This document shows, piece after piece, positions 1-37,909 of a DNA stretch of 37,909 nt. Origin of the DNA: Candidatus Pacearchaeota archaeon (lineage in GTDB: Archaea; Nanobdellota; Nanobdellia; Pacearchaeales; GW2011-AR1). A model generated the notes under the pieces. That model was not told the DNA's origin. It saw nothing but the letters and a program-made list of their open reading frames with translations, and did not search any database. Positions within the stretch are counted from its first letter, which is position 1, and the number at the start of each line of letters is the position of its first letter. The position numbers and the translations under genes were made by a program. The DNA is taken from contig VGKR01000001.1 in assembly GCA_016866915.1 (NCBI GenBank), positions 1-37,909 on the forward strand, in the 5' to 3' direction.

Positions 1-40
1 AACAATTTTCTTTTTTTTGTCTTGCAATTCCTTTTCCATT

Positions 41-1903
41 TTATACAAATCTTATTTCAAGTCCTTTACTCTCAAATAAAATATGATTGTTCTGCAATTG
101 CTCAAGAGTTTCTGGTTTTGGTAAACCTTCTGTATAAATTTCAACAGAATTTGAGCCCATTAATTCTGATTCTAAAATATAATAATTCTGAATTCCTCCT
201 CCAGAAAGAACCTGGGAAAGAGTTTGCTCTGGAATTTCAATTTCAAAACATCTTTCATGCTTTAATCCCAAAACTCCAAGAATTCCAGTTCTTGGAACAT
301 CTAAACATTGCTCCGTTACAACTCCTTCTAAACTAATTGAAGAATCCCGGAAAATATAAACTTGAATTTCATATTGTCCTTCTCCGAGCTCAACAATTTT
401 TTGCTCTGGATAAATCAGGGTCTTTGTGGAATCATCTGAAACAAAATAAATTATTGCTTCTCCATTGAAATTGACTCCATTTAATTTAATTTGAACATTT
501 TTAGAATAAAGTTTTTCCATTATCATATTAATATTTCCAGAAGAAACACTTGAAAACATATATCTTGTATCTCTGAAACCAGGTGCTTTTGCTGTGACAT
601 ATCCATTAATACATTGGGGGAAATTCTCAACAAGTATTCCTGAATTAGATGTTTTGCCGATATAACAAGCATTTGCAAGACATTCATATGAAATATCAGC
701 TTCTATTGGGACATCATTTTTATTTCGAACTCGAACTGTTATTTCTGTGTTTTTATATTCACAGATTTCAGAATCAAAGCTTTCTCCAAGTTCTGCATCT
801 AATGGCTCTCTCGGATTGTTTCCTTGTATAATAACAGCCATAGGAAACTGAAATATTTCATCTCCAAATTGAACCTGTACAAGAACGGGATATTTCATAT
901 CATAAACAAAATGATAAGGAACATAGCAAAATCCAAGAATACCTAAACCAAGCTGATTTCCAATAGGAGTTGATAAGAGAATACTTCCTTCTGCAGGTGA
1001 AACTTCAAAACTATGCGGCCAGTTTTTTGAATTTAAAAAACGAACTTCTTCTTTTACAGGAAGATCAACAAAGAAATAATTCTCTCTTTCTCCAGTTGTT
1101 GTTAAGGCAAAAGTGTTTGCTTCAATAGCTTCTTGTAATTCAGCAAAAACTTCATCTGCTTGCCATATAAGAGGAGAACAAGTTATTTCAGCTCCATCAA
1201 CAGGAGCATAACTCCACAAAACATCTAAACCATATTCTTCTAAAAACAAATTCTCTTGCTGTTTGTCATAAACTTTTTTTGCAGAATCATAAAGATTACC
1301 TAATTGAGAACGCATTGTAATCTTGTGTGTTCTTATCACAGCTGTTTCATCATTCTTAGAGATTTTTAAAGCACTATCAAGGGTAACTTCAATTCTATCT
1401 TCTTTGATATTAATTTTAGATTTTGGCTCTGTCCAGAATATCTCAAAACCTTGAGAATAATATGAAGTGAAATCACAATTATTCATTCTTTGCTCAATAA
1501 AAGTTCCTAACTGATTCTCCATCATTCTTTTTGTCGGAATCTGCTCTTTCTCGATATTATTTCCAGAAACATAATACCAATAAGGAATTGGATTTCCTAA
1601 GAAATTAAGTTGTGATGAAAAAGGCATATAAGAAGAACCTGGTTCAAATTCAGGTAAATAAATATACCCTCCTTGCGAATTCAAGACACTTGCTCCCGTG
1701 GTTGTTGCTCCTTCTAAACAAGATAAAAAATTAGCATAAGCTGGCTCCATCTGAGATGGAATAGTTGTTCCAGTCAAAGAACTTCTTAAAAAAAAGTATG
1801 CCAATATTCCTGCAACAATAAGAATTGCTATGATAATAAAAATAGTTACTTGTCCTTTAGAATTTTTCATAAAAAATCCCTCTTTTCCTCTTTTAAAATC
1901 CAT
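41..1903 (-). CDS. Large secreted/surface protein with class III (type IV prepilin-like) signal peptide; function unknown
   Basis: 620-aa ORF. The N-terminus MDFKRGKEGFFMKNSKG-QVTIFIIIAILIVAGILAYFF has a short basic leader, a K-G, then about 20 hydrophobic residues. The remainder is Cys-containing and looks beta-rich. A stretch (ITVRVRN..YVTAKAPGFRDTRYMF) resembles PEGA/CarboxypepD_reg-type beta-sandwiches, but only weakly. An alternative start is M12 at 1870. A TATA-like box at 1925-1932 lies 21 nt upstream of the ATG at 1903. Confidence 0.6.
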   Translation of the reverse strand: MDFKRGKEGFFMKNSKGQVTIFIIIAILIVAGILAYFFLRSSLTGTTIPSQMEPAYANFLSCLEGATTTGASVLNSQGGYIYLPEFEPGSSYMPFSSQLNFLGNPIPYWYYVSGNNIEKEQIPTKRMMENQLGTFIEQRMNNCDFTSYYSQGFEIFWTEPKSKINIKEDRIEVTLDSALKISKNDETAVIRTHKITMRSQLGNLYDSAKKVYDKQQENLFLEEYGLDVLWSYAPVDGAEITCSPLIWQADEVFAELQEAIEANTFALTTTGERENYFFVDLPVKEEVRFLNSKNWPHSFEVSPAEGSILLSTPIGNQLGLGILGFCYVPYHFVYDMKYPVLVQVQFGDEIFQFPMAVIIQGNNPREPLDAELGESFDSEICEYKNTEITVRVRNKNDVPIEADISYECLANACYIGKTSNSGILVENFPQCINGYVTAKAPGFRDTRYMFSSVSSGNINMIMEKLYSKNVQIKLNGVNFNGEAIIYFVSDDSTKTLIYPEQKIVELGEGQYEIQVYIFRDSSISLEGVVTEQCLDVPRTGILGVLGLKHERCFEIEIPEQTLSQVLSGGGIQNYYILESELMGSNSVEIYTEGLPKPETLEQLQNNHILFESKGLEIRFV

Positions 1904-1924
1904 AGAAAAAATAGAGGAATTACG

Positions 1925-1932
1925 TATATAAA
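1925..1932 (-). promoter_or_regulatory. TATA-like box for the 41..1903 gene
   Basis: The coding strand reads TTTATATA-CGTAA-TTCCTCTATTTTTT-CT-ATG. There are 21 nt between the box and the ATG, which implies a leaderless or near-leaderless mRNA. Confidence 0.4.
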
Positions 1933-1975
1933 TTTATTGATAAAAAAAGAAATAAATTGAAATTCAGTCTTTTAA

Positions 1976-2191
1976 CTAGTAGTGCATTCTGCCTTTCTTA
2001 AAATAGCTAAAACCTCCGATAATTAACAAAATTCCCCCAATAAAAACAATCCAGGGCTCAATATCAGAAAATAATGCTGGAATAACAATTAATTTGAAAG
2101 GATAATTTAAAAAATAAAGCGCAAAAAGAATGTATAAAAACATAATCAAGCCCCTTATTTTTCTAGAAGTCTGATAAGTATTGTACCTCAT
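1976..2191 (-). CDS. Small membrane protein (2 predicted TM helices), unknown function
   Basis: 71-aa ORF with two hydrophobic segments (IMFLYILFALYFLNYPF and IVFIGGILLIIGGFSYF). It is co-directional with the upstream large surface protein. No recognisable motif. Confidence 0.4.
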   Translation of the reverse strand: MRYNTYQTSRKIRGLIMFLYILFALYFLNYPFKLIVIPALFSDIEPWIVFIGGILLIIGGFSYFKKGRMHY

Positions 2192-2293
2192 ATTCCAAAA
2201 AGCTCTTTCTTATATTTAAATCTTATGAATTTTCTCAAAGCATATAATAAATCCCAAAAAGATTTTTATAAGTAAGATATCTTCTTTTATTAA

Positions 2294-2364
2294 GGCCCTG
2301 TAGGCTAATGGTAGACCTTGTCCTTGACGTGGACAGAGCCCCAGTTCGATCCTGGGCAGGGCCA
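2294..2364 (+). tRNA. tRNA-Val (anticodon GAC)
   Basis: Cloverleaf read by eye. Acceptor GGCCCUG/CAGGGCC. Anticodon arm UGUCC-UUGACGU-GGACA. T arm CCCAG-UUCGAUC-CUGGG. Discriminator A. There is one C-A mismatch in the D stem. No encoded CCA. A TATA-like ATTTTTATAAG lies about 21 nt upstream. Confidence 0.85.
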
Positions 2365-2455
2365 TTTCATTAACAAGCTTTAAAAACTCACTTTCTTTTT
2401 TTTTCAGAGACTGAAATATTCTAATTTAGTCAAATTAAATTTTAAAAATTTAATC

Positions 2456-2767
2456 ATGAAAGTTCCAAAAATCACAAATCGATTTTGTCCGTATTGCAAT
2501 AAAAAAACCAAGCAGAAGATAAAATTAGTTTCAACGGGAGCAAAAAGAGGAACTCTTACAAGAGGAAGTATTTCAAGAGCTAAGAGTAGGGGACTTGGAA
2601 GAGGAATTGGCAATAAAGGTAAATGGGGCTCTAAACCAGCTGTATCAAAATTCAAAAGAAAAACAAAAACAACTAAAAAAACAAATTTCCTTTACATCTG
2701 TGAGGTTTGCGGAAAATCTAAATATCAGAAAAAAGGAAAAAGAGCAGGAAAGGTGCTGCAGGAATAA
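2456..2767 (+). CDS. rpl44e: 50S ribosomal protein L44e (eL42)
   Basis: Basic 103-aa protein with the zinc-ribbon pattern CPYC...CEVC and MKVPKITNRFCPYCNKKTKQK at the N-terminus. Both are typical of archaeal L44e. Confidence 0.9.
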   Translation: MKVPKITNRFCPYCNKKTKQKIKLVSTGAKRGTLTRGSISRAKSRGLGRGIGNKGKWGSKPAVSKFKRKTKTTKKTNFLYICEVCGKSKYQKKGKRAGKVLQE

Positions 2768-2768
2768 A

Positions 2769-3314
2769 ATGGCTCAAGCAAAAAAAAGAAAAAAATTCTT
2801 TGACGTGAAAATACCAATTTTGAAAAAAGAAACTCAATTATATGGTTATGAATTAAAAGAACTTGAAGGAAGAAACATAATCTATGATTTAACTCGGCTT
2901 TTAAGAGGAAAAGGGGCTGTTCTTAAGTTAAGAGTAAAAATCAAAGAAACTTCTGCTATAGCAGAACCAAGAGAATTAGTAATTATGCCTTATTTTATAA
3001 GAAGAATGGTTAGAAAAGGTACGAATTATGTTGAAGATTCATTTTCAGCTGAATGCAAAGATGCTTTTGTACGAATAAAACCTTTTTTAATAACAAGAAA
3101 AAAAGTTTCAAGAGCTGTAAGAAAAGCTCTTAGAGAAAAAGCAAAAGAAGAACTAATTAATTATGTTAAAGCCAAGAGCATAGAAACTCTTTTTGATGAG
3201 CTTCTAAAAAATTCAATTCAGAAAACTCTAAGCATCAAACTCAAGAAAATCTATCCTCTTTCATTCTGCGAGATTAGAATTTTTAAGTTAGAAAAATTAA
3301 AAGCAGAGAAGTGA
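2769..3314 (+). CDS. rps3ae: 30S ribosomal protein S3Ae (eS1)
   Basis: The ORF-track entry 2595..3314 was trimmed to the internal ATG at 2769, 1 nt after the L44e stop. MAQAKKRKKFFDVKIPIL... and an overall length of about 181 aa fit archaeal S3Ae. The upstream part of the ORF overlaps L44e in another frame. Confidence 0.85.
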   Translation: MAQAKKRKKFFDVKIPILKKETQLYGYELKELEGRNIIYDLTRLLRGKGAVLKLRVKIKETSAIAEPRELVIMPYFIRRMVRKGTNYVEDSFSAECKDAFVRIKPFLITRKKVSRAVRKALREKAKEELINYVKAKSIETLFDELLKNSIQKTLSIKLKKIYPLSFCEIRIFKLEKLKAEK

Positions 3315-3315
3315 A

Positions 3316-3391
3316 TCTTGCTTCGCAAAGCCTGTAAACTAAAATTCTCTGAAAATAATTTTGTAACACATTCTTGCTTCGCAAAGCCTGT
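3316..3391. repeat. Pair of 20-bp direct repeats (3316-3335 and 3372-3391) duplicating the 3' end and flank of tRNA-Thr
   Basis: TCTTGCTTCGCAAAGCCTGT occurs twice, 56 bp apart. The proximal copy covers the last 6 nt of tRNA-Thr, the discriminator and 13 nt of 3' flank. The distal copy starts 1 nt after the S3Ae stop codon. Each copy contains a small hairpin, GCTT-CGCA-AAGC. Confidence 0.8.
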
Positions 3392-3456
3392 GGAGGGAGT
3401 TGAACCCCCGACCTACGCATTACAAGTGCGCCGCTCTACCCCTGAGCTACACAGGC
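3385..3456 (-). tRNA. tRNA-Thr (anticodon UGU)
   Basis: The reverse complement folds as GCCUGUG-UA-GCUC-AGGGGUA-GAGC-G-GCGCA-CUUGUAA-UGCGU-AGGUC-GGGGG-UUCAACU-CCCUC-CACAGGC-U. It is the GC-rich island in an AT-rich spacer. Confidence 0.85.
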
Positions 3457-3508
3457 ACAATTTCTCTAAATTTCCTTATGTTTTAATGAGAAGAACAAGT
3501 TTTTAAAT

Positions 3509-4063
3509 TTATTTTTCAAAGAATTCAGCTTTTCCGTCTTCTACAAGAATTTTAGCTACTTCGCGAGGTAAATTTGCTATCTGGCCTTTTTCAAATGGCC
3601 CGATTTTTTCACCTTCAATATCTAAAAATTCTCCGACTTTTTCGTTAAATAAAACAAGTTCGTTTTTTGATTCTTGAAATTTTTTGTTGCTTAAAACTTC
3701 AGTGATTTTTTTGTCAGAGATTTCTATGCTTTTCATTAATTCTTCAAAAAGAGTTTTTTCAAAAGGAAGCATATTTTCAAAATCCTGTTTTGAAATTCCT
3801 GTCTCTGCTGCAATAAGAATCAGATTTAATATTTTCTTTCTGCGCCTTATTATGAGCTCTCTAAAAAGAGTTATAGCATTCTCTAATTGCTTTTTTGTTT
3901 TAGTAATCATGTCAGATAAAATCTCGTCATCTTTTAGAGAAAGTTGTTTCTTTTCCTGAAGATATGCTGAAACCTCTACTACAAAATTCTTAGGCAGAGG
4001 CTGTATTTGATCTGAATATCTCTCTTTCCGAGTTGCCTCATAAATATCACTGTATGTTATCAT
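3509..4063 (-). CDS. GINS complex subunit (Gins51-like)
   Basis: 184 aa. The N-terminal pattern YSDIYEATRKERYSDQIQPLPKNFVVEVSAYL and the C-terminal B-domain-like GEKIGPFEKGQIANLPREVAKILVEDGKAE match my recollection of archaeal Gins51. This is a motif-level call only. Confidence 0.6.
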   Translation of the reverse strand: MITYSDIYEATRKERYSDQIQPLPKNFVVEVSAYLQEKKQLSLKDDEILSDMITKTKKQLENAITLFRELIIRRRKKILNLILIAAETGISKQDFENMLPFEKTLFEELMKSIEISDKKITEVLSNKKFQESKNELVLFNEKVGEFLDIEGEKIGPFEKGQIANLPREVAKILVEDGKAEFFEK

Positions 4064-4132
4064 TTTAAAAAAAGGGGAGTTCTATTTTTAACAATTACTA
4101 TACTAAAAAATAATCAAAAATTTAAAAAAATA

Positions 4133-5494
4133 TCATTTCAAAAATCCAACTTTCTCTAGTAGTTCATTACTTGAAAATCTCCCTAAACTGCCTTTTTTAG
4201 CATTTTTTTCGCAGAATTTTTCTCTAGGATGCTCTAATTTTGGATTCTCGTCTTTTTTTTCTTCCAAAACTTCAGATTCTTTCTTTGAAGAAAAAAGAAT
4301 TTTTCTGCCTGATGTCTGAAAAAAAGAGAAAATTTTGCTTTTTGGTTTAGGAGGTTTATCATTATAAAACAAAACTGGAACAGGGTCTGCTGAATGAGCC
4401 TTAAGTTTACAGGGAGTTGAATGATCTCCTGTAACAACAATTTTTATTTTGTTTTGGGTTGCAAAATCTTTTAAAAATTTAAACAAAACTCTATCTATAT
4501 ATTCTATCATCAATTTCTTTTCAATAGGCTTATTATCATGTCCAGGAGTATCTGTTTCTTTGATGTGAATATAAGCATAGTCAAAATCTTTGATATTTCG
4601 TTTTAGAACTTTTATAGAAAAATTACATGCTTTCTTCAAACCTTCCCAAAGATTTTCATATGAATCCAAATTTTTCATTTTTGGATATTCAAAAGAAAAA
4701 ACACTCATTCCACTCACTTTAGAAAAACCTATTTCAAGAGGCATATATGCAATAGAAAGCCATTTTCGATAGAATTTTAATTTAGGCGGCTCAATTCCTG
4801 CTCCGCGCATAAGAAGAAAATTAGCAGGCAACAATCCTTTTTTTCTTCTTTCTTCATTAAGAGGATGAGCATTCAAAACTCCGAAAGCTTTTTCAATAAA
4901 TTCATTAAGAATATTTACAGTGTATTGCGTGTTTTCTTCTTCATCAAGAGCCTTAAAACTTCCAATTTTATCCATTGTTCTTACTTCGCCTTTTGAATAA
5001 GCTGTATCATTTCCAGTAACATTATCTGAAAATCCGCCTTTTAGAACTAAAACAGCCCTATGCTGAATAGTTGATTTAAACACAAATTTGCAGGGAAGTT
5101 TTATTTTATTTAATGCCTTGGATAAAATCTCTGCTTCAGATGTTGTCAAAGTTCTTCCAGCTCTTCTATCAATCATATTTCCGTTTTTTAAAGAATCAAT
5201 TGTTGCAAAATTAACACGCAAAGCTAAATCACCTCGAGTAAGTTTTAAATCTGTTCCTCGTGCTTCAAGCTGTCCCCTTGTACTGTCAATAAGCGCATTT
5301 CCGAAAAGAGAGACAATTGCATCATCTGATTCAGGTACAAAACCGGGTTTTACAGGATACATAGAACCCATTTCACCTCTTGCTGCTAAAAAGTCTAAAT
5401 TAGGTGTTTCAGCTGCTTCCAGAGGTGTTTTATCTCCTAATTGAATAGAAGACAAATCTCCAACTCCGTCAAGAAGAACAAGTACCCCTTTCAT
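4133..5494 (-). CDS. apgM: 2,3-bisphosphoglycerate-independent phosphoglycerate mutase, archaeal type (ApgM)
   Basis: The N-terminus MKGVLVLLDGVGD...TPLEAAETPNLDFLA and the metal-binding TGDHSTP...HSADPVPV are characteristic of the family. About 46 aa of Lys/Ser/Glu-rich sequence (roughly residues 380-425) appears inserted before the conserved C-terminal GSLGRF segment. Confidence 0.85.
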   Translation of the reverse strand: MKGVLVLLDGVGDLSSIQLGDKTPLEAAETPNLDFLAARGEMGSMYPVKPGFVPESDDAIVSLFGNALIDSTRGQLEARGTDLKLTRGDLALRVNFATIDSLKNGNMIDRRAGRTLTTSEAEILSKALNKIKLPCKFVFKSTIQHRAVLVLKGGFSDNVTGNDTAYSKGEVRTMDKIGSFKALDEEENTQYTVNILNEFIEKAFGVLNAHPLNEERRKKGLLPANFLLMRGAGIEPPKLKFYRKWLSIAYMPLEIGFSKVSGMSVFSFEYPKMKNLDSYENLWEGLKKACNFSIKVLKRNIKDFDYAYIHIKETDTPGHDNKPIEKKLMIEYIDRVLFKFLKDFATQNKIKIVVTGDHSTPCKLKAHSADPVPVLFYNDKPPKPKSKIFSFFQTSGRKILFSSKKESEVLEEKKDENPKLEHPREKFCEKNAKKGSLGRFSSNELLEKVGFLK

Positions 5495-5601
5495 TTGAAT
5501 ATGCTCCGCTTTGAATAATTCATGAAATTAATAAAACAAGTTTGTTTATAAAAATTTATATTCACTGAATAAGAGATTAGAAAAAGAGGTAGTCTTGTGT
5601 G

Positions 5602-5615
5602 TTTAAATTTATAAA
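5602..5615 (+). promoter_or_regulatory. TATA-like box upstream of ftsY
   Basis: TTTAAATTTATAAA ends 21 nt before the ATG at 5637. There is no Shine-Dalgarno sequence between them. Confidence 0.4.
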
Positions 5616-5636
5616 TTGCCTTAAATTGATATAAAT

Positions 5637-6641
5637 ATGTTCAAATTTTTAAAGGAAAAAATAACAAATTGGACGAAAAAAATCTCTAAAGAAAAAGAAC
5701 CTGAAAAAGAAGAAAAGAAAAAAGTAGTTATAAAACAAAAAGAAGAAAAAGAGCCGGGTTTTTTTAAAAAAATAACAGAGAAAGTTGGAAAAATAAAAGT
5801 TTCTGAAAAGGAATTTGAAGCTTATGGAGAAGAACTAAAGATGCTTCTTCTGGAGAATAATGTTGCTTTTGAAATTGCAGATAAAATAATTGAGAGTTTA
5901 AAAGAAGAAATAATTGGAAAAGAATTTCTAAAAAAAGAGATTGAATTTGAGATTAAAGAGTGCCTAAAAAGAATAATTGAAAATATTCTGGTAGAGCCAT
6001 TTAATATTGTAGAAAAAATAAAAGAGAAAAATTCAGATCAGCCAAAAGAACCTTATGTAATTCTCTTTGCAGGAATAAATGGAACAGGAAAAACAACAAC
6101 AATTGCAAAAATTGCAAATTATTTGAAGAATTCTGGATTTTCCTGTGTTCTTGCTGCTGCAGACACTTTTAGGGCAGCAAGCATAGAGCAAATAAAAAAA
6201 CACGGAGAAAGACTTAAAATGCAGGTTATTGCCCAACAATATGGTGCTGATCCTGCTGCAGTTGGTTTTGATGCAATACAATATGCTAGAAAAAATTTCG
6301 TTAATGTTGTTCTGATTGACACCGCAGGTAGAATGCATACTTCAAAAAATCTTATAAAAGAAATAGAAAAAATATCAAGAGTCTGCAAACCTGATTTAAA
6401 ATTCTTTATTGGAGAAGCTATAACTGGAAATGATATTGTAGAGCAGGTAAAAAGTTTTGATTGGGCTATAAATATTGACGGAATCATTCTAACAAAGGCA
6501 GATGTGGATGAAAGAGGCGGCACAATCTTATCTGTAGGACATGTCACAAAAAAACCGATAATATTTCTTGGAACAGGACAAGAGTATGACAAAATAGAAC
6601 CTTTTAACAAGAACAAATTTTTGAAGGAATTGGGATTGTAA
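5637..6641 (+). CDS. ftsY: Signal recognition particle receptor FtsY
   Basis: A Lys/Glu-rich N-terminal region is followed by an SRP-type NG domain. Motifs seen: GINGTGKTTTIAK (G1), DTAGR (G3), TKADVD (G4) and GTGQ. Confidence 0.9.
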   Translation: MFKFLKEKITNWTKKISKEKEPEKEEKKKVVIKQKEEKEPGFFKKITEKVGKIKVSEKEFEAYGEELKMLLLENNVAFEIADKIIESLKEEIIGKEFLKKEIEFEIKECLKRIIENILVEPFNIVEKIKEKNSDQPKEPYVILFAGINGTGKTTTIAKIANYLKNSGFSCVLAAADTFRAASIEQIKKHGERLKMQVIAQQYGADPAAVGFDAIQYARKNFVNVVLIDTAGRMHTSKNLIKEIEKISRVCKPDLKFFIGEAITGNDIVEQVKSFDWAINIDGIILTKADVDERGGTILSVGHVTKKPIIFLGTGQEYDKIEPFNKNKFLKELGL

Positions 6642-6677
6642 TTAATCTGCAAACAAGAGTATTTCAGACAAAACCAC

Positions 6678-6687
6678 AAATTTATTA
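6678..6687 (+). promoter_or_regulatory. TATA-like box upstream of srp54, followed by a C-rich/T-run element
   Basis: The sequence reads AAATTTATTA-ACTCT-TCCCCTCCTTTTTTT-AAT-ATG, with 23 nt between the box and the ATG at 6711. Confidence 0.4.
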
Positions 6688-6710
6688 ACTCTTCCCCTCC
6701 TTTTTTTAAT

Positions 6711-8087
6711 ATGTTTGAAAAACTAGGAGAAATACTAAGAAAAGTCACAGATAAAGTAGCTAATGCGATATTTCTTGACAAAGATTTGGTTGATTCTATT
6801 ATAAAAGATTTGCAAAGAGCATTAATAGAAGCAGATGTAAATATTATGCTTGTAAAGCAGCTTTCAGATAAAATTAGAAAAATAGCTGTTGATGAAAGAA
6901 TAAAAGGAATAGAGAAAAAAGAACATATTCTCAAAATATTGCATGATGAATTAGAGAATATTCTTGGAGAATACAAGCAATTAAAAATTAAAAGAGAAAA
7001 GAACCAGCAAAACCGCATTATGCTTCTTGGCTTGTATGGAAGCGGAAAAACAACAACAATTGCAAAACTTGGAAATTATTTTGCAAAAAGAGGGCAAAAA
7101 GTTGCTCTTGTCGGACTTGATACGCATCGTCCAGCTGCGCCAGAACAATTAAAACAACTTGCAGAAGAGCATAAAATTTCTTATTTCATAGATTTATTCG
7201 AAAAAAATCCTGCTAAAGTTTGGAAAAAAGTAAAAGACAAACTCAAAGATTATAATCTAATTCTCATAGATACAGCTGGTCGTCACACTCTGGACAAGGT
7301 TCTTATAGCAGAAATAAAAGCACTTGAAAAAGAAATAAAACCCACAGAAATAATTTTAGTTATTCCCGCAGATATAGGACAAGCAGCTAAAAAACAAGCT
7401 CAGGAATTTAAAGAAGTCACAGATATCTCTGGTGTAATAATTACGAGAATGGATTCTACAGCAAAAGGTGGTGGTGCTTTAACAGCTTGTGCTGAAACAA
7501 AAGCACCTGTTTATTTTATTGCAACAGGAGAAAAAATAAATGATTTAGAAGAATTTAATCCAAAATCATTTTTAGCAAGACTTCTTGGAAGAGGCGATCT
7601 TGAAGCACTTCTTGAAAAAATAAGATCTGTAACAGATGAAAAAAGTCAAAAGAAAATTCAGACCAAAATTTCTGAAGGAAAACTTTCTCTTGAAGATGTG
7701 ATTGAGCAAGTTAAATCAATGAACTCCTTAGGAGGATTTGACAAGATTAAAAGCATGATTCCTGGTTTTTCTAAAATTAAAGAAAAAATTCCAGAATCAG
7801 TTCTTGAGAATCAAGAGACAAGAATCTCTAAATGGGAGCACATTATAAAATCAATGACGCAACATGAAAAAGAAAATCCAGAAATTCTTGAAAAACAAAC
7901 ATCTCGAATTCAAAGAATTGCAAAAGGAGCAGGAGTTCCAACAAGCGAAGTTCGCTCTCTTCTTAAACAATACAGGCTTTTGAATGACATGGTAAAATCA
8001 GGTGGAAATTTGGAAATGTCTCAAGGATTAAGCCAAAAACAATTACAAAAGTTTGCAAGAAAATTCGGAAAAAAACTTAGATTTTAA
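6711..8087 (+). CDS. srp54: Signal recognition particle protein SRP54
   Basis: The NG domain shows GLYGSGKTTTIAKL, DTAGRH and TRMDSTAKGG. The Met-rich C-terminal M domain (SMNSLGGFDKIKSMIPG) is also present. Confidence 0.92.
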   Translation: MFEKLGEILRKVTDKVANAIFLDKDLVDSIIKDLQRALIEADVNIMLVKQLSDKIRKIAVDERIKGIEKKEHILKILHDELENILGEYKQLKIKREKNQQNRIMLLGLYGSGKTTTIAKLGNYFAKRGQKVALVGLDTHRPAAPEQLKQLAEEHKISYFIDLFEKNPAKVWKKVKDKLKDYNLILIDTAGRHTLDKVLIAEIKALEKEIKPTEIILVIPADIGQAAKKQAQEFKEVTDISGVIITRMDSTAKGGGALTACAETKAPVYFIATGEKINDLEEFNPKSFLARLLGRGDLEALLEKIRSVTDEKSQKKIQTKISEGKLSLEDVIEQVKSMNSLGGFDKIKSMIPGFSKIKEKIPESVLENQETRISKWEHIIKSMTQHEKENPEILEKQTSRIQRIAKGAGVPTSEVRSLLKQYRLLNDMVKSGGNLEMSQGLSQKQLQKFARKFGKKLRF

Positions 8088-8104
8088 GAATTATTAAATA
8101 AAAC

Positions 8105-8512
8105 ATGAAAACAATAAAATATCCTGTTCTTTTAGCATTAGCAGTTCTTTCCTTAATCAGTTCTATACTTCTCTCGCTTCCCTCAAGCTCTTCAGGAGAA
8201 TGTCTTCTTGGAGGAACAAGCTGTAATATAGTTCACTCTTCAGAGTATAATTACTTCTTAGGCATTCAAAACAGTTATTATGGAATTGTAATTTTTTCTA
8301 TTTTAAGTCTACTAATTTATCTTCAAATAAAAAAACCAGAGAAAATTAAGAAAAATCTTATTCATTTAGCAATCATATTTGGCTCACTTTTTGCATTATA
8401 TTTTCTTTATCTTCAACATTTTGTATTAAATGCTTATTGCGATTATTGTTTAATTGTTGATTTTAGTATGCTGATTTCTTTAGGAATAATAATTGCAAAT
8501 TGGAAAAAATGA
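8105..8512 (+). CDS. Vitamin K epoxide reductase (VKOR) family membrane oxidoreductase
   Basis: 135-aa membrane protein with about 4 TM helices. A loop Cys pair lies in GECLLGGTSC, followed by the conserved Ser stretch (VHSSEY). A CXXC (CDYC) sits at the start of the last TM helix. This is the VKOR signature arrangement. Confidence 0.65.
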   Translation: MKTIKYPVLLALAVLSLISSILLSLPSSSSGECLLGGTSCNIVHSSEYNYFLGIQNSYYGIVIFSILSLLIYLQIKKPEKIKKNLIHLAIIFGSLFALYFLYLQHFVLNAYCDYCLIVDFSMLISLGIIIANWKK

Positions 8513-9129
8513 AAGAAAAAATTATTCAAATAGGTGCAGAAGCAAATATCATTCTTACAGATAATTTTATTATTAAAGACAGAATAAAAAAATTCTATAG
8601 AATTCCAGAATTAGATGAAAAAATAAGGAGAAGAAGAACAAAATCAGAAGCAAAACTTCTGGAAAAAGCATCTAAAATAATTAATTGCCCTGTGCCTTTC
8701 ATTTCGCCTTCAATAAAAAATTCTTCTAAATTAAAAATGCCTTTTATTGATGGAAAAAAACTTTCAGACAATCTTAATCATTTTTCACTAAAAAAACAAA
8801 AAGAAATTTGCAAAATTCTTGGAGAAAATATTGCAAAACTTCATGATTCTCACATAATTCACGGAGATTTGACAACATCAAATATGATTTTAAAAGAAAA
8901 CAAAATCTATTTAATTGATTTCGGATTAGGATTCATTAGTTCTAAAATTGAAGATAAAGCTGTTGATTTGCATCTTCTGAAACAAGCACTTGAAGCAAAA
9001 CATTTTCAAAATTGGGAAATTCTTTTTAAAGAAGTTCTGAAAGGATACAAAAAATACAAAGAATTTGAAAAAATTCTTGAGCAATTTAAGAAAGTTGAAA
9101 AAAGAGGTCGTTACAAGGGAAGTTATTGA
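8500..9129 (+). CDS. bud32: Bud32/PRPK-type atypical Ser/Thr kinase (KEOPS subunit)
   Basis: Small kinase of 209 aa. Motifs seen: GAEA glycine loop, RIKKFYR..LDEKIRRRRTKSEAKLL, catalytic HGDLTTSNMIL and IDFGLG. The start overlaps the VKOR stop by 13 nt. An alternative start is at 8509. Confidence 0.8.
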   Translation: MEKMKEKIIQIGAEANIILTDNFIIKDRIKKFYRIPELDEKIRRRRTKSEAKLLEKASKIINCPVPFISPSIKNSSKLKMPFIDGKKLSDNLNHFSLKKQKEICKILGENIAKLHDSHIIHGDLTTSNMILKENKIYLIDFGLGFISSKIEDKAVDLHLLKQALEAKHFQNWEILFKEVLKGYKKYKEFEKILEQFKKVEKRGRYKGSY

Positions 9130-9144
9130 TTATTAGTCGAAATC

Positions 9145-9152
9145 CTTATAAA
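9145..9152 (+). promoter_or_regulatory. TATA-like box upstream of tRNA-Gln
   Basis: CTTATAAA-T-TCCCTCCTTTTTCTTTTTT-GT precedes the tRNA 5' end at 9177, with 24 nt between the box and the tRNA. Confidence 0.45.
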
Positions 9153-9176
9153 TTCCCTCCTTTTTCTTTTTTGTAG

Positions 9177-9249
9177 AGCCCTGTAGTTCAGTGGTCAAGA
9201 ATTCAAGGTTTTGGACCTTGAGACCCAGGTTCGAATCCTGGCAGGGCTA
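9177..9249 (+). tRNA. tRNA-Gln (anticodon UUG)
   Basis: Folds as AGCCCUG-UA-GUUC-AGUGGUCAA-GAAU-U-CAAGG-UUUUGGA-CCUUG-AGAC-CCAGG-UUCGAAU-CCUGG-CAGGGCU-A. It has an A1-U72 pair. Confidence 0.85.
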
Positions 9250-9339
9250 TTTTGAGATTCGAACAAGGTTTGTGTAAAGTTCGCAGAACTTTATGCAGGT
9301 CGAGTGAAGATGAGGCCCGAATCCTGGCAGGGCTATTTT
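9232..9339. repeat. Pair of 22-bp direct repeats (9232-9253 and 9318-9339) duplicating the 3' end of tRNA-Gln
   Basis: CGAATCCTGGCAGGGCTATTTT occurs twice, 86 bp apart. The first copy is the last 18 nt of tRNA-Gln plus 4 nt of flank. The second copy is not part of a foldable tRNA. The 64-bp spacer contains a perfect hairpin, AAAGTTC-GCA-GAACTTT, at 9276-9292. Confidence 0.85.
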
Positions 9340-9340
9340 C

Positions 9341-10135
9341 TTATTTGAAAAGTTCCCTATAGAATATTTCTCGATTAATTTCCTGCCGACTTGGAGTGAG
9401 TTTTCTAAAAAAATCCAAAAGAGAAGCTTGCTTATATTTTTCTCCTGTTAAAACAGCTGCTAATTTTTTATATTCAACACTCCCTCTTGATTGAGGTTTA
9501 TATGTTGTATATGGTTTCATATCTGAAAGAGATTTAAGAACATTAATATCATAAGGTATCACAGCAAGGACAGGTATATCAAGAGTTGATTCAATATCTT
9601 GAAAAGAAAGTTCAAAATTTCTATTCTGAACCTTGTTAATGATTAAACCAGAAATAGGTGTTCCTCTTTGCTTAGCTAATTTTATCGCTTTGATTGTCGC
9701 GCTTAGAGTTGGATGATCAGGAGTAGTAACTACAAGAAGCTCATCTGAAGCAAGAATTACAGCAAGAGTTTCTTCATCAAGTGAAGGAGAAGAATCAACT
9801 AAAATTACATCATAACTTCTTCTCAAATTTTTAATTCCATCTTTTAATTTTAGAGGATTTACTTCAATTCTTTGGAATATTGAAGCAGGCATTACATGAA
9901 TTCCCTGATGCTCATAAATTGCTTCCCGGGGTCGAATAGTTCTATTAAGGACGTGATGAAGAGTTTTTTCTGGTTCAATGATATTCAAATGAAGTCCAAG
10001 GCTTGGAGAAGAAAGATTTCCATCAACTAATAAAACTTTTTTTCCAGATTGAGAAAATGCAGAACCGAGAGAAGTAACAATACTTGTTTTTCCAACACCC
10101 CCCTTTAAACTTATCACTCCTATGATCTTTCCCAT
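9341..10135 (-). CDS. MinD/ParA-family P-loop ATPase
   Basis: The deviant Walker A GVISLKGGVGKTS is present, followed by LLVDGNL and a Walker B-like ILVDSSPS. The start was moved to M19 (MGKIIGV...) because the upstream 18 codons are not family-like. Confidence 0.8.
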   Translation of the reverse strand: MGKIIGVISLKGGVGKTSIVTSLGSAFSQSGKKVLLVDGNLSSPSLGLHLNIIEPEKTLHHVLNRTIRPREAIYEHQGIHVMPASIFQRIEVNPLKLKDGIKNLRRSYDVILVDSSPSLDEETLAVILASDELLVVTTPDHPTLSATIKAIKLAKQRGTPISGLIINKVQNRNFELSFQDIESTLDIPVLAVIPYDINVLKSLSDMKPYTTYKPQSRGSVEYKKLAAVLTGEKYKQASLLDFFRKLTPSRQEINREIFYRELFK

Positions 10136-10220
10136 GAAAATATTAATTTTTTGAGATTTAAAATAGTTTAGTTTTTTAAATACACACAAGGTTTAAAAAC
10201 AGGGCCCTTTATCTTATAAA

Positions 10221-10586
10221 ATGCCAAAAAAATTAACAGCAAAAAATAAAGAAAAATCAGATAAAGAAAAATCTGCAGTAAAGATTTCTTCTGAGGAATT
10301 CAAAAAAATAGTGCTAGAACTTGCAGATAAGGGCTTGACTGCTGAAAAAATCGGTGAAGAATTAAGAAGAAGAGGGATACATTCTAAGAATTATTCTGAA
10401 AAAATATCTAAAATACTTAAGGAAAACAAAAAATATCAAATTCCAGATATTCTCCATGTTGAAAAAAAACTTGGAAGAATAAATCGACATTATGAAAAAA
10501 ACAAGCAAGACAAAAGAGCAATGAGAGAAAAAGATAGAATATTTGCTAAATTAAGAAAACTTAAGAAATATCACAAGTTAAATTAA
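10221..10586 (+). CDS. rps15: 30S ribosomal protein S15 (uS15 / S13e type)
   Basis: The N-terminal segment SEEFKKIVLELADKGLTAEKIGEELRRRGI and the C-terminal helical segment HYEKNKQDKRAMREKDRIFAKLRKLKKYHK match the archaeal S15P layout. Confidence 0.8.
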   Translation: MPKKLTAKNKEKSDKEKSAVKISSEEFKKIVLELADKGLTAEKIGEELRRRGIHSKNYSEKISKILKENKKYQIPDILHVEKKLGRINRHYEKNKQDKRAMREKDRIFAKLRKLKKYHKLN

Positions 10587-10602
10587 TAATCGCATTCTTA
10601 AA

Positions 10603-11934
10603 ATGGAAAAGAGGAAAAATCTGCAAGAAAGTATAAAATATGTGGCTCAGAAATTTCTTGAAAAAACAAAAGAAAAAGAAATTTGCCTGATTAGTCATTT
10701 CGATACAGATGGAATAACTTCTGCAGCCATACTGATAAACACTCTAAAAAGACTTGATAAAAAATTTTCGATAAAAATCGTTAAATCACTTGAAGAAGAT
10801 TTTATCTGCACTCTTCCGAAAGAAAAAACTATTCTATTTTTAGATTTAGCCTCCGGAAGTTTAAATGCCATCAAAAAAGCAGGTCTGAAAAATGTTTTTA
10901 TAATTGATCATCACGAAGTAATTCAGGAAATTCCAGATGAAGTTGAAATTATCAATCCGGAATTTAATGGAAAAGAAAAAATCAGTAGTGCAGGTCTGGC
11001 TTTTCTTTTTTGTAAAGAAATTGATTCTGAAGCAGTAGAATCTGCAAAATTAGCTGTCTTAGGAATGATTGGAGACCTTATGGAAAAATCCATAGATAAG
11101 TTGGGAGAAGAAATTTTCAAGGGAGATATAAAAAAGAAAAAGGGTCTCCTTCTTTATCCTTCTACAAGACCCATAAACAAAGTTCTTGAGTATGCTTCGC
11201 AACAATATATTCCCGGAATCACTGGAAATCCCTATGGTATAATTGAATTGCTAAGAGATGCAGGAATTGAACCTTCAAATGGAAAATACAAAAGCCTCAT
11301 AGAATTAGACGAAGAAGAAATGAAAAAACTAACAACAGAAATAATGTTACGAAATCCCAAAATCAAGAATAAAGAAATGATTGGAGATATTTTTCTTTTG
11401 AAATTTTTTAATAAATTAGAAGATGCAAGAGAATTAAGTGCTCTGATTAATGCATGCTCGCGATTAGGAAGAAGCGATATCGCTCTAAGATTCTGTCTGG
11501 AGATTCCTCAAATTCGAAGAGAAGCTGAAGAAATATACGCAAAATACAAAAGACATTTAATTTCTGGATTGGAATTCGTAACAAAGACAAAAAAAATTGA
11601 GGGCAGGGGCTTTGTAATTATTAATGCAAAAGATAACATAATAGACACAATTATAGGAACAATAGCGAGTATTCTCTCAAATTCCCCCTCATATGATGAA
11701 GGAACGATAATCACAGCAATGGCATATTATGAAAATAAAATAAAAGTTTCTCTAAGAAATGTAGGCAGAACCGGCAGAAATGTAAGAGAGATTTTAGAAG
11801 GTGTTATTCAAAAAACAGGAGGAGAGGCTGGAGGGCATGAATTTGCAGCAGGTTGCATAATTGACAGAAATAAAGAAAAAGACTTTATTGAATTGCTGCA
11901 AAAGAGTTTTGAAATAGAAATGGTAAAGATTTAG
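10603..11934 (+). CDS. DHH/DHHA1 phosphoesterase, archaeal RecJ/Cdc45-like (GAN-type) nuclease
   Basis: Motifs HFDTDGITSAA, FIIDHH and the DHHA1 motif GGEAGGHEFAAG are present. Its position directly downstream of rps15 is a gene pair I recall as common in archaea. Confidence 0.8.
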   Translation: MEKRKNLQESIKYVAQKFLEKTKEKEICLISHFDTDGITSAAILINTLKRLDKKFSIKIVKSLEEDFICTLPKEKTILFLDLASGSLNAIKKAGLKNVFIIDHHEVIQEIPDEVEIINPEFNGKEKISSAGLAFLFCKEIDSEAVESAKLAVLGMIGDLMEKSIDKLGEEIFKGDIKKKKGLLLYPSTRPINKVLEYASQQYIPGITGNPYGIIELLRDAGIEPSNGKYKSLIELDEEEMKKLTTEIMLRNPKIKNKEMIGDIFLLKFFNKLEDARELSALINACSRLGRSDIALRFCLEIPQIRREAEEIYAKYKRHLISGLEFVTKTKKIEGRGFVIINAKDNIIDTIIGTIASILSNSPSYDEGTIITAMAYYENKIKVSLRNVGRTGRNVREILEGVIQKTGGEAGGHEFAAGCIIDRNKEKDFIELLQKSFEIEMVKI

Positions 11935-12005
11935 TTCTAATTTACAATATTTTTCCAAAATTTTACGAGCAAAATCCTTAAAAATGACTTAAAGTACCTA
12001 TCTAC

Positions 12006-12725
12006 ATGACACCAAATCTAGAAGAAGGAGAAATTGTCCTCTGCACTGTAGACAGAATAATTGGAACTAATGTATTTGTAAAAATTCCCCTGCAAAATAA
12101 GGAGATGGAAGGATGTATTGTCACGAGTGAGATTGCTCCAGGAAGAATAAGAAATATAAGAGATTATGTTGTTCCGAAGAAGAAAATAGTCTGTAAGATT
12201 TTAAGAATTTCTGGAGATAGAATTGAATTATCTTTAAGAAGAGTAACAAAGCAAGAGCAGAAAGAAATTAAAGAAAAATCCAAACAGGAAAAAAGTTATG
12301 AAAGTATACTCCGAAGCGTATTAAATGAAGGGGCAAATTCTGTAATTAAGGAGATAACAAGCAAGAGCGATCTTTATAATTTCTTTAAGGAAGCAAAAGA
12401 AAATAAAAAAGAATTGGAAAAATTGGTTGGAAAAAAAGATGCTGAAAAAATTCTCGAGATTTTAAATTCGCAAAAACCAAAATCTGTAATACTAAAGAAA
12501 GAGATATTCTTAGTTACTGCAGAATCAGAGGGAATTAATTTAATCAAGGAATTTTTAGAAAAAATAAAAGACGTTGAAATAAGATATATTGCTGCTGGCA
12601 GATACTCTTTAAAAAAAGAATCTACTGACGTGAAAAAAGACGACCAAGAACTAAAAAATCTGCTTGTTCAATTAGAAAAAGAGGCAAAAAATAGAAAAAT
12701 AGAATTTAGTATTTTAAAGAAGTGA
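12006..12725 (+). CDS. eif2a: Translation initiation factor aIF2 alpha subunit
   Basis: The N-terminal S1/OB domain shows EEGEIVLCTV...NVFVKI...RNIRDYV...LSLRRVTKQEQKE. A helical domain and a C-terminal alpha/beta domain (VEIRYIAAGRYSL) follow. Confidence 0.8.
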   Translation: MTPNLEEGEIVLCTVDRIIGTNVFVKIPLQNKEMEGCIVTSEIAPGRIRNIRDYVVPKKKIVCKILRISGDRIELSLRRVTKQEQKEIKEKSKQEKSYESILRSVLNEGANSVIKEITSKSDLYNFFKEAKENKKELEKLVGKKDAEKILEILNSQKPKSVILKKEIFLVTAESEGINLIKEFLEKIKDVEIRYIAAGRYSLKKESTDVKKDDQELKNLLVQLEKEAKNRKIEFSILKK

Positions 12726-12810
12726 AAATTTTTGCTTGTCTATTTTTTGAATACCAAACTAAAAATCATAAAGCTTAAAAACCCGTTTTTTTATGAAGTT
12801 ATAGGGTAAA

Positions 12811-13227
12811 ATGGAAAGAGCTAATATAAATAAATTTGACGTAGTTTTATTGGGTATTATTTTTGATCCAAAGACTAAAAGAATACTCATAGGTAGAAGA
12901 GAAAAAGATCCGTATGTGCCTAAATTAACTTGGTGTTTTCCCGGTGGGAGATTGGGCTACAATGAAGATGTTGAAAAAACATTAGTGGAAAAAATAAAAG
13001 AAAAAACAGGTCTCAAAATAGAAAATCTTGGTTCAATCTTTGCTAGAACTCTTCCAGAAAAAAAAGATTTTGTAATGATTTATTTCTTATGTGAGGTAGT
13101 TGGTGGAAAAGAAAAAGCAGGCGGTGATTTCAAGGAATTGAAATGGGTTAAACCAGAAGAACTTAAAAATCATTTTACAACTTCTTTCCATCCCCATTTA
13201 AAAGAATATGTAATGAATCTCAAATAA
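12811..13227 (+). CDS. NUDIX hydrolase
   Basis: A Nudix-box-like GGRLGYNEDVEKTLVEKIKEKTGL is present. The GX5EX7 spacing is kept but the REUXEE part is relaxed to EKIKEKTG. The size of 138 aa is typical. Confidence 0.7.
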   Translation: MERANINKFDVVLLGIIFDPKTKRILIGRREKDPYVPKLTWCFPGGRLGYNEDVEKTLVEKIKEKTGLKIENLGSIFARTLPEKKDFVMIYFLCEVVGGKEKAGGDFKELKWVKPEELKNHFTTSFHPHLKEYVMNLK

Positions 13228-13271
13228 ATTTTTAATTCTTCTAATATTAAAAATTAAAAAATTCTGAAAAA

Positions 13272-13406
13272 ATGCCAAAACTGAAAAAATGTTCTTCTTG
13301 CTCGCTCTATACTCTAAAATCTAATTGCCCAAAATGCAATAAAAAAACTTCTGACGCGCATTACAAGTTCATAAAAATAAAAAGTCAAGAAATCAACTCT
13401 TTTTAA
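13272..13406 (+). CDS. nop10: H/ACA RNP protein Nop10 (short form); not in the ORF track
   Basis: Hand translation gives MPKLKKCSSCSLYTLKSNCPKCNKKTSDAHYKFIKIKSQEINSF (44 aa). The zinc-ribbon CxxC..YTL...CPxC followed by AH matches Nop10. Its position near aIF2-alpha fits the conserved archaeal neighbourhood. The C-terminal helix region is short and divergent. Confidence 0.55.
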   Translation: MPKLKKCSSCSLYTLKSNCPKCNKKTSDAHYKFIKIKSQEINSF

Positions 13407-13409
13407 TAA

Positions 13410-14630
13410 TTATAATGTTGCTTGTTTATTTCCGAGCGAAGTAATTCCATATTCTCCATCATAACCAGGAGTAACTTTTATTTTTCCTTCACGATTTTTT
13501 AGAATAAGTTCTACGATTTTTGCATCAGATATTTTCAGAAGCTTTTCTTGAGAAATTTTCAAAAGAATTTCAAATTCAGAGCCAAATTCTTTTATTAGAA
13601 GATTATAAATTTCCCATATTTTTTTGCTCTGCATCGAACTTCCAATCGCAAGAGATAAAACTTCCTGCAAAGGAAGAATTTTAAAAAAGGGTGCTGCATT
13701 TTTAGGTTCAAATTTTTTAGGTTGTCTTGCTATTTCTTCAACTCGATTATCCACACCAATTGTTAAACTCTTTTTGCATATCGGACAGATTCCTTTAAGC
13801 TCTTGAGTTTTTTCAGGAGAGCAGGAAAAATTGCAAAGGCGATGCCCATCCCAGTGATATTTTCCATATTCCGGAGGCGTCTCTATTGTAGCTTTTAATC
13901 CAATTCCTGTCCGAATTGCTTTTATTATATTATCATAATTAAGTTCTGAAATTTCTAATATTACTGCTTCTCTTCCTAATCTAAATGGCCAAAAACTATG
14001 TGCGTCTGAAAAACTTACAATTCGAACTTTCCCAGAAGCAATTTCTTCAAATCTCCAAAGCATTGAAGGATCTGCGCTCATTCCAGATTCAACAGCATAA
14101 ATTTTTTCAGTTTGCTCTCCAAAACAATCTTTTAGAGAATTAAATCCAGATTTGCTTCCAAATATTCCAAAATAAGGTGTCATAACATGAGCAGGAATTA
14201 TTTCTATTTTATCATTAATTTCCTTCAAATCTTTAACAAATTGTTCTGCATCAATTCCAAAAATCGGTCTTCCGTCATAATCTATACGTCCCTTGCTTTT
14301 CAGATAATTTGTTATTTTTTCAGCGATTTCTTTATTTGGAGAAAGAACAATTAAATGAACAGCCCTGCCTTTGCCCCCTCTGCTATACATTAAACTTATT
14401 TCTGTCTGCAAAATAAAAGGAAAATTATTCGCTGTTCTTAAAATACCGTTTTTATCTTCTATTAATTTTTCATTTATTTCTTCTTTCCATAAAGGATGTT
14501 GAAAATCTCCTGTTCCCAATAAACTAATTCCCTTAATTCTCGCCCATTTTTCAAGATTTTCAATAGAAATATCTTTGCTTGTTGCTCTAGAATGCCTAGA
14601 ATGAATATGCAGATCTGCGATAATCTCCAT
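13410..14630 (-). CDS. Endonuclease Q (EndoQ) family PHP-domain nuclease
   Basis: Family hallmarks as I recall them from Pyrococcus EndoQ: DLHIHSRHSRATS...KGISLLGTGDFQHPLW, SDAHSFWPFRLGRE, GKYHWDGHRLC, a zinc-finger CPICKK..GVDNRVEE, FGSEFEIL and C-terminal PGYDGEYG. Confidence 0.75.
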   Translation of the reverse strand: MEIIADLHIHSRHSRATSKDISIENLEKWARIKGISLLGTGDFQHPLWKEEINEKLIEDKNGILRTANNFPFILQTEISLMYSRGGKGRAVHLIVLSPNKEIAEKITNYLKSKGRIDYDGRPIFGIDAEQFVKDLKEINDKIEIIPAHVMTPYFGIFGSKSGFNSLKDCFGEQTEKIYAVESGMSADPSMLWRFEEIASGKVRIVSFSDAHSFWPFRLGREAVILEISELNYDNIIKAIRTGIGLKATIETPPEYGKYHWDGHRLCNFSCSPEKTQELKGICPICKKSLTIGVDNRVEEIARQPKKFEPKNAAPFFKILPLQEVLSLAIGSSMQSKKIWEIYNLLIKEFGSEFEILLKISQEKLLKISDAKIVELILKNREGKIKVTPGYDGEYGITSLGNKQATL

Positions 14631-14650
14631 AAAATTCTAGAAATAAGAGA

Positions 14651-14660
14651 AGTTAAATAG
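14651..14660. promoter_or_regulatory. Single A/T box centred between divergent EndoQ and tRNA-Arg (candidate shared TATA)
   Basis: AGTTAAATAG is 20 nt from the EndoQ ATG (14630, minus strand) and 22 nt from the tRNA-Arg 5' end (14683, plus strand). The whole spacer is only 52 bp. Confidence 0.35.
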
Positions 14661-14682
14661 TTTGTTGTTTAAGAAAAAATAT

Positions 14683-14754
14683 GCCCTCATAGTTCAATGG
14701 ATAGAACACTTCCTTGCGGAGGAAGCAATCGAGGTTCGAATCCTCGTGGGGGCA
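14683..14754 (+). tRNA. tRNA-Arg (anticodon GCG)
   Basis: Folds as GCCCUCA-UA-GUUC-AAUGGAUA-GAAC-A-CUUCC-UUGCGGA-GGAAG-CAAU-CGAGG-UUCGAAU-CCUCG-UGGGGGC-A. Confidence 0.85.
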
Positions 14755-14803
14755 TGCGAAGTCTTATCAAAAACATTATAAACTAAAAAAATTAAGATAT
14801 AGT

Positions 14804-15109
14804 ATGACTATAATCAAAGAATTCAAGGATTTTCTAAAAGAGTATAAGGTAATTGGATTAGCTGTTGCATTAATAATCGCTTTAGCAGCTACAACATTAG
14901 TTAAATCAGTTGTAGATAATTTGATAATGCCTTTAGTTACTCCTTTTATTCCTGGAGGAGCATGGCAAACATCAACATTCAGTATAGGCCCAATAGTTAT
15001 TGGCTGGGGTGCATTGCTTGGAGCAATAATTAATTTTGTAATAATTGCATTTGTGGTTTTTCTAATTGCTAAATATGCTCTAAAGGAAAAGAAAGTCACA
15101 AAGAAATAA
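14804..15109 (+). CDS. mscL: Large-conductance mechanosensitive channel MscL
   Basis: ORF 14714..15109 was trimmed to M31 because its 5' part overlaps tRNA-Arg. MTIIKEFKDFLKEYKVIGLAVALIIALAATTLVKSVVDNLIMPL is the typical MscL N-terminus and TM1. A second TM helix and a short basic tail follow. Confidence 0.8.
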   Translation: MTIIKEFKDFLKEYKVIGLAVALIIALAATTLVKSVVDNLIMPLVTPFIPGGAWQTSTFSIGPIVIGWGALLGAIINFVIIAFVVFLIAKYALKEKKVTKK

Positions 15110-15123
15110 ATTTTTGTAATATT

Positions 15124-16068
15124 TTAATCAGAAGATTTTGCTCCAGATAAAATCGAATTTTCTGTCATAGGTTTAAATCTTCTATAAAATTCGCTTACTT
15201 TGTTTGCATGATTTAGTGGTTCTCGTATTGTTGGAAGAGTCCATTTTATCGCTGCATTCTCTCCTCCAAAATTATAAGCTGCGATAATATCTCTTAATTC
15301 TGCAAAATAAGGGGTGTTTCTATTAAGTTTAGCTAAAATAGCTAAATATCTAACTCCGGCATCAATGCTTTTTTCAGGATTTAATCTTTCATCTAAATCT
15401 TTATTTTCTAATAATGTCCTTTTATATTCCCTAAATAAAGCATCAGCTTTTTTAGAATAAGAATTATATTCTCTAAACCATTTGATTGCGTCATTGTAAT
15501 TTCCTCTTCTACCCTCATTAGTTGCAGAATTAAATGAATTCACAACTCTTCTTCGGTTTTCTTTCAGATTTTTATAGATATCCATATTTCCCTCATAAAT
15601 CTTCAATCCCAATCCTTTAGCTGTCTCTGGAATTATTTGCATAAGGCCCGCTGCTCCTGCTATAGAAACTGCATTCGAATCAAAGTTAGATTCTGCATAG
15701 ATTAATCCCAATACAACAAGAGGGTCTAAATAAAATATATCTTGATGCTTCTCAACACTATCTACAACAAGAGGCAGAAAAGGTTTAGAGGCAGGATGAT
15801 GTTCTGCAATAGCTTCAAGATTCAGATACTGTACTGATTCATTGATTAATAAAAAAGAAATTTCGGGAGAATTGATAAAATTCAAAATAGTTGAATTTCT
15901 TTTTTCTTCTAAAATATTTTCTAAATCAATCGATTTTTTCAAGATAGAATTAATTTCTACAGAGATTTTCTCTTTTTTGAAAATCTCTATTTTCTTCGAA
16001 GAAATCTGACTCATAACTAAAAAAGGTAAAAGAACTAGTCCTGCTTTTGGAATTCTCATTTTCACCAC
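15124..16068 (-). CDS. Secreted SLT-domain lytic (murein) transglycosylase
   Basis: An N-terminal signal or anchor (LVLLPFLVMSQISS) is present. Three SLT family signatures appear in order: LIYAESNFD (catalytic Glu-Ser), AAGLMQIIP and IIAAYNFGGENA. The start lies 6 nt after the radA stop. Confidence 0.8.
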   Translation of the reverse strand: MVKMRIPKAGLVLLPFLVMSQISSKKIEIFKKEKISVEINSILKKSIDLENILEEKRNSTILNFINSPEISFLLINESVQYLNLEAIAEHHPASKPFLPLVVDSVEKHQDIFYLDPLVVLGLIYAESNFDSNAVSIAGAAGLMQIIPETAKGLGLKIYEGNMDIYKNLKENRRRVVNSFNSATNEGRRGNYNDAIKWFREYNSYSKKADALFREYKRTLLENKDLDERLNPEKSIDAGVRYLAILAKLNRNTPYFAELRDIIAAYNFGGENAAIKWTLPTIREPLNHANKVSEFYRRFKPMTENSILSGAKSSD

Positions 16069-16074
16069 TTTTAT

Positions 16075-17091
16075 TTAATCTATAACTCCTGCTTCTGTAA
16101 CATTGAAAACAGTTTCATTATCTGGAAGATTAGGACTATCTATCATCTTAGCAACTCTGCTCCCTGCTTTTCCTTTTCTCAAATAAATCCTATATGTAGA
16201 AGCATGTCCAACAATATGCCCTCCAATAGCTGTTGTTGGGTCTCCAAATAATTGAGCAGGATTAGCCATAACTTGATTTGTAATATAAATAGCTAAATTA
16301 TGAGTTTCTGCTAATTTCATAAGCTGATGAATATATCTATTAAGCTTTTGTTGCCTGTCTGCTAATTGTCCTCTACCTGAAAATTCTGCTCTAAAATGAG
16401 CTGTCAAGGAATCAATAACAATAAGTTTAATTGGCTCTCCTTTCTTAATCATGTCTGTAATTTTATCTAACAAAAGAATCTGATGGTCTGAATTAAAAGC
16501 CCGAGCAACAAGAATGTTTTTTAGAACCTTGTCTGGATTTGCTTCAAGTTTTTCTGCAATTTGTTTTATTCTTGATGGTCTGAATGTTCCTTCTGTATCA
16601 ATAAAAACACTTTTTCCACTAACACCCCCTCTTTCTAAAGGTAATTGAACATTTACAGCAAGTGTCAAACCTAATTGTGTTTTTCCAGAAGCAAATGCTC
16701 CAAAAGCTTCTGTAATAGAGCGAGATTCAACACCTCTTCCACCTAAAAGAGAATCCAGGTTCTTGCTTCCTGTTGTTATATAAAAGACACTTTCTCTTCT
16801 TTTTGCATATTCTGTTCCTTCCATAAATCCCAAATCCAACATATTTCTCGCAGCTTGAATAGCTTTTCTTGCAACAGCTGCACTAATTCCAGCTACTTCA
16901 GAAAGTTCAGAAGGAGTCATAACTGCAAGACTCATCACATCATATATCCCTGCTGACTCAAGTTTAGCAGATACAGCAGGCCCAATTCCCGGAAGATCTG
17001 TAAGTGCGGGCTCTTTCTTGTCAGAAATCAGATTTGGAGTTTCATCAGAAATCGCTTCTTTAATTTGCTGGATATCTTTTTTTACAGCCAT
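16075..17091 (-). CDS. radA: DNA repair and recombination protein RadA
   Basis: N-terminal HhH (LTDLPGIGPAVSAKLESAGI), Walker A GAFASGKTQL and Walker B LIVIDSLTAHFR are present. The overall archaeal RadA architecture is kept (338 aa). Confidence 0.93.
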   Translation of the reverse strand: MAVKKDIQQIKEAISDETPNLISDKKEPALTDLPGIGPAVSAKLESAGIYDVMSLAVMTPSELSEVAGISAAVARKAIQAARNMLDLGFMEGTEYAKRRESVFYITTGSKNLDSLLGGRGVESRSITEAFGAFASGKTQLGLTLAVNVQLPLERGGVSGKSVFIDTEGTFRPSRIKQIAEKLEANPDKVLKNILVARAFNSDHQILLLDKITDMIKKGEPIKLIVIDSLTAHFRAEFSGRGQLADRQQKLNRYIHQLMKLAETHNLAIYITNQVMANPAQLFGDPTTAIGGHIVGHASTYRIYLRKGKAGSRVAKMIDSPNLPDNETVFNVTEAGVID

Positions 17092-17112
17092 GGAGTTCTA
17101 AAAAATAGGGGA

Positions 17113-17120
17113 TTTATAAA
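17113..17120 (-). promoter_or_regulatory. TATA-like box upstream of radA with C-rich/T-run element
   Basis: The coding strand reads TTTATAAA-TCCCCTATTTTTT-AGAACTCC-ATG, with 21 nt between the box and the ATG at 17091. Confidence 0.45.
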
Positions 17121-17163
17121 GATTATTCGTATTTTTAGTATATATTTAAAGAGCACTATATTT

Positions 17164-17622
17164 CTACAAATAGCTATAAATTAGAATTCCCATAAACACC
17201 AAATCAAAAAAAGAGAATATTAAAAAAAGAGTTATATCTGTAAAGCCGCCAACCCGAATATTGCCTGAAAATTTCTTTTTTAAAGGATAGAGTAATTCTA
17301 TCCCTCTTTTAGTAAAACTATCTGCAAAAAGATGCAATCCATATCCTACAAAGAGAGGAAAAGCTAAAATAGGATAAAACGAAATCAAAATTCCCAAAAT
17401 AATCATTAAAAAAGTAAGACTATGGAGAATTCCCCGATGTTTAATAAAAAATTGAAGTGGTCTAAAAACTTTTTTCTTGCCCAAACTTGAAAATTTAGAA
17501 TCAATGTCTGGAATTAGTGTAGAAATAAGAGCAACAGCAACGAATAGAGTTTTATTTGAAATAGATTCTAAAAGAATTAAAACAAAAAATAAAGTTATTG
17601 CTAAATGTGTTTTCGTTAACAT
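17164..17622 (-). CDS. Membrane-bound metal-dependent hydrolase (YdjM/DUF457-like)
   Basis: Polytopic 152-aa protein. It begins MLTKTHLAI, with PDIDS and HRGILHS motifs spaced as in the YdjM family. Confidence 0.6.
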   Translation of the reverse strand: MLTKTHLAITLFFVLILLESISNKTLFVAVALISTLIPDIDSKFSSLGKKKVFRPLQFFIKHRGILHSLTFLMIILGILISFYPILAFPLFVGYGLHLFADSFTKRGIELLYPLKKKFSGNIRVGGFTDITLFLIFSFFDLVFMGILIYSYL

Positions 17623-17630
17623 TTATCTTT

Positions 17631-18575
17631 CTAGTTCTCAAGAATTTTTATAGTTTCATCTAAATCTACTTCTTTAGCATTATCAACTATAAGCTCAAGA
17701 TTATTAAAGAAAGAATTTAATCTAACATTTCCAAAAAAGAACATTTCCCGACCTAGCAGTTCTTGCTTAATCCTTGCTATTTTATCAGAATTTTCAAAAT
17801 CTGTAAAACCCACAGATATCTGGGCGTCATTAAATAAAACAGCCCTTATAGAATCTGTTCCATCATCAATAACAAAATTCACAATTGCTCTTTTTTCAGG
17901 AAGAACTTTTTTATGAGTGAGGCAAATAAAAAGGTCTCCTTCTTTATCCACTTTCTTTTTGCATTCAGGACAAACATTAAAAAATCTTGGTTCAAAAATT
18001 TGGACAATAAAAGCTCGAACTTTAACACCTTCTCCTCTAACAAATTCAGAGATTTTCTTCTCTCTAAGCACTTTTTCACTAACAGCGCCCTCAATTATCT
18101 CTGAACTAATCTTTATATCTGAAAAATTTCCCAAATGCAATTCATTATCTCGCATAGAAGCATTAGTAATCTCAACAACAACTCCCTCTTTTATTTTTCC
18201 CTCTTCAACTTTTGCAACATGATTTGTATCCCAAAGCACCACTCTAACATTTGAAGAATCATCTGCTATCCAAAAATTAACTACCTTTGATTCATCTCCC
18301 CCTTTTGTTTTAAAGGTTCGAACAGTCGAAACATTCAAAACTTTTCCTACAACATTTACTTTTCTCATGCCGGGAATAAGCTCATTTATTTTTAGCTTTT
18401 CATTTTCAAAAGAAATACCTAATTCAGAAGCTATAATTAATGCCGCCCCTTCTTTGCTGATTAATCCGGATAATTTTGATTTTTTGGCTTCTATTCTTTT
18501 TTCAATTTCCTCTTTTCCTAAATTTGAAATTCTTGCAATTTTTTCAAGAATTTTTTCATAATTAGAGTTAATCAT
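17631..18575 (-). CDS. Replication protein A (RPA/RFA1-like ssDNA-binding protein)
   Basis: The N-terminal helical segment (LSGLISKEGAALIIASELGI) is typical of archaeal RPA. Two OB-fold-like blocks are separated by a zinc ribbon (CPECKKKV...FICLTHKK). Confidence 0.75.
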   Translation of the reverse strand: MINSNYEKILEKIARISNLGKEEIEKRIEAKKSKLSGLISKEGAALIIASELGISFENEKLKINELIPGMRKVNVVGKVLNVSTVRTFKTKGGDESKVVNFWIADDSSNVRVVLWDTNHVAKVEEGKIKEGVVVEITNASMRDNELHLGNFSDIKISSEIIEGAVSEKVLREKKISEFVRGEGVKVRAFIVQIFEPRFFNVCPECKKKVDKEGDLFICLTHKKVLPEKRAIVNFVIDDGTDSIRAVLFNDAQISVGFTDFENSDKIARIKQELLGREMFFFGNVRLNSFFNNLELIVDNAKEVDLDETIKILEN

Positions 18576-18679
18576 TATTTAGGCAAAAACATCTTTGTTT
18601 TTAAGTATTATTATATTTTTTCAGTCAACTTAAAGCCAAATAACTCAACATTTATAAATTACCTTTTTTAAAAGAAATT

Positions 18680-18952
18680 ATGGGAACAGTAATAATAAAA
18701 ATGAAACTTATGCCGAAATCTCCAGAAGAAAATATAGAAAATCTACAAAAAGAAACAGAGGAGATTTTGAATAGAAAAAACATAAAAAATTTTAAGTTTG
18801 AAATTCAGCCAATTGCTTTTGGACTTAAAGCCTTGATTGTTTTATTTGGCTGGCCTGAAGAAGAGGAGCTGAATACTCTTGAAGAAAGCATTCAAAAAAT
18901 TTCAGGAGTAGGTTCTTTGGAGATTCTTGATATGAGAAGAGCAATTGGATAA
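18680..18952 (+). CDS. ef1b: Elongation factor 1-beta (aEF-1beta)
   Basis: 90 aa. Motifs seen: VIIKMKLMPKSPE, IQPIAFGLKAL and LEILDMRRA, all typical of archaeal EF-1beta. Confidence 0.85.
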   Translation: MGTVIIKMKLMPKSPEENIENLQKETEEILNRKNIKNFKFEIQPIAFGLKALIVLFGWPEEEELNTLEESIQKISGVGSLEILDMRRAIG

Positions 18953-18999
18953 TTGTTAAATTTCGTTAAATATATTAACATAGATTTTTTATTTATTAA

Positions 19000-19623
19000 A
19001 TGTTAACACTCGAACAAACAGAAGAACTAAAGAACGAGATAATATCTCAGATTGAAAAAAGTTTTCCAGAGCAAAAAAAAGAATTTGCAATTAGTCAAAT
19101 AGAGGCTATGAATTCTGAGCAATTAGAAGAATTTTTGAAGAAAAATAAAATTGAATATGCAAAATCCGGTTCTACAGAATGTCTTTTTTGTTCAATAGTT
19201 TCAGAAAATATTTCTTTCTATAAAATTGATGAAAGCAAAAATGCTCTGGCTGTTTTAGAAATAAATCCTCTTTCTAAAGGACACACTCTGATTATTCCAA
19301 AAGAACACCTTTCTTCTTCAGAAAAAATGTCTTCAAATGTTTTTTCTTTAGCTAAGAAAATTGCAAAAAGATTAAAAAATAAATTTAAACCGAAAAATAT
19401 CGAAATTTCTTCTACTAATCTATTTGGACATGAAATAATAAATGTGATTCCGGTTTATGGAGATAAAAAATCAGAAAAAAGAACTTCTGCAAAACCAGAA
19501 GAACTTTTAGAAATTCAAAAAATTATTTCAGCACCGAAAAAAATTTATAAAAAACCAAAAAAGAAAAAAATCGCAATTAAAGAGTTTGAGCCAAATATCT
19601 GGTTACCAAAGAGAATTCCCTAA
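19000..19623 (+). CDS. HIT-superfamily protein with N-terminal extension and degenerate histidine triad
   Basis: CLFCSIV and GHTLIIPKEH are HIT-fold hallmarks. Where HxHxHxx is expected, the sequence reads GHEIINVIP, with only the first His kept. About 60 extra N-terminal residues are helical and acidic, and the tail is Lys-rich. Confidence 0.6.
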   Translation: MLTLEQTEELKNEIISQIEKSFPEQKKEFAISQIEAMNSEQLEEFLKKNKIEYAKSGSTECLFCSIVSENISFYKIDESKNALAVLEINPLSKGHTLIIPKEHLSSSEKMSSNVFSLAKKIAKRLKNKFKPKNIEISSTNLFGHEIINVIPVYGDKKSEKRTSAKPEELLEIQKIISAPKKIYKKPKKKKIAIKEFEPNIWLPKRIP

Positions 19624-20478
19624 AAAGCTCCACAAAGTCTCAAATGCAGATGTCTTCCAAAAATAAAAGACAATTAAGAAGCTAATCACAAATACAGGAG
19701 AAAAAGGCACGCCGTATCTAATCAAAATTGTTTTATATTTTTTCTTTAACGAGATTATTTCCTGTTTAGTCAGTCCATTCCAATTTGCCCGGATTATTTT
19801 TTTATCAATTTTCACATTTTTATATAGCCAATCTCCTTCTCTAAGCTGACTTGTTTTGACCTCTTTAACTAAGCAAGCTTCATCAACAGATTTAACATAA
19901 ACATAAAAATAAGGTAACAGAAATATTAGAATTCCTAAAATAAAAAACACCTCCTGCCAAAATCCAAAAATCATCAGAATTAATCCAAAAATAAAGGCAA
20001 GATAGATTCTTTTCTTATTTTTCTTGAAAATTTTAGAAAATTCTTTCTTAAACATATAAAAATTACTAAAACTTAGATATATTGTGGAGAAGATAGTGTA
20101 AAGTGCTCCGACAATAAAGAATATGAAAAAGAACATTAAAAATATATTCAAATTAACTGAAAAACTCTCTGAAAAAGGTAAAATTGCTCCAAAAGCCATC
20201 ATAAGTTTTGCATCACCTCCTGCAAAGAATTTTCCATAATACAGCAAATTCGCCATTACAAAAAAGATTCCTACGCCAATAAGCCCTTGATAAAAAAAGG
20301 AGAAATTTTCAGAAAACAAAGAATAAAAAAATCTAAAACTCAATGCAAAGATTATCAAAGAAATATTTAGCCAGTTTGCAATTTCTCGAGTTTTTAAGTC
20401 CTGAATAACTGCAAATATCAACCAAACTAATGCTAATAAAAATATGAATATTAAGTCCGCCATAGAAAAAAATAGCAA
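19603..20478 (-). CDS. Type IV prepilin/preflagellin peptidase (A24 family; PibD/EppA/FlaK-like)
   Basis: Polytopic membrane protein carrying the two catalytic Asp motifs: VIQDLKTREIANWLN and FFAGGDAKLMMAFG. A C-terminal GVPFSPVF is also present. It is the last gene of the filament operon. Confidence 0.8.
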   Translation of the reverse strand: MLFFSMADLIFIFLLALVWLIFAVIQDLKTREIANWLNISLIIFALSFRFFYSLFSENFSFFYQGLIGVGIFFVMANLLYYGKFFAGGDAKLMMAFGAILPFSESFSVNLNIFLMFFFIFFIVGALYTIFSTIYLSFSNFYMFKKEFSKIFKKNKKRIYLAFIFGLILMIFGFWQEVFFILGILIFLLPYFYVYVKSVDEACLVKEVKTSQLREGDWLYKNVKIDKKIIRANWNGLTKQEIISLKKKYKTILIRYGVPFSPVFVISFLIVFYFWKTSAFETLWSFLGNSLW

Positions 20479-20681
20479 ATAATCTTTATAAAATGCTCGG
20501 CGATATTTGTCTTATTCTATTTCTTCCTCCTTTTTTATAAGGATGTTTCTTTTTTTCTTTCTTCTTATCTCTTTTCTTTTTTCTTTTTTGAGGAAAGTCA
20601 TAATCCATAAGTAAAGAATAAATTTCTGATTTAAATATTTTTCAGAATTCGATTAAATTCAATTTAATCCCATAATGCCCA

Positions 20682-21038
20682 CTAACTTGTCGGCTGTGGG
20701 CATCTGGATTCTAATTGCGAACACTTTGCAATACCATATTGTACAAATTCATTTTTTGTAGAAAAGGAAAAGCAAGTGCCCTTCACCTCTTTAACTCCCC
20801 CAGGAAGTCCATCTGCTTTTAAAGTTCTTTCTTGAGTGCAAAAATCATAAACATTTTCCGTTGAACAAGCAATACCACAATTAGTTTTTATTTGCTCAAC
20901 ATTATTTCCAGAAAAGAAAGGAAACAAAGTTCCCCAACCAAGTGTGAATCCTAATATCATAACAACCAAGACTACAACACCAAGAATTATGAGAATAATA
21001 GCATTTGTGCTTAAGCCTTGTCCTCTTTTATTTTTCAT
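20682..21038 (-). CDS. Prepilin-like protein 1 (class III signal peptide), Cys-rich
   Basis: Begins MKNKRG-QGLSTNAIILIILGVVVLVVMILGF. The predicted mature part has 6 Cys. Confidence 0.65.
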   Translation of the reverse strand: MKNKRGQGLSTNAIILIILGVVVLVVMILGFTLGWGTLFPFFSGNNVEQIKTNCGIACSTENVYDFCTQERTLKADGLPGGVKEVKGTCFSFSTKNEFVQYGIAKCSQLESRCPQPTS

Positions 21039-21081
21039 ATTAATTTCAAGGTTATTTTGTTTAAAAATGTTTTTATTTAGT

Positions 21082-21399
21082 TTACTCTGGAAGATTGTAT
21101 CTTACGCGCACCGAATTATTTTCCAGAAGAACATATTTAATTTTTAATTTCTCATCATATTTAATATCAAAAATTTGGATGATTTCTGATTCATCAAATC
21201 CTAATGAGGAATATAAATTTATTTTTTCCTTTATTATTAATGCTTCTTCAATTATCCCCGAAGGAGTAAAATCACTTTTTGGAGATTTGCTTGAAATAGA
21301 AAAACTAAGAATTGCTACTATACAAATAGCAAGAATTCCCATTACAAGAATTGTTATAGATATATCTCCGCGTTTGTTTTTTAGAATATTTTTCATCAT
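21082..21399 (-). CDS. Prepilin-like protein 2 (class III signal peptide)
   Basis: Begins MMKNILKNKRG-DISITILVMGILAICIVAILSF. Its start lies 1 nt after the stop of the upstream gene. Confidence 0.6.
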   Translation of the reverse strand: MMKNILKNKRGDISITILVMGILAICIVAILSFSISSKSPKSDFTPSGIIEEALIIKEKINLYSSLGFDESEIIQIFDIKYDEKLKIKYVLLENNSVRVRYNLPE

Positions 21400-21400
21400 T

Positions 21401-21868
21401 TTAGCAGTGCTTAGTTAGTGTAATTAAAATGTATTTATTTTCTTCTAATTGAACTTCATCCCAAATTCCCCGTCCGCAGGGAGAGGGCTTTGGAAAGTAA
21501 ATATTGTGGGTTATCCTATTTGGTTTAGAATAAATAACAGACCAAACCAACCAATAATCTTTATTATAAAATTCTTCAAATATACTAACAGCTAGTTCTC
21601 CATTGAATTTCGTAAAATTTCCATCTTCTTTTATTTTTTCATAAATAATTTTATCTTCTTCTAACTCTTTTGTTAGAAGATATGAAAAAAGAGATTTTGA
21701 CGCAAGAACATCTACTTTTTTAGAATAATCAAATTTTTTATTATTTCCCATAAAAGTTGCAATAGAAATTGATATAAGCAGAATTACAATAATGATTAGT
21801 GTTGCAACAATCCATGTAATTGCCTCTCCTGTTTGTGCTCTTTTATTTTGTAATTTTTTAATAAACAT
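21401..21868 (-). CDS. Prepilin-like protein 3 (class III signal peptide)
   Basis: Begins MFIKKLQNKRA-QTGEAITWIVATLIIIVILLISISIA. Its start overlaps the upstream gene by 11 nt. Confidence 0.6.
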   Translation of the reverse strand: MFIKKLQNKRAQTGEAITWIVATLIIIVILLISISIATFMGNNKKFDYSKKVDVLASKSLFSYLLTKELEEDKIIYEKIKEDGNFTKFNGELAVSIFEEFYNKDYWLVWSVIYSKPNRITHNIYFPKPSPCGRGIWDEVQLEENKYILITLTKHC

Positions 21869-22355
21869 TTTTTTCTGTTTTTCTTACAATTGAAATAAGA
21901 TTTATTTTGTATGAATTTCCTTCTTTATCTAAAGAATATAAGCTTCTTTCGAGGCATATTGGAAAATTTTTTTCATTCTGTCCGCAAAAATCTTTTAGTT
22001 GTTTATTGCCCTCTTGTAATGAAAGAACTTTCTCATAAGAATCAAATTTCAAAATCTCGACCCCTAAATAATATTGCTCTTGTTCTCTCCAACCATAAGA
22101 ATCTTCTACTTGAAGATTTAAATTGCAAAAATTTCCAAAATTTCCCTTAAAATCTTCTCCAAAAACTCCTTCTTTAAGATAACCTCCTTCAGAAACACAT
22201 CGTGCAATTTTAGAGATTAGTAAATCAGCTTCTATCTGTCTTACATCATAAGGTTTTCCGTAAAAAGTATGAACCATATAAACAATTGCAGCAGCTACAA
22301 TAAACAATATTACAAACCAATAAACTGAAATTAATTTATCTCCTTTTTTATTCAT
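21858..22355 (-). CDS. Prepilin-like protein 4 (class III signal peptide)
   Basis: Begins MNKKG-DKLISVYWFVILFIVAAAIVYMV. The mature part has 4 Cys. Confidence 0.6.
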   Translation of the reverse strand: MNKKGDKLISVYWFVILFIVAAAIVYMVHTFYGKPYDVRQIEADLLISKIARCVSEGGYLKEGVFGEDFKGNFGNFCNLNLQVEDSYGWREQEQYYLGVEILKFDSYEKVLSLQEGNKQLKDFCGQNEKNFPICLERSLYSLDKEGNSYKINLISIVRKTEKNVY

Positions 22356-22356
22356 T

Positions 22357-22749
22357 TTATTCTATCACAAAATAATATTTTTCTTCGCTTTCAGTATCAA
22401 ATCTCGCAGTGATTTGCGCATTATTGAAAAAAGAATAACTATATCCAGCTCCATCACGCAATCTAACTGTGACAATATTCTCTCGAATAGTTACAATTGT
22501 TCCGAAATTAATTGAATTTTTTTCAGCCATTTTTAACGCATCCCCCATTTCCAAGTGAATTATCATCCCAGATTCTGCAGCATCAAGAGCCAAAGCTATT
22601 TGTTTAGCGTATCTTTCTTCCAAAACAGCTGCACTAGCTGTACGTGAAAATAAAAATATCGCCAATATCGAAAGAAAAACTAAATTAAGGATTAGAAAGA
22701 TTATATTTTCTGTCAAAATTTCCCCTTTTTTATTAGATTTTTTTCTCAT
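22357..22749 (-). CDS. Prepilin-like protein 5 (class III signal peptide)
   Basis: Begins MRKKSNKKG-EILTENIIFLILNLVFLSILAIFLF. There is a 1-nt gap to each neighbouring gene. Confidence 0.6.
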   Translation of the reverse strand: MRKKSNKKGEILTENIIFLILNLVFLSILAIFLFSRTASAAVLEERYAKQIALALDAAESGMIIHLEMGDALKMAEKNSINFGTIVTIRENIVTVRLRDGAGYSYSFFNNAQITARFDTESEEKYYFVIE

Positions 22750-22750
22750 T

Positions 22751-23488
22751 TTAAGCTTTTGTTAAAAAAACATCACAGCCAAGAGTTTCATAGCTTTCTT
22801 TATTTTTTTCTAAAATAAGAACCGGAACATGAGAACTACCGAACAATCCCCAAATAATTTTTCGCTCCATTCCTGTTAAAATAGAGTAGGTCTTATCAAA
22901 TTCTAAATTTTTATTAAGATATTCTTCAAATGGAAATTCCTCTGAAGAAGTTAGGGCATACAAATACTGTAGGTATGTTTCTGATGTCGTTTTAGGAGTT
23001 TTACTTAAATAATCATAAAATTCTGCATATGAAATTGATGTGGTTGTCTTAAGAATTTCATCAAATTCAACAATTGAGCAAAGAGCGCAAGAAGTTCTTT
23101 GAGTCAGAGCTGTATTTGCATAAGTTATTTCTCCTTCACCAAACATCCACCAACAATCAGACATTTCATCTGCAAGAGCTTTCATAATTTCTTTTTTAAT
23201 ATCTTCTTCATTTTTAGAACTAATCTTAACTGTAGATGTGGGTGTTATTTCTTTACACTCTTTTCCTCCTGAAATGCAAAGATAATTTGTTCGGCAATCA
23301 AGAGGCCCTGCTAATCCTGCTGATTTTGCCTTTAGAACAACAGAATTATGGCAAATTTGTTTATTTGTTGTTTCTCCAAGATTCAATCGATATAGCAAAA
23401 AAAGAATAATAATAAAGCTCACTATAAGAACAATTATTATAACAAGTTGTTTTGTTGTTAATTCCCCTTTTTTGTTTATTTTTTTCAT
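22751..23488 (-). CDS. Prepilin-like protein 6 (class III signal peptide), Cys-rich
   Basis: ORF 22751..23563 was trimmed to M26, giving MKKINKKG-ELTTKQLVIIIVLIVSFIIILFLLY. The mature part has 8 Cys. Confidence 0.6.
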   Translation of the reverse strand: MKKINKKGELTTKQLVIIIVLIVSFIIILFLLYRLNLGETTNKQICHNSVVLKAKSAGLAGPLDCRTNYLCISGGKECKEITPTSTVKISSKNEEDIKKEIMKALADEMSDCWWMFGEGEITYANTALTQRTSCALCSIVEFDEILKTTTSISYAEFYDYLSKTPKTTSETYLQYLYALTSSEEFPFEEYLNKNLEFDKTYSILTGMERKIIWGLFGSSHVPVLILEKNKESYETLGCDVFLTKA

Positions 23489-23596
23489 TTTTATCAAATT
23501 ACACCTAGTTTTCTCAGTAGAAGATAAATTCCAGTAATAGCTAAAGCAAAAAATACAATCCAAACGAGATATTTGATTAATTCTTCAGTATCCATT

Positions 23597-24076
23597 TTAT
23601 TTTATTCTTAAAATTTTTTTATTGTTATGGTCTATAGAGAGCATCACCGGAGGATTTTCTATTTTTATATTATTATCAAAAGACAGGCCCTTTAAATTTT
23701 CTATGCAAATCCCATTTTCATCACAAGAATTCGGATTTTCTTTTTTGCAAATACAGATACAACCATTCCAATCTAAATTTGAACAGAAATTTGGCATTCC
23801 TATTTTTTCGTTTTTAAGAAACAAAAATCCATCAGAATAAGAATTTGGCCACGAATAAATTATCCAATTTCTTGGATTATAAATTTCAACCGTTGATTTA
23901 TCCTCATTTATTGTTTTGTTTAGGAGATTAATAGAGGCTTTAGCTAATTCTAAATTTGCAGAATCTTTATTTGTGCTATAAATCGAAAAAAGCAAATAGG
24001 CAAGAAAACCTATAGCAATTACTGCAAGAATTATCTTAAGTGTTTCTTCAGCTAATAAAAAACCCTTTTTATCCAT
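23597..24076 (-). CDS. Prepilin-like protein 7 (class III signal peptide), Cys-rich
   Basis: Begins MDKKG-FLLAEETLKIILAVIAIGFLAYLLF. A C-terminal cluster NFCSNLDWNGCICICKKENPNSCDENGIC contains 6 Cys. Confidence 0.6.
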   Translation of the reverse strand: MDKKGFLLAEETLKIILAVIAIGFLAYLLFSIYSTNKDSANLELAKASINLLNKTINEDKSTVEIYNPRNWIIYSWPNSYSDGFLFLKNEKIGMPNFCSNLDWNGCICICKKENPNSCDENGICIENLKGLSFDNNIKIENPPVMLSIDHNNKKILRIK

Positions 24077-24085
24077 TTTTGTATA

Positions 24086-24244
24086 TTATTTTATCAATGC
24101 TAAGATTAATTCTGCTGTGACATTTCCTCCCCTAAAAAATTCTATGACATAGATTCTAAAGAAAAGATAAATTCCTAAAACAACTACAACAAAAACTAAA
24201 ACTCCAATGATTATTTTTATAAGATTTTCAAGTGTCAGTTCCAT
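24086..24244 (-). CDS. Micro-ORF (52 aa), single-TM protein; not in the ORF track
   Basis: Hand translation gives MELTLENLIKIIIGVLVFVVVVLGIYLFFRIYVIEFFRGGNVTAELILALIK. The start codon directly abuts the stop of the upstream micro-ORF (24244/24245). The stop is 10 nt before the next gene. Confidence 0.4.
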   Translation of the reverse strand: MELTLENLIKIIIGVLVFVVVVLGIYLFFRIYVIEFFRGGNVTAELILALIK

Positions 24245-24412
24245 TTATCCTCCTAAAAGACTTTTAATTTGATCTATGAGGGATATTCCTCTTCCGCGCA
24301 ATAAAAAGATAGTAATCATTAAAATTACAAGAACTGCAACAGCGATCAGAATCCATGGAAGATACTCTGAGATTATTGCTTTTTTTCCAATCCTCTTTTT
24401 AAAAAATTTCAT
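24245..24412 (-). CDS. Micro-ORF (55 aa), Flp-like candidate pilin; not in the ORF track
   Basis: Hand translation gives MKFFKKRIGKKAIISEYLPWILIAVAVLVILMITIFLLRGRGISLIDQIKSLLGG. It has a basic leader with Gly, then AIISEY followed by a hydrophobic helix. This resembles the Flp prepilin G/xxxxEY motif. Confidence 0.45.
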   Translation of the reverse strand: MKFFKKRIGKKAIISEYLPWILIAVAVLVILMITIFLLRGRGISLIDQIKSLLGG

Positions 24413-24451
24413 ATAAGAAAAAACAAATCCTATTTAATAAATTTAACTAAA

Positions 24452-26614
24452 TCAAACCAAATTTCCAAGAACTATGTTTACAAGAACAAACAATGCAAGT
24501 GTGGAGAAAAGAGCTGTAATAAAATAAAGAATTATTCCAGAAGCAAAGTTTTTTCCAAGATTGTATGTTGTTTGAAGTTTATCTTCTCCAGAATCAACAA
24601 TAACCAAAGTTCTTGTTAGTATAAAAATAATTTGAATCAGGTAAACTCCGATTACTATCTGCAAAAAGTAAGGAGGAATCATCATTTGAACATCGAAAAG
24701 TTGAGATAAAGATGCAAGACCACCTAAAGATGCAGTTGCTTCTCCTCCTTCTGCAATTTTTGTTATTTCTAAACGAGTAAGAATTTCAGTAATCATTGCA
24801 GCTAAACCGACAACAACACCTGAAAGAAGAGGTGCGAGGAAAGACATATTACTTTTCATATCAGATACAACTTCAGCAAGCATATCTCTAAGTCTTGCTG
24901 TTATCTTGGAAATATTCTTAACATATTCAGAGATACTCATTATGCTAATAGCTGCAATCTTTAATCCTTTTTTAGCAGATTCAACAAGAATTTTCATGCT
25001 AATAGCAATCAATTCAGAAGGATAATGAATAATTGCGCCTCTTTTCAAGTCAAAAATAGCTTTTTCTACACTCATTCCCATTTGCCTTATGTTATAATCA
25101 ACTCTTCTGAAGAAATCCTCTGTTTTCAATCCTTTAGAAGATTCTGCAACTTTTGCAAAAACAAGTTCAGGTGGAACTCCTTGCCCTATTCTATTTCCAA
25201 CTTGAAACAGAGAATTATTAAATTCAGCTTCAAGTTGTTTTGTTTTGTCTCTTTCAAAAATAAGTTCTTTCGTTCTCATTTTAAAAGACAAAGAAAAGAA
25301 TAATGCAATACTAAGTGGAACCAACATGCTTAAAATTAAAGCACCTGCTCCAAAAGGCCCTTTAAGTCCCGTGGATGATTCAATAAATCCAAAAAAACTT
25401 CCTTCGCCAAAAAAACTTAAACCGAATTCTGAAAAAGAATAATCTTTTTGCAAACCCAGCATCTCTGGTAAGGGAGTAAATGCAAAAATAAGGGGCAAAA
25501 GTCCGATTAATACAATAGGTAATATCAAAAGAAATGATTTAACATAAGATGCTTTGCTTTTATATTGATAATAAAGGGGGTTTTTTTCAAGTAAAGATGT
25601 TTCTCCATATCCTCCTGGTCTGAGAAAGGTAACTTTGTCGGTTAAATAAAAAACAAAAAACGGAATAATCAAATTAAACAAAACAAAAACATGAATCCAT
25701 GTTAGCAATCCACCTAACATCGCACTTGCAAGAGGAAGTAAGGCTAAACCAAGTGTTGGAAGAACAATGCCCAGCATATAAACATTTGTTAAAGGACTTT
25801 TTACATTGTGCGTAAATCTCAACATTTTGTCATAAACTCCATCAAGAACAACTTTCAAAGCTTTCTCAAGAGTTGTTATTCTTCTTGATTCATCAGGTTC
25901 ATATAAACTGCTTTCAATAAGATGAAAGGCTTCGATAAATTCTACTGAATAATCTCTCCAAGTTTCGAGATAAGAATCTAAACTGGCCTTTATGGTTGAA
26001 AATTTTCCTACCTGAACATCATAAAAAACTTTTTTTAAATCCAAAGCAAGAGGATATTCTAAATTCTCAGAGGCAAAAGCAATTGCTCTTTCCAGATTAG
26101 AGGTATGCCTCATGTAAACAACCACATATAGAATAGCAGGAACCATTTGAGCTGAGGCTTTTAAACGCCATTTATTTGCAAGCCGCGCAGGATAAGCATT
26201 CATAAAATAAAAAATAAAAATAGAGAAAATTATAACAAGAAAAAAGAACAAAACAGGAAAAGCTTCGAAACTTCCGTTAATTAAAATAACAGCTAAAGAA
26301 ATAAGAAGTCCTGCTAAAAAAACAAAAATGAAAGTCATAACACTTAGTGTTAAGGATTGCCAGGATTCAAGATCAAGATGTGCTATCTCAAGATGTCTTT
26401 TAACTTTTTGAGTATCTTTTTCTGAAAATTTTAATTTTATTGCACTTCCTAAACTTTTGCATAATCTTTCATATCTCGAGATTTCGGGAATCATTTCATC
26501 CTTGAATTTTACATATTCTCTGCTATAATCTACATTTTTTCTTTCTGAAGTAGAAATTTTGGAACCTAATTTACTGCTATATCTTCTAAGAATTTCATCA
26601 ACATCTTCAGACAT
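24452..26614 (-). CDS. Polytopic membrane protein, putative type IV filament platform (FlaJ/TadC/PilC-like)
   Basis: 720 aa. A cytoplasmic N-terminus of about 90 aa is followed by many TM helices interrupted by two soluble helical blocks. It lies immediately downstream of the secretion ATPase. The assignment rests on synteny and topology; I could not verify the T2SSF domain by eye. Confidence 0.55.
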   Translation of the reverse strand: MSEDVDEILRRYSSKLGSKISTSERKNVDYSREYVKFKDEMIPEISRYERLCKSLGSAIKLKFSEKDTQKVKRHLEIAHLDLESWQSLTLSVMTFIFVFLAGLLISLAVILINGSFEAFPVLFFFLVIIFSIFIFYFMNAYPARLANKWRLKASAQMVPAILYVVVYMRHTSNLERAIAFASENLEYPLALDLKKVFYDVQVGKFSTIKASLDSYLETWRDYSVEFIEAFHLIESSLYEPDESRRITTLEKALKVVLDGVYDKMLRFTHNVKSPLTNVYMLGIVLPTLGLALLPLASAMLGGLLTWIHVFVLFNLIIPFFVFYLTDKVTFLRPGGYGETSLLEKNPLYYQYKSKASYVKSFLLILPIVLIGLLPLIFAFTPLPEMLGLQKDYSFSEFGLSFFGEGSFFGFIESSTGLKGPFGAGALILSMLVPLSIALFFSLSFKMRTKELIFERDKTKQLEAEFNNSLFQVGNRIGQGVPPELVFAKVAESSKGLKTEDFFRRVDYNIRQMGMSVEKAIFDLKRGAIIHYPSELIAISMKILVESAKKGLKIAAISIMSISEYVKNISKITARLRDMLAEVVSDMKSNMSFLAPLLSGVVVGLAAMITEILTRLEITKIAEGGEATASLGGLASLSQLFDVQMMIPPYFLQIVIGVYLIQIIFILTRTLVIVDSGEDKLQTTYNLGKNFASGIILYFITALFSTLALFVLVNIVLGNLV

Positions 26615-26693
26615 TTTTATTTTTCTCTTTTTGAATTCCTCTTTATTAAAACATCAAGGAGAAATAGTTAATAAATTTTGGGTTTAAATCAAA

Positions 26694-28979
26694 TTAAATA
26701 AATTTTCTCTTCTTTATTTCAGAATTTAACCATTTTTGCCATTCTGGAAAAACTCTTTCGCTGATTGGCAGTCCTATTTCTTCTCTTATTTCATCTGAAA
26801 TTTTATGAAAAACATGATTAGAAAGAGTGTTAAAATCAGCCTCGAGAATTCTATAATTTTTAATTTTTTCAGCAGTATTTACTAATTCTTTTTTTAGTTT
26901 TGCTCTTAAAAGGATATTATCCCAAACAGCATCCCAATTTCCCGCCCAGCCTTTTACATTAGAAGCAACATCTTTTATAACTTCGCTATCTCCATTAATC
27001 AAATCTTCTGTTGGTTCTAATTCATCTTTATCGACATTATACTTTAATAAATCAACAAATCCTTTCTCTTCCAGAGGATCTTTTTTCCAGTGTTTTCTGA
27101 CTTCAGACAACCCCACAACTCTTTTCCAGGAATGTAATCCATCAGGTGTTTTTATTGGATTTGCAACAGCAATTATGTCTGTGGCTTTAAAACTAGTTGC
27201 AGGCACCTGTAAGTCATTAACAACTCTGTCAAAAACACCATATGGAGAAGCTCCATGAATTGTTCCTGCAACAACATTAGCTAAGGCGCCAATTCTCATT
27301 GCCTCGTATAAAGCTCTTGCTTCTAAGCTTCTTACTTCTCCAATAATCAAACAGCTATCACCTAATCTAAGAGATGTTCGTATTCCATCATCTGCAGAGA
27401 TTTCTGTTGTTTCTTTTAATAAAGCAGATCTTACTTTCATTCTCAAAATATCATATTTTAAATTTCTAAGAGATTCCACAGGCAATTCTAATGAATCTTC
27501 AATAACAATTATTCGATATTTTGGAATAATTTCGAGCATTAAACTTCCCAGCAAGCTTGTTTTTCCTGAGCTTCTCGTTCCTGCAATCAGAATTGTTCTA
27601 GAGCCATCTGTCAAAAAACTAAGAAGTCCTGCAGCCAAAGGATTCATCATCTTATTTTGGACAAATAATGGAAATGTCCAAGGAGATTCTCGATGTCTTC
27701 TTATTGCATATGCAAGCCCGTCAGGAGAAAGAGGTCTCTGAACAACAGCTATTCTTGCTCTGATACTCCCAATTTCAAGTTGAGTATCTAAAATAGGATT
27801 TGCTTCATCGAGGGGCCTTCCTGAGATTAATCTAAATTTAGCTGCCCAGGAATCAATATCTTCTTGGCTTGGAATTATATTTGATGAACATTCGTCATAA
27901 TCCTGATGTCGAATAAAAATTGGTGTCAGCGAAATAGGTGCATTTAAAGAAATATCCTGAATTCGCTTATCTTGCAAAAGAACCTCGATAATTCCAAAAC
28001 CAACAGTATGCCTCACTAAAATAGTTGCTAACAAATTAAGTTCAGAGTAATTAATGATTATTCCTTTGCTTTGTGCAAGATCTCTCAAAAGATCTCGAGA
28101 AATATTAAAAAAAACTCTTCGTGTTCTTTCTATATCTGTAAATTCTTCTGCTTTTGGCTGATGTTCCACTAAAACTCTTCTTGCCAGATTCAAAAGAATA
28201 CTATGGTCTTCTCTTAATGTATTTTCAGGAGGAATAATATGATACAAAAGTTTGGGTTCATCTTTTTTCTTAAGAATTGTCACAAAAGAAACATCATACT
28301 CCTCATTAACCAGTTTATACTGGTCAAGTATCTCTGCATCACTTGGCAAATCAGATACCAATCTCGTAAAAGTAAAATTAGGTATTACATCTGGTTTGAA
28401 AAGTTTGTTGTAAATCTCTCTTTCTCCTTTTCGATAATCGTCTAAATAAGGAGTTGCATCAGAAATTAATTTTGTTTTTTCTAAAAATTCTTTAATTTTT
28501 TCAAGAAGATTTAAATAGATAAATTGATCTGATCGGCTTGCTCCTCCTAATTTTTCAAGAAATATTTTTTCCTGGATAATTAATTTTTTTATTTCAAAAA
28601 ACGCTGCAAGAGGGTCTTGTTTTAACAAAATCAGAAAGGAAAAGACCTCATTATATCTTTTAGAAAAAAGCATGTCTTGTGTTGGAGCTAATTTATTTTT
28701 AGAGAGAATTCTTTCGTGTTTCATAAGATAAGTATAAAGTTGTGCAATTTCAATAAGATAAGAAGTTTCTCTAAAATCATAATTATAATTTTTTTGTTGA
28801 GAAAATATAATTCTTGAGATATTTGGGTTTTCTGCAATAACATCAATAGTTCTTTCCATAACTTCCGGGAAATCTGCTAAATTTGGAACATAGGGCGCGC
28901 CCAGATAATTTAGATAAAGAACATCTTCACCCCCCTCTCTTTTTATTTCATAAGGATTTCTTTCTTTTTCTTGCGTCAT
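26694..28979 (-). CDS. Type II/IV secretion-system ATPase (FlaI/PilB/VirB11 superfamily), long form
   Basis: Walker A IAGTRSSGKTSLL sits at residues 467-474 by my count. Also present are the Asp box/Walker B RIIVIEDSLELP, IIGEVRSLEA and the His box GTIHGAS. At 761 aa it has about 200 extra N-terminal and about 150 extra C-terminal residues compared with typical archaeal FlaI-type ATPases. Confidence 0.88.
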   Translation of the reverse strand: MTQEKERNPYEIKREGGEDVLYLNYLGAPYVPNLADFPEVMERTIDVIAENPNISRIIFSQQKNYNYDFRETSYLIEIAQLYTYLMKHERILSKNKLAPTQDMLFSKRYNEVFSFLILLKQDPLAAFFEIKKLIIQEKIFLEKLGGASRSDQFIYLNLLEKIKEFLEKTKLISDATPYLDDYRKGEREIYNKLFKPDVIPNFTFTRLVSDLPSDAEILDQYKLVNEEYDVSFVTILKKKDEPKLLYHIIPPENTLREDHSILLNLARRVLVEHQPKAEEFTDIERTRRVFFNISRDLLRDLAQSKGIIINYSELNLLATILVRHTVGFGIIEVLLQDKRIQDISLNAPISLTPIFIRHQDYDECSSNIIPSQEDIDSWAAKFRLISGRPLDEANPILDTQLEIGSIRARIAVVQRPLSPDGLAYAIRRHRESPWTFPLFVQNKMMNPLAAGLLSFLTDGSRTILIAGTRSSGKTSLLGSLMLEIIPKYRIIVIEDSLELPVESLRNLKYDILRMKVRSALLKETTEISADDGIRTSLRLGDSCLIIGEVRSLEARALYEAMRIGALANVVAGTIHGASPYGVFDRVVNDLQVPATSFKATDIIAVANPIKTPDGLHSWKRVVGLSEVRKHWKKDPLEEKGFVDLLKYNVDKDELEPTEDLINGDSEVIKDVASNVKGWAGNWDAVWDNILLRAKLKKELVNTAEKIKNYRILEADFNTLSNHVFHKISDEIREEIGLPISERVFPEWQKWLNSEIKKRKFI

Positions 28980-29097
28980 TTTAGAACTCTAATAAAAAAG
29001 AGCAGGAGTTTAAAATATTTTGTATATAAAAATATCCGAATAAATAACCGTTTTTTCTATTGAAAGTATTTCAAGACTTTTTGATATTAAACACAAC

Positions 29098-29106
29098 AAA
29101 TTTAAA
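29098..29106 (+). promoter_or_regulatory. TATA-like box upstream of the 29128 coiled-coil gene
   Basis: The sequence reads AAATTTAAA-CTGTA-TTCTCCTCTATTTTTT-ATG, with 21 nt between the box and the ATG. It lies in the 148-bp divergent spacer shared with the filament operon. Confidence 0.4.
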
Positions 29107-29127
29107 CTGTATTCTCCTCTATTTTTT

Positions 29128-29463
29128 ATGATGGAGGAACAAGGGGGTGGAGATTGGCAATTCTTAAATGATATTCAGGTAAGAATAAGAGATTTAGAAG
29201 AAAAACATCGGACTCTAAAAGATCGAATCTTGCTTATAGGTCAAAATTTGATCGAAATGAAAGAAAAAAATGATGAGGATTTATTGGAAATCAAGAAAAA
29301 TCTCGAATTAATGAGAAGAAGTATCGAAAGATTAACTTCTTTTTTGGAAGTTGCTTCATCAGAATTTTCAAAATTTGCAAGAAAAGAAGATCTTGAAATT
29401 CTCTCAAAGCAAGCAAGAATGTTTCAGCCTTTAGAATTGAGAAAAAAAAGATTTAAAAAATAA
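29128..29463 (+). CDS. Small coiled-coil protein, unknown function
   Basis: 111 aa with heptad-like Leu/Ile/Glu/Lys spacing throughout. The segment LTSFLEVASSEFSKF is faintly reminiscent of the archaeal FlaC-type accessory motif, but this is not verifiable by eye. Confidence 0.5.
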   Translation: MMEEQGGGDWQFLNDIQVRIRDLEEKHRTLKDRILLIGQNLIEMKEKNDEDLLEIKKNLELMRRSIERLTSFLEVASSEFSKFARKEDLEILSKQARMFQPLELRKKRFKK

Positions 29464-29479
29464 AAGATAATAATTCAAA

Positions 29480-30358
29480 ATGGGGACTTTAGAACAAGTG
29501 ATGGAATTAAAAAGAAAGGGATTTCCAGAAGAGGCAATTGTTAGCAGATTAAGAGAACATGGAGTTTCTCCAAAAGAAATAACAGATGCCTTAAGTCAGG
29601 CAAAAATAAAAAATGCAGTTTCACCAGGAAGAGACTTAGAAGAAGATACTATGGAGGGTATGGAGCCTTCGATAATGATTTCTGAAGAAGCAGAATCTTT
29701 GCCTACAGAAGGTACAATTTCAGATGAGGATTTGATGCCTCCGCCAACACCTTCGAGATTTCAACAATATGCAAAAAGAGAATCAGCACCAGTAGTAAAA
29801 GAGATGCCTGAAGAATATTCTTATTCTAATTCTCAAGGATCAGCACAATATCCAGCACAGACCGAATCTCCTTATGAACAATATTCAGAATCACCTTATC
29901 CTGCTTACGACGAACCGCAATATTCTCCCCAAGAATACGCATCAGGAAATTATGAGAGTTCAGGAGAATATGATTACAGTTATTCGTCAGCAGGAGATAT
30001 CGACACCATAATTGAGGTTGCAGAAAGAGTATTTTTTGAAAAAATAAAACCAATTCAAAAACAACTTGAGGGTTTAAATGAATTAAAAGCATTAACTCAA
30101 ACCAAAGTCGATTCTATCTCAGACAGATTAAGAAAGATAGAATCAAGTATTGATAGATTGCAAGCAGAAATTCTCGAAAAAGTTGGTTCATATGGCGGTG
30201 GTTTAGATAGTATAAAAAAAGAAATGGGCATGATGCAAGATTCTTTTGGAAAAATTGTTACTGTTTTATCTTCTAAAGCAGAAGAAAAATCTCCAGAGCA
30301 TTCTTCACATCATCCGGCACACCACATAGTTAGAAAAAAGAGTTCTAGAAAGAAATAG
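29480..30358 (+). CDS. Three-part protein: N-terminal small helical (UBA-like) domain, Tyr/Ser/Glu/Pro-rich disordered linker, C-terminal coiled coil with His/Lys tail
   Basis: 292 aa. The N-terminal helical bundle is LEQVMELKRKGFPEEAIVSRLREHGVSPKEITDALSQA. Residues 113-168 contain 13 Tyr by my count. The C-terminus is heptad-rich and ends HSSHHPAHHIVRKKSSRKK. Confidence 0.5.
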   Translation: MGTLEQVMELKRKGFPEEAIVSRLREHGVSPKEITDALSQAKIKNAVSPGRDLEEDTMEGMEPSIMISEEAESLPTEGTISDEDLMPPPTPSRFQQYAKRESAPVVKEMPEEYSYSNSQGSAQYPAQTESPYEQYSESPYPAYDEPQYSPQEYASGNYESSGEYDYSYSSAGDIDTIIEVAERVFFEKIKPIQKQLEGLNELKALTQTKVDSISDRLRKIESSIDRLQAEILEKVGSYGGGLDSIKKEMGMMQDSFGKIVTVLSSKAEEKSPEHSSHHPAHHIVRKKSSRKK

Positions 30359-30377
30359 CATCAATTAATTTAAAAAT

Positions 30378-30941
30378 TTATGCTACAGGAGATCTAAATG
30401 CCAAGGCCTTGTAATCTGGAAGAGGTTTTCTCTTTCCACCTGCTCCAACAATTATTCCAATAATTGCTAAAAAGAGAATAATTCCAACTATTCCCTGCCA
30501 ATTATAAGACCATATACTAAGATTCCACCATCCAAGCCATCCAAATGTTTGGACTAAAACAACAAGAAAGACAATAACACCTACACCTAAAAGACCATAA
30601 TTAATCATTTTATTATCTGGATCAAAGAAAAGACCCCCAAGAATAAGTAATGCAAGAATTACAGCAAGACCAATTCCCAATCTTGGAAAAATTTCTGAAA
30701 AGAATATCGGTACAAAATGAAATTGTAATGCTAAAAGACCAACAACAAGAGCGATAACAGCGTTAATTCCTTTATTATCAAACATTTTAACTCGTGTTAG
30801 AATTCCAAAGACAAGAGCAAAGATTAAAAGAAATGGAAGAATATAACTAAAAAATCCCGCACTCTCCCAATAAGCTAACATTCCGCCAATTGAGCCCCCA
30901 TAAAAACTACCGATTTGAAAAGTTAAAATTTCACCAATCAT
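30378..30941 (-). CDS. Polytopic membrane protein, paralogue A
   Basis: 187 aa with about 5 TM helices. It shares LPFLLIFALVFGIL..K.F....NA.I motifs with the adjacent 30990..31499 product. Confidence 0.5.
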   Translation of the reverse strand: MIGEILTFQIGSFYGGSIGGMLAYWESAGFFSYILPFLLIFALVFGILTRVKMFDNKGINAVIALVVGLLALQFHFVPIFFSEIFPRLGIGLAVILALLILGGLFFDPDNKMINYGLLGVGVIVFLVVLVQTFGWLGWWNLSIWSYNWQGIVGIILFLAIIGIIVGAGGKRKPLPDYKALAFRSPVA

Positions 30942-30989
30942 ACAATTATTTAACTAATCTTATTTAAATATGTTTCGGGATTACATCAT

Positions 30990-31499
30990 TTATTTAGATT
31001 TTTTCAGAACAAGAACCAATGCAATGATTATGACTGCAATAAAAAGTGCATTTATCCAAAAAGTTGAACTCCATGCCTGACTAAAAAGAAAATTAAATAC
31101 ACTTCCAAAAAAACTTCCTTCAACACCTAATGCCCAAAGAAGAGCAACAAGAACAGAAACAACCACAACTAATCCTATAAAATATTTTAATCCTTTTGGA
31201 GCTTTCTCAAATTTTAATCCTTCTTCTCCTGCAATAAAACCCCAAAGCAAAAGTCCTATAAATACAACAATTATAGCAACAGTCAAAAATAATATAAGAT
31301 TTGCGACAACGAGCTTTGGAGAGACAGCTACAACAAAAATTGCGCCAATAATAAAAGAGATAAGGGCATTTAATTGCTTCTTATCAGAACCAAAAACCTT
31401 TGTTTTTTCCAGAATTCCAAAAACTATAAAGAAGATTAATAAAAAGGGTAAAGCAAACTGAGTAAAAATCCAATGCTGTAAAATTGTTTCTTCTGCCAT
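30990..31499 (-). CDS. Polytopic membrane protein, paralogue B
   Basis: 169 aa. LPFLLIFFIVFGILEKTKVFGSDKKQLNALISFIIG aligns with paralogue A. Confidence 0.5.
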   Translation of the reverse strand: MAEETILQHWIFTQFALPFLLIFFIVFGILEKTKVFGSDKKQLNALISFIIGAIFVVAVSPKLVVANLILFLTVAIIVVFIGLLLWGFIAGEEGLKFEKAPKGLKYFIGLVVVVSVLVALLWALGVEGSFFGSVFNFLFSQAWSSTFWINALFIAVIIIALVLVLKKSK

Positions 31500-31573
31500 A
31501 TAAATATAATATTACTATGGTATTTATAAATGTTTTTTATATTTTTTATAAAACGCTAGCTCGTATTCAGAAT

Positions 31574-31852
31574 TTAAATAAGTCCTTCGGGGATTTCCTC
31601 AATTTCAGATTCTTGGCTAGGTAAAGCAGATTTATTTATGACAAAGATATCTCCAATTGCCCTTACAAACTGATGAGGTATAATAACTCCTCGAGCTCCT
31701 CCAATCAAAGAAGTGACACTTCCCCCCACCCGTATTTTCCAGCCATCTACTTTATTGTCTAAAAGATTTGCTTCTTCAATTTCTCCGAAATAATCTCCAG
31801 AGTCAGTGTAAACCTTGCAACCCATAACTTCTGTTATCTTTTTAACGCGCAT
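31574..31852 (-). CDS. PRC-barrel domain protein
   Basis: 92 aa. VMGCKVYTDSGDYFGEIEEANLLDNKVDGWKIRV followed by GVIIPHQFVRAIGDIFVI fits the PRC-barrel pattern. Confidence 0.65.
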   Translation of the reverse strand: MRVKKITEVMGCKVYTDSGDYFGEIEEANLLDNKVDGWKIRVGGSVTSLIGGARGVIIPHQFVRAIGDIFVINKSALPSQESEIEEIPEGLI

Positions 31853-31980
31853 ACTAAAATTTAGCCGAACTCATTTAAATACTTTTCCATGATTTAATAT
31901 ATAATTTTGCCGAAAAACGCATATTTTTATCTCTTTTGCAACATAACAAACTTTATAAAAAATTCAAACTTGTTTAATCT

Positions 31981-32616
31981 ATGCTTAATCAAAAGGAAAT
32001 ATTTTCTGTCTTAATTTTGACTCTAATCCTTGCTTTTGCTGTGGGTTTATTTCAAAGTGTCTCAAAAATTCCTTACATCTTTCTGATATTTTTAGTCATA
32101 ATTATTGTGAATGTATTGGCTAAAAAAATTGCAAGTTTTTATCTTGATTCAGAAATAGATGTGAAATTGTGGACAATAGAAAGATATGGTTTTCGGCCAT
32201 CTCAGCATTTAAAAAGACCTTTTCCAGCAGGAATAATTCTTCCAATAATAACTGCCTTTTTATTCTTTGGGCAATTAAACAATTTTTTTTGGTTAGCCTC
32301 TTTGGTTTTTGATGTAAAACCCCGAGTATATCGGGCAGCTAAAAGATACGGGCTTTATTCTTACACTGAAATGACTGAAGATCATATAGGAATAATTGCG
32401 GCAGCCGGAGTGTTTGCTAATTTATTTTTTGCAGTTATTGGATATCTTTTGGGATTTTCTGAATTTTCCCGATTTAGTATTTATTTCGCTTTTTTCAATA
32501 TGATTCCCTTATCGGATCTCGATGGAAATAAAATATTTTTTGGAAATCTTGCCTTATGGAGTTTTCTTGCTACTCTCGTTTTGATAGGTTTGGTTTATGC
32601 TTTTTTCCTGATATAA
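31981..32616 (+). CDS. M50 (site-2 protease)-like membrane protein lacking the HExxH motif
   Basis: The C-terminal FNMIPLSDLDGNKIFFG matches the M50 NxxPxxxLDG motif. At the position where HExxH is expected in the early TM helix, the sequence reads NVLAK. Confidence 0.5.
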   Translation: MLNQKEIFSVLILTLILAFAVGLFQSVSKIPYIFLIFLVIIIVNVLAKKIASFYLDSEIDVKLWTIERYGFRPSQHLKRPFPAGIILPIITAFLFFGQLNNFFWLASLVFDVKPRVYRAAKRYGLYSYTEMTEDHIGIIAAAGVFANLFFAVIGYLLGFSEFSRFSIYFAFFNMIPLSDLDGNKIFFGNLALWSFLATLVLIGLVYAFFLI

Positions 32617-32664
32617 AAGAATGCAAATAAAAAAACATTTAAAGGTTAGTTTCATAAGAATAAT

Positions 32665-32871
32665 ATGGAAAAACCAGGTTGGTTAAAAACTAAAAAGATT
32701 GCAGGGATTTTCGCTTTGCTTTCCTTTGTAACAGGTTTCCTATTTCTAAATTCGAGTATTACAGGAAATGTAATTTTAGATAATAAATATCCTTTCGATG
32801 TTATTTCATTTATTGGATTGCTACTTGTTCTATGTTCTGCTCTTCTTGTAGCTTATATCCTCAAAAAATAA
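32665..32871 (+). CDS. Small membrane protein (2 TM), unknown function
   Basis: 68-aa ORF with two hydrophobic helices and no recognisable motif. Confidence 0.35.
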   Translation: MEKPGWLKTKKIAGIFALLSFVTGFLFLNSSITGNVILDNKYPFDVISFIGLLLVLCSALLVAYILKK

Positions 32872-32906
32872 GATAACTTTTTATAAGGAGAAAATTTTGC
32901 TTGCTA

Positions 32907-34484
32907 ATGGAATTTTTAGAAAAAATTTCTCCTCGAGAATATCAAGAAAATATTCTGAAGACCTGCGTGGATAAAAACTGTCTGGTAGTTCTTCCAACAG
33001 GAATTGGTAAGACTCTGATTGCTCTTATGCTTAGTATTGAAAGAATGAAAAAATTTCCTGGAGAAAAGGTTGTTTTTCTAGCTCCGACAAAACCTCTTGC
33101 AGAACAACATTTAATTTATTTTAAAAAACATCTTCCCGAGCTTTTTGGAGATTTGCAGTTATTTACAGGACAAGTTAAATCTGAAAAAAGAAAAGAAATT
33201 TGGGAAACAGCAGATATTATCTTTTCAACACCCCAGTGCATTGCAAATGATTTAAGAAAGAATCTCTACACTTTGGTCGGAGTTTGCTTGTTGATTGAAG
33301 ACGAGGCCCATAGATGTATAAAAAATTATGATTATAGTTATGTGGCAAAGAAATATTTAGAGCAGGCCCTTCATCCAAGAATTCTCGGACTAACTGCTTC
33401 TCCTGGAAGTGAAGTTTCCAAAATTAAAGAAATTTGTAAAAATCTTTCAATAGAAGAAGTAGAATTAAGAACAAGAGAAAGTCTTGATGTGCAGCCTTAT
33501 TTGAAAAAACTAGAATTTGAAAAAATTGTTTTAGAATTTCCTCCTGAAATGAAAAGAATTCGAGAAATTTTGTTGCGACTTTTTAGACAATATGTAGATG
33601 AATTAAGAAACCGAAAAGTTTTTTTTGGCCCGCCTAATAAAATTGAATTAATCAAACTTCAGAAGAGACTTATTTTAAGTATTGCAAAAGGAAATAAAAA
33701 TTACAACAATCTTTTAGCCTCTAGTTCTTGTGCCCAGACAATAAGAATACAGCATGCTCTGGAATTATTGGAAACTCAAACTCTGGCGGGATTTAATAAA
33801 TTTTTGAGAGAATTGCTCAAGAAGGCTTCAAGAAAAGAAAGCAGAGGAATTGAAAGATTGGTTCAAAAACCAGAATTCAATTACGCATTTGTTAATTCTA
33901 ATAAACTATTGGAAGAAGGTATAGAACATCCGAAAATTCTAAAATTAGAAGAAATAATTCGCAAAGAAAAAGAAAAAAATGAAAAAATTCGGATAATGAT
34001 TTTCACTCAGTTTAGAGATACAGCGAAATTAATTTCTAAAAAAATTAACGAAATATCTGGAATAAATACTGCAATTTTTGTGGGTCAGGGAAAAAAATCC
34101 GGTTCTGAAGATGTCCAGGGTTTAAGTCAGAAAGAACAAAGAAAAATTCTTGAAGATTTTTCATCTGGAAAGACAAATGTTTTGTGCGCAACCTCTATTG
34201 GCGAAGAAGGCCTAGATATACCCGAGGTAAATCTCGTAATATTCTATGAACCGGTTCCGTCTGCAATAAGAGCAATTCAAAGAGCAGGAAGAACAGCCCG
34301 TCTAATAGAAGGGAAATTGATAATTCTTATTACTAAAGACACTCGAGACGAAGCTTATTTTTATGTTTCAAAAGCAAAAGAAAAAAGAATGCATTCTTCC
34401 ATAGATTCAATAAAAAAAGATCTAAATAGCAAATTTTTTAGAGAAATCCAAGAGAAACTTAAAAAAAATGAAGAAAATATTTAA
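32907..34484 (+). CDS. hef: Hef-type (FANCM/Mph1-like) SF2 helicase, stand-alone helicase half
   Basis: Motifs seen: PREYQ, motif I LPTGIGKTLIA, motif II IEDEAHRC, TASPG and motif VI QRAGRTAR. The start was set at ATG 32907; the track ORF begins at a TTG at 32901. Confidence 0.85.
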   Translation: MEFLEKISPREYQENILKTCVDKNCLVVLPTGIGKTLIALMLSIERMKKFPGEKVVFLAPTKPLAEQHLIYFKKHLPELFGDLQLFTGQVKSEKRKEIWETADIIFSTPQCIANDLRKNLYTLVGVCLLIEDEAHRCIKNYDYSYVAKKYLEQALHPRILGLTASPGSEVSKIKEICKNLSIEEVELRTRESLDVQPYLKKLEFEKIVLEFPPEMKRIREILLRLFRQYVDELRNRKVFFGPPNKIELIKLQKRLILSIAKGNKNYNNLLASSSCAQTIRIQHALELLETQTLAGFNKFLRELLKKASRKESRGIERLVQKPEFNYAFVNSNKLLEEGIEHPKILKLEEIIRKEKEKNEKIRIMIFTQFRDTAKLISKKINEISGINTAIFVGQGKKSGSEDVQGLSQKEQRKILEDFSSGKTNVLCATSIGEEGLDIPEVNLVIFYEPVPSAIRAIQRAGRTARLIEGKLIILITKDTRDEAYFYVSKAKEKRMHSSIDSIKKDLNSKFFREIQEKLKKNEENI

Positions 34485-35154
34485 TATTTTTTCGAAAAAG
34501 AACATAAAAGAAAAAGAACACACCAAAATAACCGTTGATTATCGGGAGAAGAATTCACTGGTAATATCTGAATTAAGTGCTTTAAATTTACAAATTGAAT
34601 TTGCTTCATTAGAGATTGCAGATTATATTATCGGAGATGTTGCAATAGAGAGAAAAACGGTTTCGGATTTTATTTCTTCTATGATAAATCGAAGGCTTTT
34701 AAATCAATTAGAAAAAATGAGTTCATATGAAAATCGTCTTTTGATAATAGAGGGATTGGATGAACAAGAACTTTATTTTGAACAGGAAAATAATAAAGGG
34801 GTGCATGCCAATTCCATTAGAGGATTTTTAATTTCAATTTTATTAAAACACAAAACACCCATTATTTTTACAAAAAATTACGAAGATACTGCAAAATTCT
34901 TAGAAATTATTTCAAGAAGAAAAACAAAAGAGATGTCTCTTCATGTAGCAAAAAAGAATTTGAATAAGTCAGAAAGATTGCAATTTATATTAGAAGGATT
35001 TCCGGGAATAGGGCCTAAAACAGCTAAAGAGCTTTTAAAAAAATTCGGAACCATAAGAAATATAATCAATGCGCCTGAAGAAGAACTAAAACAAATTCTT
35101 GGAAAAAGAACTGAAAACATCCTAAGAATTATCGATCAGGGAGTTGAAGATTAA
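34468..35154 (+). CDS. ERCC4/XPF-type nuclease with C-terminal (HhH)2, Hef nuclease half
   Basis: The ERCC4 signature is present in VDYREKNS and GDVAIERKTVSDF. The HhH region is EGFPGIGPKTAKELLKKFGTI. The ORF overlaps the helicase ORF by 17 nt in a different frame. Confidence 0.85.
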   Translation: MKKIFNIFSKKNIKEKEHTKITVDYREKNSLVISELSALNLQIEFASLEIADYIIGDVAIERKTVSDFISSMINRRLLNQLEKMSSYENRLLIIEGLDEQELYFEQENNKGVHANSIRGFLISILLKHKTPIIFTKNYEDTAKFLEIISRRKTKEMSLHVAKKNLNKSERLQFILEGFPGIGPKTAKELLKKFGTIRNIINAPEEELKQILGKRTENILRIIDQGVED

Positions 35155-35156
35155 AT

Positions 35157-35687
35157 TTAATTTTCTAAAGGATAAATTCCGATATCTTTATATTTCGGAT
35201 TTTTGAATTCTAAAATTGAACTTTTTAATTTAAATTCCTTAATCTCAAATTCTATCGGAGAAATTTTTATATTTTTGAATAAATTCAGAAATTTCTTTTT
35301 ATCTTCTATCTTTTTTATGCGGGCAATAGTTAAATGGCCCATGAATCTTTTTTCTTTTTCAAATAAATCTGCCAATTTCTCATCAATTTCTTTTTGAAGT
35401 TTTTCGCAGCCCCTTAAAGAAAGCCAAAGTATCCGAATAAATTTGGATGAAAAAACACCCAATTCCCCTATTTCAGCCTTAAATTTTTTTATTTTTATTT
35501 CATGAAGTTTTCTTTTTATTTTCTCTATTTGCTCAGCTTCTACTTCTCCTAGAAATTTTAAAGTCAAATGCAGATTAAAAATTTCTGTTTTTTTACCTAT
35601 AAATTCCGGAAGCTTTTCTTGAATTTTTGCAATTTCCTTTAGTATTTCAGAAGGAAAATCTATTGCAATAAAAATCCTTTTTTTCAT
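35157..35687 (-). CDS. thpR: RNA 2',3'-cyclic phosphodiesterase / 2'-5' RNA ligase (LigT/ThpR, 2H family)
   Basis: Two HxT/S motifs are present at the expected spacing: HLTLKFLGE and HLTIARIK. Confidence 0.8.
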   Translation of the reverse strand: MKKRIFIAIDFPSEILKEIAKIQEKLPEFIGKKTEIFNLHLTLKFLGEVEAEQIEKIKRKLHEIKIKKFKAEIGELGVFSSKFIRILWLSLRGCEKLQKEIDEKLADLFEKEKRFMGHLTIARIKKIEDKKKFLNLFKNIKISPIEFEIKEFKLKSSILEFKNPKYKDIGIYPLEN

Positions 35688-36355
35688 TTTTGAGGCGTTT
35701 GTCTTTGTGCTCTTCTTTTAGCTTTTTGAAGAGCTTTTCGCCTTTTTGCTCGTTCTCTTTCTTTTTTTCGTTTAAGACTTAACTCTCTTCTCAATTCTCG
35801 AGTTTCAATTCTGTCTAAAAAAATCAAAATAAGGAAACCAAAAAGGGCTATAGAACCGACAACAAAGAATAAAGAAATAAATCCAAAACTCTCAGCAACA
35901 GATGCTCCTAAAAATGCAGCTATAGCTCCGCCAATACCTACTCCTGCACTCCAAAAAGAATATTCAAATCCCCTATGTCTTTTATCCATATATATTGTAA
36001 AAAGACTAAACCAGCTCGGATATGCAAATGCTGTGCCTAAGCCATAAATTCCTTGTGCAATAAAAATTACATAAACATTATTGGCAATAACATAGATGAA
36101 CGGCACCAATACAATTAAAGAAGTTCCAATAAGCAATAATCGCGATTTATGTTTGTGATTGTCTATTAAAAATTTTGATAGGGGAAATTGCGCTGTTGAA
36201 CGGACAATTAAAAATATTCCTGTTGCCATTCCCGCAGTTAAAATAGTTCCTCCTTCTATTCCAATTAAAAAGATAGCAAAAATAGGAGCTATTAATCCAA
36301 AACTGCTCAAAATAAGAATATCTGAAAGAATCAATAAAAGTATTTTTTTATTCAT
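35684..36355 (-). CDS. Six-TM, MFS-like half-size membrane protein with polybasic C-terminal tail
   Basis: A loop SKFLIDNHKHKSRLLLIG resembles MFS motif A. The protein ends RRELSLKRKKERERAKRRKALQKAKRRAQRQTPQK. Its stop overlaps the thpR start by 4 nt. Confidence 0.45.
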   Translation of the reverse strand: MNKKILLLILSDILILSSFGLIAPIFAIFLIGIEGGTILTAGMATGIFLIVRSTAQFPLSKFLIDNHKHKSRLLLIGTSLIVLVPFIYVIANNVYVIFIAQGIYGLGTAFAYPSWFSLFTIYMDKRHRGFEYSFWSAGVGIGGAIAAFLGASVAESFGFISLFFVVGSIALFGFLILIFLDRIETRELRRELSLKRKKERERAKRRKALQKAKRRAQRQTPQK

Positions 36356-36390
36356 ATTTTCAAAAGACTATTCAAATTTATAAATCTTAA

Positions 36391-37194
36391 CTAGATTAGT
36401 TCAGAAAGAATTTTTGCTCCGAGTTTAACAGTAATTTCGTTTGCATCTTTTTCAGGATTTATTTCAACAAGATCAACAGCCCGGATATTTTTTAATTTAT
36501 TAAGTCTTTGAATTAGATGCAAAAATTCTCGACTCGTAAGTCCTCCGGGTTCTCTATAACCTGTTCCCGGAGCAAAGGCAGGATCAATTACATCAATATC
36601 AATAGATAAATAAATTTGCTTGTTTTTTGAAAATTCCATGAGAATATCGCAAGAGTCTTCGAGATTTTCAAGAAGTTGATTCATGCTCATTCTTTTTATT
36701 TTGTGCTTTTCTAAGAAAATTTTTTCAGAAGAATACAAATTTCGCACACCGACTAAAAAAATATTTTCTGAAGGAAATCCTCTTTCGATTAAAGCAGATA
36801 ACCATTCTTCATGAGAGGGAAATTCTTTATCAGGCTTCATACAATCTGGATGAGCATCAAAAACAATTAAACACGGTTCCTTACAGATATTCTTGCAATG
36901 ATCAAAAAAAGCACGTCCTAAGGAATAACTTATAGAGTGGTCTCCTCCTAGGAAGATTGCTCTTTGTTTTTCGCTGAAAATTTCAAGCGCATTTTCATAG
37001 ATTAGTTTATTTGTAGTTTCAAGATTAGAGTTATCTAAATGTATTTCTTCCAGGTCTAAAAGTTTAACATCTATAGGAATGTCTCTTTCATTACTATAAA
37101 TTTCTTTTAAAGCTGCAAGTATGAAATTTCCTGCTTTTTCGCATCCTTTTGTTTTTCCAAGCCCATTAATTCCTGGAACTTTTACGACAAACAT
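36391..37194 (-). CDS. Ureohydrolase family enzyme (agmatinase/arginase-like)
   Basis: The Mn-binding motifs GGDHSISY, FDAHPD and SIDIDVIDPAFAPGTG are present, along with DLVEINP. Confidence 0.8.
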   Translation of the reverse strand: MFVVKVPGINGLGKTKGCEKAGNFILAALKEIYSNERDIPIDVKLLDLEEIHLDNSNLETTNKLIYENALEIFSEKQRAIFLGGDHSISYSLGRAFFDHCKNICKEPCLIVFDAHPDCMKPDKEFPSHEEWLSALIERGFPSENIFLVGVRNLYSSEKIFLEKHKIKRMSMNQLLENLEDSCDILMEFSKNKQIYLSIDIDVIDPAFAPGTGYREPGGLTSREFLHLIQRLNKLKNIRAVDLVEINPEKDANEITVKLGAKILSELI

Positions 37195-37242
37195 AAAAAA
37201 TTAGATTAAGTATAGTTTTTAAGATTAATTATTACATTTAAT

Positions 37243-37908
37243 CTATCTCGGAATCAAAGCAAAGAAACTGTATTTTTTAAGAGGTTTTTTTGCAAGTTCT
37301 TTAACTTCTCTTAATTTTACACTCAAAATGTTTTTTTCAAAATTATAGAAATCTTTTGCATTTCCATTTATTTCATGCAGAAGAAGATTAACCATTTGAT
37401 ATTGGGAATCTTCTGTAGATATTTGGTAATTTCCGATTATTTGTTCTTTTACAGACGCAAGTTCGAATTCACTGATATTTTGAGAGGCTTTTTTAAATTC
37501 CTCTAAAATAATTTTTTTGACTAGGTTTACATGTTCCTTTTTTGTTCCAACATAAATTAAATTATACGCAAAATCTTTACCGATATTAGATTCGCCTTTA
37601 ACAGCATATGCTAAATTTCTTTTTTCTCTAATCTCCTGAAATAGCCTTGACGAAAGTCCGCCAGCCATAAGAGTATTAAGAACGAATGCTGCGTAGTTTT
37701 TTCTGTCTTTAGTGATTGGAACATGATACGCAAAAGTGAGATTTGCTTGATCTATGCCTTTTCTTTTTTCAATTCGCGTTGCATTTTTTTTCATTATCTT
37801 AAATTTTTGGATTTTTCCTTTTTGATTTCCAAAATTTTTCTCTGCTAATCTAAGAATTTCTTTAAAATCAGCTTTTCCCACAATACACAAAATCATATTA
37901 TTCGGGCA
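37243..37908 (-). CDS. M16 (pitrilysin/insulinase) family peptidase, C-terminal part; gene runs off the window
   Basis: NNMILCIVGKADFKEILRLAEKNFG and GGLSSRLFQEIREKRNLAYAV are typical of M16 middle and C-terminal domains. The frame stays open to the window edge upstream of the listed Met. Confidence 0.7.
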   Translation of the reverse strand, partial: CPNNMILCIVGKADFKEILRLAEKNFGNQKGKIQKFKIMKKNATRIEKRKGIDQANLTFAYHVPITKDRKNYAAFVLNTLMAGGLSSRLFQEIREKRNLAYAVKGESNIGKDFAYNLIYVGTKKEHVNLVKKIILEEFKKASQNISEFELASVKEQIIGNYQISTEDSQYQMVNLLLHEINGNAKDFYNFEKNILSVKLREVKELAKKPLKKYSFFALIPR

Positions 37909-37909
37909 A

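Follow-up and report, generated by a model that had tools for sequence, protein, structure and literature searches.

A type IV filament operon with a probable role in partner adhesion in a Pacearchaeota archaeon

A Candidatus Pacearchaeota archaeon (assembly GCA_016866915.1, contig VGKR01000001.1) carries, on the 37,909-nucleotide stretch of DNA analysed here (the window), 12 ORFs on the minus strand between positions 19603 and 28979 that encode an assembly ATPase, a 720-aa platform protein, two micro-genes, seven pilin-like proteins and an A24 prepilin peptidase. A preliminary description had proposed a type IV filament operon, and all four core parts of such a system, the ATPase, the platform, the leaders and the peptidase, have now been verified: the platform is of the T2SSF type, the ATPase is not VirB11- or conjugation-like, and the leaders are conserved class III signal peptides. 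We consider it likely that the cluster specifies a complete, non-archaellum archaeal TFF system, vertically inherited across Pacearchaeota/Woesearchaeota, that serves adhesion to a partner, plausibly at a bacterial wall. The predicted filament most likely acts as an adhesive structure for partner contact, and the partner is possibly bacterial.

The layout of the cluster (Table 1) departs in a few respects from what had first been described. Gaps given as 0-80 nt run from -11 to 79 nt, with one exception: 203 nt separate the peptidase gene from the pilin gene that precedes it. Two micro-ORFs had been set apart from seven genes with leaders; the 55-aa ORF also has a class III leader, and the cluster therefore contains eight prepilin-like genes, plus one leaderless pilin-like gene of 52 codons. 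The twelve ORFs are real, but the cluster is not strictly self-contained, as another protein with a class III signal peptide, of 620 aa, is encoded elsewhere in the window. The emphasis on unusual component sizes was overstated: N- and C-terminal ATPase extensions and single large platforms have already been described for archaeal 'system 2' loci, and a haloarchaeal relative has an ATPase of 648 aa and a platform of 604 aa. The housekeeping character of the surroundings is borne out by SRP54, an SRP54-type GTPase (FtsY-like), RadA, RPA, aEF-1beta, HIT, helicase and arginase genes.

Table 1. Proteins of the filament cluster and two further proteins of the window; a slash marks the leader cleavage site.
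Feature	Position	Strand	Basis
Secretion/assembly ATPase, 761 aa, archaeal PilB/FlaI/TadA branch	26694..28979	-	Pfam, NCBIfam, PDB matches
Polytopic platform, 720 aa, divergent FlaJ/TadC/PilC-type	24452..26614	-	T2SSF matches of homologues, hhalign, AF2, Foldseek
Short prepilin, 55 aa (mature about 43 aa), without globular domain	24245..24412	-	Class III leader
Leaderless pilin-like membrane protein, 52 aa, M(A/S)ELT[IL]xxLIKIILG...	24086..24244	-	tblastn, N-terminus
Prepilin-like, 159 aa, 6 Cys	23597..24076	-	Bacterial-type cleavage motif [KR]G/FLLAEE (Phe+1, Glu+5)
Cys-rich prepilin-like, 245 aa, KKG/ELTT	22751..23488	-	Start (most likely) at internal ATG
Prepilin-like minor pilin, 130 aa, KKG/EILTEN, first of four tightly packed genes	22357..22749	-	Conserved class III leader
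Prepilin-like minor pilin, 165 aa, KKG/DKLISVYWF	21858..22355	-	Conserved class III leader
Prepilin-like minor pilin, 155 aa, K[KR][AG]/Q[ITV]G[ED]T	21401..21868	-	Conserved class III leader
Prepilin-like minor pilin, 105 aa, KRG/DISITILV	21082..21399	-	Conserved class III leader
Prepilin, 118 aa, 6 Cys, classic archaeal site KRG/QGLSTNAIILI	20682..21038	-	Conserved N-terminus
A24 prepilin (class III signal) peptidase, 286 aa from ATG	19603..20463	-	Pfam Peptidase_A24, 2.1e-14
Protein of 620 aa with class III signal peptide, NSKG/QVTIFIIIAILIVAGIL	41..1903	-	Class III leader scan
Secreted or anchored SLT lytic transglycosylase, 314 aa	15124..16068	-	Pfam SLT 2.9e-20 and NCBIfam lytic transglycosylase models

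The ATPase possesses a Walker A motif (GTRSSGKT, residue 467), an Asp box (IEDSLE, 493), a Walker B motif (LIIGEVR, 544) and a His box (TIH, 573), and matches Pfam T2SSE (1.7e-13) as well as the NCBIfam models for FlaI (2.8e-34, an almost full-length match) and TadA (3.5e-34), with scores well short of the equivalog cut-offs (118.8 bits vs 550 and 118.5 vs 373, respectively). Its best relative of solved structure is Archaeoglobus fulgidus GspE (afGspE, PDB 2OAP; 2e-27), followed by CpaF (5e-22), FlaI (4e-14) and VirB11 (about 1e-6), and its NCBIfam scores against VirB11/TrbB are about half those against FlaI and TadA. When 72,556 plasmids were searched, a haloarchaeal T2/T4 ATPase (40% identity) ranked first, followed by CpaF/TadA, with no VirB11 or TrbB among the best 25 of 461 matches; a Haloterrigena T2/T4 ATPase is 35% identical to the cluster ATPase (E 3e-60). 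The protein thus groups with archaeal T4P, CpaF and FlaI ATPases and not with VirB11/TrbB. A lineage-specific N-terminal extension spans about 190-215 aa, and the first 215 residues match nothing in PDB or NCBIfam. An identical NCBI protein is annotated as a 'type II/IV secretion system ATPase subunit' of Ca. Pacearchaeota archaeon.

The 720-aa protein, initially only a platform candidate, is a two-repeat T2SSF platform. It has about nine hydrophobic segments, with the T2SSF repeats at about residues 163-294 and 468-550, and itself gives no direct match in Pfam, NCBIfam or PDB; Pfam T2SSF is, however, matched by 15 of 47 divergent homologues (best 3.2e-10). An hhalign comparison aligned the platform family over 566 columns (Prob 100, E 8.4e-40) with a Haloterrigena 'secretion system protein' that adjoins its ATPase. 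The AF2 model (pLDDT 83, pTM 0.82) superimposes locally on the cytoplasmic domains of EpsF/OutF (Foldseek prob 1.00, TM 0.69-0.76, rmsd about 3 A); of the Foldseek results only these local ones carry conviction, and the global E-values were not significant. The internal repeat is weakly detectable by hhalign (E 0.003, Prob 10).

The peptidase belongs to the A24 family, as had been proposed, with both catalytic residues present (Asp22 and Asp84, the latter in GGD). These are numbered from the ATG at 20463, most likely the true start within an ORF of 19603-20478. The protein scores 1.5e-9 against the NCBIfam FlaK model, under its cut-off, and has a weak C-terminal Arc_PepC domain match; tblastn detected the gene in 44 of 80 related loci. 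The putative substrates of this enzyme carry the [KR]-[GA] leaders and hydrophobic helices that had been noticed, and these are conserved in orthologues. A home-made heuristic for class III leaders found 13 matches in the window, nine of them at true ORF N-termini and eight of these nine in the cluster; 200 composition-matched random sequences yielded a mean of 0.25 and a maximum of three.

Searches of Pfam and NCBIfam assigned none of the nine small proteins to a known family of archaeal pilins, and the window's own pilins are not modular and have no recognisable adhesin or hydrolase domain. The best conserved is the 55-aa prepilin (52-80% identity between species; orthologue consensus K[KR]G/[IV][IV]S[DE]YLPW and a hydrophobic helix), a candidate filament-core subunit of Flp/Epd-like architecture that gives no Pfam Flp_Fap match; in L082, a distant relative, a similar short prepilin comes after the platform. 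The 52-aa gene, which tblastn recovered from 39 of 80 related loci, lies directly 3' of the 55-aa gene with a gap of 0 nt, and its product begins like the mature N-termini of the neighbouring pilins. An alternative candidate for the major pilin is the 118-aa prepilin, whose orthologues combine a nearly invariant N-terminus with a variable C-terminal domain of conserved cysteines, and whose gene is flanked by spacers of 43 and 203 nt with TATA-like A/T elements. The cleavage motif of the 159-aa protein is conserved in orthologues, and its one family match is a weak one to the GspG N-terminus (E 0.03). A 270-aa ORF containing 11 Cys most likely starts at an internal ATG (MKKINKKG/ELTT); the resulting protein, a candidate large minor pilin or adhesin, retains its Cys pattern and an ADCWWMFGEG motif in 14 aligned orthologues and has no relative in Pfam or PDB. 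Among the four tightly packed genes, those for the 165-aa and 155-aa proteins overlap by 11 nt, and the sole Pfam match of the latter is weak (DUF3139, E 2.6e-4).

Close relatives of the platform occur in at least 595 GTDB species representatives, and the operon is syntenic in Pacearchaeota/Woesearchaeota, with gene order kept and both micro-genes included. Identity between related operons is 71-76% for the ATPase, 63-76% for the platform and 27-58% for the pilins. Synteny in this lineage reaches well past the operon, to HIT, EF-1beta and RPA, and conserved order alone therefore does not show that every gene is functionally linked. Minor pilins bear SLT or Amidase_2 peptidoglycan-hydrolase modules in 7 of 42 complete orthologous operons, and these modules occur in three of the four candidate tip families: a C-terminal SLT module on 130-aa pilin orthologues (L023, L030, L047), an inserted Amidase_2 domain (3.3e-21) in 165-aa pilin orthologues (L018, L074), and, in 105-aa pilin orthologues (L022, L037, L050), an SLT lytic transglycosylase module preceded by the leader of that family. 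A 362-aa form of the 165-aa pilin (L062) has an SLT-like insert found by phmmer (2.8e-08) and missed by Pfam at E 0.001. The SLT-pilin family that shares the leader of the 105-aa pilin comprises at least 110 protein clusters, with a class III leader in all ten sampled N-termini.

These modules, together with a separate secreted SLT protein encoded in the window, make a bacterial cell wall a plausible partner surface. The hydrolase-bearing subunits of relatives point to attachment to bacterial partners and lend some support to the host-attachment role suggested in the preliminary description. In the literature, Pacearchaeota appear strongly host-attached by size fractionation, and murein transglycosylases in Pacearchaeota/Woesearchaeota have been interpreted as a sign of bacterial hosts. 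We propose that the A24 peptidase would cut off the short basic leaders, and that a hexameric ATPase would dock on the cytoplasmic bundles of the platform, pull processed subunits out of the membrane and polymerise them via their hydrophobic N-terminal helices. The filament body may consist of one of two pilins, the headless 55-aa protein or the 118-aa protein with the RGQ site, the products of the four coupled genes (130, 165, 155 and 105 aa) may form a priming or tip complex, and the Cys-rich 159-aa and 245-aa proteins may be exposed accessory subunits, so that the ultra-small cell would adhere to its partner through the filament.

The same enzymatic modules would also suit a short surface pseudopilus or 'bindosome-like' scaffold instead of a long adhesive pilus; the leaders would then mainly keep enzymes and binding proteins anchored and exposed on the cell surface, where they could scavenge material such as murein fragments. 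With eight plus one pilin-like genes the cluster has no obvious abundant major pilin and no retraction ATPase, and a 2026 TFF survey favours functionalised TFF machineries for substrate scavenging. We nevertheless judge this scaffold unlikely: the ATPase scores 61.5 bits against the model for BasE, the bindosome ATPase (cut-off 1000), Pfam and NCBIfam find a substrate-binding-protein domain on none of the nine small proteins, and the headless short pilin, of the kind that makes up thin Flp/Epd-type filaments, is strongly conserved. Less probable again is a competence-type pilus for uptake of DNA or nutrients. The ATPase is related to CpaF, which is reported to drive both extension and retraction of Tad pili. 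A metabolically minimal genome, possibly living on scavenged nucleotides as the literature describes for Pacearchaeota, might be supplied in this way; yet the cluster and the scanned window ORFs contain no ComEC, DprA, ComEA-like or DNA-binding domain, there is no second (PilT-like) ATPase, and the pilins give no hint of DNA binding. An archaellum or a conjugative T4SS-type apparatus is scarcely credible, despite the near full-length FlaI match and the weaker VirB11/TrbB matches, given the low scores and the plasmid matches reported above. Searches of the cluster revealed neither archaellin nor FlaH, FlaF/G or FlaCDE/X, as the preliminary description had largely stated, and there is no VirB4, VirD4 or relaxase.

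The layout of the adhesion system favoured here fits the description of archaeal 'system 2', which combines an ATPase extended at its N-terminus with one platform gene and several pilins, among them pilin-like proteins that lack a class III leader. As in the adhesion pili of this system, or Makarova clade 2 (Haloferax volcanii PilB3C3 with PilA pilins; Archaeoglobus loci; afGspE), one large platform gene comes after the ATPase gene, the ATPase N-terminus is extended, and several class III pilins are joined by one leaderless protein; homology to a haloarchaeal ATPase-platform pair covers almost the whole of both proteins. Unlike system 2, the cluster has small proteins outside the known pilin families, encodes its own peptidase and lacks a MinD-like gene. 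The ATPase may belong to clade 2 or to clade 4F, each of which was reported in 2016 to contain 'nanoarchaeal' ATPases.

The cluster resembles the Methanococcus maripaludis Epd pilus (system 1) and bacterial Tad/Flp loci in its size of about 11-12 genes, its own prepilin peptidase and its CpaF/TadA-related ATPase, and in a very short headless pilin with a [DE]-Y pair just past the cleavage site (compare Flp G/xxxxEY), although that acidic-aromatic pair lies at +4/+5 rather than +5/+6. In contrast to TadB/TadC or the split system-1 platform, its platform is one fused protein, and TadZ/CpaE and a secretin are lacking. With the archaellum it shares homologues of FlaI, FlaJ and FlaK, but no stator or switch proteins. 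Tad, bindosome, T4SS and archaellum identities were all rejected for the cluster.

The grafting or insertion of a functional module on a small pilin in orthologous operons recalls bacterial modular type IV pilins such as Streptococcus sanguinis PilB with its vWA module, a kind of tinkering that has been described in bacteria; in the present case archaeal pilins carry murein hydrolases (SLT, Amidase_2) as their modules, and neither 'archaea' nor 'peptidoglycan' occurs in the main text of the bacterial survey. Episymbiotic Patescibacteria/Saccharibacteria, for which published summaries describe T4P-mediated host association, offer a functional analogue in an ultra-small, genome-reduced episymbiont; their pili are of bacterial T4aP type with PilB/PilT/PilC and share only deep TFF homology with the cluster.

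Two proteins encoded outside the cluster may belong to the same system. The 620-aa protein, which has no Pfam match, is possibly an extra substrate or a large adhesin-like pilin, its shared leader type suggesting the link to the operon. The 314-aa SLT protein, which has a short Sec-like hydrophobic N-terminus rather than a class III leader, is a possible functional partner of the filament cluster; its orthologue at one related locus (L004) sits downstream of the operon.

The twelve-ORF, minus-strand cluster reported in the preliminary description was recovered in full by ORF listing. Its genes are separated by gaps of -11 to 79 nt, except that 203 nt lie between those for the 118-aa protein and the peptidase, and G+C content is approximately 30% throughout, with no compositional break seen. 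A home-made scan for class III leaders, requiring a non-hydrophobic leader after the ATG, then [KR][GAS] and a strongly hydrophobic stretch of at least 17 residues, gave 13 matches when the window was translated in all six frames; of these, nine are true ORF N-termini, and eight of the nine lie in the cluster. Two hundred random sequences of the same dinucleotide make-up gave a mean of 0.25 matches and a maximum of 3. Together, the ORF listing and the comparison with random sequences establish that the cluster is real and far above chance. An ATPase of the PilB/GspE/FlaI/TadA family with four motifs, a T2SSF platform, an A24 peptidase with two Asp residues and class III substrates are all encoded, as expected of the type IV filament (TFF) superfamily. 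We conclude that the cluster is a genuine and complete non-archaellar archaeal type IV filament operon, and a lineage-wide variant.

Coordinates of the cluster genes, of other features in the window, and of features in related loci (L numbers)
Feature	Coordinates	Strand	Remark
ATPase, 761 aa	26694-28979	-	
Platform, 720 aa	24452-26614	-	
55-aa gene	24245-24412	-	
52-aa gene	24086-24244	-	
159-aa gene	23597-24076	-	
270-aa ORF	22751-23563	-	245 aa probable, from internal ATG
130-aa gene	22357-22749	-	
165-aa gene	21858-22355	-	
155-aa gene	21401-21868	-	
105-aa gene	21082-21399	-	
118-aa gene	20682-21038	-	
40-aa Lys-rich ORF	20486-20608	-	probably no gene
Peptidase	19603-20478	-	residues counted from ATG at 20463
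Upstream gene, 111 aa	29128-29463	+	coiled-coil-looking
Upstream gene, 292 aa	29480-30358	+	
SLT lytic transglycosylase, 314 aa	15124-16068	-	
620-aa protein	41-1903	-	
Amidase_2 pilin	L018:16711-17901		165-aa family; class III leader
Amidase_2 pilin	L074:10268-11488		165-aa family; class III leader
Amidase_2 pilin	L013:16512-17735		class III leader
SLT pilin	L022:15298-16116		105-aa family; class III leader
SLT pilin	L037:15252-16067		105-aa family; class III leader
SLT pilin	L050:15896-16699		105-aa family; class III leader
SLT pilin	L023:10618-11628		130-aa family; class III leader
SLT pilin	L030:7759-8799		130-aa family; class III leader
SLT pilin	L047:11096-12091		130-aa family; class III leader
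SLT pilin	L062:17099-18187		class III leader
SLT pilin	L038:12352-13113		class III leader
Orthologue of window SLT	L004:16358-17329		downstream of operon
Haloterrigena turkmenica pHTUR04 pair	L081:7212-10980		ATPase and platform, 648 + 604 aa
Micro-gene pair of distant relative	L082:3432-3721		33-aa ORF and 57-aa prepilin

The ATPase possesses Walker A (GTRSSGKT), Asp box, Walker B (LIIGEVR) and His box motifs, matches Pfam T2SSE (1.7e-13), and is identical to a Pacearchaeota protein annotated at NCBI as 'type II/IV secretion system ATPase subunit'; close homologues carry the names Candidatus Pacearchaeota, Woesearchaeota or Nanoarchaeota. The affinity of the ATPase was judged by relative scores and a plasmid-wide tblastn search. 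Among NCBIfam models, FlaI (2.8e-34; 118.8 bits, cut-off 550) and TadA (3.5e-34; 118.5 bits, cut-off 373) score highest, both far under their equivalog cut-offs, and BasE, TrbB, VirB11, ComGA and PilT all score below them. The closest solved structure is A. fulgidus GspE (2e-27), followed by CpaF (5e-22) and FlaI (4e-14), with weaker matches to VirB11 (~1e-6) and PilT (~1e-4). Alignment with GspE starts at residue 215 of the ATPase and residue 28 of the GspE chain, and the ATPase thus has approximately 190 extra N-terminal residues; no relatives of its N-terminal 215 residues were found in the PDB or NCBIfam. The best match in 72,556 plasmids was the Haloterrigena T2/T4 ATPase (40% identity, 2e-53), with CpaF/TadA next. 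This ATPase has the same unusual Walker A variant, GTRxxGKT, and belongs to the closest annotated ATPase-platform pair, whose neighbours on the haloarchaeal plasmid are a helicase, ParA and a DUF87 gene; no pilin is annotated in the vicinity. The pilus ATPase is an intein host in some relatives, as in the 1,296-aa orthologue P0300, which contains intein and LAGLIDADG domains (PF14890, PF14528).

The 720-aa protein is a polytopic platform of the T2SSF type (GspF/PilC/TadC/FlaJ), as indicated by T2SSF matches within its family, profile alignment and a structural model. The window protein itself has no direct match in Pfam, NCBIfam, PDB sequence or PDB profile searches. Its family numbers more than 3,200 close homologues (1,153 representatives at 50% identity), and Pfam T2SSF is matched by 15 of 47 diverse members (best 3.2e-10), in regions that map onto residues 163-294 and about 468-550 of the window platform. 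Alignment of the family by hhalign with the 604-aa 'secretion system protein' of Haloterrigena, whose gene adjoins that of the Haloterrigena ATPase, covered 566 columns (Prob 100, E 8.4e-40). An AF2 model built from the 47 diverse sequences reached pLDDT 83 and pTM 0.82, and one from 16 close homologues was unusable (pLDDT 49). In Foldseek the global E-values of the former were not significant (best 0.2), and the informative matches were local ones to the cytoplasmic domains of EpsF/OutF (probability 1.00, target TM 0.69-0.76, rmsd ~3 A). An internal-repeat hhalign comparison was weak (E 0.003, Prob 10) and was not relied on. The component sizes had been called unusual; this holds against solved relatives of 423-513 aa, but less so beside the haloarchaeal pair, and subsystem-specific extensions have been described.

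The peptidase matches Pfam Peptidase_A24 (2.1e-14) and, below its cut-off, NCBIfam FlaK (1.5e-9; 37.8 bits, cut-off 330), with predicted catalytic residues Asp22 and Asp84 (GGD). Peptidase_A24 and SLT domains occur in a single 263-aa product, P0498, on a 3,485-bp metagenomic contig; prepilin peptidase and murein hydrolase may be truly fused there, or the fusion may be an artefact of gene calling. In the A-rich spacer upstream of the peptidase gene lies a short Lys-rich ORF. Internal promoters are suggested by TATA-like elements ahead of the 118-aa gene and of the peptidase ATG.

Class III signal peptides consist of a short basic leader with G or A at -1, followed by about 20 hydrophobic residues. 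Eight cluster proteins pass the heuristic leader scan, and their motifs are kept in orthologues. Predicted processing sites (marked by a caret) are conserved among the orthologue N-termini of 80 related loci: K[KR]G^[IV][IV]S[DE]YLPW for the 55-aa protein, [KR]G^FLLAEETLK for the 159-aa protein, G^ELTT for the 245-aa protein, G^EILTEN for the 130-aa protein, G^DKLISVYWF for the 165-aa protein, [AG]^Q[ITV]G[ED]T for the 155-aa protein, G^D[IL][SP][IV]TILV for the 105-aa protein and a classic archaeal RGQ site, G^QGLSTNAIILI, for the 118-aa protein. The +1 residues are unusually heterogeneous for a single archaeal operon. The 159-aa prepilin conserves a bacterial-style G^FLLAEE, and its paralogues have E, D, Q or I at +1; Phe+1 with Glu+5 is the signature of type IV pilins of bacteria and is uncommon in archaea. 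No curated pilin family of Pfam or NCBIfam was matched by any of the nine small proteins. A Cys pattern is conserved in the 245-aa family, and a PDB profile search with this Cys-rich pilin returned only noise (bile acid receptors, E ~0.07).

The 55-aa gene, previously termed a micro-ORF, is a prepilin gene as judged by the conserved processing site in its orthologues; the predicted mature protein is approximately 43 aa and has no globular head. It is the best conserved of the small proteins (52-80% identity), and its architecture is like that of Flp and of the Epd major pilin. Identification as Flp itself is not supported by HMMs, Flp_Fap being unmatched, and the acidic-aromatic pair is off by one position; the resemblance is architectural only. 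The Epd major pilin has been linked to the origin of Tad in a 2026 survey. The neighbouring 52-aa protein begins M(A/S)ELT[IL]xxLIKIILG, an N-terminus like that of a mature pilin, with the leader absent. In L082, a distant relative whose platform is ~25% identical, two small ORFs again come after the platform gene, one for a hydrophobic, leaderless product of 33 aa and one for a short prepilin of 57 aa (KKG^QMLWPFLL...), and the presence of the micro-gene pair there indicates that it predates the Pacearchaeota operon.

A close relative of the platform is present in at least 595 species when one genome per GTDB species is scanned. The 80 loci kept bear Pacearchaeota, Woesearchaeota, Nanoarchaeota or similar titles, or are loosely labelled MAGs, and all are close relatives, as the search used the closer alignment. 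Loci with complete flanks retain the whole gene order, peptidase and both micro-genes included. The ATPase is 71-76% identical to its window counterpart, the platform 63-76% and the pilins 27-58%. In the window the neighbours are archaeal housekeeping genes encoding RadA, RPA, aEF-1beta, SRP54, an SRP54-type GTPase (FtsY-like), a HIT protein, a helicase, arginase and four tRNAs. These flanks are also syntenic, so synteny here shows vertical inheritance and not the functional linkage of each neighbour. Divergent from the ATPase gene lie genes for a 111-aa protein and for a 292-aa protein, in which a low-complexity linker joins a helical N-terminal domain to a coiled-coil-like C-terminus; each was found by tblastn in 49 of the 80 loci, versus 58 for the ATPase, and neither has a family match. 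The pair recalls a coiled-coil accessory protein known from halobacterial subclade 4F, but, since synteny in this lineage reaches unrelated housekeeping genes, it was not assigned to the system.

The cluster had been read from sequence as a type IV filament operon, and this reading stood in respect of platform, ATPase and leaders alike. Among published classes, archaeal system 2 has an ATPase with an extended N-terminus, one platform gene and several pilins, some of them pilin-like without a class III leader. The layout of the cluster agrees with that text description in its extended ATPase, single platform and leaderless 52-aa protein, making system 2/clade 2 the candidate class, with clade 4F as an alternative; a 2016 census reported 'nanoarchaeal' ATPases from both clade 2 and subclade 4F, with no pilins of their own. 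Clade 2 would have a PilA-family major pilin and an arCOG02911 minor pilin, and the archaeal pilin models of Pfam had no match in the cluster. System 1, the Epd pilus, is characterized by two platform genes, a headless major pilin and a dedicated peptidase; the cluster shares the headless pilin and the in-cluster peptidase, but its platform is one gene, and the defining split is absent. The bacterial Tad/Flp pilus has an Flp pilin (PF04964, G^xxxxEY), split TadB and TadC, TadZ/CpaE and the RcpA secretin, whereas here the platform is single, ParA-like and secretin genes were not found, and Flp_Fap was matched by neither the window protein nor 15 orthologues. An archaellum is rejected, as the cluster lacks archaellins, FlaH, FlaF/G, FlaCDE and FlaX and the FlaI and FlaK models stay below their cut-offs. 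A bindosome (Bas), which has BasE/BasF and substrate-binding proteins (SBPs) with class III leaders, is rejected too: BasE scores 61.5 bits against a cut-off of 1000, and no SBP domains were found in the cluster. A VirB11-type T4SS or conjugation system is dismissed: VirB11 and TrbB score 57-59 bits versus 118 for FlaI/TadA, neither is among the best 25 plasmid matches of the ATPase, and VirB4, VirD4 and relaxase are absent. On its own, the window offers a divergent but otherwise ordinary TFF cluster of archaeal type, with an ATPase already annotated.

The most interesting lead is provided by hydrolase-armed pilins, which are found in relatives and are absent from the window. A scan of 135 orthologues of the small proteins revealed murein hydrolase domains, either inserted into or appended to pilin paralogues: Amidase_2 (3.3e-21) is inserted in the 165-aa family at two loci, SLT is carried by the 105-aa family (~1e-15) at three and by the 130-aa family at three, and additional cases occur at L062, L013 and L038. 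A hydrolase-bearing pilin lies between platform and peptidase in 7 of 42 complete operons. At least 110 protein clusters make up the SLT-pilin family; PF01464 is present in all of them, and none is annotated as a pilin. Class III leaders are present on all ten N-termini sampled, and the SLT motifs QES and GLMQ are intact. The 130-, 165-, 155- and 105-aa genes are tightly packed (gaps of 1, -11 and 1 nt), and the occurrence of hydrolase modules on three of these four suggests that their products may form a tip or priming complex. The window also encodes a separate SLT lytic transglycosylase (Pfam 2.9e-20), whose N-terminus is short and Sec-like and which has an orthologue at L004. An archaeon of this kind should have no murein.

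The role of the cluster is most likely adhesion to a partner cell, with two rival explanations, an uptake pilus and a short pseudopilus for display or secretion; the window's own pilins reveal no ligand. We suggest, tentatively and as one possibility that may well prove wrong, that the filament of Pacearchaeota and Woesearchaeota is directed at the bacterial cell wall. A minor-pilin tip complex of the 130-, 165- and 105-aa families would display SLT and Amidase_2 murein hydrolases or, alternatively, would work with a separately secreted SLT such as that in the window, and the archaeal episymbiont would thereby attach itself to a bacterial host's peptidoglycan or break through it. If true, this would provide a molecular mechanism for cross-domain, archaeon-on-bacterium episymbiosis, and would overturn the published claim that DPANN genomes lack type IV pilus (T4P) components.

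Few archaea have genomes as reduced as those of Pacearchaeota, none of which is known to have been cultured; the cluster represents a concrete candidate attachment organelle. A groundwater study reported T4P components as 'missing in DPANN genomes', and on these grounds attached ultra-small cells with pili were assigned to CPR bacteria; in that study, too, host attachment was unusually strong among Pacearchaeota. That at least 595 related species representatives have a complete and highly conserved TFF operon bears on this pili-based distinction between CPR and DPANN. The platform and all of the pilins escape Pfam and NCBIfam, and the operon has therefore plausibly been overlooked. Murein transglycosylases of Pacearchaeota and Woesearchaeota have been taken to point to bacterial hosts, and peptidoglycan hydrolases are reported to be frequent in Nanoarchaeota, with a link to pilins drawn in neither paper. 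Hydrolase-bearing pilins tie these enzymes to a delivery structure, and so make the 'bacterial host' hypothesis testable.

Outside the cluster, the 620-aa protein has no Pfam domain. An NCBIfam match to SleB (E 5.8e-4; 19.8 bits, cut-off 236.5) was negative in Pfam and was taken as noise. The protein begins with a classic class III leader, NSKG^QVTIFIIIAILIVAGIL, and may be a large adhesin-like substrate of the cluster peptidase.
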